Part shown: piece by piece, positions 1 through 64,000 of the stretch
Position numbering within the stretch: the first letter of the stretch is position 1
How the letters are laid out: each line of letters starts with the position of its first letter
DNA from: an uncultured Christensenellaceae bacterium
GTDB lineage: Bacteria; Bacillota; Clostridia; Christensenellales; Borkfalkiaceae
Assembly (NCBI GenBank): GCA_910586655.1
Contig: CAJUIR010000006.1
Span: 5,723-69,722 of the forward strand
Length of the DNA: 64,000 nucleotides
Direction: 5' to 3'
The notes under the pieces: generated by a model
The model's database searches: none
What the model was told of the DNA's origin: nothing
What the model saw: the letters and a program-made list of their open reading frames with translations, nothing else
Program-made: the position numbers and the translations under genes

Positions 1-507
1 GCGGGCTTTGCATACACGTGCGTGCGGATCCTCGCCCTCAAAGGCGAGCGCGGGATCATGACCGTATTCTTTTTCTCAGTGTTTTCCACCCTTGTGGCTT
101 TGCCATTTCTGATCATTTATTACGAACCGATGAGCGGGATGCAATGGCTGTATCTGTTACTTGCCGGCGCAGTTGCAACGGGAGGGCAGTTTTTTATTAC
201 CGCCGCTTACCGCCACGCGCCCGCAAAAGAAATTGCGGTGTTCGACTATTTTCAAGTACTGTTTGCCGCTCTATTGGGATTTTTCTTTCTGTCGCAGATC
301 CCCGCAACGCTCAGCATCATCGGCTATGCCGTCATCATCGGCGCGGCGGCAGGAAAACAGATCGTTCATCTGATCGGCGTCAGACGGACCGCGGCGAAAA
401 ATATCTCCGCTCAAACGGACGACGGCATGGAAACGTCTCCCGACCCGCAGGAGACGCCCCCCTCATCTGAAAAAAATCCGCAGGAAACCCAAAAGAAACA
501 AGAATAA
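1..507 (+). CDS. DMT/EamA-family transporter, C-terminal part (5' end outside the window)
   Basis: The frame is open from nt 1 into listed ORF 22..507. The translation is a series of hydrophobic helices (FFFSVFSTLVALPFLIIY, LYLLLAGAVATGGQFFITAAY, FDYFQVLFAALLGFFFL, IIGYAVIIGAAA) followed by a hydrophilic tail, as in the second EamA repeat. Confidence 0.6.
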   Translation, partial: AGFAYTCVRILALKGERGIMTVFFFSVFSTLVALPFLIIYYEPMSGMQWLYLLLAGAVATGGQFFITAAYRHAPAKEIAVFDYFQVLFAALLGFFFLSQIPATLSIIGYAVIIGAAAGKQIVHLIGVRRTAAKNISAQTDDGMETSPDPQETPPSSEKNPQETQKKQE

Positions 508-567
508 ACGGCTGATCCCCATTGCATTTTTGATTCAAACGTGTTATACTGTTAACGGAGTATTTTT

Positions 568-1947
568 ATGAAAAAGAAAAAACACGCCCCCGCAGCGGAT
601 ACGACCGATGAAACAACGGAATGCCGGACGGATCTTCCTATCACGGAAGACAAGACTGCGGAACCGTTGCCGGACGAAATCGTTTCCGAATCCGAAACGG
701 GCGAATCACAGCAACTTCAAACGGAAGAGGTGAAGGAAACCAAATCCGATTTCAAAACCGCATACAACGAGGAAAAAGAAAAAGAACTTGATAAACTGAC
801 GCGGGAAATCGAAGACAAGAACAGTATCGACACCAAAAAGAAACGGCGGAACTGGTGGATCAAAACCGCGCTGATGCTGATCCTCATCGGCGTCTCCGTT
901 GCAATGATGTTCACGATTACGAAGTATCTTGCGGAAGACGGTTCCACCAGTTTTTCCGCTATGATCTCGGGAGCAAGTTGGCAGTGGTTTCTCGTGTTTG
1001 TCGGCGTTGTCGTACTGTTCATGCTCAACGACAGTATGAAGTACGCTTATATGATGAAAATGTCCACGGGAAAATTCCGCTTCCGCACCGCGATGAAGAC
1101 CAACTTCCTCGGGAAATATTACGACGGGATCACGCCGCTCGGGACGGGCGGACAGCCCTTTCAGATTTATTATCTGCACAAAAAAGATATTCCAGCAGGC
1201 GTCGCAACCGCAATTCCGCTCGTACGCTATATCGTTACCACCATTGAATTCTGTTTGATTTCCACGGCTCTGATCATCGTAACAGGCGCAACGGGGCTTT
1301 TAAACGGGTTGGAAAGCGATTGGGGCGCACCCGTCATCTTAGCGGTCGCATCCATCTCTATGTTCGTCAATCTGCTTATCCCCATTGCAATCCTGCTCAT
1401 TTCGTTTTTTCCGCGAGGCGGGAAAAAAGTTGTTATGAAAGTGATTTGGCTGCTGAACAAAATGCACATCGTAAAGCACCGCTATCCCGTAATGAAAAAG
1501 TATATTTACGAAGCGAACGAATACAAACGTTCGATGAAAGCGCTCTTTACGAATTGGTGGAAACTGATTCCGCTCGTAATGCTTTGCGTCGTAAACTCGC
1601 TGATCAACATTGCAATCCCCTTTTTTGCCGTCATGGCGATCGCAGGTCCTACGCTCGGCAGTGTTAACCACGCGGATCTTCTGTTCGATATCATGTGCCT
1701 TGCAACCATTTCTTATTATGCGGCATCGCTCATCCCCACTCCCGGGAACAGCGGCGCAAGCGAGGCAATGACGACCATCGTATTCTTTACCCTTTCGAGC
1801 CAGATCCACGGCTTACTCGGGTGGATCGTCCTGATCTGGCGTTTTGCAACGTATTATGTTTATATTCTTACGGGAATCGGGCTTAATACTTTTGAAATTA
1901 TCCGCAGCGCAGTTCGGCAACGGCGTGCAAAGAAGAAAAACGAATAA
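568..1947 (+). CDS. Flippase-like / lysyl-PG-synthase TM-region (UPF0104) family membrane protein with an acidic ~100-aa N-terminal extension
   Basis: ATG start preceded by TTGCAT-17-TATACT. It has multiple TM helices plus the GTGGQPFQIYYL and PTPGNSGASE motifs that I associate with the LPG_synthase_TM family. Confidence 0.65.
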   Translation: MKKKKHAPAADTTDETTECRTDLPITEDKTAEPLPDEIVSESETGESQQLQTEEVKETKSDFKTAYNEEKEKELDKLTREIEDKNSIDTKKKRRNWWIKTALMLILIGVSVAMMFTITKYLAEDGSTSFSAMISGASWQWFLVFVGVVVLFMLNDSMKYAYMMKMSTGKFRFRTAMKTNFLGKYYDGITPLGTGGQPFQIYYLHKKDIPAGVATAIPLVRYIVTTIEFCLISTALIIVTGATGLLNGLESDWGAPVILAVASISMFVNLLIPIAILLISFFPRGGKKVVMKVIWLLNKMHIVKHRYPVMKKYIYEANEYKRSMKALFTNWWKLIPLVMLCVVNSLINIAIPFFAVMAIAGPTLGSVNHADLLFDIMCLATISYYAASLIPTPGNSGASEAMTTIVFFTLSSQIHGLLGWIVLIWRFATYYVYILTGIGLNTFEIIRSAVRQRRAKKKNE

Positions 1948-1949
1948 CA

Positions 1950-1980
1950 AAAAACCGCGCTGTCGGCGCGGTTTTATTTT
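1950..1980. terminator. Bidirectional intrinsic terminator between convergent genes
   Basis: GC-rich hairpin ACCGCGC-tgtcg-GCGCGGT flanked by an A-run and a T-run. Confidence 0.75.
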
Positions 1981-1988
1981 TATCAAAA

Positions 1989-2453
1989 TCAAAGCGGTAC
2001 AACGGTCGGCGTGATTTTATCCCGATTCACGACGAGATAGGCGTAACTGGGAGAAGAATACGAACCGACTGAACCGGGATTGATACACATAATTCCGTCT
2101 GCTTCCGCAATTTCAGCGCGGTGCGTGTGTCCGTAAAACGCAACTTCGCAATGCAACTCTTTCGCACGCGCGGCGAGTTTGCTTAATCCCGATTTTACGC
2201 CGTAACGGTGTCCATGACAGCAAAATACGGAAATCTGTTCGATCTCGAGAACAAATTCGTCGACTCCTCCGCCCACATCGCAATTTCCTTTTACGACGTA
2301 CGTCTTTTTGGGAAACGTCTCCGCCGTACTGCGCATATCAAACGCCCCGTCGCCCAAATGGATCAGATAATCGTTCTCCCCGAAGAGCGGACGGATTTTT
2401 TCCATCGCGCTCTTTCTGCCGTGGGAATCGGACAATAAAATGACCGTCTTCAT
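1989..2453 (-). CDS. YfcE/MJ0936-family metallophosphoesterase
   Basis: Ordered motif series DSHG, GDG, GNCD, CHGH, GHTH. It has a 4-nt ATGA overlap with rdgB upstream. Confidence 0.85.
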   Translation of the reverse strand: MKTVILLSDSHGRKSAMEKIRPLFGENDYLIHLGDGAFDMRSTAETFPKKTYVVKGNCDVGGGVDEFVLEIEQISVFCCHGHRYGVKSGLSKLAARAKELHCEVAFYGHTHRAEIAEADGIMCINPGSVGSYSSPSYAYLVVNRDKITPTVVPL

Positions 2454-3022
2454 AATTTCATCTCCAACGCACGGAGCGCCCTGCCGCGGTGAGAAACGGC
2501 GTTCTTTTCTTCTTCCGAACTTTCGGCAAACGATTTTTTCAAATCGGAACTGAAAAACAAACTATCGTAACCGAATCCGTTTTCCCCTTGTTCGTGCGTT
2601 AAAATTTCACCGTGCGTCTTACCTTCCGCCGTAACGATACGCCCGTCGGGAAACACAAGCGCAACCGCACAGGCAAAGTATGCATTTCTGTTTTTTTCGC
2701 CTTTTAAATTTTTCAGAAGGAGCGCGCGGTTTTCCGCACTTCCGCCCCCCGAATAGCGTGCGCTGAACACCCCGGGCGCGCCGCTAAGGACCTCGACGCA
2801 GAGTCCGCTGTCGTCTGCAAGCGCAGGCAGTCCCGTTGCGCGGCAAACAGCCTGCGCTTTGATCAGCGCGTTTTCCGCAAACGTTGCACCCGTTTCCTCC
2901 ACGTCTCCGCAAAATCCCACTTCCGCTTCGGATAAGATTTTCCAACCGCCGAGCACCGCGCGGATCTCTTTGAGTTTATGCGCATTGCCCGTTGCCGCTA
3001 CAATCAATTTTTCCATACCCAT
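2450..3022 (-). CDS. rdgB: Non-canonical purine NTP pyrophosphatase (RdgB/Ham1 family)
   Basis: ATGNAHKLKEI N-terminus, DDSGLCV, FGYD and a C-terminal SHRG motif. The length (~190 aa) is typical. Confidence 0.9.
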   Translation of the reverse strand: MGMEKLIVAATGNAHKLKEIRAVLGGWKILSEAEVGFCGDVEETGATFAENALIKAQAVCRATGLPALADDSGLCVEVLSGAPGVFSARYSGGGSAENRALLLKNLKGEKNRNAYFACAVALVFPDGRIVTAEGKTHGEILTHEQGENGFGYDSLFFSSDLKKSFAESSEEEKNAVSHRGRALRALEMKL

Positions 3023-3032
3023 ATCATAACAT

Positions 3033-3060
3033 AAAAGCGGCTGTTTTTCAAGCCGCTTTT
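3033..3060 (-). terminator. Hairpin directly after the P-type ATPase stop codon (terminator or attenuator before rdgB)
   Basis: Perfect 10-bp stem AAAAGCGGCT/AGCCGCTTTT with an 8-nt loop. The downstream T-tract on the minus strand is only moderate. Confidence 0.5.
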
Positions 3061-3061
3061 C

Positions 3062-5125
3062 TCATTTTATTTTCAGACGCATTCTCATGGAATTCAAAAC
3101 CGCGAGAAGCATGACGCCCGTGTCGCCGAGCACCGCCGCCCAAAGCGGAATCACGCCGCAAAGCGACAGCGCCATCAGTCCTATTTTGATCCCGATCGAA
3201 AGCAAAATGTTCTCGATCACGATCTTACGCGTCTTTTTTGCGCCTTTTATCGCTTTGGGGATTGCCGAAAGACTGTCTCCGGCAAGAACGAAGTCGCTTG
3301 TTTCGATCGCCGCGTCGCTGCCGAGTCCGCCCATTGCAAACGAGATATCGCTCGCCGTCATCACGGGTGTATCGTTGATTCCGTCGCCCACATACAACAG
3401 CGTTCCATTTTCTTTCAGCCGTTCCGCATGTTTCGGTTTTTCGTCGGGAAGCAATTCCGCGCAAATTTCGTCTACGGGAAGCACCGAAAGGCTTGTTTCC
3501 GCCCGTTCGCGCGTATCGCCCGTTAACACCGCAATATGCTTGATCCCCGCCTTTTTCAATCCGTTCAGCGCGTCCGCGGCTTCCGTGCGTACCCTGTCTT
3601 CGATTTCCACGCTACCGAGAAATACCCCGTCCTCCGCCACGTATACGGCAAGATTGCTTCCCGCAACCGCCTCGTATTGGATTCCGCGTTCCGCCATCAG
3701 GCGTCCGCTCCCGACCAACACCGTTTTTCCGTCCACGACCGCCGAAAGACCCAATCCCGATAACTCTTCGCACGACTGTGCGCCTTTGACTTTGACGTCC
3801 GAAAACGCCTGTGCAAGCGGATGGGAGGAATTTTTTTCGGCAGCAGCCGCAAGCAATAAGACGCGCTCTCCGCCGTTCACGTTTGCAATGGAAAATTTTC
3901 CTTCGGTCAGAGTTCCTGTTTTATCGAAAGCGGCGACTTTTACGCCGGCAAGACGGTCGAGATAAACCGCGCCCTTAGCAAGCACGCCGCGCCGTGCGAG
4001 AGAGCCGACGCCCGAAAAATAGGTCAGCGGTACGGAGATCACAAGCGCGCACGGACAGGATATCACCAGAAAGTTTAATGCGCGGGGAATCCATTCGTCA
4101 AAACGATTCCCGTCAAACAAAGGCGGTACGATCGCTACAAGAAGCGCAACGAGCACGACTACTGGCGTATAGACGCGCGCAAACTTCGTGATAAATTTTT
4201 CGGGCTTTGCTTTTTGCGATGCGGAATTTTCTACGAGTTCCAAAATCTTTGCCGCCGCGCTTTCGGATGCAAGCCGCAAAACTTCCGCCTTCACTGCATT
4301 GCCTGTATTCACGCATCCCGAAAGTATCTCTCCGCCTGCGTTGACCTCGCGCAGATATGCTTCGCCTGTGATGGATTTGGTATCGATTGCCGCCACCCCT
4401 TCCAAAAGTATGCAATCGGCGGGAATCTTATCGCCCTTACGGATGAGCACCGTATCGCCTATCTGCAACTGTTCGGGCGCAATTTCTTCCTGTCCGTTCT
4501 CAGTTATCCGGATCGCAATGCTGCTTTTCAGATCCATCAGGCGTTTGATCGCGCCGCGCGACGAACCGACCGCCATCGATTGCAGCAATTCCCCGATCTG
4601 GTAAAGGATCATTACAATGCCGCCTTCCATGCTTTCACGCAGCGCAAACGCACCTGCGGCAGCGATGATCATCAGAAGATTTTCGTCGAGCAAAAGCCCC
4701 AAGTGCAAGCCTCCGCGAAAGGCTTTCGGAACATTTTTGCATGCGTTCAGGATCACAGACCAGCCGGCCGCGGCAAACGCGCCGAGATACAGCCCGAACG
4801 GAATCCATTCGCTTCCCGTCCCGGTCAGTTCCAATATCAACGCGGGAATAAACAGCGCAAGCGCGACTGCGATCGAAATCAATTCTTTCAAGTGACGTTC
4901 CCGCTTAAAAGACGCAGTTCCGTCTGTAATTTCCACTTCTTCAAAATGAGAGATCAGATCGATCGCTTTTTTCAGCGCTTCTTCCGTTTCATAGGAAAGT
5001 CTGACGCGCTGCGTTACGAAGTCGACCTCAGGCGCCGTGATTCCTTTCACTTGCGCCAGTTCTTCCTGCAATTCCGCGGCGCATGCAGCACAGTCTAAAT
5101 TTTTAATGCAAATAATTTTCTGCAT
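3062..5125 (-). CDS. Heavy-metal-translocating P1B-type ATPase (Cd/Zn/Co-like)
   Basis: N-terminal HMA domain with a CAAC metal motif, TM CPC motif (SCPCALVISVP), DKTGTLT phosphorylation site and GDGINDTP hinge. Confidence 0.92.
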   Translation of the reverse strand: MQKIICIKNLDCAACAAELQEELAQVKGITAPEVDFVTQRVRLSYETEEALKKAIDLISHFEEVEITDGTASFKRERHLKELISIAVALALFIPALILELTGTGSEWIPFGLYLGAFAAAGWSVILNACKNVPKAFRGGLHLGLLLDENLLMIIAAAGAFALRESMEGGIVMILYQIGELLQSMAVGSSRGAIKRLMDLKSSIAIRITENGQEEIAPEQLQIGDTVLIRKGDKIPADCILLEGVAAIDTKSITGEAYLREVNAGGEILSGCVNTGNAVKAEVLRLASESAAAKILELVENSASQKAKPEKFITKFARVYTPVVVLVALLVAIVPPLFDGNRFDEWIPRALNFLVISCPCALVISVPLTYFSGVGSLARRGVLAKGAVYLDRLAGVKVAAFDKTGTLTEGKFSIANVNGGERVLLLAAAAEKNSSHPLAQAFSDVKVKGAQSCEELSGLGLSAVVDGKTVLVGSGRLMAERGIQYEAVAGSNLAVYVAEDGVFLGSVEIEDRVRTEAADALNGLKKAGIKHIAVLTGDTRERAETSLSVLPVDEICAELLPDEKPKHAERLKENGTLLYVGDGINDTPVMTASDISFAMGGLGSDAAIETSDFVLAGDSLSAIPKAIKGAKKTRKIVIENILLSIGIKIGLMALSLCGVIPLWAAVLGDTGVMLLAVLNSMRMRLKIK

Positions 5126-5134
5126 ATATACTCC

Positions 5135-5482
5135 TTAAAATTTACAGTTCAGGTGCGCGCATGCCAATTCCAAGAGTGCGATCACGTGCGCGTCCGCAAG
5201 CGAATAGACGATATTTTGTCCGTCACGTCTTGATTTGATGATGCGATTATCCCTCAAAATACGCAGTTGGTGCGAAACTCCGCTCTGTGTTCCCCCCACC
5301 GCTTCGAGAATATGATTGACGCAAAGTTCGCCCTGACGCAGCGCAAGCAATATTTTGAAACGGCTGGGTTCGGAAACGGCTTTCAATTCTGCGCAGACTT
5401 CCGCCACCTCTTCTTCCGACGGCATATTCTCTGCCGCCCGCTTTGCTGCAAGACGGTGTTCTTCTTCATGATCGCAATTCAT
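5135..5482 (-). CDS. ArsR/SmtB-family metal-sensing repressor
   Basis: wHTH region ELCVNHILEAVGGTQSGVSHQLRILRDNRIIKSRRDGQNIVYSL. I moved the start to ATG 5482, which has AAGGAG 6 nt upstream. The gene ends 9 nt before the ATPase gene. Confidence 0.88.
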   Translation of the reverse strand: MNCDHEEEHRLAAKRAAENMPSEEEVAEVCAELKAVSEPSRFKILLALRQGELCVNHILEAVGGTQSGVSHQLRILRDNRIIKSRRDGQNIVYSLADAHVIALLELACAHLNCKF

Positions 5483-5503
5483 AGGATGCTCCTTTAATAT
5501 CAA

Positions 5504-5551
5504 TATATGAATAACTATTCATATAATAACACAGATAAAAAACGCCGTCAA
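5504..5551 (-). promoter_or_regulatory. Promoter (TTGACG-17-TATTAT) with overlapping 10-2-10 ArsR/SmtB-type operator
   Basis: Perfect inverted repeat TATATGAATA-AC-TATTCATATA at 5504..5525, the TGAA..TTCA type known for SmtB/CzrA/CadC operators. On the minus strand the -10 is at 5523..5528 and the -35 at 5546..5551. Confidence 0.75.
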
Positions 5552-5589
5552 GCGTTTTGAATGAAAAATTTGAAATTTGATACAATTTT

Positions 5590-6396
5590 TTACGGTTCAA
5601 ATTTCGATTCGAACGTCAAACCGCTCAGATACGAAAGCAGCCCCTCCCCGTCGATTTGCAACTGCTTTGCAACCAGACGCTGACGGGTGATATGATGCGT
5701 TCGGTTAAACGCGCCGTCGCCGTACTTCGTATCTCCTGCTACGGGATGCCCCAAAAACGCCATATGCGCGCGGATCTGATGCGTCTTGCCCGTATGCAGA
5801 GTGATTTGAAGTAAACTTGTTTCGCCGTCCTCTTCGATCACCCGATATTCGGTCTTGATTTTTTCTCCGATCGGTTTTGTCGAAACGCGCACGAGCGCGT
5901 TTTTTTCGTCCTTGATCAGATATGCTTCTTCAACGGATTGTCGCTTGGACATTTTCCCGATCACGCGCGCCAAATAAATTTTATGCGCACTGCGTTCGCG
6001 GAACGCGCGAAGGAGCAGACGTTCGGATTCTCTCGATTTCGCGAACAGTAACAGCCCCGCCGTATTGCGGTCGATACGGTGAATAAAATAGGTTTCGCCT
6101 CGTTCGCACAACGCCGAAAAAACGGCTTCGGAATTGACGCCGCTCTCTTTGTCGGCAACTACGATAGAATCGTCTTCGTAAACGATTTCGTATCCTGTTT
6201 TGCGCTCCTGCGCCTTGCTCAAAAAATACGCGACTTCGTCCCCCGAAGCAAGCAAAACGTCTTCCCCGACGCGCGTTCCGTTGACGCGGATCTCACGGTT
6301 TTTGAGCAAAGCGCGGAAACAAAACGAAGCAGGGGCGCAGACGTTATCGGTGAAGTTTTTGAGCGGAATTTCTCCGTTTACGACGTACTTTTTCAA
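5590..6396 (-). CDS. RluA-family pseudouridine synthase with S4-like N-terminus
   Basis: HRIDRNTAGLLLFAK catalytic-Asp motif and THQIRAH motif. The start codon is TTG at 6396, which lies 53 nt inside the 3' end of feoB, so the start position is uncertain. Confidence 0.85.
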   Translation of the reverse strand: MKKYVVNGEIPLKNFTDNVCAPASFCFRALLKNREIRVNGTRVGEDVLLASGDEVAYFLSKAQERKTGYEIVYEDDSIVVADKESGVNSEAVFSALCERGETYFIHRIDRNTAGLLLFAKSRESERLLLRAFRERSAHKIYLARVIGKMSKRQSVEEAYLIKDEKNALVRVSTKPIGEKIKTEYRVIEEDGETSLLQITLHTGKTHQIRAHMAFLGHPVAGDTKYGDGAFNRTHHITRQRLVAKQLQIDGEGLLSYLSGLTFESKFEP

Positions 6397-8125
6397 TTTT
6401 CTTTTTCCCTAAAATCAAAAGCGCAACGAGCGGAACGAATGCAATGATCAGATACACTGCGCCGCCGATGAGCATGAAATATACGCAATACGAAAGCAGT
6501 AAGGCACTGACGGTCTGAAACGCGGCATAGCACAACGCACGCTTCCAGCCCACTTCCCTTGCGCTTGCCGCGATGGCGGATACGCAGGGCGAACAACAGA
6601 GCATGAAAACGGCAAATGCAAACGCGCTGGGAAAGGAATAGGGAAACGTCCCGTAAAACATGAGCAGCGCGCCCGCAACGTTTTCTTTTGCCGCCAGACC
6701 CGAAATCGCAGCATATGCGATTCGCCAATCCCCCATACCGATGGGCGCAAACAAAAATTTCAATCCGCCGCAGAGCGTTGCCAGTATGCTCTCTTCCACG
6801 CCGCAAAAGCGGAACGAAAAATCAAACGACGATAACAACCAGGAAAACAGGAAAAACGCCGTTACGACGGTTGCTATTTTTATTATAAACTGTTTGATCT
6901 GAAAGAGCAAGGATTTCAGCACAAAAACGGGACGAGGAATTTGCAGAGGCGCAAGTTCCATGACAAACGGCGGATTTTTTCCGCGCGTCAAGAGCGCGGC
7001 AAGCACGGAAAAGCCGATGCCCAGCGCATAGAGCGCCACTACCGCAAGAAACGGATTATCGAAAAAAGAAGCCGACAGCGCGAGAAATACGGGAAGTTTC
7101 GCGCTGCACGGAATGTAAGGCAGGCACAGAATCACGCGTCTTTGAATTTTGGGATGATCCAAACCGCGCGTGGTAAGGATCGCGGCGGCGCTGCATCCGA
7201 AGCCCATCAACAGCGAAAACATCGCCCTTCCGTTTAATCCGATTCGGGAAAAGAATCCGTCCGTCAGCATCGCAAGCCTCGAAAGAAAACCGCTTTCGTC
7301 CATCATGATCAAAAAGAAAAACAATAGCGTAATTTGCGGCAGAAAACTGAGTACGCCGCCGATACTGCCGAGCAACCCGTCGATGACGAAACTGCGCACG
7401 ACGGGGGAGGAAATTGTTTGCGCGTATCCACCAAGCACGTCGCTAAACAACGTTTCGATCCCCTCTTTCATAAGATCGCCCAAAAGCCCCTTCGCAAACG
7501 TGATAAAAAACGCCGCTAAAAGCAAACCGAAAAAAAGCGGAACACAGAAAAAACCGTTGCAAAGCAATCGATCCGCGCGGGAAAGCCCCTCTTTTACGGG
7601 GGTATAAACAGATTGCAACCAATCGGTTTTGCCGTCAGAACGGCTAACAGGGGCGTTTAACAACGCATAAAGTTCCGACTTCAATAATTTTTTATTTTTT
7701 CTGTCTGCAATGACTACAGGAACGCCCAAATTTTTACGCAGCGAAGCAAGATCGAGTTTGCCGCCTCCGCGTCGAAACAATTTGTATTTCGTGAGCACAA
7801 GCATCGCGCGTCTGCCCGTCTTTAACAGCGATAAAAAGAGCGGCAACGATCGCTCCAGTCCTGCGCATTCGGATACAAACACAATGGGATCCGAGGGATG
7901 TTCTTGAAGGTAATCACGCGTGTACTTTTCTTCCATGCTCATGCTGTTGAGCGAATAAATCCCCGGAAGATCGCAAAGAATCACTTCTCTTTCGCCCGAT
8001 AGCCTGCGCTCCGCCGCGCCTACCGTTACGCCGTGCCAGTTGCCCACTTTTTCATGCGCTCCCGTCAAAAGATTAAAGAGCGTACTTTTCCCCGCGTTGG
8101 GATTTCCGATCAATAAAATTTTCAT
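6344..8125 (-). CDS. feoB: Ferrous iron transporter FeoB
   Basis: N-terminal G domain (GNPNAGKST, DLPG) followed by a polytopic membrane domain. It has a 4-nt overlap with feoA. Confidence 0.93.
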   Translation of the reverse strand: MKILLIGNPNAGKSTLFNLLTGAHEKVGNWHGVTVGAAERRLSGEREVILCDLPGIYSLNSMSMEEKYTRDYLQEHPSDPIVFVSECAGLERSLPLFLSLLKTGRRAMLVLTKYKLFRRGGGKLDLASLRKNLGVPVVIADRKNKKLLKSELYALLNAPVSRSDGKTDWLQSVYTPVKEGLSRADRLLCNGFFCVPLFFGLLLAAFFITFAKGLLGDLMKEGIETLFSDVLGGYAQTISSPVVRSFVIDGLLGSIGGVLSFLPQITLLFFFLIMMDESGFLSRLAMLTDGFFSRIGLNGRAMFSLLMGFGCSAAAILTTRGLDHPKIQRRVILCLPYIPCSAKLPVFLALSASFFDNPFLAVVALYALGIGFSVLAALLTRGKNPPFVMELAPLQIPRPVFVLKSLLFQIKQFIIKIATVVTAFFLFSWLLSSFDFSFRFCGVEESILATLCGGLKFLFAPIGMGDWRIAYAAISGLAAKENVAGALLMFYGTFPYSFPSAFAFAVFMLCCSPCVSAIAASAREVGWKRALCYAAFQTVSALLLSYCVYFMLIGGAVYLIIAFVPLVALLILGKKKIEKVRRKRRNSAQKLHR

Positions 8126-8346
8126 GTTTTCAGCACCCTGATCCCTTCGGCAAGTTCGAAATCGAGCGCTACTTTACAGCCGCCGGTCTGGATCAAAAAA
8201 ACCTTTTTTTTGAAAGAGGTTTTTAAGACCACAAACTTTGCGCCCATATAAATTCCCAGCGAGCGAAGCCTTTCTTTCAGCAACATGGGAAGTTCCACCT
8301 TGATGACGATCGCGTGTTCGCCACGTTTTAATTCGCTTACATTCAT
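8122..8346 (-). CDS. feoA: FeoA-family protein
   Basis: Small SH3-like protein (LKRGEHAIVIKV...RLRSLGIYMGAKFVVL). I set the start at ATG 8346 (MNVSELK) because the longer ORF runs into the preceding terminator. Confidence 0.8.
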   Translation of the reverse strand: MNVSELKRGEHAIVIKVELPMLLKERLRSLGIYMGAKFVVLKTSFKKKVFLIQTGGCKVALDFELAEGIRVLKT

Positions 8347-8399
8347 AGTAATAGGAATGCAGCGCGATTGAAAATTATTCGTTCGGAAATTTGTTGCAA

Positions 8400-8428
8400 A
8401 AGAAAAACGCACGGCATGCCGTGCGTTC
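8400..8428 (-). terminator. Intrinsic terminator after the DUF378 gene
   Basis: Palindromic stem ACGCACGGC/GCCGTGCGT followed by a T-run on the minus strand. Confidence 0.75.
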
Positions 8429-8439
8429 CGATATTCGGG

Positions 8440-8694
8440 TTAAACTCTTTCGGTTTCCGTTTCGGTTTCTACTTTTCTGTCTTTTTGCAGTTTCAATGCG
8501 CCGTTCGTGATCATGGGCGATACAATCAGCCAGATCGCCGCAAGCGTGATAAGCACATAAACGATAATGGAACCGACGCTTCGCGGTCCCATAAAAATTG
8601 CGGAAACGAGATTGAAATCAAAAATACCGAACATTCCCCAATTCAGCGCACCGATGAGAACCAAAATGTAAGATAATACGTTTGCAAAAATCAT
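8440..8694 (-). CDS. DUF378-family small membrane protein
   Basis: Two TM helices with the LIGALNWGMFGIFDFNLV motif typical of DUF378/YuzA. Confidence 0.8.
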   Translation of the reverse strand: MIFANVLSYILVLIGALNWGMFGIFDFNLVSAIFMGPRSVGSIIVYVLITLAAIWLIVSPMITNGALKLQKDRKVETETETERV

Positions 8695-8804
8695 ATTTGC
8701 CTCCCGTATCAGTATGAGTTTTCCGTTCCGTATTATTCAGCCGATGCGCAATCTTTTATTTCGATTTTACTGTTTTTACTTGCGGTATCGGTTTTTTTGA
8801 AAGC

Positions 8805-8832
8805 AAAAACGTCCGCTTTAATGCGGACGTTT
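8805..8832 (-). terminator. Intrinsic terminator after the large surface-protein gene
   Basis: Stem AAACGTCCGC/GCGGACGTTT followed by a T-run on the minus strand. Confidence 0.75.
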
Positions 8833-8845
8833 CGTTTGACTGCAA

Positions 8846-11143
8846 TTATTTCAGTTTCTTTCTGCCTTTGAGTTTCTGAAGATCCACTTCCTCCACCTTT
8901 TTATCGGAGGGCTTCACAACGAACAGCGCAATGACGATCACAAGCAATACTGCGGAAATCGCAAAGAGAACGATCGAAACAACGTTGTTCTGCAACCACT
9001 GCGACTGACCGGGCGTATAGTCGAACGGATTTTGCACTTCCATTACTTTATACGCGGTTTTCACTTCGTTAGAACGGTTGGGGTCGGTGACCGTAAGTTT
9101 TACAAGATAAAATCCCGATACCTGCGGATTAAAGGAAAGCGAATTGTTTTTATGCCAAGCATAATCGTTGTCGGTCTTCTCCCAGTCCTCGTCGTCCTCG
9201 GCAACGTCGCTGTCGTATTCGTTGATTTCTTTCAGACAATTCGCATATTTTTCAACGTACTCGTCGATGTTCTTGACAAAGTCCTCATAAGTGGGAGCAG
9301 ATTCGCCTTCGGCAAGTTTGGTTTCGTCAAAGTAATACAGGGCGTATTCTTTTTGGATTCCGTCGAGCGCGATCACTTCAAAGTCCTCGATGCTGTAAAC
9401 GGTATCGCGATAACCGAGTTTTTGCTCTCCAGAATCTTCGATCGTAGCGCCCGTATAGCCTACGTAGAAACGGAATTCGGGAATTTCGTCGATTTCCCAA
9501 ATGTTGGAAGAATTCAGCGTAACCAGATTCCCGTCCAGATAATACTGCATGTTGTTGCTCGCCGCATCCGTTGCAAGAATGCGGAACGTGTAATATCCCT
9601 GTTCTCCGATTTCGAACTTTAAAGAGTTATAAGTCAGAGAGGTAGCGGAAGACGCGCTTTCGCCTTCACTATGGCTGGGTTTATGGAAGTATACGCTGAA
9701 TTTCAGATCTCTGTAATCGGCGTAATCGCTTGTGATCAGTCCGCGGAGCGAAGGAAGATAGAAGTTCGAGCCGCTGCCCGCGCTCACGTTCTTCGCCGCT
9801 TCGGTAACGGCGTTCTGATATGCCTCCACCGCGGCATTGTAAGCCGATTCATCGCTAAATTCGTTCGATCCGTTTCCCGCCGTCAAACCGACGTATTGCG
9901 GTCCCGCATTGTCACGGTCTACTTTAATATAATCGAACGCGTTATCCCCTGTCGCGGGAAGAGTTACGAGTGCGTCTTCCACCGCATACCACGAAAGGTA
10001 AACGTACTCGCTGTCCTCTACTCCGTGATTGCCTTTTAAGTCGAAGCGCACGGAAACGTAGATCATTTCGTCTTCGCCGATCTCGCCCGTGGGCATGAAA
10101 TACGCGGGACGCGAAGCCGTGATATCGCGGTAGTCGGTCGTTTCGCCCTTGACGTATTCCCCGTCTTCGTTCTTCTTTAACATGTAATAGTACAGTTTTG
10201 CAGTCGCGTTGTTGTCGCAGACGTCGATCACCTGATAGTTCACGGTAGATGTGCTGAATCTCTGACCCATTTTGAACGCGTAAACTTTTTTATTGAGTAC
10301 GATCGCAGGCGCGGTATCGTCGATCACTTTGCCGCCCGTAACCGCGCAATAGCCGTCATCTTCCGCATCGGACGCGGTAAGATCGTTCCCCTTGATCACC
10401 AAAGACTGACCGTTTAAACTGCGGAGAAGTACTTTTTGTTCCGCCGCCTGTTCGCCCTCCGCCGGATCCGCGATCTGCGCAGCGAACGTGACGGGCGTTT
10501 GCGGCGTCGTTGCCGCCGACGAACGGTATTCGAGGAAATAACCGCCGATATTGGTAAACGTACCGATTTCAACTGCGGTTTCATCTCCTTCGGCAAGCGC
10601 AACGTCAAACTCGCCGATGCGATCCCCTTCGCTGAGAGAAAGAGTGAGCCAGACATTCGCGTTAACGGGAACGGTTGCGCTCTCTTCGCCCGCCGAGTTT
10701 TTGACAACCGCAACGATCCCGCTTTCTCCTTTTCGGAAAATCAACGCGTTTTGCGTTTTGCCCTCTTTCGTAATATTTTCTTCCGCGCTTTCAAACGTCA
10801 TGGTAAACGTTTCGAATTTCGCTTCTACAAACCGGAACTGTAAATTGAAATTTTGCTCCGCCGCGTCATCAAACCATTTCAGCGCGAGGTTTCTGCGGTA
10901 ATAAACTTCACCGTCGTCTTTCAATTTGAGCGTCGTATATGCGTCGGTTTCGCCGCCCTCCGCCGCCTTATATGCGGCAACCGAGCCGCCGACCCCCTGT
11001 GCAAATATCGCGGTGGGTTCATATTCTTTTGTCGCTGCAAAAGCGTTCCGCGTCGTCATAGCGGTAAACGCAAAGCCCAAAGATACCGCAAACAATACGG
11101 CGAAAGAAATGATTGTAATCCAACGTAGTTTAACTTTTTTCAT
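8846..11143 (-). CDS. Large secreted/extracytoplasmic protein with N-terminal signal peptide and C-terminal TM anchor; function unknown
   Basis: MKKVKLRWITIISFAVLFAVSLGFAF...AFA signal-like N-terminus. This is followed by ~700 aa of acidic, beta-rich sequence, then one C-terminal helix (VVSIVLFAISAVLLVIVIALFVV) and a basic tail. I recognise no domain. Confidence 0.6.
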   Translation of the reverse strand: MKKVKLRWITIISFAVLFAVSLGFAFTAMTTRNAFAATKEYEPTAIFAQGVGGSVAAYKAAEGGETDAYTTLKLKDDGEVYYRRNLALKWFDDAAEQNFNLQFRFVEAKFETFTMTFESAEENITKEGKTQNALIFRKGESGIVAVVKNSAGEESATVPVNANVWLTLSLSEGDRIGEFDVALAEGDETAVEIGTFTNIGGYFLEYRSSAATTPQTPVTFAAQIADPAEGEQAAEQKVLLRSLNGQSLVIKGNDLTASDAEDDGYCAVTGGKVIDDTAPAIVLNKKVYAFKMGQRFSTSTVNYQVIDVCDNNATAKLYYYMLKKNEDGEYVKGETTDYRDITASRPAYFMPTGEIGEDEMIYVSVRFDLKGNHGVEDSEYVYLSWYAVEDALVTLPATGDNAFDYIKVDRDNAGPQYVGLTAGNGSNEFSDESAYNAAVEAYQNAVTEAAKNVSAGSGSNFYLPSLRGLITSDYADYRDLKFSVYFHKPSHSEGESASSATSLTYNSLKFEIGEQGYYTFRILATDAASNNMQYYLDGNLVTLNSSNIWEIDEIPEFRFYVGYTGATIEDSGEQKLGYRDTVYSIEDFEVIALDGIQKEYALYYFDETKLAEGESAPTYEDFVKNIDEYVEKYANCLKEINEYDSDVAEDDEDWEKTDNDYAWHKNNSLSFNPQVSGFYLVKLTVTDPNRSNEVKTAYKVMEVQNPFDYTPGQSQWLQNNVVSIVLFAISAVLLVIVIALFVVKPSDKKVEEVDLQKLKGRKKLK

Positions 11144-11263
11144 GAACACATGCTCCATGCAGGCATAATTGCCCAATCTATCTTGTCTATTCTACACAAA
11201 AATTGCGTTTCCGTCAAGCAGTAACGCATGCATATTCGGAAAGAATTTGAAAATTTGTCCGAT

Positions 11264-11974
11264 TTATAAGGGTTTCAGCGTCTCGACGTTAAAATACTTC
11301 CAAGGGGTTTCTTCCGCGGGCGGCAAAATCAAAAACCGAAGCCGCTCTTTGCTGACGGGATGCGTGAACCCGAGCGAATAAGCCCAAAGCGCAAGATTGC
11401 CCTTTACCGCCTTTTCGCCGCCGTAGCGCATGTCGCCGTATACGGGATGCGAGATGCCTGCCGTCTGTACGCGGATCTGATGGCTTCTGCCCGTATGAAG
11501 TCTGATTTCGGTCAAAGAAAGTCCGTTTTTCTGCTCCAATACGCGATAATCCAGCGACGCTAATTTCGCGCCGTCGGTCCCCTGCGTACACAGATACACC
11601 ATGTTGTTTACGGTGTTTTTTTTCAGATAGTTGACGAGTGTGCCGCTCTCCTGCGAAAGCGCGCCGCAAAGCACCGCAAGATATTTTTTTTCGAAATCTC
11701 CCGACGCCATCTGTTCGCACAGCCTGCCCGCCGCTTTGCTCGTTTTCGCAAACACCATCACGCCGCCCGTAGGACGGTCGAGACGGTGAACCAGTCCGAT
11801 GTAGACGTTCCCCTGTTTGTTGTATTTGACGCGAACGTATTCCTTCACGCGGTCGAATAAACTTTCGTCTCCGCTCTCGTCGGGACACGTCGCCAAATTC
11901 TGCGGTTTTAACACCACGATGATGTGGTTATCCTCGTAAAGGATCGTAAGCGGATTTTCAAGATTCGTTGACAT
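11264..11974 (-). CDS. RluA-family pseudouridine synthase (no S4 domain)
   Basis: HRLDRPTGGVMVFAKTS and RSHQIRVQ motifs. It overlaps the upstream methyltransferase gene by 17 nt. Confidence 0.88.
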   Translation of the reverse strand: MSTNLENPLTILYEDNHIIVVLKPQNLATCPDESGDESLFDRVKEYVRVKYNKQGNVYIGLVHRLDRPTGGVMVFAKTSKAAGRLCEQMASGDFEKKYLAVLCGALSQESGTLVNYLKKNTVNNMVYLCTQGTDGAKLASLDYRVLEQKNGLSLTEIRLHTGRSHQIRVQTAGISHPVYGDMRYGGEKAVKGNLALWAYSLGFTHPVSKERLRFLILPPAEETPWKYFNVETLKPL

Positions 11975-12821
11975 AAATTCCTCCTGCGCCGCAAGGGAGC
12001 GGAATTCCTTCTTCTGTGGGAAGCCCTACTTCGTATGCTTCGATTCTGCCGCCCAGCCCAGCAAGCGAGAGGGTAAGCAAATTGGAGAGCACGGCGGGCT
12101 GCAACCCCGTGGTATAACTGTTGATCAAAACAAAGAGCGGACGGTCGCTCAAAAGTCCCGAACACAACTTCACGAACGGGAAAAGCCCCGTTTCGATCTT
12201 CCACATCTCTCCCCCGGGTCCCCTGCCGTAAGAGGGAGGATCCATTACGATCGCGTCGTAGCGGTTTCCCCGACGGAGTTCGCGCTGTACGAACTTCACG
12301 CAGTCGTCTACGATATATCGGATCCCGCTTGTAATGCCAGAAAGCCTTGCGTTTTCTCCCGCGCGCTCGACCATACCTTTCGCAGCGTCTACGTGCGTTA
12401 CTTCCGCGCCCGCCTTTGCCAAGGCAACGCTCGCGCCGCCCGTATAGGCAAAGAGATTTAAAACTTTGATCTTCCTGCCCGCCTTCCGAACAAGTTCCGC
12501 AGTTCTGTCCCAGTTGACCGCCTGTTCGGGAAAAAGACCGGTATGTTTGAACCCCATCGGCTTCACGGAAAACACGCAATCCCGATAGGAGATATTCCAG
12601 GTTTCGGGGATTTTACGGCGGTATTCCCATGCGCCGCCGCCCTTTTCGCTGCGGCGGTACACGGCGTCGATCCGCGGATCGGAAAACAAGTCGTAACCGG
12701 CATCCCATATGACCTGCGGATCGGGACGGAGCAACACCGTTTCTCCCCAACGCTCCAATTTATAACCGCCGCCCGTGGCGAGTACGGCGTAATCCTTCCA
12801 ATGTTCGGCAAGACGAATCAT
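11958..12821 (-). CDS. Class I SAM-dependent (RlmI/RlmK-like) RNA methyltransferase
   Basis: N-terminus WKDYAVLATGGGYKLERWG..LLRPDPQVIW, SAM motif FAYTGGASVALAKAGA and DAIVMDPPSY motif. I set the start at ATG 12821 (MIRLAEH). Confidence 0.8.
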   Translation of the reverse strand: MIRLAEHWKDYAVLATGGGYKLERWGETVLLRPDPQVIWDAGYDLFSDPRIDAVYRRSEKGGGAWEYRRKIPETWNISYRDCVFSVKPMGFKHTGLFPEQAVNWDRTAELVRKAGRKIKVLNLFAYTGGASVALAKAGAEVTHVDAAKGMVERAGENARLSGITSGIRYIVDDCVKFVQRELRRGNRYDAIVMDPPSYGRGPGGEMWKIETGLFPFVKLCSGLLSDRPLFVLINSYTTGLQPAVLSNLLTLSLAGLGGRIEAYEVGLPTEEGIPLPCGAGGIYVNES

Positions 12822-12909
12822 GATGATATTATATAAAACCCTTTTGAATTTGTAAAGTAAATCTCCGCGGCGAAAAAAAGAAACAAGCAATAAAACGAAT
12901 TTTACCGTT

Positions 12910-12935
12910 AAAAAAGCGCCGCATATGCGGCGCTT
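12910..12935 (-). terminator. Intrinsic terminator after the GH51-like gene
   Basis: Stem AAGCGCCGCA/TGCGGCGCTT followed by a T-run on the minus strand. Confidence 0.8.
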
Positions 12936-12944
12936 CGGAATCTG

Positions 12945-14744
12945 TTATTTTTTGAAAACAAGCACCTGAAAACTGTGCGGCGGCAGCGTAAGGGTTCGTT
13001 CGCCCGTCGGTGCAATGATTTCGGGTACGATTTTTTCGGGATCCGAAGGCGTATTGCAATCGGTCTTTTGGCCGTGCAAACAGATGATCTGCGTCAGCGC
13101 GCCGAAATCGTGATCGCCTTCCACTTCCGCTTCCCAAGATTCGTCGCACGCATTCACCGCTTTTACAAACGTGAACGCGTCGCGTTGGGTCGCCGAAACA
13201 TAAACGCCGTTTTGGCTTGACTCGGCGTTCAGCCGAACATTGCCTGTATGAACGCTGAACAGTTTCTGTACGTAATAATTTGGAGTAAGATAAACGGAAT
13301 TTCCGTCAAACCAAACGAGTCCCGTCCCGCGCTTCGAATAGCAAAGACGCGCCAATAAGGGGGCATACGATTTGAATTCGGGAGCAAGCGAACCGCTTTC
13401 CGATCCCGTCAGATACGCCGCCTCCGCAAGCGCGCATTCCCATGAATTCGCCTGCGGTCCGTCTTCCGTTTTACAATCGGACACTGCCGCGAACGCACCC
13501 GCAGAAATACTTTCTCCGCACACGTCTGTCCTGAATTCGTTTGCTTTTCGATAAAACGCATCGGGCGCTAAAAACAGATCGTCTTCCGTTGTAATCATTT
13601 TGAGCGCGGGGTATTTTTCGGCGAACCGTACCCGCAATAATTCTACCGTCTTTTTTGCAACGGCAGAATGTTTTTCCGCTAAGCCGCGTCCGTAAGAAAC
13701 CGCCAGATATTCCAGACCGAACGGTTCGGCATGTCCCATTTCGGCGCGCACTCTGCCCCAAAGCGTATCCGTCCCGCCGCAGGCAAATTCCGCGATATCC
13801 TGCGCGTCCTGTATGATTGCTTCCGTTTCCGCTTCTCCGAGCACGCCGGCCGAAACGGGAAGATACACCGTAGGAATCGGTTTTGCGCCCAAATACTGCG
13901 CAAAGCGAAAATACTCGTAATATCCGATTCCGAGCGACTGCCCGAAATGCGGACCTTGCCCAAAATCCGATTGCACGGGATTTCCGTTTGCCGACCGAAA
14001 CGGAAGATAAGACTTCCTGCGTTCGGTCTGCCCGATCGAATACTTCCAAAGATAACGGGACGCTCCTGCTTCATGCAACTCTCCCTCGCCGGGAAAGCGC
14101 AGAAACGCAGGCTTCATTTCTTTTAACGTTACCGCAAGATCGCGGCGGAACACGCCCAGAACGGCGTTCGCAGGCATCATCGAAAAACAATCCAGATGAA
14201 TGACGCCCGTTTTGGCAAGGGTAAAACAGAAATCCGCGCGCGCGGCGTCCGATTTGCTCTTTAAACGGAAGGAATAACGCCGCCACTGTCCGTCCGGTTT
14301 AATTTTTACTTTTTTGTGGATCAAACGCGTTCCGTTTTGATACACTCCCACTTCCGCGGCGCCCTTATAAGTATAGGAACGCGCATAAAACGAGATATGA
14401 TATTCTTTCCCCGCGTTGAGATAGATCCCGTCGAACGCTTTATTTTTGATCCCCGCGCCTGCTTGATTCACGGTCAGTCTCAAATAATGCGGATTTTCCG
14501 AATAGAGCGGACGGTCGTCTTTTACTTTCAAAGCAATATCAGAGCCGTCGGGATACCCCTGCCATCCGTAACTTCCGTCGTCGGAAAAAACTCCGCCGCC
14601 AACGGTTTTCGCTTCGAAATTTCTGTTTTCGAGCATCTCGGCATACAGACCGCCGTCGAGACAGTAATCGGCGTCTTCGACGTACAGCCCTGTTCCGCCG
14701 CATACAACGGGCGATTTTTCTTGCTGCGTGATTGAAATTTTCAT
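12945..14744 (-). CDS. GH51-like (alpha-L-arabinofuranosidase family) protein, possibly catalytically inactive
   Basis: N-terminal GGLYAEMLENRNFE, then LRFPGEGE, then WGRVRAEMGHAEPFGLEYLAV resemble long-form GH51 enzymes. Where I expect the GNE acid/base motif the sequence reads SYG. Confidence 0.55.
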   Translation of the reverse strand: MKISITQQEKSPVVCGGTGLYVEDADYCLDGGLYAEMLENRNFEAKTVGGGVFSDDGSYGWQGYPDGSDIALKVKDDRPLYSENPHYLRLTVNQAGAGIKNKAFDGIYLNAGKEYHISFYARSYTYKGAAEVGVYQNGTRLIHKKVKIKPDGQWRRYSFRLKSKSDAARADFCFTLAKTGVIHLDCFSMMPANAVLGVFRRDLAVTLKEMKPAFLRFPGEGELHEAGASRYLWKYSIGQTERRKSYLPFRSANGNPVQSDFGQGPHFGQSLGIGYYEYFRFAQYLGAKPIPTVYLPVSAGVLGEAETEAIIQDAQDIAEFACGGTDTLWGRVRAEMGHAEPFGLEYLAVSYGRGLAEKHSAVAKKTVELLRVRFAEKYPALKMITTEDDLFLAPDAFYRKANEFRTDVCGESISAGAFAAVSDCKTEDGPQANSWECALAEAAYLTGSESGSLAPEFKSYAPLLARLCYSKRGTGLVWFDGNSVYLTPNYYVQKLFSVHTGNVRLNAESSQNGVYVSATQRDAFTFVKAVNACDESWEAEVEGDHDFGALTQIICLHGQKTDCNTPSDPEKIVPEIIAPTGERTLTLPPHSFQVLVFKK

Positions 14745-14770
14745 GATAATTCCTTAAATCGGGAAATCGT

Positions 14771-16429
14771 TCATTCGATCGAATGCGCGATAAACGTGAT
14801 ATGGTCTGCCGCGCGTTCGAGATTTCCGACGAGGTTGATGAATACGTTCGAATTTTCGGGCTGACATTTTCCCTCGTTCAAACGTTGAATGTGCATATTG
14901 ACGATCTGTTTCTTGGTTTTGTCGATTTCGTCTTCGAGTTTGTCCACCTCGCTCAGACCGTCGTAATCCTTATAGAGGAACGTCGCAAGCGAAAGCACGT
15001 ACAAGTTTTTGATCTTCTCGTGCATTTCTTTGGTCATCTCGATAAAATCGTTTGAAAATACGAGTTCGTCGTTGACGTAATGGTTGGTATATTTTGTTAC
15101 GTTGTCGGCAAGTTCGCCGATACGCATGACGTCGTTGAGCACGTAATGTAAATTGGAAATAGTCTTTTCGTCTTCCATGGCGAGCGAGGACGCGGATAAC
15201 TTGACAAGGTATTCTACCATGATTTTATTCGCATTGGAAAGTTCTTTGTTGTGTTCCAGCACCTTTTCCTTTGCAGAAACGTCTTTGGCGACAAACGCGT
15301 CCACCGCGAGATTCAACGTATCCATCGAGAAGGAAAATATCTTTCCCGTTTCCTGATAGATATGTCCGAGCGCGATCGAGGGACTGCGCATCAGACGTTC
15401 GTCCAAATCGGCGGTTATGCCTGCCTGCTCCTGCTTCACGGGCGATTTCTTTTCGCGCACCATCAGGTTTGCAAGTTTTACAAACATATTGATAAACGGC
15501 AGGAACAACAACGTACAGATGACGTTAAACAGCGTATGGAACATCGCGATCTGGAACTCGGGATGATTGGGGAACAAGGCAACCAGCACGGAATCGCCGA
15601 AGCCGCTCCAACAGAGCAGGAAGACCATAAAGATGACCGCGCCAAACAAGTTGAACATGAAATGAATGAACGCAGCGCGTTTTGCGTTTGTGGAAGCGCC
15701 CAAGGAAGAAAGCAGCGCCGTGACGCAAGTTCCGATATTGGAACCGATGATGATATAGTAAACTGCGTTTCCGCCGCCGCCGATGATCAGCCCCTGCCCC
15801 GCCATCGTGATAATGATCGCATTCACCGCAGAAGACGACTGTACCAGCGCGGTCAGCGCAATACCGATCAAAAGCAACAACGCCGGATTTTTCATCCAGA
15901 CAAGCGCTTTGGAAACGGCTTGATAGGCTTCGCTCCCTTCTTCAAACGACATTGCTTCCGACATAAACGTCAGTCCTACGAAAATCAGTCCTAACCCCGC
16001 AAGCGCACTTCCCACCGACTTTACTTTTTCGTCTTTCGAGAACATTCCCATAAAAACGCCGACGGCGGTAAGACACAGCAGAAGCGACGTTACGTCGAAC
16101 GTATTCAAAGAAACCAGCCATGCGGTGATCGTCGTTCCCACGTTCGCGCCCATAATAACCGCAGTTCCTTGGAACAACGTCATAATACCGGCGTTGACAA
16201 GTCCCACGACCATAATCGTCGTTAAAGAGGAACTTTGCGCGATCATGGTAACGCCCGTACCGATCCCGACGCCCGCAAAACGGTTCTTCGACGTTTTGTT
16301 CAACATCGTTCGCAATTTTCCGTGCGCAAGACGCGTCATGTTATCGGACAGACTGGTCATACCCATGAGGAACGCTCCCATTCCTCCGAATATCTTCACG
16401 ACGATTTCTATATAGTCCATTACACCCAT
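14771..16429 (-). CDS. Na+/phosphate cotransporter family protein (NptA-like with PhoU-like C-terminal domain)
   Basis: Duplicated Na_Pi_cotrans-type membrane repeats (QSSSLTTIMVVGLV / QSSSAVNAIIITMA) followed by ~200 aa of helical PhoU-like sequence. Confidence 0.88.
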   Translation of the reverse strand: MGVMDYIEIVVKIFGGMGAFLMGMTSLSDNMTRLAHGKLRTMLNKTSKNRFAGVGIGTGVTMIAQSSSLTTIMVVGLVNAGIMTLFQGTAVIMGANVGTTITAWLVSLNTFDVTSLLLCLTAVGVFMGMFSKDEKVKSVGSALAGLGLIFVGLTFMSEAMSFEEGSEAYQAVSKALVWMKNPALLLLIGIALTALVQSSSAVNAIIITMAGQGLIIGGGGNAVYYIIIGSNIGTCVTALLSSLGASTNAKRAAFIHFMFNLFGAVIFMVFLLCWSGFGDSVLVALFPNHPEFQIAMFHTLFNVICTLLFLPFINMFVKLANLMVREKKSPVKQEQAGITADLDERLMRSPSIALGHIYQETGKIFSFSMDTLNLAVDAFVAKDVSAKEKVLEHNKELSNANKIMVEYLVKLSASSLAMEDEKTISNLHYVLNDVMRIGELADNVTKYTNHYVNDELVFSNDFIEMTKEMHEKIKNLYVLSLATFLYKDYDGLSEVDKLEDEIDKTKKQIVNMHIQRLNEGKCQPENSNVFINLVGNLERAADHITFIAHSIE

Positions 16430-16538
16430 ATGTTTATGCGTTTTCTCCTCGTCCGTATAAAACCTTACGTTTATTATACAAGAAATTAAGGCATATTCAT
16501 TCGGCTTTCAATATATTGAAAATATAAACTTTTTTCCA

Positions 16539-16570
16539 TAAAAAAAGACATTCGCAAGGAATGTCTTTTT
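16539..16570 (-). terminator. Intrinsic terminator of the tRNA-Pro transcription unit
   Basis: Stem AGACATTC/GAATGTCT followed by T7 on the minus strand, immediately 3' of tRNA-Pro(CGG). Confidence 0.8.
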
Positions 16571-16647
16571 TGGTCGAGGCGACGGGATTCGAACCCACGA
16601 CCTCTTGGTCCCGAACCAAGCGCGCTACCAAACTGCGCTACGCCTCG
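16571..16647 (-). tRNA. tRNA-Pro (anticodon CGG), CCA encoded
   Basis: Hand-folded cloverleaf: CGAGGCG-TA-GCGC-AGTTTGGTA-GCGC-G-CTTGG-TTCGGGA-CCAAG-AGGTC-GTGGG-TTCGAAT-CCCGT-CGCCTCG-A-CCA. It has C1:G72, A73 and G37, as in bacterial tRNA-Pro. Confidence 0.9.
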
Positions 16648-16734
16648 ATATTGGCATTTTATGCCGCGAAACGCCGGTTATAAAGCGCTTCGTCTGAATA
16701 TTGTAATGCCGCGAAGATTTCCTTCGCGGCACGT

Positions 16735-16811
16735 TGGTTGAGGTGACGGGACTTGAACCCACGACCTCTTGGTCCCTAACCAAGCGCGCTACCAAACTGC
16801 GCTACACCTCA
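16735..16811 (-). tRNA. tRNA-Pro (anticodon AGG, A at wobble position 34), CCA encoded
   Basis: Hand-folded cloverleaf: TGAGGTG-TA-GCGC-AGTTTGGTA-GCGC-G-CTTGG-TTAGGGA-CCAAG-AGGTC-GTGGG-TTCAAGT-CCCGT-CACCTCA-A-CCA. It has U33, G37 and A73. The acceptor-stem differences from the CGG copy are compensatory (U1:A72, U6:A67). Confidence 0.8.
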
Positions 16812-16826
16812 ATAAAAGCATTTATC

Positions 16827-16854
16827 ATTATAGAGAAATTTTATCATGTGTCAA
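16827..16854 (-). promoter_or_regulatory. Near-consensus promoter of the tRNA-Pro pair
   Basis: Minus strand TTGACA-16 nt-TATAAT, ending ~15 nt upstream of the 5' end of tRNA-Pro(AGG). Confidence 0.75.
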
Positions 16855-16895
16855 GCATTTTACCCGTATTTTCGGGCAAATTTTTCTCGATCCTT

Positions 16896-18209
16896 TTAAT
16901 TTCTCCGATAAATGCTTGCAGAAAAGGGAGGAAGATAAATATCGTTTAAATTGCGGACTTGTCCGCTCAGCAAATCGGTCCCTTCCGCTTCCTCTACGCG
17001 CACGGTGCAATCCCCCGCGCCGATATTGATCGCAACGATCAGTTTTTCCCCTTCGAATTCCCGCACGAATGACAGATTGGTATTTTGCAGCGTCGCCTTG
17101 GAATAACTCCCGTAAGAAAGCGCGCGGCTGCTTTTACGGATTCCGGCAAGTTTGCGGATGTGCGAGTTCAGTTCGGGATACGCAGAACGATCGATCGAAT
17201 CGATGCAGGGACGAAGATACGCGTCGTTCTCACCCTTATCGCCCTCGGCACCGAATTCCGACCCGTAATAAATACAGGGCATTCCCGGAATCGTAAACAA
17301 TAGCGTATAGAGGTTGAGCAAATTCCGTCTTTCTTTCAATGCGGTGCAGACGCGCGGCACGTCGTGATTATCCAAAAAGTTCAGCATCCGTTTGCCCGTA
17401 TAAAGCGCCCACGGCTGCGAAGAAAATAAACGCGTTAAGGAGTGTTCGATTTCAAACAGATTTTCCGAATTGAACGCCGACGTCATTCCCTTATAGCACT
17501 CGTAATTCGTGATCGAATCGAGGCGTTCGGGACTGACGTTCTGCTGAAAATTACCGCAATGGATCACTTCCCCGACTAAATAAAAATCGGGTTTCTTTTC
17601 CCTCACCGTGCGACGGATCATCTCCATAAACCATGCGGGAAGCAAATAACATACGTCTAATCGCAACCCGTCGATGTGAAATTCGTCGATCCAGAACCGA
17701 ACGGCGTCCATCAGATAATTTTGTACGTCGGCATTTTCCAGCCGCAGTTTGACCAATTCCGGATGCCCCTCCCAGTTCTCGTAATCAAAGCCGTCGTTAT
17801 AACGGGAATTTCCGTGAAAATCGATGTTGAACCAAAAGCGGTAATCGGTCCCCTCCCGTTTTTCGCGCACTTCCCGAAAGGGCGCAAACTCTCTGCCCGT
17901 ATGATTGAACACGCCGTCCAATACGACTCGGATCCCGTTTTCGTGAAACTGCTCCACGAGCAGTTTGAGATCTTCGTTCGTCCCGAGCCGTCTGTCCACA
18001 CGGAAAAAATTCACGGTATCGTAACCGTGCCGCTCGCTTTCGAACAGCGGATTCAATAGAACGGCGCCGACCCCGAGTTCCTTCAGCCGCGGGATCTCAT
18101 CGCCGATTTTCCCGAGTCTGTGTCTGATCTCCCCGAAATCGTTTGCCTGCTCCGCTCCGCAAAACCCCAACGGATATATCTGATAAAATACGCTTTCGTC
18201 AAACCACAT
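16896..18209 (-). CDS. GH13 alpha-amylase-family glycosidase (intracellular, neopullulanase/alpha-glucosidase-like)
   Basis: All four GH13 regions are present: DGVFNH, DGLRLDV (nucleophile), GEVIH (acid/base) and FLDNHD. There is no signal peptide. Confidence 0.88.
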   Translation of the reverse strand: MWFDESVFYQIYPLGFCGAEQANDFGEIRHRLGKIGDEIPRLKELGVGAVLLNPLFESERHGYDTVNFFRVDRRLGTNEDLKLLVEQFHENGIRVVLDGVFNHTGREFAPFREVREKREGTDYRFWFNIDFHGNSRYNDGFDYENWEGHPELVKLRLENADVQNYLMDAVRFWIDEFHIDGLRLDVCYLLPAWFMEMIRRTVREKKPDFYLVGEVIHCGNFQQNVSPERLDSITNYECYKGMTSAFNSENLFEIEHSLTRLFSSQPWALYTGKRMLNFLDNHDVPRVCTALKERRNLLNLYTLLFTIPGMPCIYYGSEFGAEGDKGENDAYLRPCIDSIDRSAYPELNSHIRKLAGIRKSSRALSYGSYSKATLQNTNLSFVREFEGEKLIVAINIGAGDCTVRVEEAEGTDLLSGQVRNLNDIYLPPFSASIYRRN

Positions 18210-18423
18210 TGCTTATCTCCTTATTCAATCGTTATCTTAACATACTTTGCCTTATATTACAATAGAAAACGTGAAAATAAGCGATTCTACTCTCAGTAGA
18301 GTCCGTTTTTGTTTAGTAGAACGAGAAACAAAAAAGGGAGAGTGAATTTGCAAAAACTAGCGTGTATTTTGAGGAAAAAAGTGGTAAATTATAAATAAGA
18401 AATTTTTATCATTCGGAGGCACT

Positions 18424-19326
18424 ATGGCTGATTTTGAAATTTTCGTTGATTCGTGTTCCAACATACCGGACGCGATCCGCAAAGAACGCAACATCCGCGT
18501 CATTTCTTACATCTGCACGATCAACGGCGAGGAGTACGTGTGCGTGGACGAAAAACGCAATTACACCGAAACCGCGAAATTATTCTATAAAAAAATGCGC
18601 GAAGGCGCCGACGTCAAATCTTCGCTCATCGGAGAAGAACGCTTTGCGGACGCGATGATCCCCTGCCTGGAAGACGGCAAAGATATCATTCTGATTACCC
18701 TGACTTCCGGTTTGAGCGGAACGTATTACCAGGCGGTCGCGGCACAAAAGGAATTGCAGAAGAAATATCCCGACCGTAAAATTTATATCTTCGACAGCGC
18801 AAACGCATCGCTCGGCGAAGGCTTGCTTGCCATTAAAGTCGCGGATCTGCGCGACAAAGGAGAAAGCGTAGACGCGTGCGCCGAATGGCTGAAAAAAAAC
18901 ATTTACCGCATGAACAGTTATTTCACGGTGGACGATTTGAAATACCTCAGAAAGAGCGGCAGAATTTCCACGGCGCTCGCCATTGCAGGCACCATTCTCA
19001 ACATCAAACCGATGCTGTGCGCAGACGGCGGCGAAAGCGCGAAAATGCACCTGTTCGGGAAAGTCCGCGGCAGAAAGAAAGCCCTCTCCGCCATCGTGGA
19101 AGCATTCGATAAAAACGTGATCGACCCCGAATCCCAAACGATCGCCATTGCGCATGCCGACTGCGAAAACGAGGCGTTGGAACTTGCGCAAACGCTGAAA
19201 GAACACGGCGCCAAGGACATTATCATCGAGTATTACGATATTTGTTCGGGTACGCACGTCGGACCGGGTACGCTTGCCCTGTTCTTTATGGGCGGAGACC
19301 GCCGCAAAAATGCTGCCAAAGCATAA
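18424..19326 (+). CDS. DegV-family fatty-acid-binding protein
   Basis: IFVDSCSNIP N-terminus, LTSGLSGTYYQA motif and ~300-aa length typical of DegV. GGAGG lies 6 nt upstream of the ATG. Confidence 0.88.
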   Translation: MADFEIFVDSCSNIPDAIRKERNIRVISYICTINGEEYVCVDEKRNYTETAKLFYKKMREGADVKSSLIGEERFADAMIPCLEDGKDIILITLTSGLSGTYYQAVAAQKELQKKYPDRKIYIFDSANASLGEGLLAIKVADLRDKGESVDACAEWLKKNIYRMNSYFTVDDLKYLRKSGRISTALAIAGTILNIKPMLCADGGESAKMHLFGKVRGRKKALSAIVEAFDKNVIDPESQTIAIAHADCENEALELAQTLKEHGAKDIIIEYYDICSGTHVGPGTLALFFMGGDRRKNAAKA

Positions 19327-19369
19327 AACCTGTTAAACCCAAGACAGCATTAAAATATAAAACAATCAC

Positions 19370-19401
19370 AACGCCCCGAAGGAAAATTCCTTCGGGGCGT
19401 T
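19370..19401 (+). terminator. Intrinsic terminator after degV-like gene
   Basis: 11-bp stem CGCCCCGAAGG/CCTTCGGGGCG. Confidence 0.75.
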
Positions 19402-19438
19402 GATTCTACCCTGTATCACACTGATAAGCAGTCGTATA

Positions 19439-19530
19439 TTACAACGCTTTTACGGAATCGGCAATCAACTGTGTAACGAACTGCGCGCCCGCAACGGAGA
19501 GGTGAACTCCGTCCTCTCTGAAATAATGAC
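19439..19530 (-). pseudogene. Possible 3' remnant of an SGNH/GDSL hydrolase gene
   Basis: The last ~30 codons of ORF 19439..19666 read HYFREDGVHLSVAGAQFVTQLIADSVKAL. This resembles the block V DxxH end of SGNH hydrolases. The upstream part of the ORF overlaps the asnS terminator and has no matching blocks. Confidence 0.25.
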
Positions 19531-19620
19531 CGCTCGTCACATAATAATACTGTAATATATAAAACAATCTCGTCCGCATGCAATGGAAACTTTCACCTAA
19601 GGGCGCGGTTTTCGTTATAC

Positions 19621-19657
19621 AAAAAAAACCGCCAAGAAATTCGATCCTTGACGGTTT
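19621..19657 (-). terminator. Intrinsic terminator after asnS
   Basis: Imperfect stem ACCGTCAAG/CTTGGCGGT followed by T8 on the minus strand. Confidence 0.7.
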
Positions 19658-19689
19658 GGTAAACACAATATTTAAAGGTATTGAAAAGT

Positions 19690-21063
19690 TTACATGATGT
19701 TATTGACCGAACGGGGAAACAGCGTCACGTCGCGGATATTTTCCATACCCGTTACGTACATGACAAACCGCTCGAATCCCAACCCGAAACCGCTGTGCGG
19801 AACGCTTCCGAACGTGCGCAGATCGAGATATTGTTTATAAGCATTCACATCCATCTTCCGTTCTTTCATCGCGGTAAGCAGTTTTTCAAGGTCGGCTTCG
19901 CGCTCGCTGCAACCGATGATCTCGCCGATCCCCGGGACCAGCAAATCCGTTGCGGCAACCGTTTTTCCGTCGGCATTCTGCTTCATATAGAATGATTTGA
20001 TCGCTTTGGGATAATTGGTAACGAACACGGGTTTTTTGAATATCACTTCGGTAAGATACTTCTCGTGTTCGGTTTGAAGATCGCATCCCCATTCTACGGG
20101 GTATTGGAATTTGGCGTCCGCTTTTTTCAGAAGTTCGACCGCTTCCGTATAATCGCAAACGGCGAACTGACTGTTGACAACGCCGAGCAACTTTTCTTTC
20201 AATCCCTTTTCGATGAACGAATCGAAGAATCCGATTTCTTCGGCACATTCGTCCAGAACCGCGCGGATGACGTATTTCAGCATTTCCTCTGCGATTTCGA
20301 TAATGTCGGGAAGTTCCGCAAACGCAACTTCGGGCTCGATATGCCAGAACTCTGCGAGGTGACGCGTCGTGTTGGAATTTTCGGCGCGGAAGGAAGGTCC
20401 GAACGTGTAAATTTTAGAAAACGCCGTTGCCGCGACTTCTCCTTCCAGTTGCCCCGAAACGGAAAGTCCCGCCTTTTGTCCGAAAAAATCGTTCTGATAG
20501 TATTCTGCTTCGGACGCGCATTTCGCGCCGTACGGCTGCGTGGTTACGCGGAACATCTCCCCCGCGCCTTCGCAATCGCTCGCCGTGATGATGGGCGTAT
20601 TGATATAATAATAGCCGTGTTCGTGGAAATAACGGTGGATCGCCTGCGCCGCAACCGAGCGGACTTTAAACACCGCGGTAAACGTGTTGGTACGAAGGCG
20701 CAAATGAGGAATGCCGCGCAAAAATTCGAGCGTCGTTCTCTTTTTTTGTATGGGATATTCAGGCGGACATTTTCCGAGCAGTTGCACGTCTTTCGCATTG
20801 AGTTCCACGCCGTCGCCCTTGAATGCTTTGACCACTTCTCCCGTTACGCACAACGCCGCGCCCGTTTTGCTGCATTCGCTCCCGAGCACGACCGCATTTT
20901 TATCGACCACCGCCTGTAAGCGAGAAAAACACGTGCCGTCGGCAAGTTCCAAAAATGCGACCTGAGAGGAATCGCGGAAGGTACGCACCCATCCGCACAC
21001 CGTGACCGTTTTGCCCAGATAGGTTTTGTCGTTCAAAATATCCTTAATGTCGATATGCTTCAT
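19690..21063 (-). CDS. asnS: Asparagine--tRNA ligase
   Basis: OB-fold N-terminus (VTVCGWVRTFRDS) and class IIb motifs including FRAENSNTTRHLAEFWHIEPE and a GFGLGFER end. Confidence 0.93.
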   Translation of the reverse strand: MKHIDIKDILNDKTYLGKTVTVCGWVRTFRDSSQVAFLELADGTCFSRLQAVVDKNAVVLGSECSKTGAALCVTGEVVKAFKGDGVELNAKDVQLLGKCPPEYPIQKKRTTLEFLRGIPHLRLRTNTFTAVFKVRSVAAQAIHRYFHEHGYYYINTPIITASDCEGAGEMFRVTTQPYGAKCASEAEYYQNDFFGQKAGLSVSGQLEGEVAATAFSKIYTFGPSFRAENSNTTRHLAEFWHIEPEVAFAELPDIIEIAEEMLKYVIRAVLDECAEEIGFFDSFIEKGLKEKLLGVVNSQFAVCDYTEAVELLKKADAKFQYPVEWGCDLQTEHEKYLTEVIFKKPVFVTNYPKAIKSFYMKQNADGKTVAATDLLVPGIGEIIGCSEREADLEKLLTAMKERKMDVNAYKQYLDLRTFGSVPHSGFGLGFERFVMYVTGMENIRDVTLFPRSVNNIM

Positions 21064-21122
21064 GATAAACTCCTTATCTCCCGAATTTTATGATTTTATT
21101 CCGCTTGAAGAGCCGTCCGAAT

Positions 21123-23165
21123 TCAGCAGCCGCGCGAACCGCCGCCCCCGCTGCCGCCGCCCGACGAACCGCCGTGTCCGCCTCCGCCGCCTGACGAGCC
21201 GCCCGACGAAGAAGAAAGCGACCGCGACATACTGCCGAAAGCCGAAGGCGAGATGCCGCACGCCCATTCCGGCGCGGCGATATTTAATGGTTTGAACCGC
21301 TTTTCCACTTGTTTGCTGATGCCCATCACCAAACAGTACGGAATGATATCCGAAAAATAATCGGGATTTTCATCAAACAGCAGTTTGATGCGATCCAGTT
21401 CCGCCGTGAGCAAAAACTGTTTGAACCCGCGCATTTTTCCATAATCATGCATCACGTCAGGATCGCGGCGCGTCAGGAAATGCAGCGCGACCTGCGCGAG
21501 CGCCCAGATGGCAAGAGAGAGATATAACAATCCCGCGTAATCGTAGAGCGGCAGATAAAAAATCGAACTCAGCGCAAAAAACGGCAATGCGGTAAAAGCA
21601 ATCGGGAAGACGTATGCGATCGGAGTCATCCGTTCTTTCGCCTGAAAAGACCCCACTCCCGTTCCCGCCGCAATAAAGATGAAGAAAAAGATCGGTATTG
21701 CGCTCATGCTGAGAATACAATAATAAATGATCGTCATTAAAAACGGCACGAGCGAAGCAATCGTAAGAAGAATATGCCCGCGCATGAGATTGGGATAAAG
21801 AACGCTCGGCGTTTCGCCCATCATTCGCATCTTTTCGGCCTTTTGACTCAGTTTGCGCTTTTTGTGTGGATCGGAGGAACGTTTCATTTCGCGCGTCGAA
21901 AAATACGAATTCTCCCCGAATCCGCCGAACATCGGTTGAAACAGTTCGTCGAAATACTCGCGTTCGCTTTTTCCCGTTGTCAATTCCTCGTACGTTTCGT
22001 TCACCGCATCCAACAGCGCGCCCGAACCGGTTTTTTCCAGCATTTCGACAACTTGCTTATAAGACTGCAACGTCTCTTCGTTTTCTTTTCTGACGACTTC
22101 GGGCAGATCCTGCAATTTATAGACGGTAAAGTCGTTTGCGCCGTCTTTTTCGATCCGCACGCAGCCCTTCGATGCCCACGAAGTGATCACCGCGCCGAGA
22201 TCCTGCCTGCGTGCTCTGCCGTGCCATATCGCCGAATAGCGCATTACGTTCATTCCTTCGGGCGGATAAAACTCCACTTGCGCAATAGGCTTTCTTCCGC
22301 GATATTTCAAAAATAAGATAATTCCCGCACCCAATGCCGCCGCCGCAAGCACGGCAAACGGAATGTAATACCAAAAGAACGTGCGCTGCGTTTCAAAGTA
22401 TCCGTCGTCAAAAAGCGCTTGCAGCGTATAGCCCTTGTGTTCCTTCATGGGACGTGCGGACATCGTGACCGTATTTCCGTCGATTCGTTTGGTTTCTCCT
22501 TCGGAGGGTTCCCACGCCGCTTTCCCGTTCGTACGGAAGGAAACTGCGCTTTCGTCCAATACAGACGGGAACGTCACGGTTGCGGAAAAACGTTTGGTAT
22601 AATCCATCGCATAACCGAGCAAATCGATCGTTAAATCGTCATAGCCGGAAACTTTATCGTCGCCGACGCCGTACACGTAGGATAGCACGAACGTATTACA
22701 ACTGTTTTTATCGCTCTGGTCGGTCGCCGGAAAGTAACTCCCATCCTGTTTCTGCATTTTTACGGAATGAAACTGACCCTGACCGTAATAACTCCGAGTC
22801 ACTTTGGCAGGCGCTCCGTTGATGGTCACTTCCACGTCCGAAAGCGTCGTGAGAAAATTCTTTCCGCGTTTTTCTTTTCCGTCGATGATCCGCGCCGTTT
22901 GCGAAACGCGCTGAATATCGCGGATGATTCCGGTATTCTGACCGCCTTTCAGAAAACCGACTTTCATGGTTTCGGTGACGTGCACGGATTTATCGCGCCT
23001 CACGTCCATGACGACGGAAATTTCTTCAAACCACCAATTGGTATCGATGACCGTTTTCCCGCTCTCTTCGTCGTAATACGAGTCCGCAGAAACGGATACC
23101 GAGCAAACGGAAAACGCCGATATCAAAGTAAAAAACGTTAAAATCAAAAACAGCGTCTTTTTCAA
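21123..23165 (-). CDS. DUF2207-family membrane protein with Gly-rich C-terminal tail
   Basis: Signal peptide, ~250-aa extracytoplasmic domain, several TM helices and a tail SSGGSSGGGGGHGGSSGGGSGGGGSRGC. It lies 15 nt downstream of proS and 59 nt upstream of asnS. Confidence 0.7.
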   Translation of the reverse strand: MKKTLFLILTFFTLISAFSVCSVSVSADSYYDEESGKTVIDTNWWFEEISVVMDVRRDKSVHVTETMKVGFLKGGQNTGIIRDIQRVSQTARIIDGKEKRGKNFLTTLSDVEVTINGAPAKVTRSYYGQGQFHSVKMQKQDGSYFPATDQSDKNSCNTFVLSYVYGVGDDKVSGYDDLTIDLLGYAMDYTKRFSATVTFPSVLDESAVSFRTNGKAAWEPSEGETKRIDGNTVTMSARPMKEHKGYTLQALFDDGYFETQRTFFWYYIPFAVLAAAALGAGIILFLKYRGRKPIAQVEFYPPEGMNVMRYSAIWHGRARRQDLGAVITSWASKGCVRIEKDGANDFTVYKLQDLPEVVRKENEETLQSYKQVVEMLEKTGSGALLDAVNETYEELTTGKSEREYFDELFQPMFGGFGENSYFSTREMKRSSDPHKKRKLSQKAEKMRMMGETPSVLYPNLMRGHILLTIASLVPFLMTIIYYCILSMSAIPIFFFIFIAAGTGVGSFQAKERMTPIAYVFPIAFTALPFFALSSIFYLPLYDYAGLLYLSLAIWALAQVALHFLTRRDPDVMHDYGKMRGFKQFLLTAELDRIKLLFDENPDYFSDIIPYCLVMGISKQVEKRFKPLNIAAPEWACGISPSAFGSMSRSLSSSSGGSSGGGGGHGGSSGGGSGGGGSRGC

Positions 23166-23180
23166 AACATCACCTAAGAA

Positions 23181-24611
23181 TCAGTAGGCTCTTGCAAAAA
23201 ATACCGTGTGAACGGATTCTTTTCCGCAGACTACGCACTTTTTCACCGAATTGGTTTTATCCATCACGCGCGAAGTCGCCTGCGCAAATTCTTTCACTTT
23301 GTCCTCGCAGGCGCGGCATCCGCACCAACCGGCGCGAACGAAATTGCCCGTGTTGACGCCCTCCAACAACCCGTCGAGCGTTTCCGCGTTCACGATCCTC
23401 GAATCCATCCGTTCCTTCGCTTTCCGGTACATATTTTCCGAAATTTCTTTTAAAAGCGCTTTTACGCTCTCGGCGGCGCCGTCGAGCAAAATTTCGGATT
23501 TCTCGAAATTATCGCGCCGTGCGCACAGCATTTTCCCAGCCTCCAAATCGCGCGGACCGAGTTCGATGCGGAGCGGCACGCCCTTCATCTCCCATTCGTT
23601 GAACTTCCAGCCGGGGGAGTTTTCGCTGTCGTCCAAAACGACGCGAAGACCCGACTCCGTAAGCGATTGTTTTAACGCGCGGCAAGCGTCCAATACGCCC
23701 TCTTTTTTGGCGGCAATGGGAATGATCACTGCCTGTACGGGCGCAACGACGGGCGGCATCACCAAACCTCTGCTGTCGCCGTGCGTCATGATCAGCGCGC
23801 CGATCAGACGCGTCGATACGCCGAACGACATAGTATAACCGTATTTCTGCACGCCGTCTTTATCTGTAAATTTAATATCGAACGCCTTTGAAAAATTCTG
23901 ACCCAAATAATGCGACGTTCCCGACTGCAAACTCTTTCCGTCGTGCATCATGGCTTCCATTCCGTACGTTGCAACCGCGCCCGCGAACTTCTCCTTTTCG
24001 GTCTTCTTCCCCGTTAAAACGGGCATTGCAAGCACGTTTTTGGAAAATTCTTCGTAAACGGCAAGCATCTTCTGCGTCTCCGCTTCGGCTTCCTCTGCGG
24101 AAGCAAAGACAGAATGTCCCTCCTGCCACAAAAATTCGCTCGTTCTCAGGAAAGGACGCGTCGTCTTTTCCCAACGCATGACGTTTGCCCACTGGTTCAT
24201 GCGAAGGGGCAGATCGCGCCAGGATTCGATCCAGTTTCCGTACATCTTGCCGATAATGGTTTCCGACGTAGGACGGATGCAGAGCGGTTCCGCAAGTTTT
24301 TCGCCGCCCGCGTGGGTCACTACGGCTACTTCGGGCGCAAACCCTTCCACGTGTTCCGCCTCTTTGGTCATAAAACTCATGGGGATCAAGAGCGGAAAAT
24401 AGGCGTTTTCGTATTCGTTCTCACGAAAGCGCGCGTTAAATTCGCGTTGGATATTCTCCCAAATCGCATACCCGTAGGGACGAATAACCATCGTGCCCTT
24501 TACGGGTCCGTAGTCTACCAGTTTGGTCTTTAACACGACGTCCGAATACCATTGCGGAAAGTCGCTTTCGATGTCTGCAATCTGCGATACGAACTGATTC
24601 TCTTTTCCCAT
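23181..24611 (-). CDS. proS: Proline--tRNA ligase, archaeal/eukaryote-like class IIa form (no INS editing domain)
   Basis: 476 aa. It has the FPQWYSDV..LVDYGPVKGTMVIRPYGYAIWE N-terminus, a C-terminal Zn module (CGCRAC...CVVCG) and the conserved terminal Tyr (..FARAY). Confidence 0.92.
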   Translation of the reverse strand: MGKENQFVSQIADIESDFPQWYSDVVLKTKLVDYGPVKGTMVIRPYGYAIWENIQREFNARFRENEYENAYFPLLIPMSFMTKEAEHVEGFAPEVAVVTHAGGEKLAEPLCIRPTSETIIGKMYGNWIESWRDLPLRMNQWANVMRWEKTTRPFLRTSEFLWQEGHSVFASAEEAEAETQKMLAVYEEFSKNVLAMPVLTGKKTEKEKFAGAVATYGMEAMMHDGKSLQSGTSHYLGQNFSKAFDIKFTDKDGVQKYGYTMSFGVSTRLIGALIMTHGDSRGLVMPPVVAPVQAVIIPIAAKKEGVLDACRALKQSLTESGLRVVLDDSENSPGWKFNEWEMKGVPLRIELGPRDLEAGKMLCARRDNFEKSEILLDGAAESVKALLKEISENMYRKAKERMDSRIVNAETLDGLLEGVNTGNFVRAGWCGCRACEDKVKEFAQATSRVMDKTNSVKKCVVCGKESVHTVFFARAY

Positions 24612-24646
24612 ATTCTATACTCCGTTTTCATGCAATTAACAGGAAT

Positions 24647-24675
24647 ATTATACCATATCTTTTCCGACGCGTCTA
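24647..24675 (-). promoter_or_regulatory. Candidate proS promoter (TAGACG-17-TGgTATAAT, extended -10)
   Basis: Read on the minus strand. It leaves a ~30-nt leader ending in GGAG 8 nt before the ATG, with no room for a T-box. Confidence 0.5.
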
Positions 24676-24821
24676 TTGTTTTGAAATATTTTTACAGCCA
24701 AAAAAACGAACGGTAACGGCGGATCCCGTTTCAGCATATCTTAATGAGTGGCGCAAACTTTGAAAGTAGCGGTAATTTTGACGGAATTTCATTTTTTGTG
24801 CGGTTTTGTTGCAAAATTTTC

Positions 24822-24850
24822 TTGATAAAAACGCATTTCTTTTGTATAAT
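24822..24850 (+). promoter_or_regulatory. Promoter TTGATA-17-TATAAT of the phosphohexomutase-tkt unit
   Basis: -35 at 24822..24827 and -10 at 24845..24850, 48 nt upstream of ATG 24899. Confidence 0.65.
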
Positions 24851-24898
24851 GAAACCGTACGGACGGAGAACGCATCTCTCCTTCCAAATAAGGAAATT

Positions 24899-26401
24899 AT
24901 GACGCGCGAAACATTATTACAACTGAAAAACGGAACGGATATCCGCGGAACGGCGATCGGCACGCAAAACGATCCGGTGACGCTGACGGACGAGGCGGTC
25001 AGCGCCATTGCAAAAGCGTTTTGTGTGTGGGCGGCGAAAAAAACAGGAACTTCCGCACCTGTCATCGCCGTGGGCCACGATTCCCGTCTTTCGGCGGAGC
25101 ATATCGCCTCGCTCGTCGAAAAAGCCGTTTGCGCATGCGGAGGAAACGTGATCCTCACGGGACTTTCTTCCACACCCTCCATGTTTATGCTGTTGCAGGA
25201 CGATTTCGGTGCAGACGCATCGATCATGATCACGGCGAGCCATTTGCCCTACCAGAAAAACGGCTTGAAGTTTTTCTTGAAATCGGGCGGACTGGAAGGC
25301 TCTGAAATCACCGAATTGCTTGAAATCGCGGCAAAAGGAACCTTCCCGAATGGAAACGGAACATCCGAGAAAAAGTCTTACCTTGAAATATATGCGAACG
25401 GGCTTGTGGAAAAAGTACGCGCGGCGTGCGGGAAACAGCAACCTTTAAAGGGAAAAAAGATCCTTGTAGATGCGGGAAACGGCGCAGGCGGATTTTATGC
25501 GGACCTCGTATTGAAACCGCTCGGCGCGGATATCGGCGGTTCGCAGTTTTTGGAACCGGACGGAACTTTCCCTAACCACATTCCCAATCCCGAAAATCAA
25601 ACGGCAATGCAATCGGTGTGCGATGCAGTCAAACGCCACGAAGCCGACTTCGGCATCATATTCGATACGGACGTAGACCGCGCAGGCGCCGTTTCCCATA
25701 ACGGCGAAGAAATCAACCGCAACCGTCTGATCGCGCTCATTTCGGCAATTCTTTTGGAAGAAGAAAAGGACGCATATATTGTAACCGATTCGGTAACAAG
25801 CGACGGGCTGGCGCAGTTTATTCAAAGCCGCGGCGGCGTACACCACCGCTTTCAGCGCGGATATAAAAACGTGATCAACGAAAGCATCCGCCTGAACCGA
25901 GAAGGAAAGAACTCCCCTCTTGCGATCGAAACCAGCGGACATGCGGCGTTTAGAGAAAATTATTTCCTCGACGACGGCGCATACCTTGTGACAAGGCTGC
26001 TCATCGCGCTTGCGAAATGCGCCGAACAAGGCAAGGATCTACTCGATCTGATTTCCTCTCTGCCCGAAGCAAAGGAGAAAACGGAAATCCGCCTTAACTT
26101 CCGCGGCGGCGTCGATTTTAAAACGCTGGGCAACGGCGTAATCGACGACCTGAAAGAAAAAGCGCGCCGCTCTTTTGCGCTTTCGCTCGCGCCCGATAAC
26201 TACGAGGGCGTGCGCATTAACTTTTCAAAAGACGCCGGAGACGGCTGGGCGCTTATCAGAATGAGTCTGCACGAGCCGATCATGCCCATCAACGTCGAAA
26301 GCAATTCCATCGGCGGCAATGCGAAAATCATCGAAACGCTTTACGGTTTTTTAAAGGATTATCCCTTTTTAATGACCGATCACATGACGAAAACAATTTA
26401 A
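24899..26401 (+). CDS. Phosphoglucomutase/phosphomannomutase-family phosphohexomutase
   Basis: Phosphoserine loop ITASHLPYQKNG, Mg loop FDTDVDR and sugar loop ETSGH. I set the start at ATG 24899 (AAGGAAA SD); the listed ORF start at 24806 lies upstream of the promoter. Confidence 0.85.
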   Translation: MTRETLLQLKNGTDIRGTAIGTQNDPVTLTDEAVSAIAKAFCVWAAKKTGTSAPVIAVGHDSRLSAEHIASLVEKAVCACGGNVILTGLSSTPSMFMLLQDDFGADASIMITASHLPYQKNGLKFFLKSGGLEGSEITELLEIAAKGTFPNGNGTSEKKSYLEIYANGLVEKVRAACGKQQPLKGKKILVDAGNGAGGFYADLVLKPLGADIGGSQFLEPDGTFPNHIPNPENQTAMQSVCDAVKRHEADFGIIFDTDVDRAGAVSHNGEEINRNRLIALISAILLEEEKDAYIVTDSVTSDGLAQFIQSRGGVHHRFQRGYKNVINESIRLNREGKNSPLAIETSGHAAFRENYFLDDGAYLVTRLLIALAKCAEQGKDLLDLISSLPEAKEKTEIRLNFRGGVDFKTLGNGVIDDLKEKARRSFALSLAPDNYEGVRINFSKDAGDGWALIRMSLHEPIMPINVESNSIGGNAKIIETLYGFLKDYPFLMTDHMTKTI

Positions 26402-26414
26402 GGAGAAAAGATAC

Positions 26415-28415
26415 ATGCAGCAAACCACGATCAACGCAATCCGTATTCTTTCGGCGGAAGCAATTCAGAAGGCAAATTCGGGTCACCCGGGGCTGCCCCT
26501 CGGCTCTGCCCCGATCGGCTATGCGCTCTTTCAGAACTTTTTGAAATTCAATAATCTGGACGTCAAGTGGGATAACCGCGACCGCTTCATTCTTTCCGCG
26601 GGACACGGCTCCATGCTTAATTATTCCCTCCTCTATCTCTACGGATTCGGACTGACCAAAGACGATCTCGCCCGTTTCCGTCAGTTGGGTTCCAAAACGC
26701 CGGGGCATCCCGAATACGGTCAGACGCTGGGAGTCGAAACGACCACGGGTCCTTTGGGACAGGGAATCGCCAACGCCGTAGGCATGGCGGTTGCAGAAGC
26801 GCATCTGGCGGCAAAATTCAACCGCAAGGGATTCCCGATCGTAGACCACTACACCTACGCGATTTGCGGCGACGGCTGCTTGGAAGAAGGTATTTCTTAC
26901 GAGGCTTGCTCGTTTGCCGGTGCGAACAATCTGGGGAAACTGATCGTATTTTACGACGATAACGATATCACGATCGAAGGAAATACCGACATCACGTTTA
27001 AAGAAGACGTTGCGAAACGCTTCGAAGCACAGAACTGGCAGGTACTCAAAGTCGACCTGGTGAAAAAGCCCGACGACGTAAAGTCCCTCTGCGCCGCCAT
27101 CAAAAAAGCGCGCAAAAACAAGAAAAAACCCACTCTTATTATTTGCAAAACGCATATCGGTTACGGTTCGCCCTTGGAAGGAAGTGAAAAATGCCACGGC
27201 GCCCCCCTCGGCGAGGATAACGTACAAAAGACGAAAGAAACGCTCGGCTGGACGTGCAAGGAACCGTTTGAAGTGCCTTGGGAAGTTTTAAAACACACTT
27301 CTACCCCCGGCGCAAAAGGCGCAAAGTTGGAACAGGACTGGAAAAACCTGTTTGCAAAATACGAACACCAGTATCCCGAACTCGCCAAAGAATACAAGGC
27401 GGCGATGAGCGGCGAACTTCCCGATCTCGAACAAATCGAAGGCATGTTCGATTTTGAAAAACCGTCGGCGACGCGCCAGTCCTCGTCCGTCATTCTCAAC
27501 AAAATTGCGGCGCTCGTTCCTTCACTCGTCGGCGGAAGCGCAGACCTTGCGCCCTCGAATCTGACCCAAATGAAAGATACGGACACCGTAACTTACGGCG
27601 ATTTCTCTCCTGCCAACTATGCGGGAAGAAACATCCACTACGGAATCCGCGAACACGCGATGGCTGCGATCGCAAACGGGATTCAACTCCACGGCGGACT
27701 GCGCTGTTTCTGCTCCACATTCTTTATATTTACCGATTACTGCAAAAACGCCATGCGTCTCTCCGCACTCATGAATATTCCCGTCCTATATATCCTGACG
27801 CACGACTCCATCGGCGTAGGCGAAGACGGACCGACGCATCAGCCCGTAGAACAACTGATCGCGCTTCGCTCCATTCCCAATATGAAAGTGTACCGCCCTG
27901 CCGACGGCAAAGAAACGGCTGCGGCTTGGATCTCTGCGATGACGGGAACTGCCCCCACCGCGTTGGTCCTCAGCCGCCAGACACTGCCGCAATACGCAAA
28001 GAGCGGACTGGGCGCACTGAAAGGCGGATATATCCTCGAAGACTGCAAAGGAAGACCCGACATTATCCTGATCGCAAGCGGTTCGGAAGTGGAGCAGTGT
28101 ATCGGCGCAAAAGCGGAACTTCATAAAGAAGGATTAAAAGTTCGCGTTGTTTCGATGCCCTGCATGGAAGTATTCGAACAACAGGACGCAAAATACAAAG
28201 AGAGCGTACTCCCCTCCTCCGTCAAAGCGAGGGTTTGCGTAGAAGCGGCTTCTCCTTACAGTTGGTATAAATACGCGGGCGAAAACGGCGAAATCATTGC
28301 AATGGATACGTTCGGCACCAGCGCCCCCGGCCCCGTCCTGTTTGACAAATACGGGTTCACGGTGAAAAACATCGTGGAAAAAGCCAAAAAGAGTTTGGAT
28401 CGGGTAGAAGACTGA
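26415..28415 (+). CDS. tkt: Transketolase
   Basis: 666 aa with SGHPG, CGDGCLEEG (TPP motif) and THDSIGVGEDGPTHQP motifs. Confidence 0.95.
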   Translation: MQQTTINAIRILSAEAIQKANSGHPGLPLGSAPIGYALFQNFLKFNNLDVKWDNRDRFILSAGHGSMLNYSLLYLYGFGLTKDDLARFRQLGSKTPGHPEYGQTLGVETTTGPLGQGIANAVGMAVAEAHLAAKFNRKGFPIVDHYTYAICGDGCLEEGISYEACSFAGANNLGKLIVFYDDNDITIEGNTDITFKEDVAKRFEAQNWQVLKVDLVKKPDDVKSLCAAIKKARKNKKKPTLIICKTHIGYGSPLEGSEKCHGAPLGEDNVQKTKETLGWTCKEPFEVPWEVLKHTSTPGAKGAKLEQDWKNLFAKYEHQYPELAKEYKAAMSGELPDLEQIEGMFDFEKPSATRQSSSVILNKIAALVPSLVGGSADLAPSNLTQMKDTDTVTYGDFSPANYAGRNIHYGIREHAMAAIANGIQLHGGLRCFCSTFFIFTDYCKNAMRLSALMNIPVLYILTHDSIGVGEDGPTHQPVEQLIALRSIPNMKVYRPADGKETAAAWISAMTGTAPTALVLSRQTLPQYAKSGLGALKGGYILEDCKGRPDIILIASGSEVEQCIGAKAELHKEGLKVRVVSMPCMEVFEQQDAKYKESVLPSSVKARVCVEAASPYSWYKYAGENGEIIAMDTFGTSAPGPVLFDKYGFTVKNIVEKAKKSLDRVED

Positions 28416-28429
28416 TCCGATCAGAACAC

Positions 28430-28460
28430 GCCGCGCCGGATCCGGCGCGGCTTTTATTTT
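28430..28460 (+). terminator. Intrinsic terminator after tkt
   Basis: Stem GCCGCGCCGGA/TCCGGCGCGGC followed by TTTTATTTT. Confidence 0.85.
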
Positions 28461-28465
28461 AAATT

Positions 28466-29116
28466 ATGGATAAACTGAAACAAATCAAAGGCGCTATTTT
28501 CGATTTGGACGGCACGCTGCTCGATTCCTTGGGAGCATGGTCGGAAATCGACCGCAGGTTTTTTGAAAAACGCGGAATCGCGCCGCCGCCCGACTATTCG
28601 CAGGCGGTAAAAAATTTATACTTAAAAGAGGCGGCGCATTATACGATCGAACGGTTTCAATTAAACGAGTCACCCGATGCGATTGTTGCGGAATGGAAAC
28701 AGATGACGCAAATATTCTACGATTGCGAAGTTGCGCTCAAACCGTACGCGAAAGCGTATCTGCAAACATTACATGCGCGCGGCGTGCGTCTCGGAATCGC
28801 CACGTCTTCCAGCCCCGAACTCTTTTTTCCCGCGTTAAAACGGGGCGGCGTAGCAAATCTGTTTACGGCGACCGTGACTTCCGATGAAGTCGGCTGCGGA
28901 AAATCTTCGCCCGACGTTTATCTGGAAGCGGCGCGGCGGCTGGAAGTTACGCCCAATGAATGCGCAGTGTTCGAAGATATTCCAACCGCCGTTAAAAGCG
29001 CGCGCAGCGCGGGATTTTACACCGTCGCCGTATTCGACAAACTTTCGGCGCACGAGGAACCGGTGCTCCGCCGGGAATCCGACTTATTTATCCGCTCCTT
29101 TTCGGAATTATGTTAA
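28466..29116 (+). CDS. HAD-IA family hydrolase (beta-phosphoglucomutase/phosphatase-like)
   Basis: Motif I FDLDGTLLDS, motif II IATSS and motif III/IV ...FEDIPTAVKSA. Confidence 0.8.
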   Translation: MDKLKQIKGAIFDLDGTLLDSLGAWSEIDRRFFEKRGIAPPPDYSQAVKNLYLKEAAHYTIERFQLNESPDAIVAEWKQMTQIFYDCEVALKPYAKAYLQTLHARGVRLGIATSSSPELFFPALKRGGVANLFTATVTSDEVGCGKSSPDVYLEAARRLEVTPNECAVFEDIPTAVKSARSAGFYTVAVFDKLSAHEEPVLRRESDLFIRSFSELC

Positions 29117-29146
29117 AGGGCTTCCCGAAATTTCGGGAAGCCCTTT
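29115..29146. terminator. Bidirectional terminator between convergent HAD and gpsA genes
   Basis: Stem AAAGGGCTTCCCGAAA/TTTCGGGAAGCCCTTT. Confidence 0.8.
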
Positions 29147-29158
29147 CCGATTTTAAAT

Positions 29159-30130
29159 TTAATCCCATTCCGCTTTAGTTTTACGCGCAAACAGTTTTCC
29201 GATCTCGTCGCGGCAGCGTTTCTCGTCGTCGCCCCAACCGAAACACGCGTGATATACCGCGTCGGTGATCGGCATTTCCACGTGATATTTTTTGCCGAGC
29301 AGACGCATCGCCTTGGACGTTGCAACCCCTTCCGCCAATTTTTCGAACCGCTGTCCTTTTGCCAGATTTTCCCCGTATTGACGGTTATGCGAATAGGGAG
29401 AAAACAGCGTCGTTTCATAATCTCCGAGATGCGCCAACCCGTAAGCGGAAAGTTCGTTCCCGCCCATTGCTTTGATCAAGGTGGCGACTTCTCTTGCCCC
29501 GCGCGTGATCAACGGTCCTTTGAGGGAGGGACAGATTGCATCCAACGCGCCCGCCGCGATCCCCATGACGTTTTTTGCCGCCGCGCCGATTTCCGTACCG
29601 ATGAGATCGTTTCCGTAATAGAAACGGATCAGGTTGCTTTTAAAACTGTCCGCCAACTTTCGCTTTAATTTATCGTTCGCGGAATCGATCACCATACAGT
29701 TCGGTTCCCCTCTCACGAAACTCTGAATGTGTCCTGGACCGACCCAAACGGCGATATGATCGTAAGCGACGCCGCTTTCGATCATTACTTCCGAAAGGCG
29801 TTTGCCCGTATCCACTTCGATCCCTTTCATACACAGGATAAAATTCTGCTCCTCACGCGTATAGGGAAGGATTTTGGGAATGAATTCGCGAAGTCCCTGC
29901 GCGCCGATGGAAATAACGATGACGTCGGCATGTTCCACTGCTTCGCGCAAATTGCAGGTGAGCGTAATTTTTTTATCGAGCGCAACGTATTCGTTGCGAC
30001 CCGTCTTTTTCAGGATCTGGTAGGAATAGCCGTCTTCGGGTCCCCATGAATACACTTCATTGCCGATGCTGTTTAAATACCAGGCAATAAACGAACCCCA
30101 TCTTCCGCAACCCAATACGGAAATTTTCAT
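29159..30130 (-). CDS. gpsA: NAD(P)H-dependent glycerol-3-phosphate dehydrogenase
   Basis: Rossmann N-terminus MKISVLGCGRWGS, then GPGHIQSF and IGAAAKNVMGIAAG. I set the start at ATG 30130, which has an AGAGGA SD. Confidence 0.88.
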   Translation of the reverse strand: MKISVLGCGRWGSFIAWYLNSIGNEVYSWGPEDGYSYQILKKTGRNEYVALDKKITLTCNLREAVEHADVIVISIGAQGLREFIPKILPYTREEQNFILCMKGIEVDTGKRLSEVMIESGVAYDHIAVWVGPGHIQSFVRGEPNCMVIDSANDKLKRKLADSFKSNLIRFYYGNDLIGTEIGAAAKNVMGIAAGALDAICPSLKGPLITRGAREVATLIKAMGGNELSAYGLAHLGDYETTLFSPYSHNRQYGENLAKGQRFEKLAEGVATSKAMRLLGKKYHVEMPITDAVYHACFGWGDDEKRCRDEIGKLFARKTKAEWD

Positions 30131-30158
30131 ACATTTTCCTCTTTTATATTGATTTGTT

Positions 30159-30752
30159 TTACAGTTCTTTGCGTTCAAGCAGCGCGCGCGCAAGCGTCAC
30201 CTCGTCGGCATATTCGAGTTCGGATCCGATGGGGACGCCGCGCGAGATCCGCGTTACCGTAACGCCGAGAGGTTTTAACAGTTTTGCGAGATACATTGCA
30301 GTCGCTTCGCCCTCTACGTCGGGATTGGTCGCCATGATCACTTCTTTCACGTCGCCTTCGTTGACGCGCACGAGCAGTTCTTTGATTCGGATGTCGTTCG
30401 GCGATACGCCGTTCATCGGATCGATCACGCCGTGCAACACGTGATAAACGCCCTTGAACTCGTGGATTTTTTCGAGCGCGATCACGTCTTTGGGTTCTTT
30501 GACCACGCAAATCACCGATTTATCGCGCTTCCGGCAGATCTCACACACGTCCGCTTCCGTGAAATTGCCGCACACTTTACAAAAGCGCACTTTGCGCTTT
30601 GCATTCAGGATCGCCTGCGCAAAGGCGTCTGCCTCGCTCTCGGTCATATTCACAACGCGGTATGCATAGCGCTGGGCGGTCTTCTTGCCTACGCCGGGAA
30701 GTTTGGAAAATTCGTTCATCAGTCTGCCGATGGGTTCGATAAACACTTCCAC
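30159..30752 (-). CDS. recR: Recombination protein RecR
   Basis: HhH N-terminus ([11 protein letters not shown]), C4 zinc finger [16 protein letters not shown] and a Toprim domain. Confidence 0.95.
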
Positions 30753-31088
30753 TTAAAAAAGACCTCCGCCCATTGCACCGTATTTTCCCATCTTTTCCTG
30801 ATAGACTTCATCCGCCTTTTTATAACCGTCGAGAACAGCCGCCATGATGAGATCTTCCAGCATTTCCTCGTCGTCGGGATCGATGACCGATTTATCGATT
30901 TCGATTCCGTCGATGATTTTTTTCGCGTTCATATATACGACGACGGCTTCTCCGCCCGCAGTGCCGACGATTTCCCATTCGTCGAGGAGTTTCTCCGTTT
31001 CCTTCATCTCCTCCTGCATTTTCTGCGCCTGTTTCATAAGATTCTGCATTCCTGCGCCGCCCATGCCGCCTTTATTAAAACCTGCCAT
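30753..31088 (-). CDS. ybaB: YbaB/EbfC-family nucleoid-associated protein
   Basis: 111 aa, with a MQNLMKQAQKMQEEM start, sitting between dnaX and recR as is usual. Confidence 0.9.
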   Translation of the reverse strand: MAGFNKGGMGGAGMQNLMKQAQKMQEEMKETEKLLDEWEIVGTAGGEAVVVYMNAKKIIDGIEIDKSVIDPDDEEMLEDLIMAAVLDGYKKADEVYQEKMGKYGAMGGGLF

Positions 31089-31140
31089 TATTCTACTCCT
31101 TTCTAAGATTCAAAAAATTACTTTTGTCCGAAAAATAAAT

Positions 31141-32850
31141 TTACTTCAATTCGATCGGATAATCGGAAAAGTTTTTTTTCAGTTCCGAAAGCGCATCTGC
31201 GTCCTCTTTCTTTTTGGAACTTACAAGACGCACCTCGAAATCGAAGACGCCGATCGCCTGAAAGGTATCCGCCATGATTTTCTTGTGTTCCTCGCGCGAG
31301 AGGGAACGGAAAATCGTTTCGCTTTCGGTAGAGAGTACTAAAAGTTTCCCCTCAAAAGAAGCGGATAAGTCCGAACACATCGTAAACAACACGCCGTTCT
31401 TGCTGGTTTTGCGCAGAGTTCGGATAAACTTCCCGAACGCCGTTTCCGCTGTCATCTCCTCCGCCGGCGCGATCGGTGTTGCAAACGTCTCTTTGTCTTT
31501 CGGAGAAGCAGATAAGTTTTGGTCGTCAACGTTACCATGCTCGGAAAACTCGGGTTCGAACGGCGTATCCCAAACGGGTTCCTCTTCCGCAGCGCAATCG
31601 AACGTTACGAACTGCGTTTCATTCGACCGTTTGGTATCTTGTCTGGTCTGCTGCGGCAACGCTTCTCCCATGCCCTCTACGGGAAAGGAAGGAAGCGGCA
31701 TAGGCAGTTCGGACAGGCGTTTTTCAAGCGCACTCACGCGCACGAGAAGCGCGTCGATATCGTATTCTGCCTGCGGCATGGAAATGCGCATGATTGCCGT
31801 TTCCAACGCAATACGAGGAGAAGAAGCGAACCGAAGTTCAGACTCCGTTTTCGATAAAATTTCCGAGGCGCGCATGATCGCTCTTCCGTCCGATTCGTCC
31901 GCGATCTCTTTGATTTTACAAAACAGTTCTTTGGGAAGCGCAAGCAATTTTTCGGCGTTCGCGCAAGTCTTTGCCACCGCGATTTGACGCAGTAATTCCA
32001 ACAGGTCGCGCATGAGTACGCCGACCGATTTCCCCTCAGCGAGCAGATTTTCCGTTACAAAGAGCGCAGTGGGCATATCGGCGCAAAGCATTGCAAACGC
32101 AAGTTTCGCCGTCGTATCGAAATCGGCAGTTCCCAGCGCGGCGCAAACCGCTTCGTATGTGAGTTTATCGGAAAACGCAATACAGGTTTCCGCAATGGAC
32201 AGCATATCCCGATCGCTCCCCGCGCCTGCGCGCGCAATGGCGGCAACGGCTTCCGTCTCGTATTCTTTTCCGATTTCTTTGAGAATGCTCTTTAAATGCG
32301 CTTCCAGATCTTCGGCAGGAATGAGTTTGAAATCCAACCGCATGCAGCGCGAAAGAATAGTTGCGGGAATTTTGTGCGGCTCGGTCGTCGCCAGAATAAA
32401 GATCGCATGCGACGGCGGCTCTTCGAGCGTCTTCAAAAGCGCGTTGTATGCGCTGTCGGTCAGCATGTGAACTTCGTCGATGATATATACTTTGTATTTT
32501 CCCGTAACGGGAGGATACTGCACTTTTTCGCGCAGATCGCGCATTTCGTTTACGCCGTTATTGGACGCCGCGTCGATTTCCACCACGTCGAGCGAACCGT
32601 CCGCAATCGCTTTGCAGGCGGCGCACTTGCCGCAGGGCGACGCGCCCTTCGGACGTTCGCAGTTGACGGCGCGCGCAAAGATGCGGGCAACGCTCGTCTT
32701 ACCCGTTCCGCGCGGACCGCAGAACAGATAGGCGTGACCCACCGCACCCTGTTTGATTTGATTTTCAAGGACCCGAACGACGTGTTCCTGACGGACCATT
32801 TTATCGAACGAGTCGGGTCGGAATCTGCGATATAGCGATACGTGTGCCAT
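31141..32850 (-). CDS. dnaX: DNA polymerase III subunit gamma/tau
   Basis: Walker A GPRGTGKTS, zinc module CGKCAACKAI, Walker B IIDEVHML and SRC sensor motif. Confidence 0.95.
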   Translation of the reverse strand: MAHVSLYRRFRPDSFDKMVRQEHVVRVLENQIKQGAVGHAYLFCGPRGTGKTSVARIFARAVNCERPKGASPCGKCAACKAIADGSLDVVEIDAASNNGVNEMRDLREKVQYPPVTGKYKVYIIDEVHMLTDSAYNALLKTLEEPPSHAIFILATTEPHKIPATILSRCMRLDFKLIPAEDLEAHLKSILKEIGKEYETEAVAAIARAGAGSDRDMLSIAETCIAFSDKLTYEAVCAALGTADFDTTAKLAFAMLCADMPTALFVTENLLAEGKSVGVLMRDLLELLRQIAVAKTCANAEKLLALPKELFCKIKEIADESDGRAIMRASEILSKTESELRFASSPRIALETAIMRISMPQAEYDIDALLVRVSALEKRLSELPMPLPSFPVEGMGEALPQQTRQDTKRSNETQFVTFDCAAEEEPVWDTPFEPEFSEHGNVDDQNLSASPKDKETFATPIAPAEEMTAETAFGKFIRTLRKTSKNGVLFTMCSDLSASFEGKLLVLSTESETIFRSLSREEHKKIMADTFQAIGVFDFEVRLVSSKKKEDADALSELKKNFSDYPIELK

Positions 32851-32859
32851 GACCCCTCC

Positions 32860-33426
32860 TTATTCCCCCGTACGGGAATGTTTGGTAAACGCTTTTTGTA
32901 ATTTTCTCTTGGCGCGGGCGAGCGCATTATCTACGCTCTTGCTGTCTTTCCCCGCAACTTCCGCGATCTCCGCGTAACTCATTCCTTCGAGATACATCGT
33001 GACCACGCGAAACTCAAAATCGGACAGCACTTTCATCAGTTTCACGTCGAGTTCTCTGCGCGATTCTCCGTCGATGAGAAAATCTTCGGGCGTGTCGCCG
33101 TCCGAAATCAGGTCGAAATCCTGCCCTCCGTCCGTCTTGGGTTTTTTGTCTGCCGCACGGAGAACGTCGTAGATCCGACGGGTCACGCACAGATAGGCAA
33201 AGTTTTTAAAACTCTTTCCCGAATCCGCGCTATATGCGCCGATCGCGCCGTAAAGCCCGATCATGCCTTCCTGCACCAAATCTTCCGGCTCGCCGCCCTG
33301 TAAAAAATATCTTCTGGCACGGGCGCGGACGGCGCTCTTGTAGCGGAGCAGAATTTCTTCCGCCGCGCCGCCGTCTCCCGCTTGCGCACGCTTTACGAGC
33401 GTTTCGTCAGATTCACGTTCTTGCAC
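32860..33426 (-). CDS. sigH: Sigma-70-family sigma factor, SigH-like
   Basis: Region 2 (EDLVQEGMIGLYGAI) and a region 4 HTH (SYAEIAEVAGKDSKSVDNALARAKRKL). The mrnC-rlmB-sigH order matches Bacillus. I chose GTG 33426 as the start because GAGGTG lies 4 nt upstream. Confidence 0.8.
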   Translation of the reverse strand: MQERESDETLVKRAQAGDGGAAEEILLRYKSAVRARARRYFLQGGEPEDLVQEGMIGLYGAIGAYSADSGKSFKNFAYLCVTRRIYDVLRAADKKPKTDGGQDFDLISDGDTPEDFLIDGESRRELDVKLMKVLSDFEFRVVTMYLEGMSYAEIAEVAGKDSKSVDNALARAKRKLQKAFTKHSRTGE

Positions 33427-34117
33427 GGACCACCTCGTAAACCGCAATGCCGAGCGCGACGGACGCGTTCAGCGAATTGACTTTTCCGAACAGCGGGATC
33501 GAGAGCACCTGATCGCACTTTTCACGCGTGAGCCGTTTGACGCCGCTGTCCTCTCCGCCCACGACAAGCGCGACTTTGCCCGTCAGTTTCGTATCATAGA
33601 TACAATCTCCGCCCGCTTCCAAGGCATAGATCCAATATCCGAGTTTTTTCAATTCGTCGATGGCATAATTGATCGAAGGAACTTTTGCAACGCCGATATG
33701 TTCCGCCGCGCCCGCGGAAATGCGGATCACCGCGTCGGTAACGCTTGCGCCTTTGGCTTTTGGAATGATCACCCCGGCCGCGCCCGCGCACTCCGCAACG
33801 CGCAGAATACTTCCTAAATTGTGTACGTCTTCGATCCCGTCGCAGAGAACGAGCAAACTGTTTTCACCTTTGTCGAGCGAATACAGATCGGAGTAAACGA
33901 AATCGGTCGTATAAGCAATCACGCCCTGATGCCGTTTTTCCACGCTTTCTTTGTCAAGCGCCTTTTTATCTACGGACTGTACGCGGATATCCTTTTTCCG
34001 TGCCTCCGCGAAAATTTTGCCGAGGCTCCCCTGAGCGCCCTTTTCAAGCAATATTTTATCGACGGTTTTATCCGTTTTGAGAAGTTCTAAAACAGCGTTT
34101 CTTCCTTCTGTTTTCAT
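33413..34117 (-). CDS. rlmB: 23S rRNA (guanosine-2'-O)-methyltransferase RlmB (SpoU/TrmH family)
   Basis: SpoU motifs NLGSILRVAECAG, LVVGGEDSGV and IPLFGKVNSLNASVA. Confidence 0.88.
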   Translation of the reverse strand: MKTEGRNAVLELLKTDKTVDKILLEKGAQGSLGKIFAEARKKDIRVQSVDKKALDKESVEKRHQGVIAYTTDFVYSDLYSLDKGENSLLVLCDGIEDVHNLGSILRVAECAGAAGVIIPKAKGASVTDAVIRISAGAAEHIGVAKVPSINYAIDELKKLGYWIYALEAGGDCIYDTKLTGKVALVVGGEDSGVKRLTREKCDQVLSIPLFGKVNSLNASVALGIAVYEVVRART

Positions 34118-34521
34118 TGATCGGTTCCGTCCTTGTCTTCAAAAAATAATTCTTGGATCCGCGCGATCTGACCCGTAAGATATAGATAGCCGACGACCGC
34201 CTCGAACCCCGTGGAACGGACGTACTCCGCCACGGATGCGTTTTTGCTCTTGGTCGGCTTTTTGGCGTTGCGACCGCGGCGATAGATCTCCTGCTCCTCC
34301 TCGGTCAATTTGGGAAGTACACGCTCCAATGCTCCGCTCTGCCCGTGCGCAGAAACCTGCTCGCTTGCAAGGCGGTTGAGTTCACCCGTATGCGAACGGG
34401 AAGAACAGGCAAGACGCTCCCGCACGCACAGCGTATACACGGCGTCTCCCACGAATGCGAGAACAACGGGATTCATTTGTTTTGCCGCGTCTTTTTCGAC
34501 CGGCGCACTTACAGACAACAT
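34114..34521 (-). CDS. mrnC: Mini-ribonuclease 3
   Basis: LAFVGDAVYTLCVRERL and GFEAVVGYLYLTG motifs. Only the last 135 codons of listed ORF 34114..35166 are credible. Start at ATG 34521, or possibly 34476. Confidence 0.85.
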   Translation of the reverse strand: MLSVSAPVEKDAAKQMNPVVLAFVGDAVYTLCVRERLACSSRSHTGELNRLASEQVSAHGQSGALERVLPKLTEEEQEIYRRGRNAKKPTKSKNASVAEYVRSTGFEAVVGYLYLTGQIARIQELFFEDKDGTDQ

Positions 34522-34680
34522 TTTCCATATTATAGCATAAGGCAAACAAATTGACAAGCATTCCGAAACAAACTGTGACAAAACAAAAAATGTTTCACAA
34601 AACGTTTGCCTTTTTATCAGAATAGAATTATAATGAACGACGGATATTGAAATTTTACGGTCAGACAGGGAGAGAGAAGA

Positions 34681-36156
34681 ATGGAAGGCGTATTTTACAT
34701 TGACAACGGATTGGGATTTGCCGTGATTCTGGCAATTATCCTGCTCGGCACAAAACTGTGCGGACTGCTGTTCCGAAAAATCGGACTGCCGCAGGTACTC
34801 GGCTATATCATTGCCGGAATCATCATCGGACCCGCCATTTTCGGCGAACTTTGCGGATATTCGCTGATCGGTATTACCAAGCCCGATTCGGACGCGACGT
34901 ATAAGTGTCTGTTCTTGCTTTCTGGCGTCGACAAAGAGGGAGAAGCATTCCTGCTCGGTACGGACGGACTTGCGATCTTCTCGAAAATCGGCGTACTGCT
35001 GTTGATGTTCTCTACGGGTCTGGAAACCAACTTGAAAGAATTGAAAAAGACGGGACTTGCGGCGACATTGATCGCCTGCACGGGCGTTGCTGTTCCGATG
35101 GCGCTCGGCGTGCTCATCTGCTTGCCCTTCGGAGATATCGGTCTCGGCACCAAACACATTTATCAAAGCATTTTCGTAGGCGCGATTTTAACGGCGACGT
35201 CCGTTGCGATCACCGTTTCGGTTTTGAAAGAACTGGGTAAAATTTCCACCAAACTCGGCACGACCATCGTGTCCGCCGCCATCATCGACGACGTGATCGG
35301 AATCGTCGTTCTGTCCATCGTAACCGGTATTGCGAAATCGGGCGCAAGCGAAGCCACCGGCGGCTTTGAGGGATTCAAGGCGACGATCTACGGCACGATC
35401 ATTATGATCATCGCCTTCTTCATCGTTGCGATCGCGCTTGGATTCGGACTTTCCAAACTGTTCCGTTGGCTGGAAAAGAAGTTTCCCCACACGCGCAGAA
35501 TTCCGGTTTTCTCGCTTGCCATGTGCTTTATCTATGCTTGGGCTGCGGAAGAAATCTTCGGCGTTGCGGATATTACGGGCGCGTTCCTTGCGGGAATCAT
35601 TCTTTCCACCGCACACAATGCAAGCGAATATACCGATAAAAAAGTGGAAGTAAACACATATACGATGTTTGCGCCCGTGTTCTTTGCCAACATCGGTATT
35701 TCAAACATTTCATTTTTAGGCATGAACGGAATGGTGGTACTATTCGCGTTCCTTGCGGTAATTATGGGGCTGATCGGCAAAATTTTCGGTTGCGGAGCAG
35801 TTGCCAAAGCGTTTAAATACAACTGGCGCGAAAGCGCAATCGCAGGGGTGGGCATGATGGCGCGCGGAGAAGTCGCGCTGATCGTTACGGCTACGGCAAT
35901 GGATTCCGCCCTCGGCGACCATGCGCTGCCGCCCGAATTCATGATCATGACAGTACTTCTGATTCTCGTTTCGTCAATCCTCACCCCCATCTTCCTCAAA
36001 TTGCTTTATAAAGATAAGAAACCGCCCCAAGGCGGCGAAGCGGTTTTGTCCGAAGGCGAACCTGTTCAGGCAGACGACGAGATCGGCGCGAATGCCGCGG
36101 AAGCGGAAACGCCTGCAAGTGCAACGCTCCCTGCGGAAAGCCACGCGGAAAATTAA
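34681..36156 (+). CDS. Cation:proton antiporter (CPA2/Na_H_exchanger family)
   Basis: ~12 TM helices with the IIAGIIIGPAIFG start and a hydrophilic C-terminal tail. GGGAGAGAGAAGA precedes the ATG. Confidence 0.85.
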   Translation: MEGVFYIDNGLGFAVILAIILLGTKLCGLLFRKIGLPQVLGYIIAGIIIGPAIFGELCGYSLIGITKPDSDATYKCLFLLSGVDKEGEAFLLGTDGLAIFSKIGVLLLMFSTGLETNLKELKKTGLAATLIACTGVAVPMALGVLICLPFGDIGLGTKHIYQSIFVGAILTATSVAITVSVLKELGKISTKLGTTIVSAAIIDDVIGIVVLSIVTGIAKSGASEATGGFEGFKATIYGTIIMIIAFFIVAIALGFGLSKLFRWLEKKFPHTRRIPVFSLAMCFIYAWAAEEIFGVADITGAFLAGIILSTAHNASEYTDKKVEVNTYTMFAPVFFANIGISNISFLGMNGMVVLFAFLAVIMGLIGKIFGCGAVAKAFKYNWRESAIAGVGMMARGEVALIVTATAMDSALGDHALPPEFMIMTVLLILVSSILTPIFLKLLYKDKKPPQGGEAVLSEGEPVQADDEIGANAAEAETPASATLPAESHAEN

Positions 36157-36167
36157 ATGATTTCAAG

Positions 36168-36199
36168 AAAAGACGCACCGAACGGTGCGTCTTTTTTTT
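36168..36199. terminator. Bidirectional terminator between convergent antiporter and glmS genes
   Basis: Stem AGACGCACC/GGTGCGTCT flanked by an A-run and T8. Confidence 0.85.
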
Positions 36200-36208
36200 A
36201 TCGTTTAT

Positions 36209-37975
36209 TTACTCTACGGTGACGCTCTTTGCAAGATTGCGCGGTTTATCGGGATTGTTCCCGCGCGCAATAGAAACGTAGTACGCCAACGCCTGTAACG
36301 GCAGTACCGAAAGCACAGGCGTAAATTCCTCTTTGCAAACGGGAATGAGCACCGATGACGTCACTTCTTTCCGGTTACAGTATTCTTCAAAACAGGTGAT
36401 TAAAAACACCTTTGCACCGCGTGCATACACTTCGTGTACGGCGTTCATCGTTTTTTCGGCAAACGCTTTCTGCGTGAGTACGGCGACGACGGGCGTGCTG
36501 CAATCAACCAGCGCGAGCGTGCCGTGTTTGAGTTCGCCCGCGGGATAGCCTTCGCTCGGAAGATAGGTGATCTCTTTCAGTTTCAAACTGCCCTCTAAGG
36601 AACTTGCATAGTCGGCTCCGCGCCCCAGAAAAAAGACGCTGCGCGCACCGAGAAAATGCGGAACCCAACTGCGGACTTCCTCGCACGTTTCCTCCGCACA
36701 TTTGACTTGATCGAGCAAATCGTAGATGTGCGGCAGGCACTCCTCCCGCCCTTTTGCTTTTGCAAGCGCCGAAGCAAGCGAATACAACAAGACGAGTTGC
36801 GCATGAAAACTTTTGGTTGCGGCAACGGCGACTTCGCGCCCTGCGTTGGTGGGCAGCACCGCGTCTGCGATCCGCGTCAACGAAGAATAGGGTACGTTTG
36901 TCACGGCGGCAAGGTACGCCCCTTTGTTTTTGGCAAGTTGTGCCGCTGCAAGCGTATCCGCCGTTTCGCCGCTCTGACTGACTGCGAGCGCAAGCGTTCC
37001 CGATCGGACAATCGGATCGAGATAACGGTATTCGCTTGCAATACAAACTTCGACGGGGATACGGCACAGCGATTCGATCGCATATTTTGCGCAAAGCCCG
37101 CTGTGATACGCCGTTCCGCAAGCGACGATCTGGATTTGTTCCGTTTGCGTAAGGATCCGATAAAACTCCCGATACGTTTCCTCGGTATAATCGTAAATCG
37201 ATTTTCCGAGTACTTGGGGTATTTCCGCCATTTCCTTGCGCATGAAATGACGGTATCCTTTCAAATCGGGAATTTCTTCCTCTGCATCGTACTCGATTTT
37301 TTCCTTTTCGATCCGCACAAGATTTTGGTTGAAAAAGGTGATTTCCGTAGAGAGAACCGCCAACTCACCGTCATCGAGAGAATAAACGGTTACCCCCTCC
37401 GCCGCAATCGCGGAAACGTCGCTCGCGGCATACACGCCGTTTTTCCCGATCCCCACGACAAGAGGACTCGCCTTTCGGACGCAGACGATGCAATCGCACT
37501 CTTCGCAGACGACGGCAAGCGCATACGAGCCTTTGAGTCTTTCGACTGTATCTTTGACGGCGGTGACGAGATTTCCTTCATAATAAAAATCGAGAAGATG
37601 CGCGATGACCTCGCTGTCCGTTTCCGAAGAAAAAACGTCCCCCCGTGCGCGGCATTCCTCTTTCAGACTGTACTCGTTTTCGATAATGCCGTTATGCACA
37701 ACGGCGAATTTTCCGTAAACGTGCGGATGGGCGTTGATTTCGGAAGGCGCGCCGTGCGTCGCCCAACGCGTATGTCCGATGCCCAAATGCCCTTGGATTC
37801 CGCGCGCCGAAAACAATTCGGAAACGCTCCCTTTTTTGCGAACCAGTTGTAATTTTCCCCCGTCGACGACCGCAATCCCCGCAGAGTCGTAACCTCGGTA
37901 TTCGAGTTTTTCCAAACCGTTCAAGAGAATGGGCGCAGCGTTTTCACTGCCGTAATATCCGACGATCCCGCACAT
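36209..37975 (-). CDS. glmS: Glutamine--fructose-6-phosphate aminotransferase
   Basis: Ntn start MCGIVGY, two SIS domains and a KSVTVE C-terminus. The start ATG 37975 shares one nt with the glmM stop (TAATG). Confidence 0.95.
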   Translation of the reverse strand: MCGIVGYYGSENAAPILLNGLEKLEYRGYDSAGIAVVDGGKLQLVRKKGSVSELFSARGIQGHLGIGHTRWATHGAPSEINAHPHVYGKFAVVHNGIIENEYSLKEECRARGDVFSSETDSEVIAHLLDFYYEGNLVTAVKDTVERLKGSYALAVVCEECDCIVCVRKASPLVVGIGKNGVYAASDVSAIAAEGVTVYSLDDGELAVLSTEITFFNQNLVRIEKEKIEYDAEEEIPDLKGYRHFMRKEMAEIPQVLGKSIYDYTEETYREFYRILTQTEQIQIVACGTAYHSGLCAKYAIESLCRIPVEVCIASEYRYLDPIVRSGTLALAVSQSGETADTLAAAQLAKNKGAYLAAVTNVPYSSLTRIADAVLPTNAGREVAVAATKSFHAQLVLLYSLASALAKAKGREECLPHIYDLLDQVKCAEETCEEVRSWVPHFLGARSVFFLGRGADYASSLEGSLKLKEITYLPSEGYPAGELKHGTLALVDCSTPVVAVLTQKAFAEKTMNAVHEVYARGAKVFLITCFEEYCNRKEVTSSVLIPVCKEEFTPVLSVLPLQALAYYVSIARGNNPDKPRNLAKSVTVE

Positions 37976-39315
37976 TACATTCCCTCCCCCGCCGCACGAA
38001 CGGCATTGGCAACACGCATTGCGGCTTGCTCGCATAAGAGCGCGTTTTCCCCCTCGGCAAGAATTCTAACGACGGGTTCCGTACCCGAAGCACGCAAAAA
38101 GATTCTGCCGCCCGTCAGCATTCCTTCCGCCTGTATTACGGCCTCTTTCACCGCAGCGTTCGCAAGCACGGCATTTTTATCTCCCACACGGACGTTCGTC
38201 GTCTTTTGCGAAAACCGCGTAAGTCCCTTCGTAAGACAGGAGAGCGGACATTTGCTCTCCAACACGATTTCCGCAACTTTTAAAGCAGTCAAAATGCCGT
38301 CGCCTGTCGTTGCGTATTTGCGGAATATGATGTGACCCGACTGCTCGCCGCCTAACTGGTATCCGCATTTGATCATTTCATCGTAAACGTTTTTGTCGCC
38401 TACGTCCGTTTCGCGCAATGAAATTCCATGCGCCGAAAGCGAACGCCGTAAACCGAGATTGCTCATTTTCGTCGCGGCGATTCCGTCGCCGTCCAACTCG
38501 CCGCGCAACTTCATATATTTTGCACAGACGTACAAAATCCCGTCTCCGTCAACGATTTCGCCCCGTTCGTCTACACAGATACAGCGGTCGGCGTCGCCGT
38601 CGAAGGCAAACCCCAGATCCAATCCGTTTTCCGTTACCAGAGATTGCAGTTTTTCGGGATGGGTAGAACCGCAATCGGTATTGATATTCACGCCGTTCGG
38701 ATCCGCGCCCGTTGTGAATACCTGCGCACCGAGCGCGTCGAACACTGCTTTGGAGATCGCCCATGCGCTTCCGTTCGCGCAATCCAGTCCCACACGCAGA
38801 CCGCGAAAGGACGCGCGCGGAAGCGAAAGCAAATAGGCAAGGTAACGGTTTCTGCCTGCAACATAGTCGACGGTGCGCCCGATCTTATCTCCCGCAGCCA
38901 GCGGTAACGTGCCGCCGTCCAGATACTCTTCCACAAGATCCAGCACGCTTTGCTCCATTTTTTCGCCTGCGCTGTTCATAAGTTTAATTCCGTTATCGGA
39001 GTAAGGATTATGGCTTGCCGAGATCATCACTCCGCAGTCGAATCCGTCCGTACGCGTCACATACGATACGGAAGGCGTTGTGGTAACGTGAAGCAGATAC
39101 ACGTCTGCGCCCGAAGCGGTCGCGCCCGCCGTCAGCGCGTACTCGAACATATAAGACGAGAGCCGCGTGTCTTTTCCGACGACGATTTTGGGCCGCTCCC
39201 CCTTGCCGCGCGCATAATACTGCCCGAGATATCTCCCCACCCTGAACGCATGCACTGCAGTCAGCGATTCGTTTGCTCTGCCGCGAAATCCGTCCGTTCC
39301 GAAATATTTTCCCAA
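37975..39315 (-). CDS. glmM: Phosphoglucosamine mutase
   Basis: GKYFGTDGFRG N-terminus, phosphoserine loop SASHNPYSDNGIK and FDGDADR. The start is assigned to TTG 39315, which has GGAGGG 4 nt upstream. The ORF track's longer N-terminus has no family match. Confidence 0.9.
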   Translation of the reverse strand: MGKYFGTDGFRGRANESLTAVHAFRVGRYLGQYYARGKGERPKIVVGKDTRLSSYMFEYALTAGATASGADVYLLHVTTTPSVSYVTRTDGFDCGVMISASHNPYSDNGIKLMNSAGEKMEQSVLDLVEEYLDGGTLPLAAGDKIGRTVDYVAGRNRYLAYLLSLPRASFRGLRVGLDCANGSAWAISKAVFDALGAQVFTTGADPNGVNINTDCGSTHPEKLQSLVTENGLDLGFAFDGDADRCICVDERGEIVDGDGILYVCAKYMKLRGELDGDGIAATKMSNLGLRRSLSAHGISLRETDVGDKNVYDEMIKCGYQLGGEQSGHIIFRKYATTGDGILTALKVAEIVLESKCPLSCLTKGLTRFSQKTTNVRVGDKNAVLANAAVKEAVIQAEGMLTGGRIFLRASGTEPVVRILAEGENALLCEQAAMRVANAVRAAGEGM

Positions 39316-39398
39316 ATTTCCCTCCGCGCGCGCATACCGCACGCAAATCCATTTTATGCGGAACTGCGTTTTTTCGTGATCGGACTTTTTTTGCAAAG

Positions 39399-39420
39399 AA
39401 AAACGCGGCAATCTGCCGCG
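39399..39420 (-). terminator. Intrinsic terminator-like hairpin between glpK and glmM
   Basis: Minus strand CGCGGCA-gat-TGCCGCG followed by TTTTTCTTT. It lies ~150 nt after the glpK stop and ~85 nt before the glmM start. Confidence 0.6.
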
Positions 39421-39569
39421 CGTTGGTTTTCCTCAACCGATTCTTCGATCGACTCGGAATTTTTTTAAAACTTGTATTCCTTGTAAAATCCCTCTTTGCT
39501 GTGTTTGCATATTACCGCCCATTCATTCACACTACTTATCGATTCCTCGAATGAACGTTCGGCAAACGG

Positions 39570-41033
39570 TTATAAAAGCGTTCTTTCCACCGCACGGCGA
39601 TATTCCCGATACAGTTTATTGTACTGCTCCCGATCGCCTTGCGGCGAAAAGATCCGCTCCGAACGTCTCAGACGCGGAATCTCCTGTAACGGAATCTCCC
39701 CGAGAGATACGGCGCACATCAACGCCGCACCGAGCGCAGTACTCTCCCGTTCCGAGGGACGGTTGATTCCTACGCCAAGCAAATTCGACTGAAACTGCAT
39801 TAAAAAATTGTTTGCAGACGCGCCGCCGTCGCACTTGATTTCGCGCAGGTTGATGCCGCTGTCTTCCTCCATACATGCAATCAGATCCCTTGCGCTGTAA
39901 GCAATGCTTTCGAGTACGGCGCGAACCATATGAGCGCGATTGGTACTGCGCGTCAGCCCCGTAAACATTCCGCGCGCACGCGGATCCCAATAGGGCGCTC
40001 CGAGCCCCGTAAACGCGGGAACAAAGTAAACGCCTCCGTTGTTTTCCGCGCATTCCGCAACCGATTCGCTCTCCGCGCTCGTCCGGATCAATCCCAGCCC
40101 GTCGCGCAACCACTGCACCGCGCTTCCGGCGTTAAACACGCTTCCCTCCAATGCGTAATACGTTTTTCCGCCCGCAGAATAACCGACGGTACAAAGCATG
40201 CCCCGACGGCTCTCCGCGCACGTTTCGCCCGTGTTGAACAGCACAAACAAGCCTGTTCCGTAAGTGATTTTACCGTCGCCGCGGTCAAAACAGCCCTGCC
40301 CGAACAATGCGGCTTGCTGATCGCCCAACACGCCCGCAACGGGAACGTACGCGCCCGCGATTTCCGCTTCGCCCATACGCGCGTCGCACGGACGCACCTC
40401 GGGCAGAATTTCCCGCGGAAGATTGAAAATACGAAGAAGCGTTTCGTCCCACTCCAACGTATGGATATTAAACAGCATGGTTCTGGACGCGTTGGTTACG
40501 TCCGTAGCAAACGTCCGCCCGTTCGTCAGTTTGAAGATCAGATACGAATCCACCGTAGCCGCAGCAAGTCTGCCCTGCCGCAAGAGCGTCTGTGCCTTTG
40601 GAACGTTGTCTAAAATCCAACGGATCTTGCTTGCGGAAAAGTAGGCGTCCGGCACGAGTCCCGTGCGTTCGCGGATCTCTTTGACGGCTTCTTTGGAAAG
40701 CGAAGCGCAAAAATCGCTTGTACGGCGGCATTGCCATACAATGGCGGGACAAACGGGTTCGCCCGTTTTCCTGTCCCATAAGACGACCGTTTCGCGCTGG
40801 TTGGCGATCCCGATCCCGCCGATTTGCTCCGCGCCCGTAAAACGCACGCATTCGTTCAGACAATACGCCGCTTTATAGTAAATTTCGTTGGCGTCCTGTT
40901 CCACCCAGCCTTCGCGCGGAAAACCCTGCTCGATCTCCTGACTTGCGCCGTGCACGAATTTCCCCGTTTTCAGTTCGTATACGAATGCCCGAACGCTGGT
41001 CGTACCCGCGTCGAGAGCAATGACATATTTCAT
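39570..41033 (-). CDS. glpK: Glycerol kinase
   Basis: ALDAGTTSVRAF, NQRETVVLWD, PDAYFSASKIRWILDN, GDQQAALFGQ, VYFVPAFTGLGAPYWD and NNFLMQFQSN motifs. Confidence 0.92.
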   Translation of the reverse strand: MKYVIALDAGTTSVRAFVYELKTGKFVHGASQEIEQGFPREGWVEQDANEIYYKAAYCLNECVRFTGAEQIGGIGIANQRETVVLWDRKTGEPVCPAIVWQCRRTSDFCASLSKEAVKEIRERTGLVPDAYFSASKIRWILDNVPKAQTLLRQGRLAAATVDSYLIFKLTNGRTFATDVTNASRTMLFNIHTLEWDETLLRIFNLPREILPEVRPCDARMGEAEIAGAYVPVAGVLGDQQAALFGQGCFDRGDGKITYGTGLFVLFNTGETCAESRRGMLCTVGYSAGGKTYYALEGSVFNAGSAVQWLRDGLGLIRTSAESESVAECAENNGGVYFVPAFTGLGAPYWDPRARGMFTGLTRSTNRAHMVRAVLESIAYSARDLIACMEEDSGINLREIKCDGGASANNFLMQFQSNLLGVGINRPSERESTALGAALMCAVSLGEIPLQEIPRLRRSERIFSPQGDREQYNKLYREYRRAVERTLL

Positions 41034-41054
41034 GAAACTTCCTCTTTCTGTATC

Positions 41055-42992
41055 TCAGCAGCCTCTGCCGCCGCCTCCGCCGAATCCGCCGCCGCCAAAC
41101 CCTCCGCCGAATCCGCCGCCGAACCTTCCGCCCCCGCCCGACGAGGTGGGTTTGGAAACCATATTTCGGGATAATCCTTGATTGAGGGAACGGAACATCG
41201 AGTTCCATACAATACAGGTGAATATAAAATCGCCCGTCGAATAAGTTGCATAGGAAGGCGGCTGCATATCCAGTCCCTTGAATTTATCCGTCCATGCATT
41301 CGAAACGCCCAATACCTGCGCATAGGGCAAAATGCGGTAATACAGATCGGGATTTTCTTTTAACATAAATTCGATCTTATCGCGTTCGGTCACTTCGATA
41401 AACTGCTTGAACCCTAAAATATGTCCCAGCCGATCGTTGTAATCTTTGGTACGGCACAGGAAAAATCCGCTGACACAGCCCGTTCCGACCGCAAATACCA
41501 CAACGATAAATTTGGTCCAGAAACTCAATGCGGCGGAAGGAGTTAAAGCGATCAATACCCCGAAACCCATTCCCAACGCAACGAAAGCAAGCGTAACCGC
41601 AACGCGCAGATACAGTTTCCACTTATACTTTCGCTGGGCTGCAAGGTACGCGCCGCCCGACGCTACAAAACAACCGATGAACGCGCCGAGCACCATAATC
41701 CAGAAATGATACCCGCTCGCGACAGTAAGTAAGGAATAGATCCAAGTAAACCCGCCCAAAACCAATAACGACAGCGCGAGAAACAAGCCGTACAGAACGG
41801 TCCCCTTTCTCGTGTACATTTTTCCCGTTTGGCTCTTGACCGTCGTTTTTACCTGGTTTGCCGTCTTATAAAAACTTTTCGAAAGTTCGGAAGAACGAAC
41901 GGATTCCCTTCCGTCGAACAGTCCCTCGTAAAAGATTCTGCAATGGGCAGGCACGTTCGCAGCAAGCGGTTTTGACGTGCGGTAAAGCGTAGGATCCTTT
42001 TGGCTTTCCGAAAGGTCGATATGCAGATACCCTTCCGAAGCAAGCCAGAATACCAGCGATCCCAAATCTTCGCTGTCGATTTTATTATCGATCAGAAGCC
42101 CCATTAAAAGCGGATCCATCTCGTCGGGCGCAGTCAGATTGATCGTTTTAATCATGTCCGGCTGACGGCATACAAATAGTTTGACGAGCACTGCGGCAAT
42201 CAAAAGCGCCACGCCGATGAGCAATACATAGATCACCGACCGATCGAACGACGCCGTTAAAACGCCCGACTCGAAACTTAAATCGAGCGTGATGCCGGCA
42301 GACGTATAGTAATATCCGTCTTCGCTGTTATGCGGAACGTTCTGCGGCAGACCCAACGAAGTCAGCGTCAGCGTGTTTCCGTTCCGCACGGTCTCCACTT
42401 CGCAATCGTTCCCCGTTGTTCCCGATTCCCCCGAATAGACTTGATACCCTACCAGTCCGTCAGGTACGGTCACAGAAACAGTTACGTCGTTGATTTTCGT
42501 CTGCCAGCCGTAACCGATCACGTCGAGCGGAAGATATCCCTCCTCGGAAAGCGCGGGCACAATCATATCGTATGTAACGATATAGGTTCGCTGCTGACCT
42601 TTGACAACTCCCTTGCCGCGCAAATAATACGAAATGAAAGAAAAATCGTCCGTTTTGATGTAGGGCGCAAAATCGGCGCTGTCGCAATCGGCGGAAATAT
42701 TCTGATACCGAACGCCGCTGCTTAACGGCAGATCGCGGATAATTCCGTGCGAATTATATCCCTCGAAGGAAACGGTGATGGTTTCCTTGACCGAAATTTT
42801 CCGATTGCGTTCCACCGTCATTTCCGCTCGGTACTGTTCGATCGTATAACCGTATTCCGCATCGTAAGGATTCGTCGCGTATGCGTCGGCAGATAAAGAA
42901 ACGGGCGAGGAGAACCCCGCCCATAATCCAAGCACGAGGAGAAGCGCGGCAACCGCCGCTATGATCCCCTTTTTCGTCTTATTATTTTTCAT
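41055..42992 (-). CDS. DUF2207-family membrane protein with Gly-rich C-terminal tail (paralog of 21123..23165)
   Basis: Signal peptide, extracytoplasmic domain, multiple TM helices and a tail SSGGGGRFGGGFGGGFGGGGFGGGGGRGC. It lies 33 nt downstream of lemA. Confidence 0.72.
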   Translation of the reverse strand: MKNNKTKKGIIAAVAALLLVLGLWAGFSSPVSLSADAYATNPYDAEYGYTIEQYRAEMTVERNRKISVKETITVSFEGYNSHGIIRDLPLSSGVRYQNISADCDSADFAPYIKTDDFSFISYYLRGKGVVKGQQRTYIVTYDMIVPALSEEGYLPLDVIGYGWQTKINDVTVSVTVPDGLVGYQVYSGESGTTGNDCEVETVRNGNTLTLTSLGLPQNVPHNSEDGYYYTSAGITLDLSFESGVLTASFDRSVIYVLLIGVALLIAAVLVKLFVCRQPDMIKTINLTAPDEMDPLLMGLLIDNKIDSEDLGSLVFWLASEGYLHIDLSESQKDPTLYRTSKPLAANVPAHCRIFYEGLFDGRESVRSSELSKSFYKTANQVKTTVKSQTGKMYTRKGTVLYGLFLALSLLVLGGFTWIYSLLTVASGYHFWIMVLGAFIGCFVASGGAYLAAQRKYKWKLYLRVAVTLAFVALGMGFGVLIALTPSAALSFWTKFIVVVFAVGTGCVSGFFLCRTKDYNDRLGHILGFKQFIEVTERDKIEFMLKENPDLYYRILPYAQVLGVSNAWTDKFKGLDMQPPSYATYSTGDFIFTCIVWNSMFRSLNQGLSRNMVSKPTSSGGGGRFGGGFGGGFGGGGFGGGGGRGC

Positions 42993-43025
42993 ATTCTTTC
43001 ATTGATTTGAATGCTTTGATCTGAT

Positions 43026-43619
43026 TTAAAACTGAACTTTGACCGCTTTGCGCTCTTCTTCGGAATCGAGTTCGAAATACTTCCGTTTTTCGATTCTCAT
43101 GCGGCGCGCGATCCATGCAACGCCGAACGTATCGATTCGGCTGTTGAGTTCTTTGACCGTACCGTTGTAATATCTGCGTGCAGACGCGATTTCCGTTTCG
43201 ATCCGGCTGAGTTGGTTTTGCAGATCCATAAAATTGGTATTCGCTTTCAGGTCCGGATATGATTCCTGCAATGCAAACAGCGATTTCAACGTTCCCGTAA
43301 GCACGTTTTCCGCGGCGATCTTTTCGTCACCCGTGGCGGTCATGGCGGCGTTGCGCGCTCTGATCACGGCTTCGAGCGTTCCGCTCTCGTGTTTTGCGTA
43401 TCCCTTTACCGTTTCCACGAGGTTGGGGATGAGGTCGTACCGCTTTTTCAGTTGTACGTCGATGGTCGCCCATCCCTCTTCCGCAAGATTTTTTAATCGC
43501 ATCAATCTGTTGTACGTCGAAACATACCAACCGAAAAACGCAATGATGATGAGTAGTACCGCCGCGCCCGCGCAAATTCCCGCGATTGCAGGCGTTCCCA
43601 ACGCCAATAAATGATTCAT
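43026..43619 (-). CDS. lemA: LemA-family protein
   Basis: One N-terminal TM helix followed by YNRLMRLKNLAEEGWATIDVQLKKRYDLIPNLVETVKGYAKHE, a classic LemA sequence. Confidence 0.9.
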   Translation of the reverse strand: MNHLLALGTPAIAGICAGAAVLLIIIAFFGWYVSTYNRLMRLKNLAEEGWATIDVQLKKRYDLIPNLVETVKGYAKHESGTLEAVIRARNAAMTATGDEKIAAENVLTGTLKSLFALQESYPDLKANTNFMDLQNQLSRIETEIASARRYYNGTVKELNSRIDTFGVAWIARRMRIEKRKYFELDSEEERKAVKVQF

Positions 43620-43694
43620 ACATTCCTCCTGCTGAAATCAGCGTTTCTATTATACTATATCTTTTTTAAAATTTCAATATGCCGACGGAAAAAA

Positions 43695-45923
43695 TTATAT
43701 TTTCTTTTTATTATAATTGATGAGGCAGCCCGCAAGCAAAATTTCTTTTTCGTCAGCGGTAAAGGGCGCAAGTTCCAACACGACGTCGCGCCGTGTTCCT
43801 TTGGAGAATACTTGTGCAATAAACCGCGTTTCTCCGCTTTTGATTCCTTCCGCAATATCGGCAACGTAGATATAATCCCCCGTCTTGAAATCAGGCTTTT
43901 CGCATGTAAACGGCAACATTCCCCAATTCACGAGGTTGGAAAAATAGCGTTTGGTTGCGTACTCTTTACAGAGATTGGCAACGCCGCCCAAAACGCGCTG
44001 ACAGGAAGCCGCTTGTTCGCGCGCCGAGCCGTCGCCCGGTTTGTTAGACACCACAACGCTCCCGTAAACGGTATCTTTTCCGACTTCGAAACCGCCCAAT
44101 TCTTGGATCACACGCTGGGGAAGAACGCCCGTTTCGCGGCGCGCTAATTCCTCCTCGCGTACGCTTTTTGCGCGTCCTACGTATTCGGGATCTTTACGCG
44201 ACAATGCAAATTCCGAAAGTTTATAGGGATTGGAACGGTAAGAAGAAGTTTCGCCCGAAGGGATCAACTCGTCGGTCGTGGTCACCGGATCTTTCAAAAC
44301 GGACACGACCTTCATGAGCAGATTTTTGCCGAGCGGGATCTGTTCGGGCCAATCGGCAATATTGGGTCCGTACACCAACGCTTGGTCTTTTTGCGGTTTC
44401 CCCGCGCCGCGGTAGACGCGGTTTTCGTATATCTTGCCGTCGAAACGGTATTTCTTTACACGCTTGTTATACTCATAATCGAGCGCGGAGGTCAGCACGC
44501 CGCCGTTTGCCGCCGTTGCGGCGATCGAACGCGCGTCCATCAAAGCGACCGCCGAAAGTTGACCCTGCGCGGGCTTGCTCCCCTCGCGATTTTCAAAATT
44601 CCGCGTTGTGTGCCGGATAGAAAGCGCGCCCGTCGCGGGTGTGTCGCCCGCGCCGAAACAGGGACCGCAAAACGCTGTTTTCAGCGTTGCGCCCGTTTCC
44701 ATCAGCAAACCCGTATAACCGTTTTCCGTCAGGCATTTATAGACGGGCTGTGACGAAGGATAAACATTCAGCGTAAAGGCTCCCGTTCCGATGCTCTTTC
44801 CGCGCAAAATTTCCGCGCTCTCGGCGATATTCTCGTAACTTCCGCCGGCGCAGCCTGCAATGACGCCCTGATCTACGTACACTTTCCCGTCTTTGATCTT
44901 ATTCGTCAAACAGAACGCGTCGGTGCCTAAAATCGCCCTCCCTTTTTCTTCGACTTCTTTTAAAAGTTCCTCGCTTCTCTCTAAAAATTCCCGAATGGAA
45001 TAAGCATTCGAAGGATGGAACGGAAGCGCGATCATCGGTTCGACTTTGCTTAAATCAATCGTTACGGCGCCGTCGTAATATGCAGGTTCGGCGGGCGCAA
45101 GCCGTTTGTATGCCTCGGCGCGGTTATGATCGCGGAAATATTCTTCCGTTTTCCCGTCCGTTTCCCAGATACTCGATAAGCAAGTTGTTTCCGTCGTCAT
45201 GACGTCGATCCCGTTGCGGTAATCCATCGAGAGCGCCGCAATCCCGGGACCGATAAATTCGAGGATTTTATTTTTTACGAACCCGCTGGGAAAAACCGCG
45301 CGGATCAACGCGAGCGCAACGTCCTGAGGTCCGACCCCCTTTCGGAGTTTCCCTTTTAAATAGACAGCGATCACTTCGGGAGGTTTGATATCATACGTCT
45401 GCTTTAACAGTTGCTTTACAAGTTCGGGTCCGCCCTCGCCGATCGCCATCGTACCCAGCGCGCCGTAACGCGTGTGCGAATCGGAACCGAGAATCATCGC
45501 GCCGCACTTAGCCGCGCATTCGCGCATGTACTGATGAATGACCGCAAGATGCGCGGGAACGTAATCGCCGCCGTATTTTTTCGCCGCGGATAACCCGAAG
45601 ACGTGATCGTCCTCGTTGATGGTTCCGCCCACGGCGCAAAGCGAATTGTGGCAGTTGGTCAGAGTGTAGGGAACGGGAAAATGTTCGATCCCGCTCGCTT
45701 TCGCCGTCTGTACGATTCCGACGTAAGTAATATCGTGCGAAGCGATCGCGTCGAATTTCAAACGGTATTGCGTTTCGTCGCCGCTATTATGTGTTTGAAG
45801 TACGGAATAGGCAATGGTGTTTTTTTGAGCCGCGCGTTTCTTTTCGTCCGTCTTGAACGCTTGCGATTCTTTGATAAGTTTCCCTTCGCTGTAATATACA
45901 CCCTGTCTGATAACCTTGACCAT
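43695..45923 (-). CDS. Aconitase-superfamily hydratase (aconitate hydratase-like, catalytic and swivel domains fused)
   Basis: LGSDSHTRYG and CGPCFGAG Fe-S ligand motifs plus a swivel-like C-terminal ~180 aa. Exact substrate not determinable by eye. Confidence 0.72.
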   Translation of the reverse strand: MVKVIRQGVYYSEGKLIKESQAFKTDEKKRAAQKNTIAYSVLQTHNSGDETQYRLKFDAIASHDITYVGIVQTAKASGIEHFPVPYTLTNCHNSLCAVGGTINEDDHVFGLSAAKKYGGDYVPAHLAVIHQYMRECAAKCGAMILGSDSHTRYGALGTMAIGEGGPELVKQLLKQTYDIKPPEVIAVYLKGKLRKGVGPQDVALALIRAVFPSGFVKNKILEFIGPGIAALSMDYRNGIDVMTTETTCLSSIWETDGKTEEYFRDHNRAEAYKRLAPAEPAYYDGAVTIDLSKVEPMIALPFHPSNAYSIREFLERSEELLKEVEEKGRAILGTDAFCLTNKIKDGKVYVDQGVIAGCAGGSYENIAESAEILRGKSIGTGAFTLNVYPSSQPVYKCLTENGYTGLLMETGATLKTAFCGPCFGAGDTPATGALSIRHTTRNFENREGSKPAQGQLSAVALMDARSIAATAANGGVLTSALDYEYNKRVKKYRFDGKIYENRVYRGAGKPQKDQALVYGPNIADWPEQIPLGKNLLMKVVSVLKDPVTTTDELIPSGETSSYRSNPYKLSEFALSRKDPEYVGRAKSVREEELARRETGVLPQRVIQELGGFEVGKDTVYGSVVVSNKPGDGSAREQAASCQRVLGGVANLCKEYATKRYFSNLVNWGMLPFTCEKPDFKTGDYIYVADIAEGIKSGETRFIAQVFSKGTRRDVVLELAPFTADEKEILLAGCLINYNKKKI

Positions 45924-46026
45924 ATCCGTTTCCTCTCAGTATTTTTCTCTATTATATCGGATTCGGGGACTTTTTTCAAGCGAAGTGAAACGGAAAATGC
46001 AAAATAATGAATTTAAGTAAAAGCGA

Positions 46027-46055
46027 TTGATTTTTACGGACAAATGTTTTATACT
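46027..46055 (+). promoter_or_regulatory. Promoter TTGATT-17-TATACT placed 6 nt before ATG 46062 (leaderless-type arrangement)
   Basis: -35 at 46027..46032 and -10 at 46050..46055. There is no SD between the -10 and the ATG. Confidence 0.5.
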
Positions 46056-46061
46056 GCTCTT

Positions 46062-46580
46062 ATGAAAGAAAAAAAGCAGAAAAATTTACTGAAAAGCGAA
46101 ACGTTTCCCTTCCGCTTTACGGGACTCATGCTTGCGCTGTTGATCTTGCTGCTTGCGCTTTGCGCGACGGGAATCGGACTTACGACTTGGCAGTTTACCG
46201 ACTTTCTGAAAGGCGATATTTCCTCTGTGTACGATTGGATGAAATACGTTCTGCTCTACCTTGTGAGCATTCTCCTTGCGGTGATCGTAATTGCGATGCT
46301 GATCAGATCGCAATATATCGTTACCGACAAAACGCTCACCATTCAGTTCGGGTTGATCCGTTCGCGCTACGAAATCAAAAATATTTATTCAGTGCGGCTG
46401 TTCCGCGGATCGAATAAACTGACCGTCTATTTCGACGATTACAAAAACAAATATATGGTGATCGTGGTAAAAGACGTGTGGTATACCGATTTCGTGCAAG
46501 CGCTGATCAAGCGCAATGAAAAAATCGAATTCGACTTTATTACGCCCGAAGAAGAAAAAGACCAAAAAAAGAAAAAGTAA
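46062..46580 (+). CDS. Membrane protein with two TM helices and a bacterial PH-like (DUF304-like) C-terminal domain
   Basis: Helices LMLALLILLLALCATGIGL and VLLYLVSILLAVIVIAMLI, followed by YIVTDKTLTIQFGLIRSRYEIKNIYSVRL. I chose the start at the second ATG because the first lies inside the putative promoter. Confidence 0.5.
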   Translation: MKEKKQKNLLKSETFPFRFTGLMLALLILLLALCATGIGLTTWQFTDFLKGDISSVYDWMKYVLLYLVSILLAVIVIAMLIRSQYIVTDKTLTIQFGLIRSRYEIKNIYSVRLFRGSNKLTVYFDDYKNKYMVIVVKDVWYTDFVQALIKRNEKIEFDFITPEEEKDQKKKK

Positions 46581-46590
46581 CTCATATAAC

Positions 46591-46627
46591 AAAAAAACCG
46601 CCGACTTTCCAGTCGGCGGTTTTTTTG
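46591..46627. terminator. Bidirectional terminator
   Basis: Stem ACCGCCGACT/AGTCGGCGGT flanked by A7 and T7. Confidence 0.85.
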
Positions 46628-46634
46628 ACTATTA

Positions 46635-46844
46635 TTAAATCAATTTTGTATTGTGTTCTGTAAGTTCGTCAAGAGTAACATCGAAATAATCCGCAATTCT
46701 ATGCAACTGCTCTATGGACGGCTCGCAGTACGATGTTTCCCAATGCGATACTGTTTTTACGGAAACGTTCATAATTGCAGCGAACTCGCGTTGCCCCATT
46801 TGATTATTTTTTCTTAAGCGTTTCAGATTTTCCGCAAACCCCAT
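46635..46844 (-). CDS. XRE-family HTH transcriptional regulator
   Basis: HTH_3 pattern LKRLRKNNQMGQREFAAIMNVSVKTVSHWETSYCEPSIEQLHRIADYFDVTLDEL, with GGAG 9 nt upstream of ATG 46844. Confidence 0.88.
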   Translation of the reverse strand: MGFAENLKRLRKNNQMGQREFAAIMNVSVKTVSHWETSYCEPSIEQLHRIADYFDVTLDELTEHNTKLI

Positions 46845-46898
46845 CAAAAATTACTCCCTACTTATCAAACAGATTGTATCAAAAATAGAGAATTTTTC

Positions 46899-46927
46899 TT
46901 GACAATCTCAAATTTTGAGAATATAAT
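46899..46927 (+). promoter_or_regulatory. Perfect-consensus promoter TTGACA-17-TATAAT with a 7-1-7 palindromic operator in the spacer
   Basis: The palindrome TCTCAAA-T-TTTGAGA at 46906..46920 is centred in the 17-nt spacer. The promoter is divergent from the XRE gene and points into a ~300-bp AT-rich gap. Confidence 0.7.
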
Positions 46928-47148
46928 CAAGTTAAACATGAATACTTCGGTAAATAGGATAAAACTTTGCAAAAACTGTATTTGTTCTTGTTTATTTCAT
47001 GGGAAAAGCAACTGCTTTTTAATTTGTAGTCGTTCATTAAAAAAAGTAGACGCTCATGCTTCGTGTAAATACTTTTATAATAAAAATAAGAATCTTCCAA
47101 ACATAAATAACAAAAAGTTTGACAGTACAATCGACCGAAACTAAATCT

Positions 47149-47379
47149 TTATTTCAATCTCGTAAAATTCTTTACGCGGACGGCGCGAAACGTAAGCGTA
47201 ACGGAAATGACGCCGCCCTCTTTTTTAATCGACATTCTCGCTTTGCTCTCCGTTTCGAAATACTCGTCGGCAACGCGCTGAAAATCCCGAATTGCGGCTT
47301 CCTCCGTTTCGAGATTCATTTCTTCTTTGTCTTCCGCAAGCATGCGCGCCAAACGGTGTTTGGTTGAAAGTTCTCTCAT
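47149..47379 (-). CDS. MinE-like small protein (short N-terminus)
   Basis: 76 aa. AGGAG lies 6 nt upstream, and the gene starts 14 nt after the minD stop. The pattern HRLARMLAEDK...FQRVADEYFE...VTLTFRAVRVKNF resembles MinE (AKERLxxxxxxDR ... ILxVISKYxEID ... ANIPI). The usual N-terminal amphipathic membrane-targeting segment is missing. Confidence 0.45.
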   Translation of the reverse strand: MRELSTKHRLARMLAEDKEEMNLETEEAAIRDFQRVADEYFETESKARMSIKKEGGVISVTLTFRAVRVKNFTRLK

Positions 47380-47393
47380 ATCCGCTCCTATCC

Positions 47394-48116
47394 TTATTTA
47401 TGTCCGCGTTGTTTGAATTGATTTTTTTCTCCCAGCGTGAAGTAAGCGCCCAGTGCGCGGAACGCGCGCGAACGTTCGTAGATGTTGTCGAGAAACAGTT
47501 TGTCTTCCTCGGGCACAACGGCGACGAGAGGCAGACGAAGCGCGGACGAGATTTCCGCAGGCGTTAGAATTTCTCCGCGGCGCGTCCAATCCTTGCGCAC
47601 CATATTGATAACCAGCCCCACTTCACGGAACCGATAACTTTTCAAGATCCCCGAAACGCGGTCGGCATCGCGCATGGCGGAAATATGCGGCGTTGTAACG
47701 AGCAGCGCTTCCTCGGCACAGGAAGCGGCGCGGTGAAAGCCGTCCTCTATCCCTGCGGGAGAATCGATAAAAATGTAATCGAACTGCGGAGCAAGCGCGT
47801 CCAAAACAAGACGGATCGCCTGCGGAGATACGTACCGCTCCGAAACGCGGTTGCTTGCAAGACAGTAGAGCGTGGGATAGCGGGGATGACGCACCAGCGC
47901 CTGACGCGGACGGCAGCGACCCTCCACTGCGTCCAGTACGTCGTATATCGCCAAATTTTCGGTTCCGAACACCACGTCTACGTTATTGAGTCCGAAGTCC
48001 AGATCGCACACGATGACGCGGCTGCCCGTTTTGGCAAGTTGAACGGCAAGATTACAACAGACCGTCGTTTTCCCGACGCCCCCTTTCCCAGACGTGATTA
48101 CGATTTTTCTTGCCAT
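47394..48116 (-). CDS. minD: MinD-type (MinD/ParA superfamily) ATPase
   Basis: Deviant Walker A ITSGKGGVGKTT, followed by DLDFGLNNVDVVFG, YDVLDAVEGRC, IDSPAGIE and VTTPHISAMRDADRV. Start at ATG 48116 with GGAGG 7 nt upstream. Confidence 0.8.
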   Translation of the reverse strand: MARKIVITSGKGGVGKTTVCCNLAVQLAKTGSRVIVCDLDFGLNNVDVVFGTENLAIYDVLDAVEGRCRPRQALVRHPRYPTLYCLASNRVSERYVSPQAIRLVLDALAPQFDYIFIDSPAGIEDGFHRAASCAEEALLVTTPHISAMRDADRVSGILKSYRFREVGLVINMVRKDWTRRGEILTPAEISSALRLPLVAVVPEEDKLFLDNIYERSRAFRALGAYFTLGEKNQFKQRGHK

Positions 48117-48191
48117 TGCTTCGCCTCCGCGCGCGCGTTTTGACCATGATAACACATGGATACAGGCATATTTTTACGAGTTTTGTCGAAG

Positions 48192-48227
48192 AAAAAAGGA
48201 ATCGGAGGAAAACCTCCGATTCCTTTT
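48192..48227 (-). terminator. Intrinsic terminator after the ABC-transporter unit
   Basis: Stem GGAATCGGAGG/CCTCCGATTCC followed by T6 on the minus strand. Confidence 0.85.
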
Positions 48228-48303
48228 ATTTCTGCAACAGCGATTTTAAATATTCCTCGTACTCTTCATCGGTGAGTTTGGGAATTTTTTTCTTATTAGC
48301 CAT
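48226..48303 (-). CDS. Candidate 25-codon small ORF (MANKKKIPKLTDEEYEEYLKSLLQK)
   Basis: ATG preceded by GAGGT at 4-nt spacing. It lies 46 nt after the ABC gene stop, and its stop codon abuts the terminator stem. No similarity evidence. Confidence 0.3.
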   Translation of the reverse strand: MANKKKIPKLTDEEYEEYLKSLLQK

Positions 48304-48352
48304 ACTTACCTCGTAAATTTGTATATAGAAAGTATGCCCTCTTTTACACGAT

Positions 48353-51124
48353 TTATTCGGTTCGTAAAGCGATCACGGGGTCTTTTTTCGCGGCAGCCTG
48401 CGCAGGGATCAATCCCGATATCAAAGTCAACAGCACGCTGACGCATACCATGATGAACGCCGTAAGCGGCGGAAGCGCGGCAATGCCCGCAATTCCCGCA
48501 AGCGAGAAGATGATCGCATTGATCACAAACGAAAGCAGATAAGTTACGACGACGCCGAACAGTCCTGCCGCAAGCCCGATTATAAACGTTTCGGCATTGA
48601 ACAGATTGCGAATATCCTGCTTTCTCGCCCCGAGAGAACGCAATACGCCGATCTCTTTGATGCGCTCTACGACCGATACATATGTGATGATCCCGATCAT
48701 GACCGAAGACACGATCAGCGAAATTGCGGTGAACGCAACGAGAACGTAAGTGATGACGTCAAGCATGGTCTGCATCATCCCCATGAGCAAGCCGACCGTA
48801 TCGGAATAAGTGATCTTATCGAGTTCGCCCAGCGTGACGCTCTGCGCAACGCCGTCTTCGTCCATATATTCGTAAACGCGGTTTCCGCTTTCGCACCAGT
48901 CGTTCCAGATATCGAGATATTCGAGCAATTCGTCTTTTCCGTCGAAATCCGACGCAAAGACGGAAATGGCGTTGGGGAAATCGTCGCCGCCCACGTGGCG
49001 AAGTACGGTGTCTTCCGAGGTGTAACTCACGCCCGATTGATCTTTGGAAGTATAGTAATGCGCGAGATTTTGCGCAGGCGGATTGAAATAGAACGTATAT
49101 TCGCCCAAATCGGTATCCATCGTCTGGCTGTTTTCGTTGATAAACCGAACTAAATCGGAATGGATATTTTGCGCGATATACCGTTCAACCGTCGCCTCCG
49201 TCAAATTCAAGCCCGATGTAAGGCATCCGTAGGTCAATCCCTTCTTTAAACGCAAAATGCCCGTAACCGTGATCTTGATCCCCTCTTCGTCCGAAGCGTT
49301 CAGATCGTCGCGTTTGCCCTCATAAGTGTACGGATAGGGATTTTCCATCGTCGGTGTGTTTTGACGATACACTTCGTTGTTGTAGTAAAGCACGTACTCT
49401 TTTCCGACGATCTCGTCGAACGGAATGGTCTGTTTGTCGAAATCGATGGAAGGTTCTTCGCCCTCTTTCTCCTCGAACAGCGAAATAAACGTCGGTTCAT
49501 CCAACAATCCGAGTTGCGCAAGCGTTAAGTCGGATACTTCGTTGTTGCTTCCCACAACAAGCACCGCTTCGCGTTCGTTGCGGGGGAAATGCCCTTCTCC
49601 GACGATTTCGTACTGGGAAAGTACATACTTCCCGTAAGATACGTCGGATAAATCGCCGCTCCCGGGCATCTTGGTAACAATATTGCCGAAATAATTCGCC
49701 ATCGGCACGAGGGAGGAATATATGGGTTTATACGTCTGTAATTCGCTGATATAAAATTCTTTGAGGTTGGCAAGCGAACGGTAATCCGTTCTGATCTCGT
49801 CTCCCTCTTTTACGCCGCCTGTCTGAACGCTCGTAAACAAGTTATCGCTCAACGATACGCCGTATCCGTATTGAATGGCATGATACCATGCGGGATCCAT
49901 CTTTTCGATATAATCGAGATAGGCGGGCGTAATATTGTTCTTGACGGACATCTGATTGGCAAGCCCCGTCAGAAAAGAATCGATATACACTTTATCGCCC
50001 AACTGCGACATATCGGGCATATCCTTTTCGGAAGTAAACGAAGTCATGATCGACGCCATATCGTACGTGCTTTCGGTTACCTGCACGGGATAGTAGGAAA
50101 GCATATCTTCTTCCGTTCGCTTGATGTAACTGTTGAATCCGCTCGAAAGCGCAAGCACCAGACATACGCTGATGATCCCGATGCTCCCCGCAATGGAGGT
50201 GACTACGGTCCTGCCCTTTTTGGTCAGCAGATTCCGCGCGCTGAGCGCAAGAGAACTGAGAAAGTTCATGCGGGCGCGGAGTTGTTTCTCTTTTTTCTTT
50301 TTGGGCTTTTTTCCGTTCTGAACCGATTCTTCCGATTCTTCCGAACCCTGCGTTTCATCGGTCGCGCGTTCCGTTTGAACGGAATCTTCTTTCGCGGTTT
50401 CCGCGGCATCCGTTTTCGCAACGGGCGACGCCGATTCTTCGCTGCCGTCGTAAGGATTGGAATCGGATTCCATGAATCCGTCCTTGAACCGTACCAGACG
50501 GGAGGCATACCGTTCCGCGAGTTCGGGATTGTGGGTTACCATGATGACGAGGCGTTCCGCCGCGATCTCTTTAATGAGTTCCATGATCTGGACGCTCGTT
50601 TCCGAATCGAGCGCGCCCGTCGGTTCGTCCGCCAGCAGAATGTCGGGGTTATTGACAAGCGCGCGCGCAATAGCGACGCGCTGGCATTGTCCGCCCGAAA
50701 GTTGGTTGGGACGTTTATGTAATTCCTTCCCAAGTCCCACGCGCTCCAACGCCTGCGTTGCACGTTTTTTGCGCTCCTCGCGCCCTACGCCCGCAATGGT
50801 GAGCGCGATCTCCACGTTGCCGAGTACAGTTTGATGGGGAATGAGGTTATAAGACTGAAAGATAAATCCGATGCGATGGTTGCGGTATACGTCCCAATCG
50901 CGGTCGGTAAAGTCTTTGGTAGACTTGCCCTGAATGACCAAATCGCCCGAAGTATAGTGATCCAATCCGCCGATGATATTGAGCAGCGTCGTCTTTCCGC
51001 ATCCGGACGGACCCAAAATACATACAAATTCGCTCTTGCGAAAATCGAGGCTGACGCCTTTTAACGCATGGACGTATTCGGAAGCAACTTTATAGTCTTT
51101 TTTGATATCCTTTAATTTTAACAT
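48353..51124 (-). CDS. MacB-like ABC transporter, fused ATP-binding and FtsX-type permease domains
   Basis: Walker [10 protein letters not shown], signature LSGGQCQR and Walker [13 protein letters not shown]. This is followed by a TM helix, a large extracytoplasmic region and a C-terminal FtsX-type 3-TM bundle. Confidence 0.9.
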
Positions 51125-51161
51125 GCTTTCTCCTGCTTTCTCCTGAGGATCTCTGCCGTTT

Positions 51162-51638
51162 TTATTTATTTTTAGATTGACCCGATCGTTCGATCGTTTC
51201 GCGCTTCAAATTTTCATACACTTCGGAAAGTTCTCTGCATTCGGAAAGAAAAGACTCCCATTTCTCCTTTCCGTAAGCGGAGATGATTTTCGAAATATAC
51301 TCGTTCGCCTGCTTGCATTGTTCTTCGTATACGCCGAGCGTCCGTTCGGAAAGTTGAACGTATGCGATTTTCTTATTGTCGGGCGAAAACGCGCGTTTGA
51401 TCACGCCCTCCTTTTCCATCTTGTTCACGATCTGCGAAACGGCGGAGCGCGTTACGCCGATGCGGCGCGCAAGTTCGGAGGAAATGATTTGGTTTCCCCT
51501 TTCGTTTTCCGTTACGATTTCCCGCAAAATCCGAAATTCCGTTTTCGAAAATTTTGCCGTTGCCGCAAACAAATCGAGATTTTCGATTTTTCGCAGGATC
51601 TGCATGAACTGCGTCAAATATTCGTTCGTCTCTTTCAT
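51162..51638 (-). CDS. MarR-family transcriptional regulator
   Basis: wHTH region ELARRIGVTRSAVSQIVNKMEKEGVIKRAFSPDNKKIAYVQLS. It lies 37 nt upstream of the ABC gene. Confidence 0.85.
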   Translation of the reverse strand: MKETNEYLTQFMQILRKIENLDLFAATAKFSKTEFRILREIVTENERGNQIISSELARRIGVTRSAVSQIVNKMEKEGVIKRAFSPDNKKIAYVQLSERTLGVYEEQCKQANEYISKIISAYGKEKWESFLSECRELSEVYENLKRETIERSGQSKNK

Positions 51639-51803
51639 ACCTGTTTCTCGTTATGTATTATTCTAAACAATAATTATTATATACAAAAGACGGCTTGACT
51701 GTCAACTTCAAAACCGCCTGAAATGATAAATTCACGATAAATTCACAAAGCATACGTTTCCGCCTGACTCTGCACTTTCGCACCGTTATTTAAAGCAATG
51801 CCG

Positions 51804-52865
51804 TCATTCTTCCGTTTCGTCCACGTCCTCCGGCGCTTCGGGCTCGGGAATAAAGGGATTCAACGGTGAGGTAACGGGCGTCAGATCGTATTTATCGTCG
51901 ATATCGCCCACCAGTTCTTCCACCATATCCTCGCGCGTGATCAACCCCAAAGAGTTGCCCGAAGGCCCCACGATCACCATATGTTCCCGCATTCCCTGCA
52001 TCTTTTTCATGAGTTCTGCAACCTTTACGTCGGGCATGGTTCTGGAAACGGGTCGGACGATATTCATGAAGTCCCGCCGCCCCGCAAGCATATTTTCGTA
52101 GAAATCGGCGCGATACAGAATTCCGATAATGTTGGGCTTGGTGCCCTTGTAAACGGGGATCCGCGAAAAATTGGTTTCTCTGAAAATTTTATAGACGGAA
52201 CGCACGTCTTCCCGCGCCTCCGTCATGACAACGCGATCGAGCGGGATCATGCAGGATCCGACGTGCAAGTCGTTATACCGCAGCGTTTTCGTGATCAGAT
52301 CCTGCTCCGTTTCGTCCAGAACGCCTTCCTCGTGAATATCCGATACGAGCATTTTAAATTCCTGCTCGGTATATTTGGGTTTCTTTTTGTTGAAACCGAA
52401 AATTAAAAACACCAGTTTTTTCCACACGCCGAACAACAAATTGAGCGGTAAAAACAGATAAGTACACAAGACCAGCGGAAACGCCATGATGCAGGCAAAC
52501 GATTCGGGCGTTTCCCGCGCAAGCGTTTTGGGCGTGATCTCACTGAAAATCACGAGTACGATGGTAAGTACGACGGTAGAAATCGTCGGTCCCAACTCAC
52601 CGCCCAAAAGGTCAACAAAAATCACGGTGGAAATGGTTGCCGCCGCGATGTTGACGATATTATTTCCGATGAGAAGCGTCGTAAGTACTTTATTGTAGTC
52701 CTCACTCAACTTTAAAGCAAGCCGCGCAGTGCGCTTTTTCTCCGCCAAAGCGCGCATCCGCACCGTACTGAAACTCGTATAAGCCGTTTCGGTTGCACTG
52801 AAGAACCCCGACAATACGATGAGCACAATTAGCGCAATCAACAGTCCTATGGTAGTACTGTCCAT
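51804..52865 (-). CDS. CNNM/DUF21 plus CBS-pair membrane protein (HlyC/CorC-type transporter family), without an obvious CorC_HlyC C-terminal domain
   Basis: The N-terminus has 4 TM helices, with SGFFSATETAYTS and ITPKTLA motifs. A CBS-pair region follows. The protein ends in an acidic tail. Confidence 0.8.
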   Translation of the reverse strand: MDSTTIGLLIALIVLIVLSGFFSATETAYTSFSTVRMRALAEKKRTARLALKLSEDYNKVLTTLLIGNNIVNIAAATISTVIFVDLLGGELGPTISTVVLTIVLVIFSEITPKTLARETPESFACIMAFPLVLCTYLFLPLNLLFGVWKKLVFLIFGFNKKKPKYTEQEFKMLVSDIHEEGVLDETEQDLITKTLRYNDLHVGSCMIPLDRVVMTEAREDVRSVYKIFRETNFSRIPVYKGTKPNIIGILYRADFYENMLAGRRDFMNIVRPVSRTMPDVKVAELMKKMQGMREHMVIVGPSGNSLGLITREDMVEELVGDIDDKYDLTPVTSPLNPFIPEPEAPEDVDETEE

Positions 52866-52891
52866 AATGCGAAAAAACGATCCTCCTTAAT

Positions 52892-53458
52892 TTATGAATT
52901 ATATTTTCGTTTCCGCGTGATGACAAACAGCGGAACGCTTTCTCCGTGATCTCTGCCGCGTCCGATTGCGGCGGGTTTTTCCTGTTCCTCGGGCGTATCC
53001 AGCATCGCGGAAATTTTCATCAATTCCTGCGTACGCTCTTCCGAAAGCGCGTTCATTTTGTATTCGGACAGAATATGCGCGATCGTTTCGACCATCTCTT
53101 CTTTGGGCTCTTTCTCTTCTTCCGAAACTTGGTTCGAGCCGTAACGTTTTACGCCGACGGGCGCGGGCGCGGATTTTGCCTGCGCCTTAGGCGCAGTCTC
53201 CGTCCGCTCTTGCGCGGGATCCGCTTTTTTCATCTCGGATTCGTCGAGAGGCGGTTCGGGAAGCAGGTAAGAAGGAATTTTACGGCTGCCGCGTTGCAAG
53301 ACGTTTTCAAGACGTTCGTGCGCTTTTGCGCAGCGATACTCGTCTTTACTGAAACAATACAGACAGCGCGCATATTTTTTGCACATGTCGCAGCCAAGCG
53401 CTTTTTCCGCTTTCTCTTTTTCCTGTACCAGATACAAGTCTAATTCTTGCGTCGTCAT
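52892..53458 (-). CDS. Hypothetical protein with N-terminal Cys cluster and acidic, low-complexity remainder
   Basis: CDMCKKYARCLYCFSKDEYRC cluster near the N-terminus. It ends 26 nt upstream of the CNNM gene. I recognise no family. Confidence 0.45.
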   Translation of the reverse strand: MTTQELDLYLVQEKEKAEKALGCDMCKKYARCLYCFSKDEYRCAKAHERLENVLQRGSRKIPSYLLPEPPLDESEMKKADPAQERTETAPKAQAKSAPAPVGVKRYGSNQVSEEEKEPKEEMVETIAHILSEYKMNALSEERTQELMKISAMLDTPEEQEKPAAIGRGRDHGESVPLFVITRKRKYNS

Positions 53459-53625
53459 GTTTCACCTTCCGTAAAAGTCCGTAAGATATTTTTATTATAC
53501 TCGAAAAAAAGTTATTTTACAAGTGTTCCGCGGAAAATATTTCAAAACGTTCACAATTTTTTGATCCTTCGGTTTTTTGTTTCGCCTATCCCCCCAAACT
53601 TTTTCCTTATTTATAATAAAAGCGG

Positions 53626-53654
53626 TTGATTTTTTTCAAGCGATTGTTTATAAT
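53626..53654 (+). promoter_or_regulatory. Candidate rnf-operon promoter TTGATT-17-TATAAT
   Basis: -35 at 53626..53631 and -10 at 53649..53654. The first plausible start codon (GTG 53661) is only 6 nt downstream. Confidence 0.55.
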
Positions 53655-53660
53655 AAAACG

Positions 53661-54224
53661 GTGAAAAAAAAGGGAAAATCGATCGGTGCAAAAAAAATTA
53701 CGATACTTGCGCTGTTGACGGGACTGGGGCTGATCGCGTTCTTGATCGAAGCCCTCATTCCCGTGCTTCCCGTTCCCGGGGCGAAACTGGGGATCTCCAA
53801 TATTTTTTCTCTGTTCGCCCTCGTCATGTACGGTCTGCCGGAGGCGCTGATGGTCGTCGTCGCGCGGACGGTTCTGGGAAGCATTTTTGCGGGAAACCTT
53901 TCTCTTTTGCTTTACAGTTTAACAGCCGGCGTCGTAAGCGTCTGCGTTTCGCGCCTGCTTCTTTTGCTGTTCCCGCGCATCAGTATTCTTTCCGTCAGCG
54001 TAACGTCTGCCCTCGTACATAATCTCGTGCAACTGCTCGTGTACTGCGGATTGACGCAGACGATGCTTTTAATGTCCTATGCGCCTTATTTGTGCCTGAT
54101 GGGTACGGGCGCGGGGATCGTCGTGGGACTGGCAGTCGTATTTACCGTAAAAGCCGTACCCCTTTCCGTGTTCCATAAGATCGGGGTTGGAAATAAAGAA
54201 AATTCAGAAACCGGAGGAAACAAA
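53661..54224 (+). CDS. 'Gx transporter' / Hpre_diP_synt_I-like polytopic membrane module; no stop codon, reads in frame into rnfC
   Basis: KKITILALLTGLGLIAFLIEALIPVLPVPGAKLGISNIFSLFALVMYGLPEALMVVVARTVLGSIFAGNLSLLLYSL matches my memory of this family. The start (GTG 53661) is uncertain. The frame stays open to 55520. Confidence 0.65.
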
Positions 54225-55520
54225 TTGAAAGCGAAAAACGGAAAACTTTTCTTCCGCGGCGTTCACATTCGCGGCAGAAAAGAACTCTCGGAAAGCAATC
54301 CTATCGAACCGCTGAACGGTTCGTGGGAAGTTGCCATTCCCGTGAGTCAGCACATCGGCGCGCCCGCCGAGCCTGTCGCGGAAGTCGGACAAACTGTCAA
54401 ACGCGGTCAACTGATCGCAAAAAGCGCAGGCCGGATTTCCGCGAACGTGCATGCAAGCATTGCGGGCACGGTCAAAGAAATTGCGGAGCGCTGCGACGGT
54501 CGGGGTGTAAAGGGCGTTCACATCGTGATCGCGCCGAGCGAAAAACAGGAAACGGACTATCTTCCTCCCCTAACGGAACTTACGGGCGAACAGATCGCAA
54601 AGCGCGTAGAGGAAGCGGGCATCGTCGGTATGGGCGGCGCGGGCTTCCCGACGCACGTCAAACTTGCGCCCCAAAGCGCGGTGGACACGCTCATCCTCAA
54701 CGGCGCGGAATGCGAACCCTATCTTACCTGCGACGACCGACTCATGCAGGAACAGCGCGATAAGATCGTGCGCGGCGCATTCTATCTTGCCAAGGCGCTC
54801 GGCGTAAACCAAGTGATGATCGGCATCGAAAAGAACAAACCGCAGGCGATCGCATTGTTTGAAAAAACCGATCTCCAAGTGATCGCGCTCAAAAAGCAGT
54901 ACCCCATGGGTTCGGAAAAACACCTCATTTACTGCTGTACGGGCAGAAAAGTGCCGCTCGGAAAACTTCCCGCAGACGCAGGCGTCGTGGTGCAAAACGT
55001 AGCGACCGCGTACAGCGTATGCGAAGCCGTGGAAGATGGCAAACCGCTGATCGAACGCGTCGTCACCGTATCGGGAAGCGGCGTGGAACAACCGAAAAAT
55101 CTGCTCTGCCCCGTCGGCGCGCCCCTTTCCGCACTCATCGAGCAATGCGGCGGCGTAAAAGAAAACGCTGTGAAATACGTCGCGGGAGGACCCATGACGG
55201 GTACGGCATTGACGGGAGCGGACGCAGTCGTGACCAAAACGACTTCGGGATTCCTCTTCCTCACGGCAAAGGAAACGTGCAATGCAGAACCGACTCCCTG
55301 CATCAACTGCGGAAAATGCGCCGAAGTCTGCCCTATGAAACTCATGCCCATGCAGATCGAATTTTACGCGGCAAACAAAGATTACGAAAACGCGAATAAA
55401 CGCGGCGGCGCGCTCGCCTGCATCGGCTGCGGCGCATGCGGATATATCTGTCCTGCCCGCCGCCCGTTGGCACAGGCGATCAAAACGACAAAAGCCGAAC
55501 TCGGGAGGAAAAAATCATGA
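54225..55520 (+). CDS. rnfC: Rnf electron-transport complex subunit C module
   Basis: FFRGVHIRGRKELS...PVSQHIGAPAEPV N-terminus, GMGGAGFPTHVKL (NADH/FMN site) and two CxxCxxCxxxCP clusters. An in-frame TTG at 54225 has GGAGGA 6 nt upstream. Confidence 0.9.
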   Translation: MKAKNGKLFFRGVHIRGRKELSESNPIEPLNGSWEVAIPVSQHIGAPAEPVAEVGQTVKRGQLIAKSAGRISANVHASIAGTVKEIAERCDGRGVKGVHIVIAPSEKQETDYLPPLTELTGEQIAKRVEEAGIVGMGGAGFPTHVKLAPQSAVDTLILNGAECEPYLTCDDRLMQEQRDKIVRGAFYLAKALGVNQVMIGIEKNKPQAIALFEKTDLQVIALKKQYPMGSEKHLIYCCTGRKVPLGKLPADAGVVVQNVATAYSVCEAVEDGKPLIERVVTVSGSGVEQPKNLLCPVGAPLSALIEQCGGVKENAVKYVAGGPMTGTALTGADAVVTKTTSGFLFLTAKETCNAEPTPCINCGKCAEVCPMKLMPMQIEFYAANKDYENANKRGGALACIGCGACGYICPARRPLAQAIKTTKAELGRKKS

Positions 55521-56557
55521 GTCACATTCAAGTTTCCCCTACGCCGCACGTCAAAACGCGCCGCACGACAAAGCATATCATGCTCGACGTGCTGATCGCG
55601 CTCGTTCCCGCAACGGCGGCGAGCATCGTTTATTTCGGCTGGCAGGCGGCGGTGATGATCCTGATCGCGCTTGCTTCGGCATTCCTCACGGAATTCGTTT
55701 ACTACATCATTCAGAATAAAATCTGGAGAAGTCCCAAAGAAACCTGTTTGAAATTCTTCAGACAATTCGACTTCACTACGCTGGTCACTGGATTACTGCT
55801 CGCGCTGTGCATGCCCGCCAATATCAACGGCTGGTATATGCCGATATTGGGCAGTATCTTCGCGATTGCGGCGGTAAAAATGCTGTTCGGCGGCACGGGA
55901 AAAAACATCGTAAACCCTGCGTTGGCGGGAAGAGTTTTCCTGTTCATCTCCTTTACGTTGATGACGACAGCGGTTGCCTGCAACTTTGAAGCGATCAACG
56001 GCGGCGGCGCGGTACTGGAAACGGGCGCGACGCAACTGGGCGGCAATATCCTGCAAGGAAAAGAAAGCATCAACTTGCTCGATCTGTTCCTGGGTACGGG
56101 GTTAGCCACCACTGCAATGGGCGAAACCTGTAAAATCGCGTTGCTTGTCGGCGGAATTTATCTTTGCGTGCGCGGCGTGATCAAATGGTATCTCCCCCTC
56201 ATCTATATCGTGGTGGAAGGATTGTTTGCAGCAGCGCTCGACTGGAACATCAATTCGTTCCTTCCCTCGATTCTTTCGGGCGGTCTGATTCTGGGCGCGA
56301 TCTTTATGGCGACCGATTACGTTACTTCGCCCAAGAGCCGGATCGGAAATATCATTTATTTCGTGCTCCTCGGCCTTTTAACAGCGGGACTGAGAAAAGC
56401 GACGGGCATGGAAGTGGTTTCATTCTGTATCCTTCTGATGAACTTTATTGTATTCCTCATCGATATGTTCCTGCCGCTTCTTCCGTTCGGTTTTCAACGG
56501 AAAAAGAAAGAAAAGAAACCCGAAGCGGAAAAACCCGCAAAGGAGGAACGTGTATGA
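55517..56557 (+). CDS. rnfD: Rnf complex subunit D
   Basis: SPTPHVKTRRTTKHIMLDVLIALVPA start, a polytopic membrane protein, with an ETGAT candidate flavinylation motif. ATGA overlap with rnfC. Confidence 0.92.
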   Translation: MSHIQVSPTPHVKTRRTTKHIMLDVLIALVPATAASIVYFGWQAAVMILIALASAFLTEFVYYIIQNKIWRSPKETCLKFFRQFDFTTLVTGLLLALCMPANINGWYMPILGSIFAIAAVKMLFGGTGKNIVNPALAGRVFLFISFTLMTTAVACNFEAINGGGAVLETGATQLGGNILQGKESINLLDLFLGTGLATTAMGETCKIALLVGGIYLCVRGVIKWYLPLIYIVVEGLFAAALDWNINSFLPSILSGGLILGAIFMATDYVTSPKSRIGNIIYFVLLGLLTAGLRKATGMEVVSFCILLMNFIVFLIDMFLPLLPFGFQRKKKEKKPEAEKPAKEERV

Positions 56558-57957
56558 AAGTAAAAGAATTTTTCAAGAGCACGGCGTTTAAGAGTCTGGT
56601 CGTTCTCCTCTCTATCGTGATCATTGCCGGCGCGCTCCTCGCAATTTTTAACGACTTGCTTCACGTTTCCGATCAGGAAAAGTTCGAACGAATCATTAAA
56701 AAGATCTACGGCGGAAATGCTTCCGTCGAAAAGACGCTGGAAATTGCCGACGAAGACAAAACGTATTCCTACGGCGAAGTAAACGCGGCGTATCTGATGA
56801 GCGACGGCAATTACCTCGTTCAATCTACGGGTACCGGCGCATTCGGCAACGGTACGGTAACCGTGTACGTCGTAGTCGAAATGAAAGACTCCGCATTGGC
56901 GGGGATCGGAAAAGTCGTATTCGATTCGACGACCGTTTCCAAATACTACGAAACAAGCGGCGATTTCTTTAAAAAGTTCGACATCAGCGACGACAGAGTT
57001 GCCGCGGGAGAATATTTCGGCGTTTCGGAAGGGATCGTCAATCCCTCTGCGGGCGCGACGGCTTCGGCAAGATCGATCAATAACGCCGTAAACACTGCAA
57101 TCGACTTCATTAAAAAAGCGGTGCTCGGGCAAACGGTGGGCGAATTCACCTACGCATACGAAAAGTATATCAAAATGGACGCGTCTACCATCACACCCGA
57201 TCAAGAACAGAAATCGGTGGATTATGAACTCGTCGTATCCGAAAACGGCGAAGCGGTGGCGTTTAAAATTTCCGTCAAAGTCGTTGAAGGCGTGATCACT
57301 GAATATACGATCGTGACCAACGGCTCCACCTATGGCTTTGAAGAGAGCATGCCCCCCGAATTCCTCGCTCAGGGCAGTGAAAACTATTTCGTTAACAAAA
57401 CGCTTTCCGACGTCGAGGCGCTGCTCAAAGAGGACGGCAGTCTTTCCGAAGCGGGTTCCGGTCTGCATACGGGCGCGACATTCTCTACGCAATCCTGTAT
57501 CTGGGCTGCGGCGTTTGCAACCGCAAACTTCGAAGCATTCCTGTATCCCGTTGTTTACGGAGAACATATCGACGAAGAAACGCATACCGTTACAGACAAC
57601 GAAATTGCCTATCATATCACCGTATCCGAAAACGGCGAAGCGGTAGCGTTTAAAATTTCCGTTAAAGTCGTTGACGGCGTGATTACCGAATATGCAATCG
57701 TGACCAACGGCTCCACCTATGGCTTTGAAGAGAGCATGCCCCCCGAATTCCTCGCTCAGGGCAGCGAAAACTATTTCGTTAACAAAACGCTTTCCGACGT
57801 TGAAGCACTGCTCAATGAGGACGGCAGTCTTTCCGAGGCGGGTTCCGGTCTGCATACAGGCGCGACGTACTCCACGCAATCCTGTATTTGGGCGGCGGCA
57901 TACGCGCTCGGCAATTACGACACCCTGCTTGCAAAAGAAGGAGGTGCACAGGCATGA
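56554..57957 (+). CDS. rnfG: Rnf complex subunit G, expanded to three FMN-binding-like modules (467 aa)
   Basis: N-terminal TM anchor, then module 1 with SAGATAS. Modules 2 and 3 each end in HTGAT(F/Y)STQS. ATGA overlaps with both rnfD and rnfE fix the gene boundaries. Confidence 0.85.
   Translation: MKVKEFFKSTAFKSLVVLLSIVIIAGALLAIFNDLLHVSDQEKFERIIKKIYGGNASVEKTLEIADEDKTYSYGEVNAAYLMSDGNYLVQSTGTGAFGNGTVTVYVVVEMKDSALAGIGKVVFDSTTVSKYYETSGDFFKKFDISDDRVAAGEYFGVSEGIVNPSAGATASARSINNAVNTAIDFIKKAVLGQTVGEFTYAYEKYIKMDASTITPDQEQKSVDYELVVSENGEAVAFKISVKVVEGVITEYTIVTNGSTYGFEESMPPEFLAQGSENYFVNKTLSDVEALLKEDGSLSEAGSGLHTGATFSTQSCIWAAAFATANFEAFLYPVVYGEHIDEETHTVTDNEIAYHITVSENGEAVAFKISVKVVDGVITEYAIVTNGSTYGFEESMPPEFLAQGSENYFVNKTLSDVEALLNEDGSLSEAGSGLHTGATYSTQSCIWAAAYALGNYDTLLAKEGGAQA
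57235..57906 (+). repeat. Tandem direct duplication inside rnfG (period 387 bp; copies ~57235..57519 and ~57622..57906)
   Basis: The copies align base for base with roughly twenty mismatches over ~285 nt by eye, including a ~68-nt identical stretch. The ORF track's spurious ORFs 57332.. and 57719.. (MALKRACPPNSSLRA...) are the same sequence offset by 387 nt. Confidence 0.9.
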
Positions 57958-58685
57958 ATAAATACGGAAAAATAACGATCAACGGTCTCGTTACCAACAA
58001 CGCCGCATTCAAACTGGTGCTCGGCACCTGCTCGGCGCTTGCAATGTCCGCAACGGCGATCAAGGGTCTCGGGATGGGAATTTCGGTCACCGTCGTGTTA
58101 CTGTTGAGCAACGTACTCATTTCCCTGCTCCGTAAGGTGATCCCCAATGCGGTACGCATTCCCGCGTTCATCGTAATCATTGCAACGTTCGTGACGCTTT
58201 TGAGAATGTTTTTAAACAAATTCATTCCCGATCTATACGATTCGATGGGTGTATTCCTGGCGCTGATCGTTGTAAACTGTCTGATTTTAGGCAGAGCGGA
58301 AGCATTCGCAAGCAAACAACCCGTCCTTGACAGCGCGCTCGACGGACTTGCTTCGGGTCTCGGTTTCACGCTCGCGCTCGGCATCATGGGCATCATCCGC
58401 GAACTTCTGGGCGCAGGCAGTCTGTTCGATCAAAAACTGTGGGATTTCCAAATCGGATTCTTTTCCAGTTCCGCAGGCGCCTTCTTCGTGTACGGGATCT
58501 GTATTGCGATCTTCGTATTCATTACGGATAAAGTAGAAAAAGCGCTGCGGAAGAAAAAAGCGATCCTGCTCCGCGTAGATCATAGCGAACCTCTGCCCGA
58601 ACCGCAGACGGCAGCCGAAACGGGAATCCAGACCGATTCCGCATCGGAACTCGTTCAGGAACAGCAGGAAAAGGAGGCAGAATAA
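57954..58685 (+). CDS. rnfE: Rnf complex subunit E (with ~45-aa hydrophilic C-terminal extension)
   Basis: LVLGTCSALA and LALIVVNCLILGRAEAFA motifs. ATGA overlap with rnfG. Confidence 0.92.
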   Translation: MNKYGKITINGLVTNNAAFKLVLGTCSALAMSATAIKGLGMGISVTVVLLLSNVLISLLRKVIPNAVRIPAFIVIIATFVTLLRMFLNKFIPDLYDSMGVFLALIVVNCLILGRAEAFASKQPVLDSALDGLASGLGFTLALGIMGIIRELLGAGSLFDQKLWDFQIGFFSSSAGAFFVYGICIAIFVFITDKVEKALRKKKAILLRVDHSEPLPEPQTAAETGIQTDSASELVQEQQEKEAE

Positions 58686-59296
58686 TGGGCGCAACGATTC
58701 TTACGATTATTATCACGGCGGCATTCTCGTCGAACTTCATTTTAGTGCAGTTCCTCGGAATCTGTCCCTTCCTCGGCGTTTCCAAACGCACAGGCAGCGC
58801 GGTATCCATGGGCATTGCGGTAACGCTCGTCATGCTGCTTGCGACGCTCGTGACGTATCCCCTCTATCAATACGTCATGAAACCGCTTAAAATCGAGTTC
58901 CTCGAAATTATCTTCTTTATCTTTATTATTGCGGCGCTCGTGCAGATGCTCGAAAAGGTGATCGCGAAGATCTCCCCCTCTCTCTATAAAACGATGGGAA
59001 TCTATCTGCCTCTGATCACCACCAACTGTGCGATTTTAGGCGTTGCGGAACTGGTCATCGGCGATAAATTCTATGAAGCCATCGGTTTGGCGGAACCGGC
59101 TTCCATGAACTTAGGCTATGCGCTCCTCTATGCGCTGTTCGCAGGCGTCGGCTTTACGCTTGCCATGGTACTGATGGGCGGCGTAAGAGAACGCGTCGAA
59201 AAACTTCCCGTCGCAAAATGTCTGAAAGGCTTCCCCATTACAATGGTTGTGGCAAGTTTCATGGCAATGGCGTTTTACGTGTTCACCATGATTTAA
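58685..59296 (+). CDS. rnfA: Rnf complex subunit A
   Basis: LGICPFLGVS and LPLITTNCAILGVA motifs. TAATG overlap with rnfE. Confidence 0.92.
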   Translation: MGATILTIIITAAFSSNFILVQFLGICPFLGVSKRTGSAVSMGIAVTLVMLLATLVTYPLYQYVMKPLKIEFLEIIFFIFIIAALVQMLEKVIAKISPSLYKTMGIYLPLITTNCAILGVAELVIGDKFYEAIGLAEPASMNLGYALLYALFAGVGFTLAMVLMGGVRERVEKLPVAKCLKGFPITMVVASFMAMAFYVFTMI

Positions 59297-59308
59297 GGAG
59301 ACGGAATA

Positions 59309-60127
59309 ATGAGTAATTTGATTTTAGTAGATATGCATTGGGATATTGTTGGCATCGTCATCGGTATCTTTGCGGCAATCGCAATTATACTGACCGTTTG
59401 CATCCTGCTTGTGGCGAAATTCTGCAAGACCGATCCCAACGAAAAAGTGGAAGCCATTTTGTCGCATCTTGCGGGCGCAAACTGCGGCGGATGCGGATGC
59501 TCGGGCTGCGCAGGCTTTGCGGAAAAACTCGCAAAGGGCGAGGCGCAACTGAGCGATTGTCACGTCACCGGCGACAGTTCCAAAGCGGAAATCGCGGGCG
59601 TGCTCGGCATTGCGTTTGAAAACGCGAAACCTACGGTTGCCGTTTGCCGCTGCAACGGCGGAACGCATGCAAAAGACGAATTCTCCTATTCCGGCGCGCA
59701 CGACTGCGTAGAAGAAAATAAACTTCAAGGCGGTCACAAATCCTGTAAATACGGCTGTATGGGAGGAGGCACTTGCGTGAGCGTTTGTCCTGAATCGGCA
59801 ATTTGCATCAAAGAAGAATGCGCCAACGTCGATCCCGACCGCTGCATTTCCTGCGGCGCATGTCTGAGCGCTTGCCCCAAAGGATTGTTCATGCGCGTTC
59901 CCGCCGACGCAAAAGTGTTCATCGCCTGCTCTTCGCACGATAAAGGAAAGGCTGTGTTAGACGTTTGCGAATTCGGCTGTATTGCCTGCGGCAAATGCGC
60001 GAAGACCTGCCCTTCGGGTGCGATCTCCATGGTAGACAATCTCCCTGTGATCGACTACGAAAAATGTATTAAGTGCGGTAAGTGCGCAGAAGTCTGCCCT
60101 CGCCACACCATTCAGACAAGATACTAA
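59309..60127 (+). CDS. rnfB: Rnf complex subunit B
   Basis: N-terminal TM helix, a CGGCGCSGCAGFAE cluster and several ferredoxin-type CxxCxxCxxxCP motifs. Confidence 0.92.
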   Translation: MSNLILVDMHWDIVGIVIGIFAAIAIILTVCILLVAKFCKTDPNEKVEAILSHLAGANCGGCGCSGCAGFAEKLAKGEAQLSDCHVTGDSSKAEIAGVLGIAFENAKPTVAVCRCNGGTHAKDEFSYSGAHDCVEENKLQGGHKSCKYGCMGGGTCVSVCPESAICIKEECANVDPDRCISCGACLSACPKGLFMRVPADAKVFIACSSHDKGKAVLDVCEFGCIACGKCAKTCPSGAISMVDNLPVIDYEKCIKCGKCAEVCPRHTIQTRY

Positions 60128-60143
60128 ATTTCGCTTTCAATTC

Positions 60144-60182
60144 AAAAGGAGCGCCGTCCGAAATTCGGACGGCGCTCCTTTT
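60144..60182. terminator. Strong terminator after rnfB (also faces the convergent small ORF)
   Basis: Stem AAAAGGAGCGCCGTCCG/CGGACGGCGCTCCTTTT. Confidence 0.9.
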
Positions 60183-60469
60183 AATTCTGTTCGTTTTCCT
60201 CCGCTTCCTCTGCAAAAATCTGTTTCAGTTCGAATAGCGCATCCTGAATTTCAACCAGTTTTTTTGTCGCAATCGCCTTAAGGAACCTTTTGCGGTAATA
60301 GGTACTCCTCCAAAATTCGCAGTTCATATTTTTTTCGGTAATTTCATCTTTCTGCGTACAACGCCCGAAGTTCTCTTTGTCGAATCGGCAAAAACCTTTT
60401 GAATAAAAACGGTTATAATTTCCGCACGAATAACATGCTCTCCCCTTTTTTTTCTGCTTGTTCTTCCAT
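60181..60469 (-). pseudogene. Small Cys-rich (CxxC-x11-C-x9-C, zinc-ribbon-like) ORF interrupted by a frameshift at an A8 run
   Basis: ATG 60469 has AGGAGA 5 nt upstream but stops after 18 codons. The next frame is open for 95 codons (..GRACYSCGNYNRFYSKGFCRFDKENFGRCTQ...ELKQIFAEEAEENEQN) yet has no start codon. Removing one A from the A8 run (60446..60453) joins the two frames. Confidence 0.6.
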
Positions 60470-60491
60470 TTAATTCTCCTTTTTTTGTTTT

Positions 60492-60520
60492 ATTATATAC
60501 CTCAAATTGAGGTGTGTCAA
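60492..60520 (-). promoter_or_regulatory. Perfect-consensus promoter TTGACA-17-TATAAT with a 7-1-7 palindromic operator in the spacer
   Basis: On the minus strand the -35 is at 60515..60520 and the -10 at 60492..60497. The palindrome ACCTCAA-T-TTGAGGT sits at 60499..60513. It drives the Cys-rich ORF and is divergent from the XRE gene at 60554. Confidence 0.7.
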
Positions 60521-60553
60521 CTATTTTACTGCAAAATGAAGTAAAATATTGTT

Positions 60554-60754
60554 ATGAATAAATTTCATGAACGATTAAAAGAACTAAGAAAAGAACGGCA
60601 AATCAAACAATCTGAACTTGCCGCTCTGTTAAGCGTAGATCAACGTACTATCAGCAATTGGGAGAATGGTTTGCGTGAACCGGATTACAATATGCTAATC
60701 AAAATAGCCTCGGTTTTTGAAGTAAGCACCGATTATCTTTTAGGTTTAGAATAA
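60554..60754 (+). CDS. XRE-family HTH transcriptional regulator
   Basis: LKELRKERQIKQSELAALLSVDQRTISNWENGLREPDYNMLIKIASVFEVSTDYLLG. There is no SD, and a TAAAAT box ends 6 nt before the ATG. Confidence 0.88.
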   Translation: MNKFHERLKELRKERQIKQSELAALLSVDQRTISNWENGLREPDYNMLIKIASVFEVSTDYLLGLE

Positions 60755-60828
60755 CAATCCAAACGTCCCCGCCCAAAAATTTTTTATTGTATTACATGAA
60801 TTATGTAATATATTGATCTCGGAATAAT

Positions 60829-61038
60829 ATGTTATTGAAATACGGAGAAGCATTAAAATACCAACGCGAAATAAACGGTTTATCGCAAAATGCTTTGGCG
60901 AAGGCAACGGGGTTAAATCAACAGATGATCAGTTGGTGGGAAGCCGAAAAAGGCGCGCCGAGCATTGACGTATGCGTAAGACTTGCAAATTTTTACGGAA
61001 TTACGCTTGACGAATTAGTCGGCAGAGATAAGAAATAA
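60829..61038 (+). CDS. XRE-family HTH transcriptional regulator
   Basis: LKYQREINGLSQNALAKATGLNQQMISWWEAEKGAPSIDVCVRLANFYGITLDELVG. The inverted repeat ATTACAT-gaatt-ATGTAAT at 60791..60809 lies upstream. Confidence 0.85.
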   Translation: MLLKYGEALKYQREINGLSQNALAKATGLNQQMISWWEAEKGAPSIDVCVRLANFYGITLDELVGRDKK

Positions 61039-61041
61039 ATG

Positions 61042-61075
61042 AAACGTCCTCGCTTAAAAAAGCGAGGACGTTTTT
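61042..61075. terminator. Bidirectional terminator
   Basis: Stem AAACGTCCTCGCT/AGCGAGGACGTTT with a TAAAAA loop. Confidence 0.85.
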
Positions 61076-61086
61076 ATGATTAAAGA

Positions 61087-62601
61087 TCAAAACCGAGGAA
61101 GTCCGTTTTTCTGTTTTACCAGCGCGAGGAAAATTTTGGCAGTTACAAACGCGTCGTCGTATGCTCGGTGATGGTTAAAGGTAAATCCGAAATGTTCGGC
61201 AACGGTGTTCAATTTATAATTCGAAAGCCTAAGCATCTCCTGTGAAAAGGTCACGGTATCGTACTGCTTTTGATTGAATACGTACCCTTCTTTCTCTCCG
61301 TAATAACGGACGAATTTATAATCGAACTGCACGTTATGCCCCACCAGCGTACTCCCTGCCGCAAATTTAAAAAAGTCGGCGATGACGTCTTTGATATCGG
61401 GCGCGCCCAACAGCATATCGTCGGAAATCCCCGTCAGATCGATGATTTCTGCGGGCAGTTTGACAGGACACGCCACAAACGAAGAAAACTTTTCGCAAAT
61501 CTGTCCGTTTCGGATCTTGACCGCGCCGATTTCGATGATCCGATCCATCCCGCCCGAAGACGGCGTATTGTTCAGACCCGTCGTTTCCAAATCGAACACG
61601 ACAAACTCGCGCCCTTTCAATACTTCGGGAGTGGAGCGATCTTCAAACAATCCGCCCTGTACAAAATCGCTTGCGGGAGCAGGAAAAACCGTTTTATACT
61701 TAGGCGGAACGGGACGGGATGGACGTGCTTCCGGTACAAAATTCAAAGGAGCGCGCCCAAAATTGATTTGCTTTGCACGAAAGTTCAACATTCCGTTATA
61801 CAACTCGTGATCGCCCGTAATACACACACTGTCGCCCGACTTCAAGCCGCGCACTTTTTCGAGCGTTGCTTTTTTGGTAAAATAATAAAACCGAACTTGC
61901 GCCGTTCCGTCCGAAATCGTAATCGAAAAATAAGGTTTCTCTTTTTTCGTGAGTTTTTCTTCGATATATGTGATCACGCCGCAAACGGTTACGTCCCTCT
62001 CTTCCCTGTTAAGATCGGCAAGATAGAGCGCCGTACGCGGCGTACCGCCGTCGATGGCAACAAATTCTTCGATCTTGAAAAATCTGGGTGCAAGCAACCG
62101 TTCCTCGGGCGGCAACTCCTCCGTTTCGATTTCCCCTTTCTCTTTTTTCACAATACGGAATTCGCCGTACCAGACCCCGGGAAAATCACGCATGAGATGC
62201 GCGGTCAACTGATCAAGAACAGCGTCCGTCGCAATCTTTCGTTCGGTATCGCCGATCCCGACGATAAAGTGACCGCCGCCCGATTCGATGATCACTTCCA
62301 CGTCGTCGGGCAACACAAACGCCGCAACGGCGGGAAAATTATTTTTTAAAAAATCCAGTACGGCGCGGCGGATCCCCTCGGCGTCGGGGACCGATTTTAC
62401 GATTTTCACTTCTGCGGTCAATCCCGCAGGAACATAACGCGCCGTGACCGATAAGGCATGCGACGCATCTTCTTCTCCGTATTTCAAATCGGTCGCCAAA
62501 CAGAATACCGCGGTATTCCCCCGCACTTCTATCTTCTTTAATACGGCGCGTTTTAACCCTGCCGTACTTCTGATTTCTTCGAGATATGCTTTGCTCTTCA
62601 T
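61087..62601 (-). CDS. PolC-like N-terminal domain plus OB fold plus DnaQ-type 3'-5' exonuclease; no PHP or polymerase domains
   Basis: Exo motifs FVVFDLETTGL (ExoI), LVGHNVQFDYKF (ExoII) and HHRAYDDAFVTAKIF (ExoIII) closely resemble the PolC exonuclease insert. The segment RDVTVCGVITYIEEK...ITISDGTAQVRFYYF...GDSVCITG resembles the PolC OB fold. 4-nt overlap with ispG. Confidence 0.75.
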   Translation of the reverse strand: MKSKAYLEEIRSTAGLKRAVLKKIEVRGNTAVFCLATDLKYGEEDASHALSVTARYVPAGLTAEVKIVKSVPDAEGIRRAVLDFLKNNFPAVAAFVLPDDVEVIIESGGGHFIVGIGDTERKIATDAVLDQLTAHLMRDFPGVWYGEFRIVKKEKGEIETEELPPEERLLAPRFFKIEEFVAIDGGTPRTALYLADLNREERDVTVCGVITYIEEKLTKKEKPYFSITISDGTAQVRFYYFTKKATLEKVRGLKSGDSVCITGDHELYNGMLNFRAKQINFGRAPLNFVPEARPSRPVPPKYKTVFPAPASDFVQGGLFEDRSTPEVLKGREFVVFDLETTGLNNTPSSGGMDRIIEIGAVKIRNGQICEKFSSFVACPVKLPAEIIDLTGISDDMLLGAPDIKDVIADFFKFAAGSTLVGHNVQFDYKFVRYYGEKEGYVFNQKQYDTVTFSQEMLRLSNYKLNTVAEHFGFTFNHHRAYDDAFVTAKIFLALVKQKNGLPRF

Positions 62602-63641
62602 TGCAACAAACCTTCCAGCCGCCCGAAAAATACGCGTTCCGCGTCATCTGCACTTACGCGCTCGTCAGGTCGATTTTTTTGTATGATCACGCAATATTCT
62701 TTTCCGCCTGCCAGTCCCAAATCACACCCCCGCGCTTCCCCGGGACCGTTTACAACACAACCCATAACGGCAATTTTCAATCGTTTCCGGACAGTTCTCA
62801 CGCGCTCGGAAACACGCTGCGCAAGCCCCATGCAATCATATCGGCATCTGCCGCAAGTCGGACAGGAAACTACTTCGACGTATTCCGATTCCAATCCGCA
62901 GGCGCGAAGTATTTCATGCGCCGCATGTACTTCTTTTACAGGATCGGCGGTCAGGGAAACGCGGATCGTATCGCCGATGCCGCGGAGCAACAGCGAACCG
63001 ATGCCGATCGCGCTCTTGATTTTTCCCGTTTCTTCCGTACCCGCTTCGGTCACGCCCAAATGCAAGGGATAGCCAACGCGTTCGTGAAGCAGACCGTACG
63101 CCTCTACCGTAAGCGGCACGGAGGAAGCCTTGACGGAAATTACGATCTCACTGACGCCGCATTTTTCAAGCACTCTCACGTTATGCAGCGCGCTTTCCAC
63201 AAGCGCAGCCGCACTCACGCCGTATTTTTCCAAAAAGTGCGGTTCGATGCTCCCCGTATTGGAACCGACCCGCACGGGAACGCGATGCGCTTTCAGCGTA
63301 TCCGCAACGCGCGTGATTTCCTGTTCGCCGCCGATATTTCCCGGATTGATGCGAAGTTTATCCGCACCCGATTCAACCGCTAAAACCGCGAGTTTCGCCG
63401 AAAAATGCACGTCTGCAACCAAAGGAATATGAATGTTCTGCTTGACCAGTTGGATGGCGCGCGCGTCCGCTTCGTCCGCTACCGCGACGCGCACGATGTC
63501 GCACCCTGCTTCTTCGAGGCGCAGAATTTGAGCGACGCTTTTTTCCACGTCGCTCGTCTTTTCGGTCGTCATGCTCTGTACTGCAACGGTGCCGCCGCCC
63601 AATATCACATTGCCGACGGTTACCTGTTTTTGACTGCCCAT
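62598..63641 (-). CDS. ispG: 4-hydroxy-3-methylbut-2-en-1-yl diphosphate synthase
   Basis: VQSMT, RVAV, RINPGNIG and the C-terminal Fe-S ligands CPTCGRC...GCVVNGPGE. Confidence 0.93.
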   Translation of the reverse strand: MGSQKQVTVGNVILGGGTVAVQSMTTEKTSDVEKSVAQILRLEEAGCDIVRVAVADEADARAIQLVKQNIHIPLVADVHFSAKLAVLAVESGADKLRINPGNIGGEQEITRVADTLKAHRVPVRVGSNTGSIEPHFLEKYGVSAAALVESALHNVRVLEKCGVSEIVISVKASSVPLTVEAYGLLHERVGYPLHLGVTEAGTEETGKIKSAIGIGSLLLRGIGDTIRVSLTADPVKEVHAAHEILRACGLESEYVEVVSCPTCGRCRYDCMGLAQRVSERVRTVRKRLKIAVMGCVVNGPGEARGCDLGLAGGKEYCVIIQKNRPDERVSADDAERVFFGRLEGLLQ

Positions 63642-64000
63642 TACTTTTCGCCTTTCTTTTCCATCATTTTTTGCAATTCCGACATAAACGAAGAAATATC
63701 CTTAAACGAACGGTAGACGGACGCATAGCGCACGTAAGACACTTCGTCTAATTCCTTCAAACCTTCCATCACCATTTCGCCGATCTCTTTGGAGGAGATT
63801 TCCTGTTCCATGGAATTGTAAACGCGCTTGGAAATATCTTCGGCAAGCAAATCGATTTTTTCAAGAGGAACGGGTCTTTTTTCGCATGCCTTAATAATGC
63901 CCCGTTTTACTTTGCCGATATCGAACGCCTGACGGTTGCCGTCCGACTTGACGACGAGAATGGGCGAAACTTCGATGGTTTCGTATGTTGTAAACCGTCT
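63641..64000 (-). CDS. nrdR: Transcriptional repressor NrdR, C-terminal 119 codons (5' end outside the window)
   Basis: The frame is open to the window edge. It reads RRFTTYETIE..ILVVKSDGNRQAFD (ATP-cone) and ends ..VSYVRYASVYRSFKDISSF. TAATG overlap with the ispG start. Confidence 0.85.
   Translation of the reverse strand, partial: RRFTTYETIEVSPILVVKSDGNRQAFDIGKVKRGIIKACEKRPVPLEKIDLLAEDISKRVYNSMEQEISSKEIGEMVMEGLKELDEVSYVRYASVYRSFKDISSFMSELQKMMEKKGEK

Follow-up and report, generated by a model that had tools for sequence, protein, structure and literature searches.

tRNA-Pro(AGG) and tRNA-Pro(CGG) as the proline tRNA set of a gut lineage of Christensenellales

The closest described relative of the decoding arrangement considered here is the arginine CGN box of bacteria, which is served by tRNA-Arg(ICG) and tRNA-Arg(CCG). 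Like the proline box of the genome analysed in this work, it is covered by one A34 and one C34 tRNA, has no tRNA with U34 or G34, and its A-ending codon is rare. The A34 tRNAs of the two boxes share positions 33, 34, 36, 37 and 38 of the anticodon loop and part at position 35, which is C in the arginine and G in the proline tRNA; moreover, editing by TadA is proven for tRNA-Arg, whereas tRNA-Pro(AGG) is a candidate by its sequence. A second parallel is tRNA-Leu(AAG) of the Lactobacillales (Oenococcus oeni, Streptococcus pyogenes and oral streptococci), which is read as IAG. This too is an additional A34 tRNA that has displaced the G34 tRNA in a C-starting box, its loop differs from that of tRNA-Arg mainly at position 35, as does the loop of tRNA-Pro(AGG), and our genome likewise has tRNA-Leu(AAG) and no tRNA-Leu(GAG). 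In the Lactobacillales, however, the U34 tRNA has been kept whereas here the U34 tRNA, tRNA-Pro(UGG), is lost, and editing by an adapted TadA has been shown for the leucine tRNA while tRNA-Pro(AGG) is known from sequence.

The AGG anticodon itself has been met before. It has been placed in proline tRNAs of Salmonella and E. coli, in the form of proL G34A mutants and of an orthogonal tRNA(AGG), and there the tRNA is functional and CCC is read on a bacterial ribosome. These are, however, unmodified laboratory constructs in cells that keep their other proline tRNAs, whereas the tRNA described here is natural and occurs clade-wide, and three codons would depend on it alone. In eukaryotes, the cytosolic tRNA-Pro(AGG), which is read as IGG, has the same anticodon and likewise occurs without a G34 isoacceptor, but it is edited by the heterodimeric and sequence-tolerant ADAT2/ADAT3, and UGG is kept beside it. 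Finally, the same kind of gene exists in Lachnospiraceae, Oscillospirales-like bacteria, Bacteroidales and Succinivibrionaceae, often in tandem with CGG and never together with GGG; unlike the clade discussed here, most of these lineages keep UGG and thus have the set AGG, CGG and UGG. A 2026 survey covering 4047 cultured bacteria names Leu(AAG) and Thr(AGU) as the common extra A34 tRNAs and states that these replace G34 tRNAs only, never another isoacceptor. We found no paper on a bacterial lineage with AGG and CGG as its whole proline set; the catalogues of Firmicutes A34 tRNAs by Rafels-Ybern (2018, 2019) may list Pro cases.

The proline tRNA operon, its codons and its distribution

The window, that is the whole stretch of 64,000 nucleotides that was analysed, holds exactly two tRNA genes according to ARAGORN, both on the minus strand and both for proline. 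tRNA-Pro(AGG) (16735..16811, minus strand) is 77 nt long and scores 65.0 bits (E 2.9e-13) against the Rfam family RF00005, with full model coverage and with the cloverleaf and the conserved bases of an elongator tRNA. It has the pairs U1:A72 and U6:A67, A73, an encoded CCA end, the anticodon loop UUAGGGA and the T-loop UUCAAGU. Its wobble base A34 lies at position 16777 of the minus strand and is a T on the plus strand, where inosine would show as a T-to-C change in RNA reads. The partner reading CCG, tRNA-Pro(CGG) (16571..16647, minus strand), is also 77 nt long, has C1:G72, A73 and an encoded CCA end, and scores 66.9 bits. Both scores are far above the RF00005 gathering score of 29 bits, and all stems are paired in both tRNAs. 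The earlier note on this DNA had described an AGG and a CGG gene 87 nt apart and had read AGG as the anticodon of a sound tRNA; ARAGORN and the Rfam scores bear out both points, and both genes are good tRNAs. The two genes differ at seven positions (1, 6, 34, 57, 59, 67 and 72), and the compensatory changes that had been seen in the acceptor stem are indeed there, 1:72 and 6:67 each being U:A in the AGG and C:G in the CGG gene.

The promoter proposed to precede the pair, of the sigma-70 type with TTGACA-16 nt-TATAAT (16827..16854, minus strand), agrees with the consensus at 12 of 12 positions, and the end of its -10 box lies 15 nt upstream of the 5' end of tRNA-Pro(AGG). The 87-nt spacer between the tRNAs (16648..16734, minus strand) folds with -37.6 kcal/mol (z -5.4), which none of 200 shuffled sequences equalled; it contains an 11-bp G+C-rich hairpin directly after the AGG tRNA as well as two further hairpins, and it matches no Rfam family. 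The spacer probably plays a part in the structure or the processing of the precursor. As to the terminator expected after the CGG gene, folding reveals a hairpin of 12-15 bp followed by U7 (16530..16573, minus strand; -14.5 kcal/mol, z -3.96), a likely intrinsic terminator, but a consensus terminator scan lists nothing after this gene. Since the flanking genes code for an alpha-amylase-family protein and a Na/Pi cotransporter, the pair constitutes a free-standing two-tRNA operon, in which AGG would read CCU, CCC and the rare CCA, and CGG would read CCG.

The window also carries proS (23181..24611, minus strand), and the assignment of its product to the archaeal-like type of prolyl-tRNA synthetase holds: it matches TIGR00408, the archaeal/eukaryote-like type, with 588 bits (cut-off 437), and its best solved relative is the Thermus thermophilus enzyme 1H4Q (1.7e-165). 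The gene is present in a single copy and no second ProRS gene was found in the genome. ProRS of the archaeal/eukaryote-like type relies on G35 and G36 and cares little for the acceptor end. tRNA-Pro(AGG) carries both of these bases, together with G37 (for m1G37), and because the synthetase is of the type that relies on G35 and G36, charging of this tRNA with proline is plausible; it would proceed via G35/G36, and the U1:A72 end would hence be irrelevant. The mistranslating tRNA-ProX of Streptomyces combines a proline tRNA body and a non-proline anticodon with a dedicated second synthetase, ProRSx; the tRNA described here is not of that type, for its anticodon AGG belongs to proline and the genome has one ProRS only. 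Elsewhere in the family, the four genomes of the genus g93 (G149, G169, G187 and G204; 95-98% complete) have no archaeal-type ProRS match at E <= 1e-60 and may use a different ProRS type.

The genome which holds the window (1.38 Mb in 16 contigs, 98.25% complete) has 39 tRNAs by whole-genome ARAGORN, and AGG and CGG are the only proline tRNAs among them. A third proline tRNA was detected in the genome neither with an nhmmer profile of the tRNA-Pro of the family nor with a scan for an NGG loop plus T-arm. The search for GGG and UGG isoacceptors which the earlier note had asked for thus found both missing. Two more A34 tRNAs are encoded in the genome, tRNA-Arg(ACG) as well as tRNA-Leu(AAG), the latter outside the window at contig C1:147819-147903. 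Within the family, leucine tRNAs with AAG and GAG alternate among the genera independently of Pro(AGG), and at least four distinct backbones carry Leu(AAG), of which two come close to that of GAG; this suggests, by this comparison of genes, repeated G34/A34 switches for leucine as well. We also note, near a contig end outside the window (C1:308752-308805), an apparent 3' half-tRNA, made up of a T-arm and of an anticodon arm with GGU (Thr), which ARAGORN does not call.

From this gene content tRNA-Pro(AGG) is predicted to be the only possible reader of CCU and CCC in the genome. In 1071 long ORFs the proline codons are distributed as CCC 43%, CCG 34%, CCU 19% and CCA 3.4%, and in six housekeeping genes and the ribosomal-protein operon as CCC 59-61%, CCG 18-20%, CCU 21% and CCA 0.6%. 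CCU and CCC, whose use had been singled out for checking, accordingly make up 62% of all proline codons genome-wide and 80-82% in the highly expressed genes. As these two codons dominate and have AGG as their sole reader, this tRNA would be the major proline isoacceptor, with CCC as the preferred codon. The highly expressed genes likewise use few of the A-ending codons of the two other boxes that have an A34 tRNA, CGA (0.6-3%) and CUA (0.3-0.8%), whereas GCA, GUA and GGA stand at 19-30%. With AGG and CGG as the only tRNAs, UGG and GGG gone and CCA rare, the proline box appears to be decoded in the manner of the bacterial arginine CGN box, which has no U34 tRNA and a rare A-ending codon.

The earlier note had taken a proline tRNA with encoded A34 to be a rare exception among bacteria and had itself named routine occurrence in the clade as the finding that would speak against this. 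The tRNA is routine here, and the claim of rarity fails. All five genomes sampled from the genus carry AGG, as do 8 of 23 genera in the family; within the order it was found in 30 of 251 genomes, which belong to 14 of 130 genera and 5 of 39 families. A scan of species-representative genomes with an AGG-specific pattern returned at least 119 loci; in 106 of the 119 loci listed ARAGORN calls a tRNA-Pro(AGG), and tRNAs of this type occur in more than 100 species-level genomes. Many of the loci listed come from Christensenellales-type MAGs (labelled Borkfalkiaceae, Borkfalkia, Coproplasma, Scatosoma or 'Christensenella'), others from Lachnospiraceae, Oscillospirales-like bacteria, rumen Bacteroidales, Succinivibrionaceae and Flavobacteriales. 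Taken on its gene features and distribution, tRNA-Pro(AGG) is best regarded as real, functional and ordinary for this clade, and proline decoding in the clade is a new twist on the known A34/I34 theme.

Inosine or adenosine at position 34

We cautiously favour the view that AGG is the main working proline tRNA of these bacteria, that it has displaced GGG and UGG, and that its A34 is deaminated by TadA. The single TadA of the genome would carry out this last step; the steps that precede it, which are set out further below, come from the comparison of genes. A check for TadA paralogs, also proposed beforehand, yielded one TadA only (contig C10:38964-39422 of the genome, outside the window), a protein of 152 aa which matches NF008113 with 150.8 bits (cut-off 150) and contains the HAE and PCxxC motifs. 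The three A34 loops of the genome, which read CUACGGA in Arg, CUAAGGA in Leu and UUAGGGA in Pro, agree at positions 33, 34, 36, 37 and 38, and the proline loop departs from that of the TadA substrate tRNA-Arg(ACG) at positions 32 and 35 only. As a TadA substrate should, it has U33, A34 and G36, and its 7 nt are carried by a stem of 5 bp (CUUGG/CCAAG); C35, on which E. coli TadA is strict, is G35 here, which may still allow editing. In the structure of S. aureus TadA with RNA, C35 is solvent-exposed and makes no base-specific contact, whereas G36 is recognised by two residues, a Phe and an Arg, both of which are conserved in the TadA of our genome. R26 and R152 are believed to confine E. coli TadA to C35, and at these positions the TadA of our genome has Gly and Met. 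S. pyogenes TadA, for its part, accepts A35. The differing position 35 would be the one that TadA reads least.

The use of CCA also argues for inosine. CCA is no less frequent in AGG genomes than in relatives that keep UGG, and it tracks the use of CGA, the CCA/CGA ratio being 0.4-1.6 in AGG genomes. Inosine is the known way of reading CCA without UGG. Taken together, these observations lead us to consider conversion of A34 to inosine somewhat the better-founded reading. That the TadA of this clade deaminates tRNA-Arg(ACG), tRNA-Leu(AAG) and tRNA-Pro(AGG), and thus serves every C-starting four-codon box, is a broader proposal to which we would give an even chance.

The TadA proteins of the clade have some peculiarities of their own, which likewise count in favour of inosine. 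In the family of our genome, those of the AGG genera group together in a single clade whose stem branch is long (0.45 changes per site; support 100/99), and across the split between AGG and non-AGG genera identity to the protein of our genome falls from about 67% to about 53% for TadA but only from about 71% to about 66% for ProRS. In the loop that follows beta-4 (after FGAYE) the AGG-genera proteins have lost two residues and show a sequence of their own, FGAYEQKGRSLTE, and they read PCPMC-M-GA where relatives have PCPMC-A-GA, with Met in place of Ala behind the second zinc-binding Cys. In G112, a genome of another family, this loop has a deletion of 6 residues. Convergent change of TadA in independent AGG lineages was considered and rejected, because in the families f10, f27 and f37 the loop and the pocket are those of their non-AGG sisters. 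The change is specific to the family f1, perhaps with G112, and in f1 may be plain phylogenetic divergence.

The alternative that deserves most attention retains the same AGG and CGG layout and the loss of UGG and GGG but leaves A34 unmodified; CCU would then be read by a Watson-Crick pair, CCC by an A:C pair and the rare CCA weakly, in the 'two out of three' manner, with support from the two strong G:C pairs that a proline codon forms. We consider this possible, if on the doubtful side. TadA of E. coli and of Salmonella leaves tRNA-Pro(AGG) unmodified, and in these hosts such a tRNA is functional and fitness-neutral: the Salmonella proL G34A tRNA and the orthogonal tRNA(AGG) in E. coli, both unmodified, read CCU about as well as CCC, and CCA and CCG at about 1%, and the proL G34A tRNA of E. 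coli was detected unmodified and had no effect on fitness. According to reviews, A34 tRNAs of bacteria other than tRNA-Arg mostly go unedited, and in O. oeni this is the case for the Thr and Ser A34 tRNAs. That no consistent TadA change runs through the independent AGG lineages of the order and that CCA is nearly absent from highly expressed genes also suits an unmodified A34. However, every CCA would then require an A:A pair, and there are 476 such codons in the ORF set of our genome, while in the relative G141 CCA makes up to 20% of the proline codons. Neither the level of CCA, which UGG-keeping relatives do not exceed, nor its parallel with the inosine-read CGA would be expected under this explanation. 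Moreover, the authors of the survey of cultured bacteria infer that unmodified A34 is poor at four-way reading, and the loop of tRNA-Pro(AGG) keeps every TadA determinant except position 35. It is on these grounds that we prefer deamination by TadA.

Loss of UGG and GGG and origin of the AGG gene

For the comparison of proline tRNA sets a looser pattern was used, which detects all tRNA-Pro with a normal D-arm, anticodon loop and T-arm. By this pattern most families of the order have UGG and CGG, and some have GGG in addition. In the family of our genome, AGG was found in 25 of the 71 genomes sampled (8 of 23 genera) and 24 of the 25 are without UGG and GGG; among 20 further AGG genomes from five families of the order the same holds for 19. 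AGG and CGG alone hence make up the proline set in 43 of 45 AGG genomes of the order. UGG occurs in 32 of the 46 non-AGG genomes of the family (Fisher p = 4e-8 against the AGG genomes). GGG was not seen alongside AGG in any of the 45 AGG genomes of the order or of 26 from other lineages, so that GGG is absent wherever AGG is present, as befits an A34 tRNA replacing a G34 tRNA, and outside the order AGG usually stands beside UGG and CGG. As judged by these gene sets, the general rule is that AGG replaces GGG, and UGG has additionally been lost in this order.

The two exceptions are of different kinds. G320, of family f39, is the sole genome of the order in which AGG, CGG and UGG were seen together, and it is possible that it represents an intermediate state before the loss of UGG. 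G143 (1.1 Mb, 31% GC) has AGG and UGG (loci L179 and L180) without CGG, and its UGG tRNA is built on a CGG-type backbone; the CGG gene of this genome seems to have been turned into a UGG gene.

The sites of the lost genes can be recognised. Four relatives that lack AGG have a conserved operon, Pro(UGG)-Met-Asp-Phe-Thr(UGU)-Tyr, which follows three conserved protein genes and of which UGG is the first gene. Contig C15 of our genome has the same three genes, a promoter and then Met-Asp-Phe and the start of Thr(UGU) at the contig end, with no proline tRNA between promoter and Met. The operon likewise begins with Met in nine AGG genomes of six genera, where it has the same genes and promoter ahead of it and the 1.5 kb upstream are free of tRNAs. 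The GGG gene of G140 is the last in a Gly-Arg-His-Gln-Lys-Lys-Leu-Pro cluster, and the counterpart of this cluster in our genome ends after Lys(CUU) at a terminator.

It might be argued that a UGG gene lies in unassembled DNA and that AGG stands in for GGG alone. The 16-contig draft indeed has no tRNA for Tyr, Ile, Ala(UGC) or Thr(GGU), the end of a contig truncates its Thr(UGU), and AGG coexists with UGG and CGG in other lineages. We nevertheless think this very improbable: the ancestral site is assembled and has no gene between the promoter and tRNA-Met, it is empty in nine other AGG genomes, some of them on contigs of 300-500 kb, and the same pattern that finds UGG in the non-AGG members of the family finds it in only 2 of the 45 AGG genomes. 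In view of the assembled sites, the loss of UGG is best taken as real and not as an assembly gap.

Low CCA was considered as a signature of the loss of UGG and rejected, as mid-GC relatives with UGG use CCA equally rarely; a clear shift exists only in a low-GC pair, G142 (AGG and CGG, 32% GC) with CCU 70% and CCA 13.5%, and G143 (AGG and UGG) with CCA 55% and CCU 32%, each from about 150 codons. Low CCA is a family-wide property that predates the loss of UGG, and it may have made this loss possible.

The source of the AGG gene was sought by comparing full-length genes of nine relatives. AGG has acceptor and anticodon stems of the CGG type (cgaggtg...cacctcg; CUUGG/CCAAG), unlike those of UGG (cggggtg) or GGG (cggggta; loop CUGGGGG), and in G162 base 34 is the single difference between the AGG and the CGG gene. 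On account of the CGG-like stems and of this pair we take it that the AGG gene arose from a copy of the CGG gene, in which a change of C34 to A gave tRNA-Pro(AGG). Its derivation from GGG by a G-to-A transition was rejected, the acceptor and anticodon stems being CGG-like. In other families of the order AGG resembles the CGG gene of the same genome more than it resembles AGG genes elsewhere; either the change from CGG to AGG would have occurred more than once, or gene conversion keeps the tandem copies alike. In the subclade the AGG tRNA subsequently took over from the ancestral GGG and UGG, and their genes disappeared. That the AGG gene is instead a decaying or redundant CGG duplicate with a chance anticodon mutation is hardly credible, for although it stands in tandem with CGG and derives from a CGG-type gene, it scores as well as the CGG gene, has a consensus promoter in front, is conserved with compensatory stems in eight genera of the family and five families of the order, and no other tRNA of the genome is able to read CCU or CCC.

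The U1:A72 end, which the earlier note had listed among the features of the AGG tRNA, is not tied to the anticodon: the genera g86, g87 and g88 have AGG with C1:G72, and in g14 the CGG tRNA has U1:A72 as well. This pair is confined to a subclade of the genera g1, g14, g15 and g94. An AGG-specific identity change was thus rejected because of the C1:G72 AGG tRNAs of the three sister genera, and the acceptor end is best described, from its distribution, as a trait of the lineage and not of AGG, which agrees with the archaeal/eukaryote-like type of ProRS. A separate feature concerns the anticodon loop. The tRNA-Pro(GGG) of the family, e.g. L170, L173 and L176, have C32 and G38, which are able to pair, and the AGG, CGG and UGG tRNAs have U32 and A38; the loops of GGG and of the other tRNA-Pro of the family agree with a published link between a purine at position 34 and positions 32/38.

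Significance for proline decoding in the lineage

Textbooks and recent surveys of cultured bacteria regard A34 tRNAs outside Arg as rare and as substitutes for the G34 tRNA of their box alone. We describe a gut lineage in which a proline A34 tRNA has replaced both the G34 and the U34 tRNA, and in which tRNA-Pro(AGG) would carry about 60-80% of proline decoding. Annotation is directly concerned, since an essential gene of this lineage would be mislabelled by software which treats A34 tRNAs as suspect. Either a bacterial TadA has broadened its range to include a G35 substrate, or three codons are naturally served by an A34 left unmodified. If TadA has broadened in this way, this bears on the origin of the many-substrate eukaryotic enzyme and on TadA engineering. 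If the TadA of the clade does serve every C-starting four-codon box, its proline tRNA would be the first bacterial tRNA-Pro(IGG), with a proline box read by I34 and C34 alone without U34, and would represent a natural bacterial step towards eukaryote-style use of inosine.

Follow-up and report, generated by a model that had tools for sequence, protein, structure and literature searches.

Background

Proteins of the Pfam family PF07456 have been assigned to EetB, an ECF-type S subunit of a FAD exporter that supplies extracytosolic flavinylation by ApbE (PMC9973259). The Listeria EetB protein was demonstrated by experiment to bind FAD and to be needed for FAD export, and fusions of EetB to ECF-T and ECF-A domains have been read as marks of a physical partnership (PMC9973259). 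The eetB gene is co-located with rnf genes in 572 Clostridia genomes (Rivera-Lugo et al. 2023, mBio, PMC9973259), and outside Listeria it was this gene neighbourhood alone that connected the FAD supply by EetB with Rnf. RnfC, on the other side of this connection, is ordinarily devoid of a membrane anchor (PMC9588780).

The window, a 64,000-nucleotide stretch from the genome of an uncultured Christensenellaceae bacterium, contains an rnf operon in which eetB and rnfC are joined in one reading frame. The locus shares with the Listeria system the Pfam family, the RibU-like six-helix fold of the S subunit and the partnership with Rnf, ApbE and ECF components, but EetB is here covalently joined to RnfC, whereas the fusions described previously involve ECF-T and ECF-A domains only. 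A further difference is that the genome is devoid of a dedicated FmnA-type T subunit and encodes only the housekeeping EcfT, as part of a single ecfA1-ecfA2-ecfT cluster that is located together with truA on contig C9. A single ApbE protein with a lipoprotein signal peptide (…AVFAAC) is encoded on contig C1, and the genome contains one copy each of eetB and rnfC.

Results and discussion

Extent and start of the fused reading frame

The genes eetB and rnfC form an uninterrupted open frame of 619 codons that extends on the forward strand from the GTG codon at 53661 to the TAA codon ending at 55520 (Table 1). A sequence-only reading of the window had described a continuous frame from 53577 to 55520, in which indeed no internal stop codon was seen; its N-terminal start, however, has to be moved to GTG 53661, which aligns with the ATG or GTG start codons of all relatives. 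The corresponding 647-codon version starting with TTG 53577 was rejected, as it lacks homology upstream of GTG 53661 and includes a promoter-like site. A TATAAT hexamer ends 6 to 9 nt before the eetB start codon in each of the 14 loci compared within the genus. The position of the putative -10 region in the window suggests a leaderless or near-leaderless eetB-rnfC mRNA; translation from a GUG without a leader may be weak, in which case the fusion protein could be rare. A search of the region 53300-54400 with Rfam for a riboswitch or another RNA element upstream of eetB and at the junction yielded no match at E <= 1.

Table 1 Features of the eetB-rnfC locus and the downstream rnf genes in window coordinates
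Feature	Position	Strand	Basis or remark
Promoter-like site TTGATT-17-TATAAT	53626..53654	+	Sequence motif; -10 end 6 nt before start codon
Fused eetB-rnfC ORF	53661..55520	+	Frame continuity, domain matches and identical or near-identical ORF in many independent assemblies
EetB module (PF07456)	53661..54182	+	Pfam match, AlphaFold2 models
Flexible cytoplasmic linker (predicted), residues 178-205	54192..54275	+	pLDDT ~30 in fused model
Extra T beside T54194 (alleles L024, L025)	54192..54197	+	AAT AAA to AAT TAA; two sequencing runs
G54213T (allele L022)	54213	+	Creates TGA within GGAGGA; genes re-split
Retained Shine-Dalgarno sequence GGAGGA of rnfC	54213..54218	+	Read as Gly-Gly in fused frame
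In-frame TTG, ancestral rnfC start codon	54225..54227	+	Same start in unfused L004-L007
Complete RnfC moiety, 431 aa	54225..55520	+	TIGR01945, fold match, motifs
rnfD	55517..56557	+	PF03116, E = 1.6e-78; 4-nt ATGA overlap with rnfC
rnfG with extra FMN-binding-type modules (triple-module)	56554..57957	+	Sequence and domain analysis
rnfE	57954..58685	+	PF02508; E = 1e-59 and 1e-52 for the rnfE/rnfA pair
rnfA	58685..59296	+	PF02508; E = 1e-59 and 1e-52 for the rnfE/rnfA pair
rnfB	59309..60127	+	Domain match
Operon terminator hairpin	60144..60182	+	3' of rnfB

Domain composition of the EetB-RnfC protein

The assignment of the N-terminal module to PF07456, a family usually encoded by a separate gene, was borne out by a Pfam match on residues 19-159 (E = 1e-30, 107-111 bits versus a cut-off of 30) that spans positions 1-144 of the 147 positions of the profile. 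The view that the function of this family is unknown is outdated in the light of the Listeria work. Six transmembrane helices (residues 8-32, 47-57, 59-77, 80-103, 109-132 and 135-165) followed by a short amphipathic helix (168-174) were predicted by AlphaFold2, with pLDDT values above 90 for the helices and of 87 for the EetB model. When this model was compared with the PDB, all 14 top matches were ECF S subunits, the best being TmRibU (5kbw/5kc0) with TM scores of 0.65-0.76 and a probability of 1.0, although the E-values were weak (5e-3). Lysine and arginine account for six of the 12 N-terminal residues of the module, and eight such residues are present in its C-terminal tail. The even number of helices along with the K/R-rich ends predicts that both termini are cytoplasmic, by which RnfC would be placed inside the cell; the topology thus appears compatible with the fusion.

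The remainder of the protein is a full-length RnfC, as had been proposed. The TIGR01945 (rnfC) model matches residues 197-617 over model positions 4-434 of 435, with 483-484.7 bits versus a cut-off of 245.95, and Pfam recognized RnfC_N (197-292), Complex1_51K (316-454), SLBB and a domain with two [4Fe-4S] clusters (Fer4). The translation contains the FMN/NADH site motif GMGGAGFP and two CxxCxxCxxxCP motifs, CINCGKCAEVCP and CIGCGACGYICP. All of the top five structure matches were RnfC chains, and superposition on the A. woodii protein (9eri_C) gave a TM score, normalized to the target, of 0.89 with an rmsd of 2.0 Å and 42% identity. The moiety accordingly agrees with the canonical RnfC proteins of C. 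tetanomorphum (7ZC6), A. woodii (9ERI) and A. vinelandii (8AHX) in its full domain set, cofactor motifs and predicted fold, as does the operon in its gene order rnfCDGEAB, in which the genes following rnfC show overlaps of 4 nt or 1 nt. The solved RnfC proteins differ in that they are devoid of a transmembrane anchor (PMC9588780), whereas a six-helix module and a flexible tether precede RnfC in the window. This linker of about 28 residues, predicted to be disordered, comprises the former EetB tail and the first residues of RnfC.

Recurrence of the fusion in independent assemblies

The whole difference between the fused locus and its unfused relatives can be reduced to a single base in the A-rich tail of eetB, and the genome, with its 16 contigs, appears to be a draft assembly. 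These two points would be in keeping with a base lost or added in the A-rich stretch during sequencing or assembly, the genes being truly separate. The junction was checked for errors by means of independent assemblies. The cluster of the fused protein at 90% identity comprises 37 member sequences, and among the 15 members listed, 11 have the fused lengths of 619 or 647 aa and are present on about 78 contigs originating from NCBI, ENA, Logan and JGI. The identical fused frame thus recurs on dozens of contigs, from samples and assemblers that are independent of one another. Moreover, the fusion occurs in three further species-level lineages, in which the linkers differ yet remain in frame; fused orthologues of other species are represented by P0003, P0004 and P0005, corresponding to G053 and G083. 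An artefact of sequencing or assembly is effectively refuted by these data, which do not support the loss of a stop codon by error.

Distribution of fused and separate genes in the genus

In all of the approximately 47 rnf-bearing species of the genus, eetB is located directly upstream of rnfC. A comparison of the orthologous operons revealed that both separate and fused genes are present. The usual state is an overlap of the eetB stop codon with the rnfC start codon (TTGA); in L004-L007 and L009, the TGA of this tetranucleotide terminates eetB. Sister species carry either the TTGA overlap or an in-frame TGA at the junction, and the fused state was detected in only three of the approximately 47 species genomes. 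Compared with the unfused forms, the A-rich tail of eetB has gained 1 nt (or 4 nt) in length in the fused ones, and the ancestral eetB stop codon TGA (54226-54228) persists out of frame. Within the species of the window, two rare alleles undo the fusion by creating a stop codon in the linker (Table 1), and the respective RnfC proteins (L022, L024 and L025) must therefore start at TTG 54225. The fusion has not become fixed as an innovation but represents one of the states of a labile junction, and it has been reversed within the species.

In the phylogenetic tree, the fused lineage L003 groups with the unfused L004, and the state must have changed at least twice. A single clade of all fused lineages was rejected by the AU test (p = 0.037). 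The tree fits two gains as well as one gain followed by losses, so that a second, independent gain in L003 is possible. A region-restricted search of long proteins with this EetB module for other EetB-RnfC fusions found only the four related clusters, and the best 150 matches of a HMMER search in 1.84 billion representative proteins were all stand-alone proteins, with lengths of about 90-360 aa and mostly of 160-250 aa.

The locus resembles Rosetta-stone fusions at overlapping stop and start codons, in which a one-base indel at TTGA merges coupled cistrons and the ribosome-binding site of the downstream gene is kept inside the new reading frame. It differs from them in that a membrane transporter subunit is joined to a peripheral redox subunit of another complex, and in that fused, in-frame-stop and overlapping states coexist in one genus. 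The genus accordingly represents a small and clear case of a junction that flips between these states, with fissions visible within one species.

Conservation of the internal rnfC start

The sequence-only reading had pointed to GGAGGA followed by 6 nt and an in-frame TTG exactly at the junction, and this arrangement is present as described, with the spacer AACAAA. It was likewise correct to regard the signals as the retained start of rnfC: the arrangement GGAGGA-N6-9-TTG/GTG serves as the rnfC ribosome-binding site and start in every relative with separate genes, from which it follows that the junction was inherited and did not arise by chance. The GGAGGA sequence is unchanged in every relative, whether fused or unfused. 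In the four fused lineages, none of the nine positions of the Shine-Dalgarno sequence and start codon varies, whereas 29 of the 48 remaining positions of the linker do (Fisher p = 0.0008). The region 54209-54295 ranks among the best conserved parts of the locus, with 73-76% of the positions invariant over six species. A hairpin of GGAGGAAA with UUUUCUUCC (rnfC codons 8-11), which would sequester the Shine-Dalgarno sequence, was found in the minimum-free-energy fold; its energy was no better than that of shuffled sequences (z = 0.22) and the pairing is lost in some members of the genus, and the hairpin is thus not claimed.

The invariance of the internal signals amid a varying linker suggests that EetB-RnfC and free RnfC are most likely both produced from the locus. 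Alternatively, the full-length protein might be the only product, with the internal Shine-Dalgarno sequence and TTG as a silent relic and all RnfC anchored by EetB. Elongating ribosomes passing over the site can suppress internal initiation, and there is no stop codon that would free ribosomes for coupled re-initiation. This alternative is nevertheless very unlikely, as the internal signals would hardly be invariant in four fused lineages with variable linkers if they were silent, and as the alleles with a linker stop depend on TTG 54225. In addition, a seemingly leaderless GTG would be unlikely to keep RnfC in a 1:1 ratio to those subunits whose genes have strong Shine-Dalgarno sequences.

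Origin and possible role of the EetB-RnfC protein

Taken together, the eetB-rnfC fusion is real and heritable; it probably emerged from a labile junction at which it is optional and reversible, gives rise to two products and is at most weakly favoured. In the proposed course of events, an ancestral eetB gene ended in a TGA overlapping the TTG of rnfC (TTGA), and a length difference of +1 base in the A-rich eetB tail would have brought both genes into one frame, leaving the old stop codon out of frame and absorbing the rnfC ribosome-binding site into a linker of 17 codons. The mRNA probably begins at or beside the eetB start codon. Initiation at GTG 53661 would yield the 619-aa protein, consisting of the six-helix membrane protein EetB with its two ends in the cytoplasm, a disordered tether about 28 residues long and a cytoplasmic RnfC able to dock onto RnfD, whereas initiation at GGAGGA-N6-TTG would yield ordinary free RnfC. 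Both products are presumably expressed, and the fused parts would keep the functions that they have when separate: EetB together with the single EcfA1-A2-T module may deliver FAD to the lipoprotein ApbE for the flavinylation of RnfG and RnfD, with the EetB-RnfC protein itself acting in FAD export, and RnfC would serve as the NAD(H) module of Rnf.

A stronger reading holds that the fusion is adaptive, in that the EetB tether puts FAD export beside the assembling Rnf complex, where ApbE loads RnfD and the triple-module RnfG. In favour of this reading, the fused frame has been kept open in three species (that of the window, L020 and L001) at pairwise dS values of about 0.9-1.3, even though 8-10 of the 153 possible single-base changes in the linker would introduce a stop codon. 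The linker peptide is conserved within this clade, and 50 of the 51 nucleotides of the linker DNA are identical between the window and L020. An open linker despite near-saturated synonymous sites, along with this nucleotide identity, gives a hint of selection for the linker or the fusion; the conservation of the linker could equally stem from a constraint on the translation initiation of rnfC. The possible second gain in L003, the presence of the sole eetB and the sole rnfC of the genome in the fusion, the extra flavin-binding modules in the RnfG proteins of the lineage and the interpretation of the EetB fusions to ECF-T and ECF-A as signs of partnership (PMC9973259) also fit an adaptive role. 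On the other hand, equally distant sister species keep the genes separate, the fused state is rare among the rnf-bearing species, two independent alleles have undone the fusion within the species, and the internal start is still constrained, for which there would be no need if RnfC worked in its tethered form. An adaptive fusion is consequently regarded as somewhat unlikely. If it applies, a membrane anchor for RnfC might additionally stabilize the complex, with free RnfC topping up the stoichiometry. The specific version in which EetB-RnfC is a working bridge, with the RnfC end on RnfD and the EetB end on the ECF module, FAD exported at the site of flavinylation by ApbE and the fusion kept by selection in the clade, is unlikely; if true, it would provide the first evidence of a physical coupling between cofactor export and the assembly of a respiratory complex.

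The optional and reversible fusion favoured above likewise bears on the relation of EetB to Rnf. Within the fused clade, the dN/dS ratio of eetB is about 0.09 at a dS of about 1, and a covalent EetB-RnfC protein with both halves under purifying selection represents independent support of the Rosetta-stone type for the EetB/Rnf partnership. The earlier claim that the fusion physically links the PF07456 family to Rnf has to be seen along with the published genomic link and the known function of the family. Two systems that were formerly tied by neighbourhood only are now physically linked through EetB-RnfC, which moreover offers a natural construct for testing an S subunit with a large cytoplasmic passenger, a membrane-tethered RnfC and an export of FAD that is localized to the complex. 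In automatic annotation, the 619-aa protein is designated merely as 'RsxC', by which the transporter module is hidden.

The eetB-rnfC reading frame and its domains

The elements that the sequence-only reading had described, namely a continuous frame, two protein modules, an SD sequence and an in-frame TTG codon, were all recovered where the reading had placed them, and their positions are listed in the table. Translation likely starts at the GTG codon, yielding 619 codons, since the start codons of all relatives, ATG or GTG, align with it and since a promoter-like site is located inside the alternative 647-codon version. The HMM search of the proposed Hpre_diP_synt_I module assigned residues 19-159 to PF07456 (Hpre_diP_synt_I; E 1e-30). 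The remainder contains the complete Pfam domain set of RnfC, comprising RnfC_N (residues 197-292), Complex1_51K (316-454), SLBB and a 2x[4Fe-4S] domain, and covers positions 4-434 of the 435 in the NCBIfam model TIGR01945 (rnfC). One of the 619-aa fused proteins is named in the NCBI annotation only as 'electron transport complex subunit RsxC'. The divergent neighbouring gene encodes a 188-aa protein that has a Cys cluster (CDMC…C..C) at its N-terminus, is acidic and rich in Pro and Glu in its C-terminal half and gave no match in Pfam; a protein of 173-201 aa adjoins eetB at the same place in all close relatives.

Features of the fused eetB-rnfC locus
Feature	Position	Strand	Remark
Divergent gene	52892-53458	-	188-aa protein
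Fused open frame	53577-55520	+	no internal stop codon
Promoter-like site TTGATT-17-TATAAT	53626-53654	+	inside the 647-codon version
Promoter region compared among loci	53626-53663
GTG codon	53661	+	likely start of the fusion
Conserved junction segment	54209-54295
GGAGGA (SD of rnfC)	54213-54218	+	followed by six bases and the in-frame TTG
Segment folded	54213-54255
TTG codon	54225	+	probable internal start
Ancestral TGA	54226-54228	+	retained, out of frame

Occurrence of the fusion

The reality of the open frame was judged from independent assemblies. The 90%-identity cluster of the fused protein holds 37 member sequences, and 11 of the 15 members listed have a length of 619 or 647 aa and occur on about 78 contigs (NCBI, ENA, Logan, JGI). 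Three more clusters with 81-88% identity (P0003, P0004 and P0005), each backed by one to three assemblies, are likewise fused; the linker of P0005 differs (…GGRITEKTNNGGFRSL…), yet the frame is kept. Two of these lineages are the species representatives G053 and G083 of the genus scan. The EetB-RnfC fusion is therefore real, and a missed stop codon does not explain the same open frame in all these sequences. A region-restricted search of 5.8 billion proteins returned only these four related fused clusters, the best 150 PF07456 representatives from 1.84 billion proteins searched were all stand-alone, and no mention of an EetB-RnfC fusion was found in the literature searched.

Identity and partners of the EetB module

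The description of PF07456 as a family of unknown function is outdated, as EetB of Listeria, itself a PF07456 protein, binds FAD, has a RibU-like ECF S-subunit fold and is needed, along with the ECF-T-like FmnA, for the FAD export that serves FmnB/ApbE, a flavin transferase acting outside the cytosol (Rivera-Lugo et al., mBio 2023, PMC9973259). An AlphaFold2 model of the EetB module alone (pLDDT 87) had exclusively ECF S subunits as its best PDB matches, headed by TmRibU (5kbw/5kc0; TM 0.65-0.76) and followed by L. brevis S subunits, S. aureus RibU, ThiT, FolT and PanT. The fused gene is the sole eetB and the sole rnfC of the genome, which also contains the expected partners, a single ApbE with a lipoprotein signal peptide and a single ecfA1-ecfA2-ecfT-truA cluster. 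In locus L026 (G000:C1, 920-3357, reverse strand), this ApbE is flanked by genes for a 206-aa lipoprotein that carries an FMN-binding-like '…LTGATQTS…' motif and for a 162-aa single-pass membrane protein; the three genes resemble a second cluster associated with flavinylation, separate from the rnf operon.

EetB and RnfC as components, the FAD-export model and the co-location of the genes, with eetB adjoining Rnf genes in 572 Clostridia genomes, were already known, and the EetB fusions described in that paper have ECF-T or ECF-A domains as partners, none having RnfC (PMC9973259). New as a described architecture are the covalent EetB-RnfC join, its origin from a TTGA overlap, the retained internal start and the flickering distribution. 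The fusion provides Rosetta-stone support for a link between EetB and Rnf, and a handy natural construct.

Predicted topology

The model of the whole protein (pLDDT 85.8) displays six membrane helices (residues 8-32, 47-57, 59-77, 80-103, 109-132 and 135-165) and a short amphipathic helix, followed by a linker with pLDDT of about 30 (178-205) and a well-folded RnfC that superimposes on A. woodii RnfC (9eri_C; TMt 0.89, rmsd 2.0 Å) and similarly on other solved RnfC chains. Lys and Arg account for six of 12 residues at the N-terminus and for eight residues in the tail after helix 6. The positive-inside rule and the even number of helices predict a cytoplasmic location for both ends of the EetB module, as in solved S subunits, so that RnfC would stay in the cytoplasm; a topology with RnfC outside the cell, which would have spoken against the fusion, is thus not what the model predicts. 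Whereas RnfC in solved structures lacks a membrane anchor and is kept in place by arms of RnfD (PMC9588780), RnfC here carries a predicted six-helix module at its N-terminus. The disordered tether of 28 residues could extend up to about 95 Å, and the EetB module should therefore be able to sit in the membrane beside the complex.

Origin and states of the junction

Comparison of orthologous operons confirmed that the PF07456 gene is normally separate and upstream of rnfC in relatives of the genus. In the closest unfused relatives (L004-L007, L009) eetB is immediately 5' of rnfC, its TGA stop overlapping the TTG start of rnfC (TTGA), with GGAGGA 6-9 nt upstream; the remaining rnf operon genes are coupled likewise by 4-nt or 1-nt overlaps. 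The fused forms contain one additional nucleotide (four in the fused locus L003) in the A-rich tail, some 25 nt ahead of the SD, by which eetB enters the rnfC frame. Of 130 species genomes of the genus, about 47 had rnfC, and where both genes could be located, eetB essentially always lay directly upstream. About 77 genomes, some of them incomplete, gave no rnfC or eetB match at all, and the eetB-rnf operon is therefore patchy among close relatives.

Three junction states were distinguished. In most species the genes overlap or are adjacent in different frames; in G051:C12 (L028), G060:C1 and G085:C132 they are in frame and separated by a single TGA, which precedes the TTG by two codons (e.g. 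GGAGGATTGAACTTTG), one substitution short of fusion; and in the window's genome, G053 and G083 they are fused. A codon-aligned maximum-likelihood tree united the window, L020 and L001 in a (starred) fused clade and grouped L003, the fourth of the fused lineages, with L004, in which the genes are separate (support 82/84). A single fused clade was also disfavoured by the AU test (p = 0.037), and the junction has therefore changed state at least twice. Moreover, two rare alleles within the window's species, detected in Logan contigs, re-split the genes: G54213T converts the first GGA of the SD to TGA (L022, from a further run), and an additional T beside 54194 creates AAT TAA (L024 and L025, two runs of one series).

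Probable internal start and predicted products

The sequence-only reading had proposed that an internal SD and TTG start were retained, and this holds across lineages: neither the 6-nt SD nor the TTG differs among the four fused lineages, whereas 29 of the 48 other linker positions vary (Fisher p = 0.0008, relatedness ignored). In a sliding window over six species, the junction segment is 73-76% invariant, level with the catalytic motifs. Since these bases specify only Gly-Gly and Leu within a disordered linker, a constraint on the peptide is an unlikely cause of the invariance. In the split alleles, translation of RnfC must begin at this TTG.

All 14 genus loci compared (window, L001, L003, L004, L007, L009-L016, L020) have a consensus-like -35/-10 promoter with a TATAAT that ends 6-9 nt ahead of the start codon of eetB, and all lack an SD there, which suggests that the whole rnf operon is transcribed as a leaderless mRNA. 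The eetB start is ATG in most species and GTG in the fused clade, and a leaderless GTG would probably give less protein than the rnf cistrons that are preceded by an SD. These signals would most simply be read as specifying two products, with EetB-RnfC as the minor and free RnfC as the major one.

In the minimum-free-energy fold the SD (GGAGGAAA) is paired with UUUUCUUCC in rnfC codons 8-11, the synonymous sites of which are invariant in six species. This hairpin was rejected as a candidate, its energy being no better than that of shuffles (z = 0.22) and the pairing being lost in some members of the genus.

Selection on the fusion

The two halves each have a dN/dS of about 0.09 within the fused clade (dS about 1). 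Both are thus under purifying selection, and EetB is therefore functional in the fused state. The join itself might still be nearly neutral, as the genes are separate in sister species, fused in only three of about 47 rnf-bearing species and split again within the window's species. On the other hand, three species with near-saturated synonymous sites have all kept the frame open, although 8-10 of 153 possible linker substitutions give a stop codon; a rough neutral expectation, ignoring phylogenetic non-independence and rate variation, would be several stop-gains on that subtree. The linkers of the window and L020 are also identical at 50 of 51 nt, and the rnfC initiation region can account for some of this linker conservation. 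An adaptive fusion with a tethering role is considered rather improbable.

In the fused protein of a sister species (P0003; L020, 4001-6244), an additional segment of about 128 aa (residues ~505-635) separates the SLBB domain of RnfC from its ferredoxin domain; the segment is also present in L021 and G083:C3 and was recovered from two independent assemblies. It lacks an S/TGAT flavinylation motif and shows homology to the FMN-binding-type modules that are repeated in RnfG (31-33% identity, E 1e-11), so that a cytoplasmic subunit has received a copy of a domain of extracytosolic type.

Follow-up and report, generated by a model that had tools for sequence, protein, structure and literature searches.

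A tripartite RnfG with two diverged extracytosolic FMN-binding modules as a predicted flavin relay of Rnf in Christensenellales-type gut bacteria

We report that the rnf operon in a 64,000-nt stretch of bacterial DNA (the window) encodes an RnfG of 467 amino acid residues, in which a membrane anchor and one canonical FMN-binding domain are followed by two additional, strongly diverged FMN_bind modules. We assign a probability of roughly 60% to the reading in which these modules lie outside the cytosol, raise the number of predicted flavins on RnfG to three, descend from an old duplication followed by gene conversion, and serve as a flavin relay. Rnf is a central energy-conserving complex in many gut anaerobes, and the textbook RnfG carries a single flavin.

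The gene (56554..57957) lies between rnfD (55517..56557; 346 aa; PF03116, E=1.6e-78) and rnfE (57954..58685; PF02508, E=1.1e-59); like all features of the operon described here, these are on the plus strand. The stop codon of rnfD overlaps the rnfG start codon as ATGA at the junction GTATGAAAG, and the rnfG stop codon overlaps the rnfE start codon in the same manner at GCATGAATA; rnfC and rnfD are also joined by an ATGA overlap. The original prediction had defined the rnfG slot and its 467-aa product by these overlaps, and the open reading frame, both overlaps and the flanking genes were all found. Downstream are rnfA (58685..59296; PF02508, E=1.3e-52), rnfB (59309..60127; an FeS domain and several 4Fe-4S motifs in Pfam) and, immediately 3′ of rnfB, a hairpin with an 18-bp stem (60144..60182) that is the likely operon terminator. 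The first gene of the operon (53577..55520) encodes a 647-aa fusion protein, called in four independent assemblies, in which an EetB-type membrane domain (aa 47–187, about 53715..54137; PF07456) precedes an RnfC part (aa 225–647; RnfC_N, Complex1_51K, SLBB and two [4Fe-4S] motifs; TIGR01945, 482.8 bits). The operon is eetB-rnfCDGEAB, and its host is an uncultured Christensenellales-type gut Clostridia bacterium. The 467-aa RnfG fell short of the NCBIfam cut-offs for rnfG (TIGR01947, 9.4 bits against a cut-off of 102; NF045876, 9.1 bits against 205) because the family is too diverged for those models, and its assignment rests on position and fold.

The N-terminal part of the protein has the features of a solved RnfG, namely an anchor and an FMN_bind domain. 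AlphaFold2 predicts a helix at residues 10–35, which represents the membrane anchor (aa ~10–35, 56581..56658; KVKEFFKSTAFKSLVVLLSIVIIAGALLAIF), and the lysines ahead of this hydrophobic helix indicate an N-in, C-out topology. Domain 1 (aa ~55–195, 56716..57138) is the canonical RnfG FMN-binding domain and contains the only stretch that Pfam FMN_bind detects in the full-length protein (aa 100–183; 23.3 bits, cut-off 22). When the whole AlphaFold2 model was searched with Foldseek, the top match was 7zc6_G, the RnfG of Clostridium tetanomorphum (probability 1.00, TM(target) 0.55, 199 columns); RnfG was the only protein matched, for the N-terminal part, and matches to PUR-alpha, MHC and kinetochore proteins were disregarded, with TM below 0.25. 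The full-length model has a pTM of 0.56, so the arrangement of the domains is uncertain. The candidate acceptor of domain 1, T169 (codon 57058..57060), lies in the sequence NPSAGAT within VNPSAGATASARS, which has Ala at −3 where Ser or Thr is expected; T169 aligns with an acceptor column that is Ser or Thr throughout 26 relatives. Thus, the proposed architecture, in which two extra modules come after the anchor and a single canonical domain, was borne out, as was a normal RnfG length of about 200 aa, since 7zc6_G has 189 residues and single-domain relatives of the same clade have 197–208.

Module 2 (aa 206–334, 57169..57555) and module 3 (aa 338–467, 57565..57954) are diverged domains of the FMN_bind type, and both finish with SGLHTGAT(F/Y)STQSCIWAAA. 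Their candidate acceptors are T309 (codon 57478..57480, in GLHTGAT) and T438 (codon 57865..57867); together with T169, the three candidate flavinylation threonines that had been proposed were located in the RnfG translation. The remaining C-terminal stretch of module 3 (…AAAYALGNYDTLLAKEGGAQA) is the tail of terminal modules and is conserved family-wide. Pfam FMN_bind did not reach its gathering score with either module, as module 2 alone gave no match and module 3 alone gave 13.9 bits (E=0.09), and just 2 of 36 family modules matched FMN_bind at E<=0.01. FMN_bind was nevertheless the sole Pfam family that recurred among the modules; matches of separate modules to EKAL, DUF11, TIM21 and Rv0340 (Pfam/NCBIfam) were below cut-off and were taken as noise.

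Profile comparisons linked the modules to solved flavin domains. A module profile searched against PDB sequences matched residues 84–186 of 7zc6_G (E=6.8e-4), with its TGAT aligned to the flavinylated TGAT of that structure, and gave weaker matches to the FMN_bind structures 3o6u and 8p2b. HHalign matched the module to domain 1 with the two motifs aligned (E=6.4e-4), at a probability of just 28%, and the iterated module HMM built here recovered the canonical domain 1 of relatives. The AlphaFold2 model of module 3 (pLDDT 90.6, pTM 0.86) had as its best full-length Foldseek matches NqrC (8a1u_C; E=0.08, TM(query) 0.43) and domain 1 of CbFMN4 (8p2b; TM(target) 0.65), all of them weak, with E between 0.08 and 0.6 and none at or below 0.001. 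Matches to de novo NTF2 folds were rejected as partial, covering ~45 residues of beta-sheet. Homology to a solved domain with the acceptor in register was therefore found for the modules. Counting FMN_bind domains by HMM, the check attached to the original prediction, had a divided outcome: read literally it goes against the prediction, since Pfam sees one stretch, but the family profile reveals the homology of the extra modules. These results support the assignment of modules 2 and 3 as putative, strongly diverged FMN_bind homologues in which the acceptor Thr is retained. The modules form a small branch of the FMN_bind fold that Pfam does not see, with 199 clusters in a set of 1.84 billion representative proteins.

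The acceptor position is occupied by Thr or Ser in 112 of 118 modules from 80 species (95%), and 96 of the 118 have [ST]GA[ST], the G-A preceding the acceptor being almost invariant. Such constancy at the exact acceptor column argues against a view of the extra modules as degenerate, flavin-free domains that carry no electrons and serve as a spacer, contact the cell wall or present a surface for docking. A flavin-free role would agree with the weak HMM and fold matches, with the loss of the acceptor (GAG or NAG) in 5 of the 118 modules of relatives, and with the motif itself, since the modules read G-L-H-T-G-A-T, in which [S/T]GA[S/T] is present but the Asp at −6 of D-x-x-[S/T]-G-A-[S/T] is absent. 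A review describes this Asp as strictly conserved, yet its replacement by Ala has minor effects on flavinylation, whereas changes of G and A reduce loading (PMC12052999). Both cores of the repeat described below are under purifying selection, and the same module type also occurs in relatives in line with canonical FMN_bind repeats, as one RnfG-type module beside about eight canonical ones in a 1032-aa lipoprotein encoded next to apbE. We consider flavin-free modules unlikely and favor modules that each bear a predicted FMN.

The two modules share a direct repeat of 300 nt that is 90% identical, far beyond chance, with a start-to-start distance of 387 nt and both copies in frame; copy 1 (57223..57522), the gene-conversion tract region, is inside module 2, and copy 2 (57610..57909) inside module 3. 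The pair was proposed to be a recent 387-bp tandem duplication that is being maintained. Maintenance is well founded, as dN/dS between the two cores is ~0.15, indicative of purifying selection on both copies. The spacing, the identity of about 90% and the reading frame also held, but only ~300 of the 387 nt are alike and the event does not appear recent. In each unit, the outermost ~87 nt cannot be aligned, nucleotide identity being 17–26% at the edges and 50–57% in the transition windows, and the boundaries are sharp. Tandem Repeats Finder reported no repeat in 56000–58500, because there are only ~1.8 copies and the unit edges are unalignable.

Comparison with a related species pointed to a much older event. 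The best match in a scan of genome contigs was an RnfG 64% identical to the query; this species has the two-module layout too, with flanks and tails that match those of the query by position. In the flanks, identity was 46–57% between orthologous positions, compared with 25–31% between paralogous ones. In the cores, by contrast, the two copies of the query shared 92% amino acid identity and those of the related species 80%, whereas values between species were 61–72%. The signatures AAAFATAN of the internal module and AAAYALxNYD…GG of the terminal module are kept in sequences 33–65% identical to the query. Among strains, 13 of the 19 differences fall in the 300-nt core of module 2 and occur in runs, and in one strain all 13 match the base of module 3; in principle, this within-species mosaic could also arise from a short-read assembler that jumps from one paralogous core to the other, but the pattern of cores and flanks between species is independent of any such switching. 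The position-matched flanks, the cores homogenized within species and the strain differences that match module 3 together indicate an old duplication with ongoing gene conversion. At the level of sequence, these comparisons show an old two-module layout, its ~300-nt cores apparently kept ~90% identical by repeated gene conversion within the gene while purifying selection acts on them.

If one 387-bp unit had simply been duplicated in tandem in this genome, and both copies were still there because the event is young, that would account for the 387-nt spacing, the 90% identity over 300 nt, the frame kept in both copies and a dS between cores of only ~0.30. A recent duplication would also predict a unit that is similar throughout and absent from sister species, whereas the outer ~87 nt are unalignable with sharp boundaries, and the 64%-identical species has the same layout with position-matched flanks and tails and with cores that are alike in their own right. 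The presence of two extra modules in 22 of 80 species and the conservation of internal and terminal signatures across such distant sequences likewise speak against it, and we regard a recent origin as very improbable relative to an old duplication with gene conversion.

Cores that are 90% identical can also mislead short-read assemblers, and the allele in the window departs from the common allele by patches that match the paralogue, as might be expected if the architecture were a collapsed or expanded repeat. However, at least 24 contigs (NCBI, ENA and JGI), assembled independently in different projects and with different assemblers, encode a 467-aa RnfG, in an allele that differs from that of the window at 6 residues. 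Moreover, orthologues of the same architecture occur in many species, and the frame and the ATGA overlaps are unbroken. Since the architecture is found on at least 24 independent contigs, it is not an assembly artefact in any but the most improbable case.

We compared 80 related Christensenellales-type gut genomes or loci, in all of which (80/80) rnfG lies between rnfD and rnfE. The number of extra RnfG modules was 0, 1, 2, 3, and 4 or more in about 14, 38, 22, 5 and 2 of these loci, respectively, such that ~80% of the 80 genomes have from 1 to 4 or more. Judged from these loci, an expanded RnfG is the rule in Christensenellales-type Clostridia and not an oddity of one genome.

The surroundings of rnfG fit its predicted flavinylation. 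The PF07456 family corresponds to EetB, which serves an FAD exporter as its substrate-binding subunit (PMC9973259). In 74 of the 80 related loci, eetB is a separate gene immediately upstream of rnfC, and it is either upstream of rnfC or fused to it in 79. About 40 of the 80 loci have apbE and nusG_II beside rnf, together with a multi-FMN lipoprotein gene. Within the 64-kb window, no apbE was found by Pfam on the main ORFs or by phmmer with the ApbE of the clade in six frames, nor was a nusG_II or multi-FMN lipoprotein gene found there. A 776-aa ORF without Pfam matches (8846..11176) was considered as a partner of RnfG and rejected, as it has neither a flavinylation motif nor a module match.

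We propose that the two extra ~129-aa modules would lie on the outer side of the membrane, with each (T)GA(T) site serving as an ApbE-type covalent FMN site. The predicted flavins would then be three on RnfG (T169, T309 and T438) and one on RnfD, whose translation contains a TGAT flavinylation-type motif of its own (…AVLETGATQLGG…). Domain 1 would belong to the normal Rnf electron path, between RnfA/E and RnfD, and modules 2 and 3 would form a short flavin relay branching from it, which may pass electrons from the Rnf complex to a partner or acceptor outside the cytosol, or back. For relatives, a likely partner would be the multi-FMN lipoprotein whose gene adjoins apbE in the vicinity of the rnf operon, and the EetB domain fused to RnfC may supply FAD outside for flavinylation. 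It is also conceivable that the modules are flavinylated but form no wire to a partner, and either buffer electrons locally or directly reduce small soluble acceptors at the cell surface, such as oxygen, free flavins or Fe(III) chelates. For SaFMN3, a direct reaction of the reduced protein with O2 and a single potential common to its three flavins have been described (PMC10339131); the near-identical cores of RnfG suggest near-identical potentials here as well, and a partner gene is absent from the 64-kb window. By contrast, the multi-FMN lipoprotein, apbE and nusG_II beside the operon in ~40 related loci suggest a protein-to-protein chain. We give a buffer or reductase slightly more weight than flavin-free modules but still hold it to be rather unlikely, and a relay remains our preferred reading.

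An electron wire of three flavins was expected to lie outside the textbook Rnf model, and it does; the idea itself is not new. To our knowledge, an expanded multi-flavin RnfG has been noted once before, in a genomic survey without biochemistry. In that survey, Méheust, Huang, Rivera-Lugo, Banfield and Light (eLife 2021) described RNF clusters with multi-flavinylated RnfGs and proposed the same path, a second one leading to extracytosolic acceptors (PMC8238504). Their proteins resemble the one described here in being RnfGs of rnf operons with more than one extracytosolic FMN-binding domain and the same proposed role, and Christensenellales were singled out. However, their class is defined by multiple Pfam FMN_bind matches, whereas Pfam sees one stretch here; we infer that the 467-aa RnfG would count as single-domain under their criterion (hmmsearch E<0.001). 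Here, more than one FMN-binding domain in an extracytosolic protein emerges from remote homology and the topology implied by the anchor, not from a Pfam count. Their Christensenellales subset also has a multi-haem domain, whereas a CxxCH motif occurs in none of 57 homologues (0/57) here.

Other known systems share parts of this arrangement. Canonical RnfG and NqrC (7zc6 chain G, Clostridium tetanomorphum; 8a1u chain C, Vibrio cholerae) likewise combine an N-terminal anchor with an FMN_bind domain whose acceptor is of the TGAT type, and are encoded between rnfD and rnfE, but canonical RnfG has 189 aa and one domain, as opposed to 467 aa and three. SaFMN3 and CbFMN4 (Tong et al., BBA Adv 2023, PMC10339131; 8p2b) are built from closely similar FMN-binding repeats in tandem, every one of which has a GAT acceptor, and when such multi-FMN proteins were co-expressed with ApbE every repeat was flavinylated; loading of the RnfG modules is, by comparison, predicted. 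These proteins are free-standing secreted proteins or lipoproteins, whereas RnfG is a subunit of an ion-pumping complex, and their repeats are canonical, ~80 aa long and contain the motif Asp, whereas the modules here are ~125 aa long, with an additional beta-hairpin at the N terminus and no such Asp. The flavin-based extracellular electron transfer of Listeria (PplA, FmnB/ApbE, EetA, EetB and FmnA; PMC9973259) also includes an extracytosolic protein with two FMN domains and an EetB component for FAD export. Its electron input is Ndh2 and demethylmenaquinone, a place that the Rnf complex (ferredoxin/NADH) would take here, and, unlike in Listeria, EetB and RnfC form one polypeptide and the flavin domains belong to RnfG. 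In relatives the likeness extends to ApbE and a NusG_II protein adjoining the system. We take this NusG_II protein to be a putative counterpart of EetA.

Thus, RnfG expansion emerges as the rule in one gut lineage, in which the number of modules varies between species, gene conversion maintains the likeness of the copies, and the operon is tied to FAD export and, in relatives, also to ApbE and multi-FMN lipoproteins. Counts based on Pfam underestimate multi-flavinylated proteins, and the 467-aa RnfG with its three predicted sites is a clonable candidate for an Rnf that feeds a flavin wire outward. More tentatively, the Rnf of Christensenellales might be the membrane entry and exit of an extracellular electron-transfer chain that is free of quinones and cytochromes and built of flavins throughout. 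Electrons would pass from reduced ferredoxin or NADH to the Rnf core, RnfG domain 1, the modules (1 to more than 4, their number tuned by duplication and gene conversion), multi-FMN lipoproteins and, finally, external acceptors, with FAD supplied by way of the RnfC-fused EetB. If this were true, the ion-motive force generated by Rnf would be partly independent of NAD+ availability in these health-associated gut anaerobes.

The rnfG gene of the window is a 467-aa ORF (56554..57957, +) that overlaps both neighboring genes, its ATG with the TGA of the preceding gene and its TGA with the ATG of the following one, the same kind of overlap as between rnfC and rnfD. Its neighbors were identified as RnfC (TIGR01945, 483 bits), RnfD (PF03116, E=1.6e-78), and RnfE and RnfA (both PF02508); the order RnfC, RnfD, rnfG, RnfE, RnfA, RnfB is that of an rnfCDGEAB operon, at the end of which lies a hairpin with an 18-bp stem (60144..60182). 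Within rnfG, positions 57223-57522 and 57610-57909 form a 300-nt direct repeat, 90% identical and spaced by 387 nt; it was the sole direct repeat reported, and Tandem Repeats Finder missed it. The original prediction had described the ORF, its overlaps and neighbors, and this repeat correctly in both position and content. A 188-aa ORF (52892..53458, −), divergent from the operon, has no recorded Pfam family, is rich in Cys at its N-terminus (CDMCKKYARCLYCFSKDEYRC), and is kept beside the operon in the four same-species contigs.

Could the three-unit RnfG be an assembly artefact? This is excluded, as at least 24 contigs from separate sources (NCBI MAGs, ENA metagenome assemblies, and one JGI metagenome) encode a 99%-identical protein, all with identical gene order around RnfG, and the same layout recurs in many other species. 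One of these proteins, P0001, carries the JGI label 'uncharacterized protein YegJ (DUF2314 family)', for which our analysis found no support; NCBI labels relatives 'hypothetical protein'.

We then considered what the units are: domain 1, the canonical FMN-binding domain, and modules 2 and 3, the two extra C-terminal units of ~129 aa. In the whole protein, Pfam detected a single FMN_bind stretch (aa 100-183; 23.3 bits against a cut-off of 22). Module 2 alone gave no Pfam match, module 3 alone matched FMN_bind at E=0.09, and the NCBIfam rnfG models scored the protein at ~9 bits against cut-offs above 100. The original prediction had named the detection of a single FMN_bind domain by HMMs as grounds for refutation, and on that test the claim of three FMN_bind modules would fail; remote homology was therefore tested, by which modules 2 and 3 do resemble the domain. 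An AlphaFold2 model of the whole protein (16 homologs, pLDDT 80.5) showed an N-terminal helix at residues 10-35 followed by three alpha/beta units; its top PDB match, at probability 1.00, was 7zc6_G, the RnfG of Clostridium tetanomorphum, and spanned the anchor and domain 1. When a profile of 36 aligned module sequences was compared with all PDB sequences, the best match was again 7zc6_G (E=6.8e-4), with profile positions 19-127 aligned to residues 84-186 and the module TGAT opposite the RnfG TGAT; the FMN_bind structures 3o6u and 8p2b matched more weakly. When the modules were aligned with domain 1 of the family by HHalign, the motif fell in register (E=6.4e-4, probability 28%), and an iterated module HMM also retrieved domain 1 of several relatives. 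The structure model of the module (pLDDT 90.6, pTM 0.86) found NqrC and CbFMN4 domain 1 as its best full-length matches, which were weak (E 0.08-0.6). Only 2 of the 36 modules matched Pfam FMN_bind at E≤0.01, and no other family recurred. The modules, ~125 aa long and with an additional hairpin at the N-terminus, are likely, though not proven, to form a diverged branch of the FMN_bind fold.

The candidate flavin acceptors are T169 (NPSAGAT), T309 and T438 (both GLHTGAT). None of these sites has the Asp that the published flavinylation motif carries at position −6; a D-to-A change in the motif has only minor effects, according to a review of ApbE (PMC12052999). Among 118 modules from 80 related species, the acceptor column is Thr or Ser in 112 and reads [ST]GA[ST] in 96, and a few modules have GAG or NAG instead. 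That the extra modules are flavin-free spacer domains is disfavored by this conservation. Both modules of the window protein also have a Cys six residues past the acceptor Thr (TGATxSTQSC; C315, 57496..57498, and C444, 57883..57885), a residue present in ~40% of family modules.

A search of 5.8 billion proteins returned 57 RnfG homologs, with lengths clustering near 335, 470, 600, and 660-770 aa, only 10 of which have a PF04205 match on record; Pfam largely overlooks the module family. When one genome per GTDB species was scanned, 80 related loci were obtained, all from uncultured gut Clostridia (Christensenella sp., Christensenellaceae, Candidatus Coproplasma, Borkfalkiaceae, and Gallimonas), and in all 80 the gene is immediately flanked by rnfD and rnfE. 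Approximately 14 loci have no extra module, 38 have one, 22 have two, 5 have three, and 2 have four or more. The expanded RnfG is the norm in this lineage. When 1.84 billion representative proteins were searched exhaustively by HMM, only 199 clusters contained the module (131 at E≤1e-10), so the family is small and lineage-restricted. The same clade shows a second route of expansion, in which an entire unit of the domain-1 type is repeated two to four times; it was seen in the homologs P0011, P0013, P0014 (697 aa), P0025 (544 aa), P0034, and P0036, in which the acceptor motifs (QTT, GTS, GVS) depart from the usual form yet keep a final Ser or Thr.

The repeat had been taken for a recent tandem duplication. 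A simple recent duplication of one unit is, however, contradicted by the distribution of identity. The two 387-nt units are 87-100% identical over their central ~300 nt (the cores) and only 17-26% identical at their edges, via transition windows of 50-57%. The cores of modules 2 and 3 share 92% of their amino acids (dS 0.30, dN 0.046, as under purifying selection), and those of the two modules in L005, a locus whose RnfG is 64% identical to ours, share 80%, whereas orthologous cores of the two proteins share only 61-72% (dS ~1.2-1.3). The flanks show the opposite trend, with 46-57% identity at orthologous and 25-31% at paralogous positions. Moreover, …AAAFATAN… closes the internal module and …AAAYALxNYD…GG… the terminal one throughout a 16-protein alignment in which the other sequences share only 33-65% identity with the window protein. 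The duplication is therefore older than these species, with the cores undergoing concerted evolution. Compared with the common rnfG allele of its species, the window has 19 nucleotide differences, 13 of them within the 300-nt core of module 2, and at all 13 one strain has the base of the paralogous module 3 site. These differences fall in runs, the window matching module 3 at gene positions 771-806 and the other allele at 723-754, and they appear to be the footprint of short gene-conversion tracts. Path-switching by the assembler could in principle mimic this mosaic, but it cannot explain the core and flank pattern between species.

The operon is also linked to FAD export. The ORF upstream of rnfD (53577..55520, +) carries a PF07456 domain in frame at the RnfC N-terminus. 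PF07456 is EetB, shown in Listeria to be the subunit that binds the substrate of an ECF-type FAD exporter feeding extracytosolic ApbE; 572 Clostridia genomes are known to have it co-localized with rnf (PMC9973259). Of the 80 related loci, 74 have eetB as an independent gene immediately before rnfC, and L005, L013, and L045 share the fusion seen in the window. Because a promoter-like site (53626..53654) lies inside the ORF, which is annotated with a TTG start, translation may actually begin further downstream.

About 40 related loci carry apbE and a NusG_II gene, the latter likely an EetA counterpart, shortly past rnfB in the opposite orientation, followed in at least 20 loci by a gene for a multi-FMN_bind protein. 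In locus L086 (13219..18124, −), the NusG_II gene and apbE (415 aa) accompany a 1032-aa lipoprotein with ~8 canonical FMN_bind repeats and one in-line RnfG-type module; of the evidence from context, this speaks most strongly for the module being a flavin domain. None of these three genes was found in the 64-kb window; the window RnfD carries a TGAT motif of its own, so the genome should need ApbE in any case. Elsewhere in the window, a 776-aa ORF (8846..11176, −) without a Pfam match at 1e-5 is probably a surface protein, given its signal-like N-terminus and the membrane anchor at its C-terminus; neither a flavinylation motif nor an RnfG-type module was found in it. Two paralogous DUF2207 membrane proteins (21123..23165 and 41055..42992, both −) lie ~18 kb apart.

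We propose that T169, T309, and T438 would all be flavinylated outside the membrane, that domain 1 would serve the normal Rnf path, and that modules 2 and 3 may form an electron relay linking domain 1 with a partner or acceptor on the outside. The same relay has been proposed for multi-flavinylated RnfGs (PMC8238504), and fully loaded multi-FMN proteins provide a biochemical precedent (PMC10339131). The extra modules may instead act as a flavin buffer or reduce small molecules directly, a less probable reading that the present results fit as well as they fit the relay. The three-unit architecture is real; as an RnfG beyond the known Rnf it has company, since multi-flavinylated RnfGs, including those of Christensenellales, have been published, described by bioinformatics only. 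What the window RnfG adds is a domain family largely invisible to Pfam, expansion as the lineage norm, concerted evolution of the repeats, and eetB fused to rnfC; its value lies mainly in being a well-defined experimental entry point.
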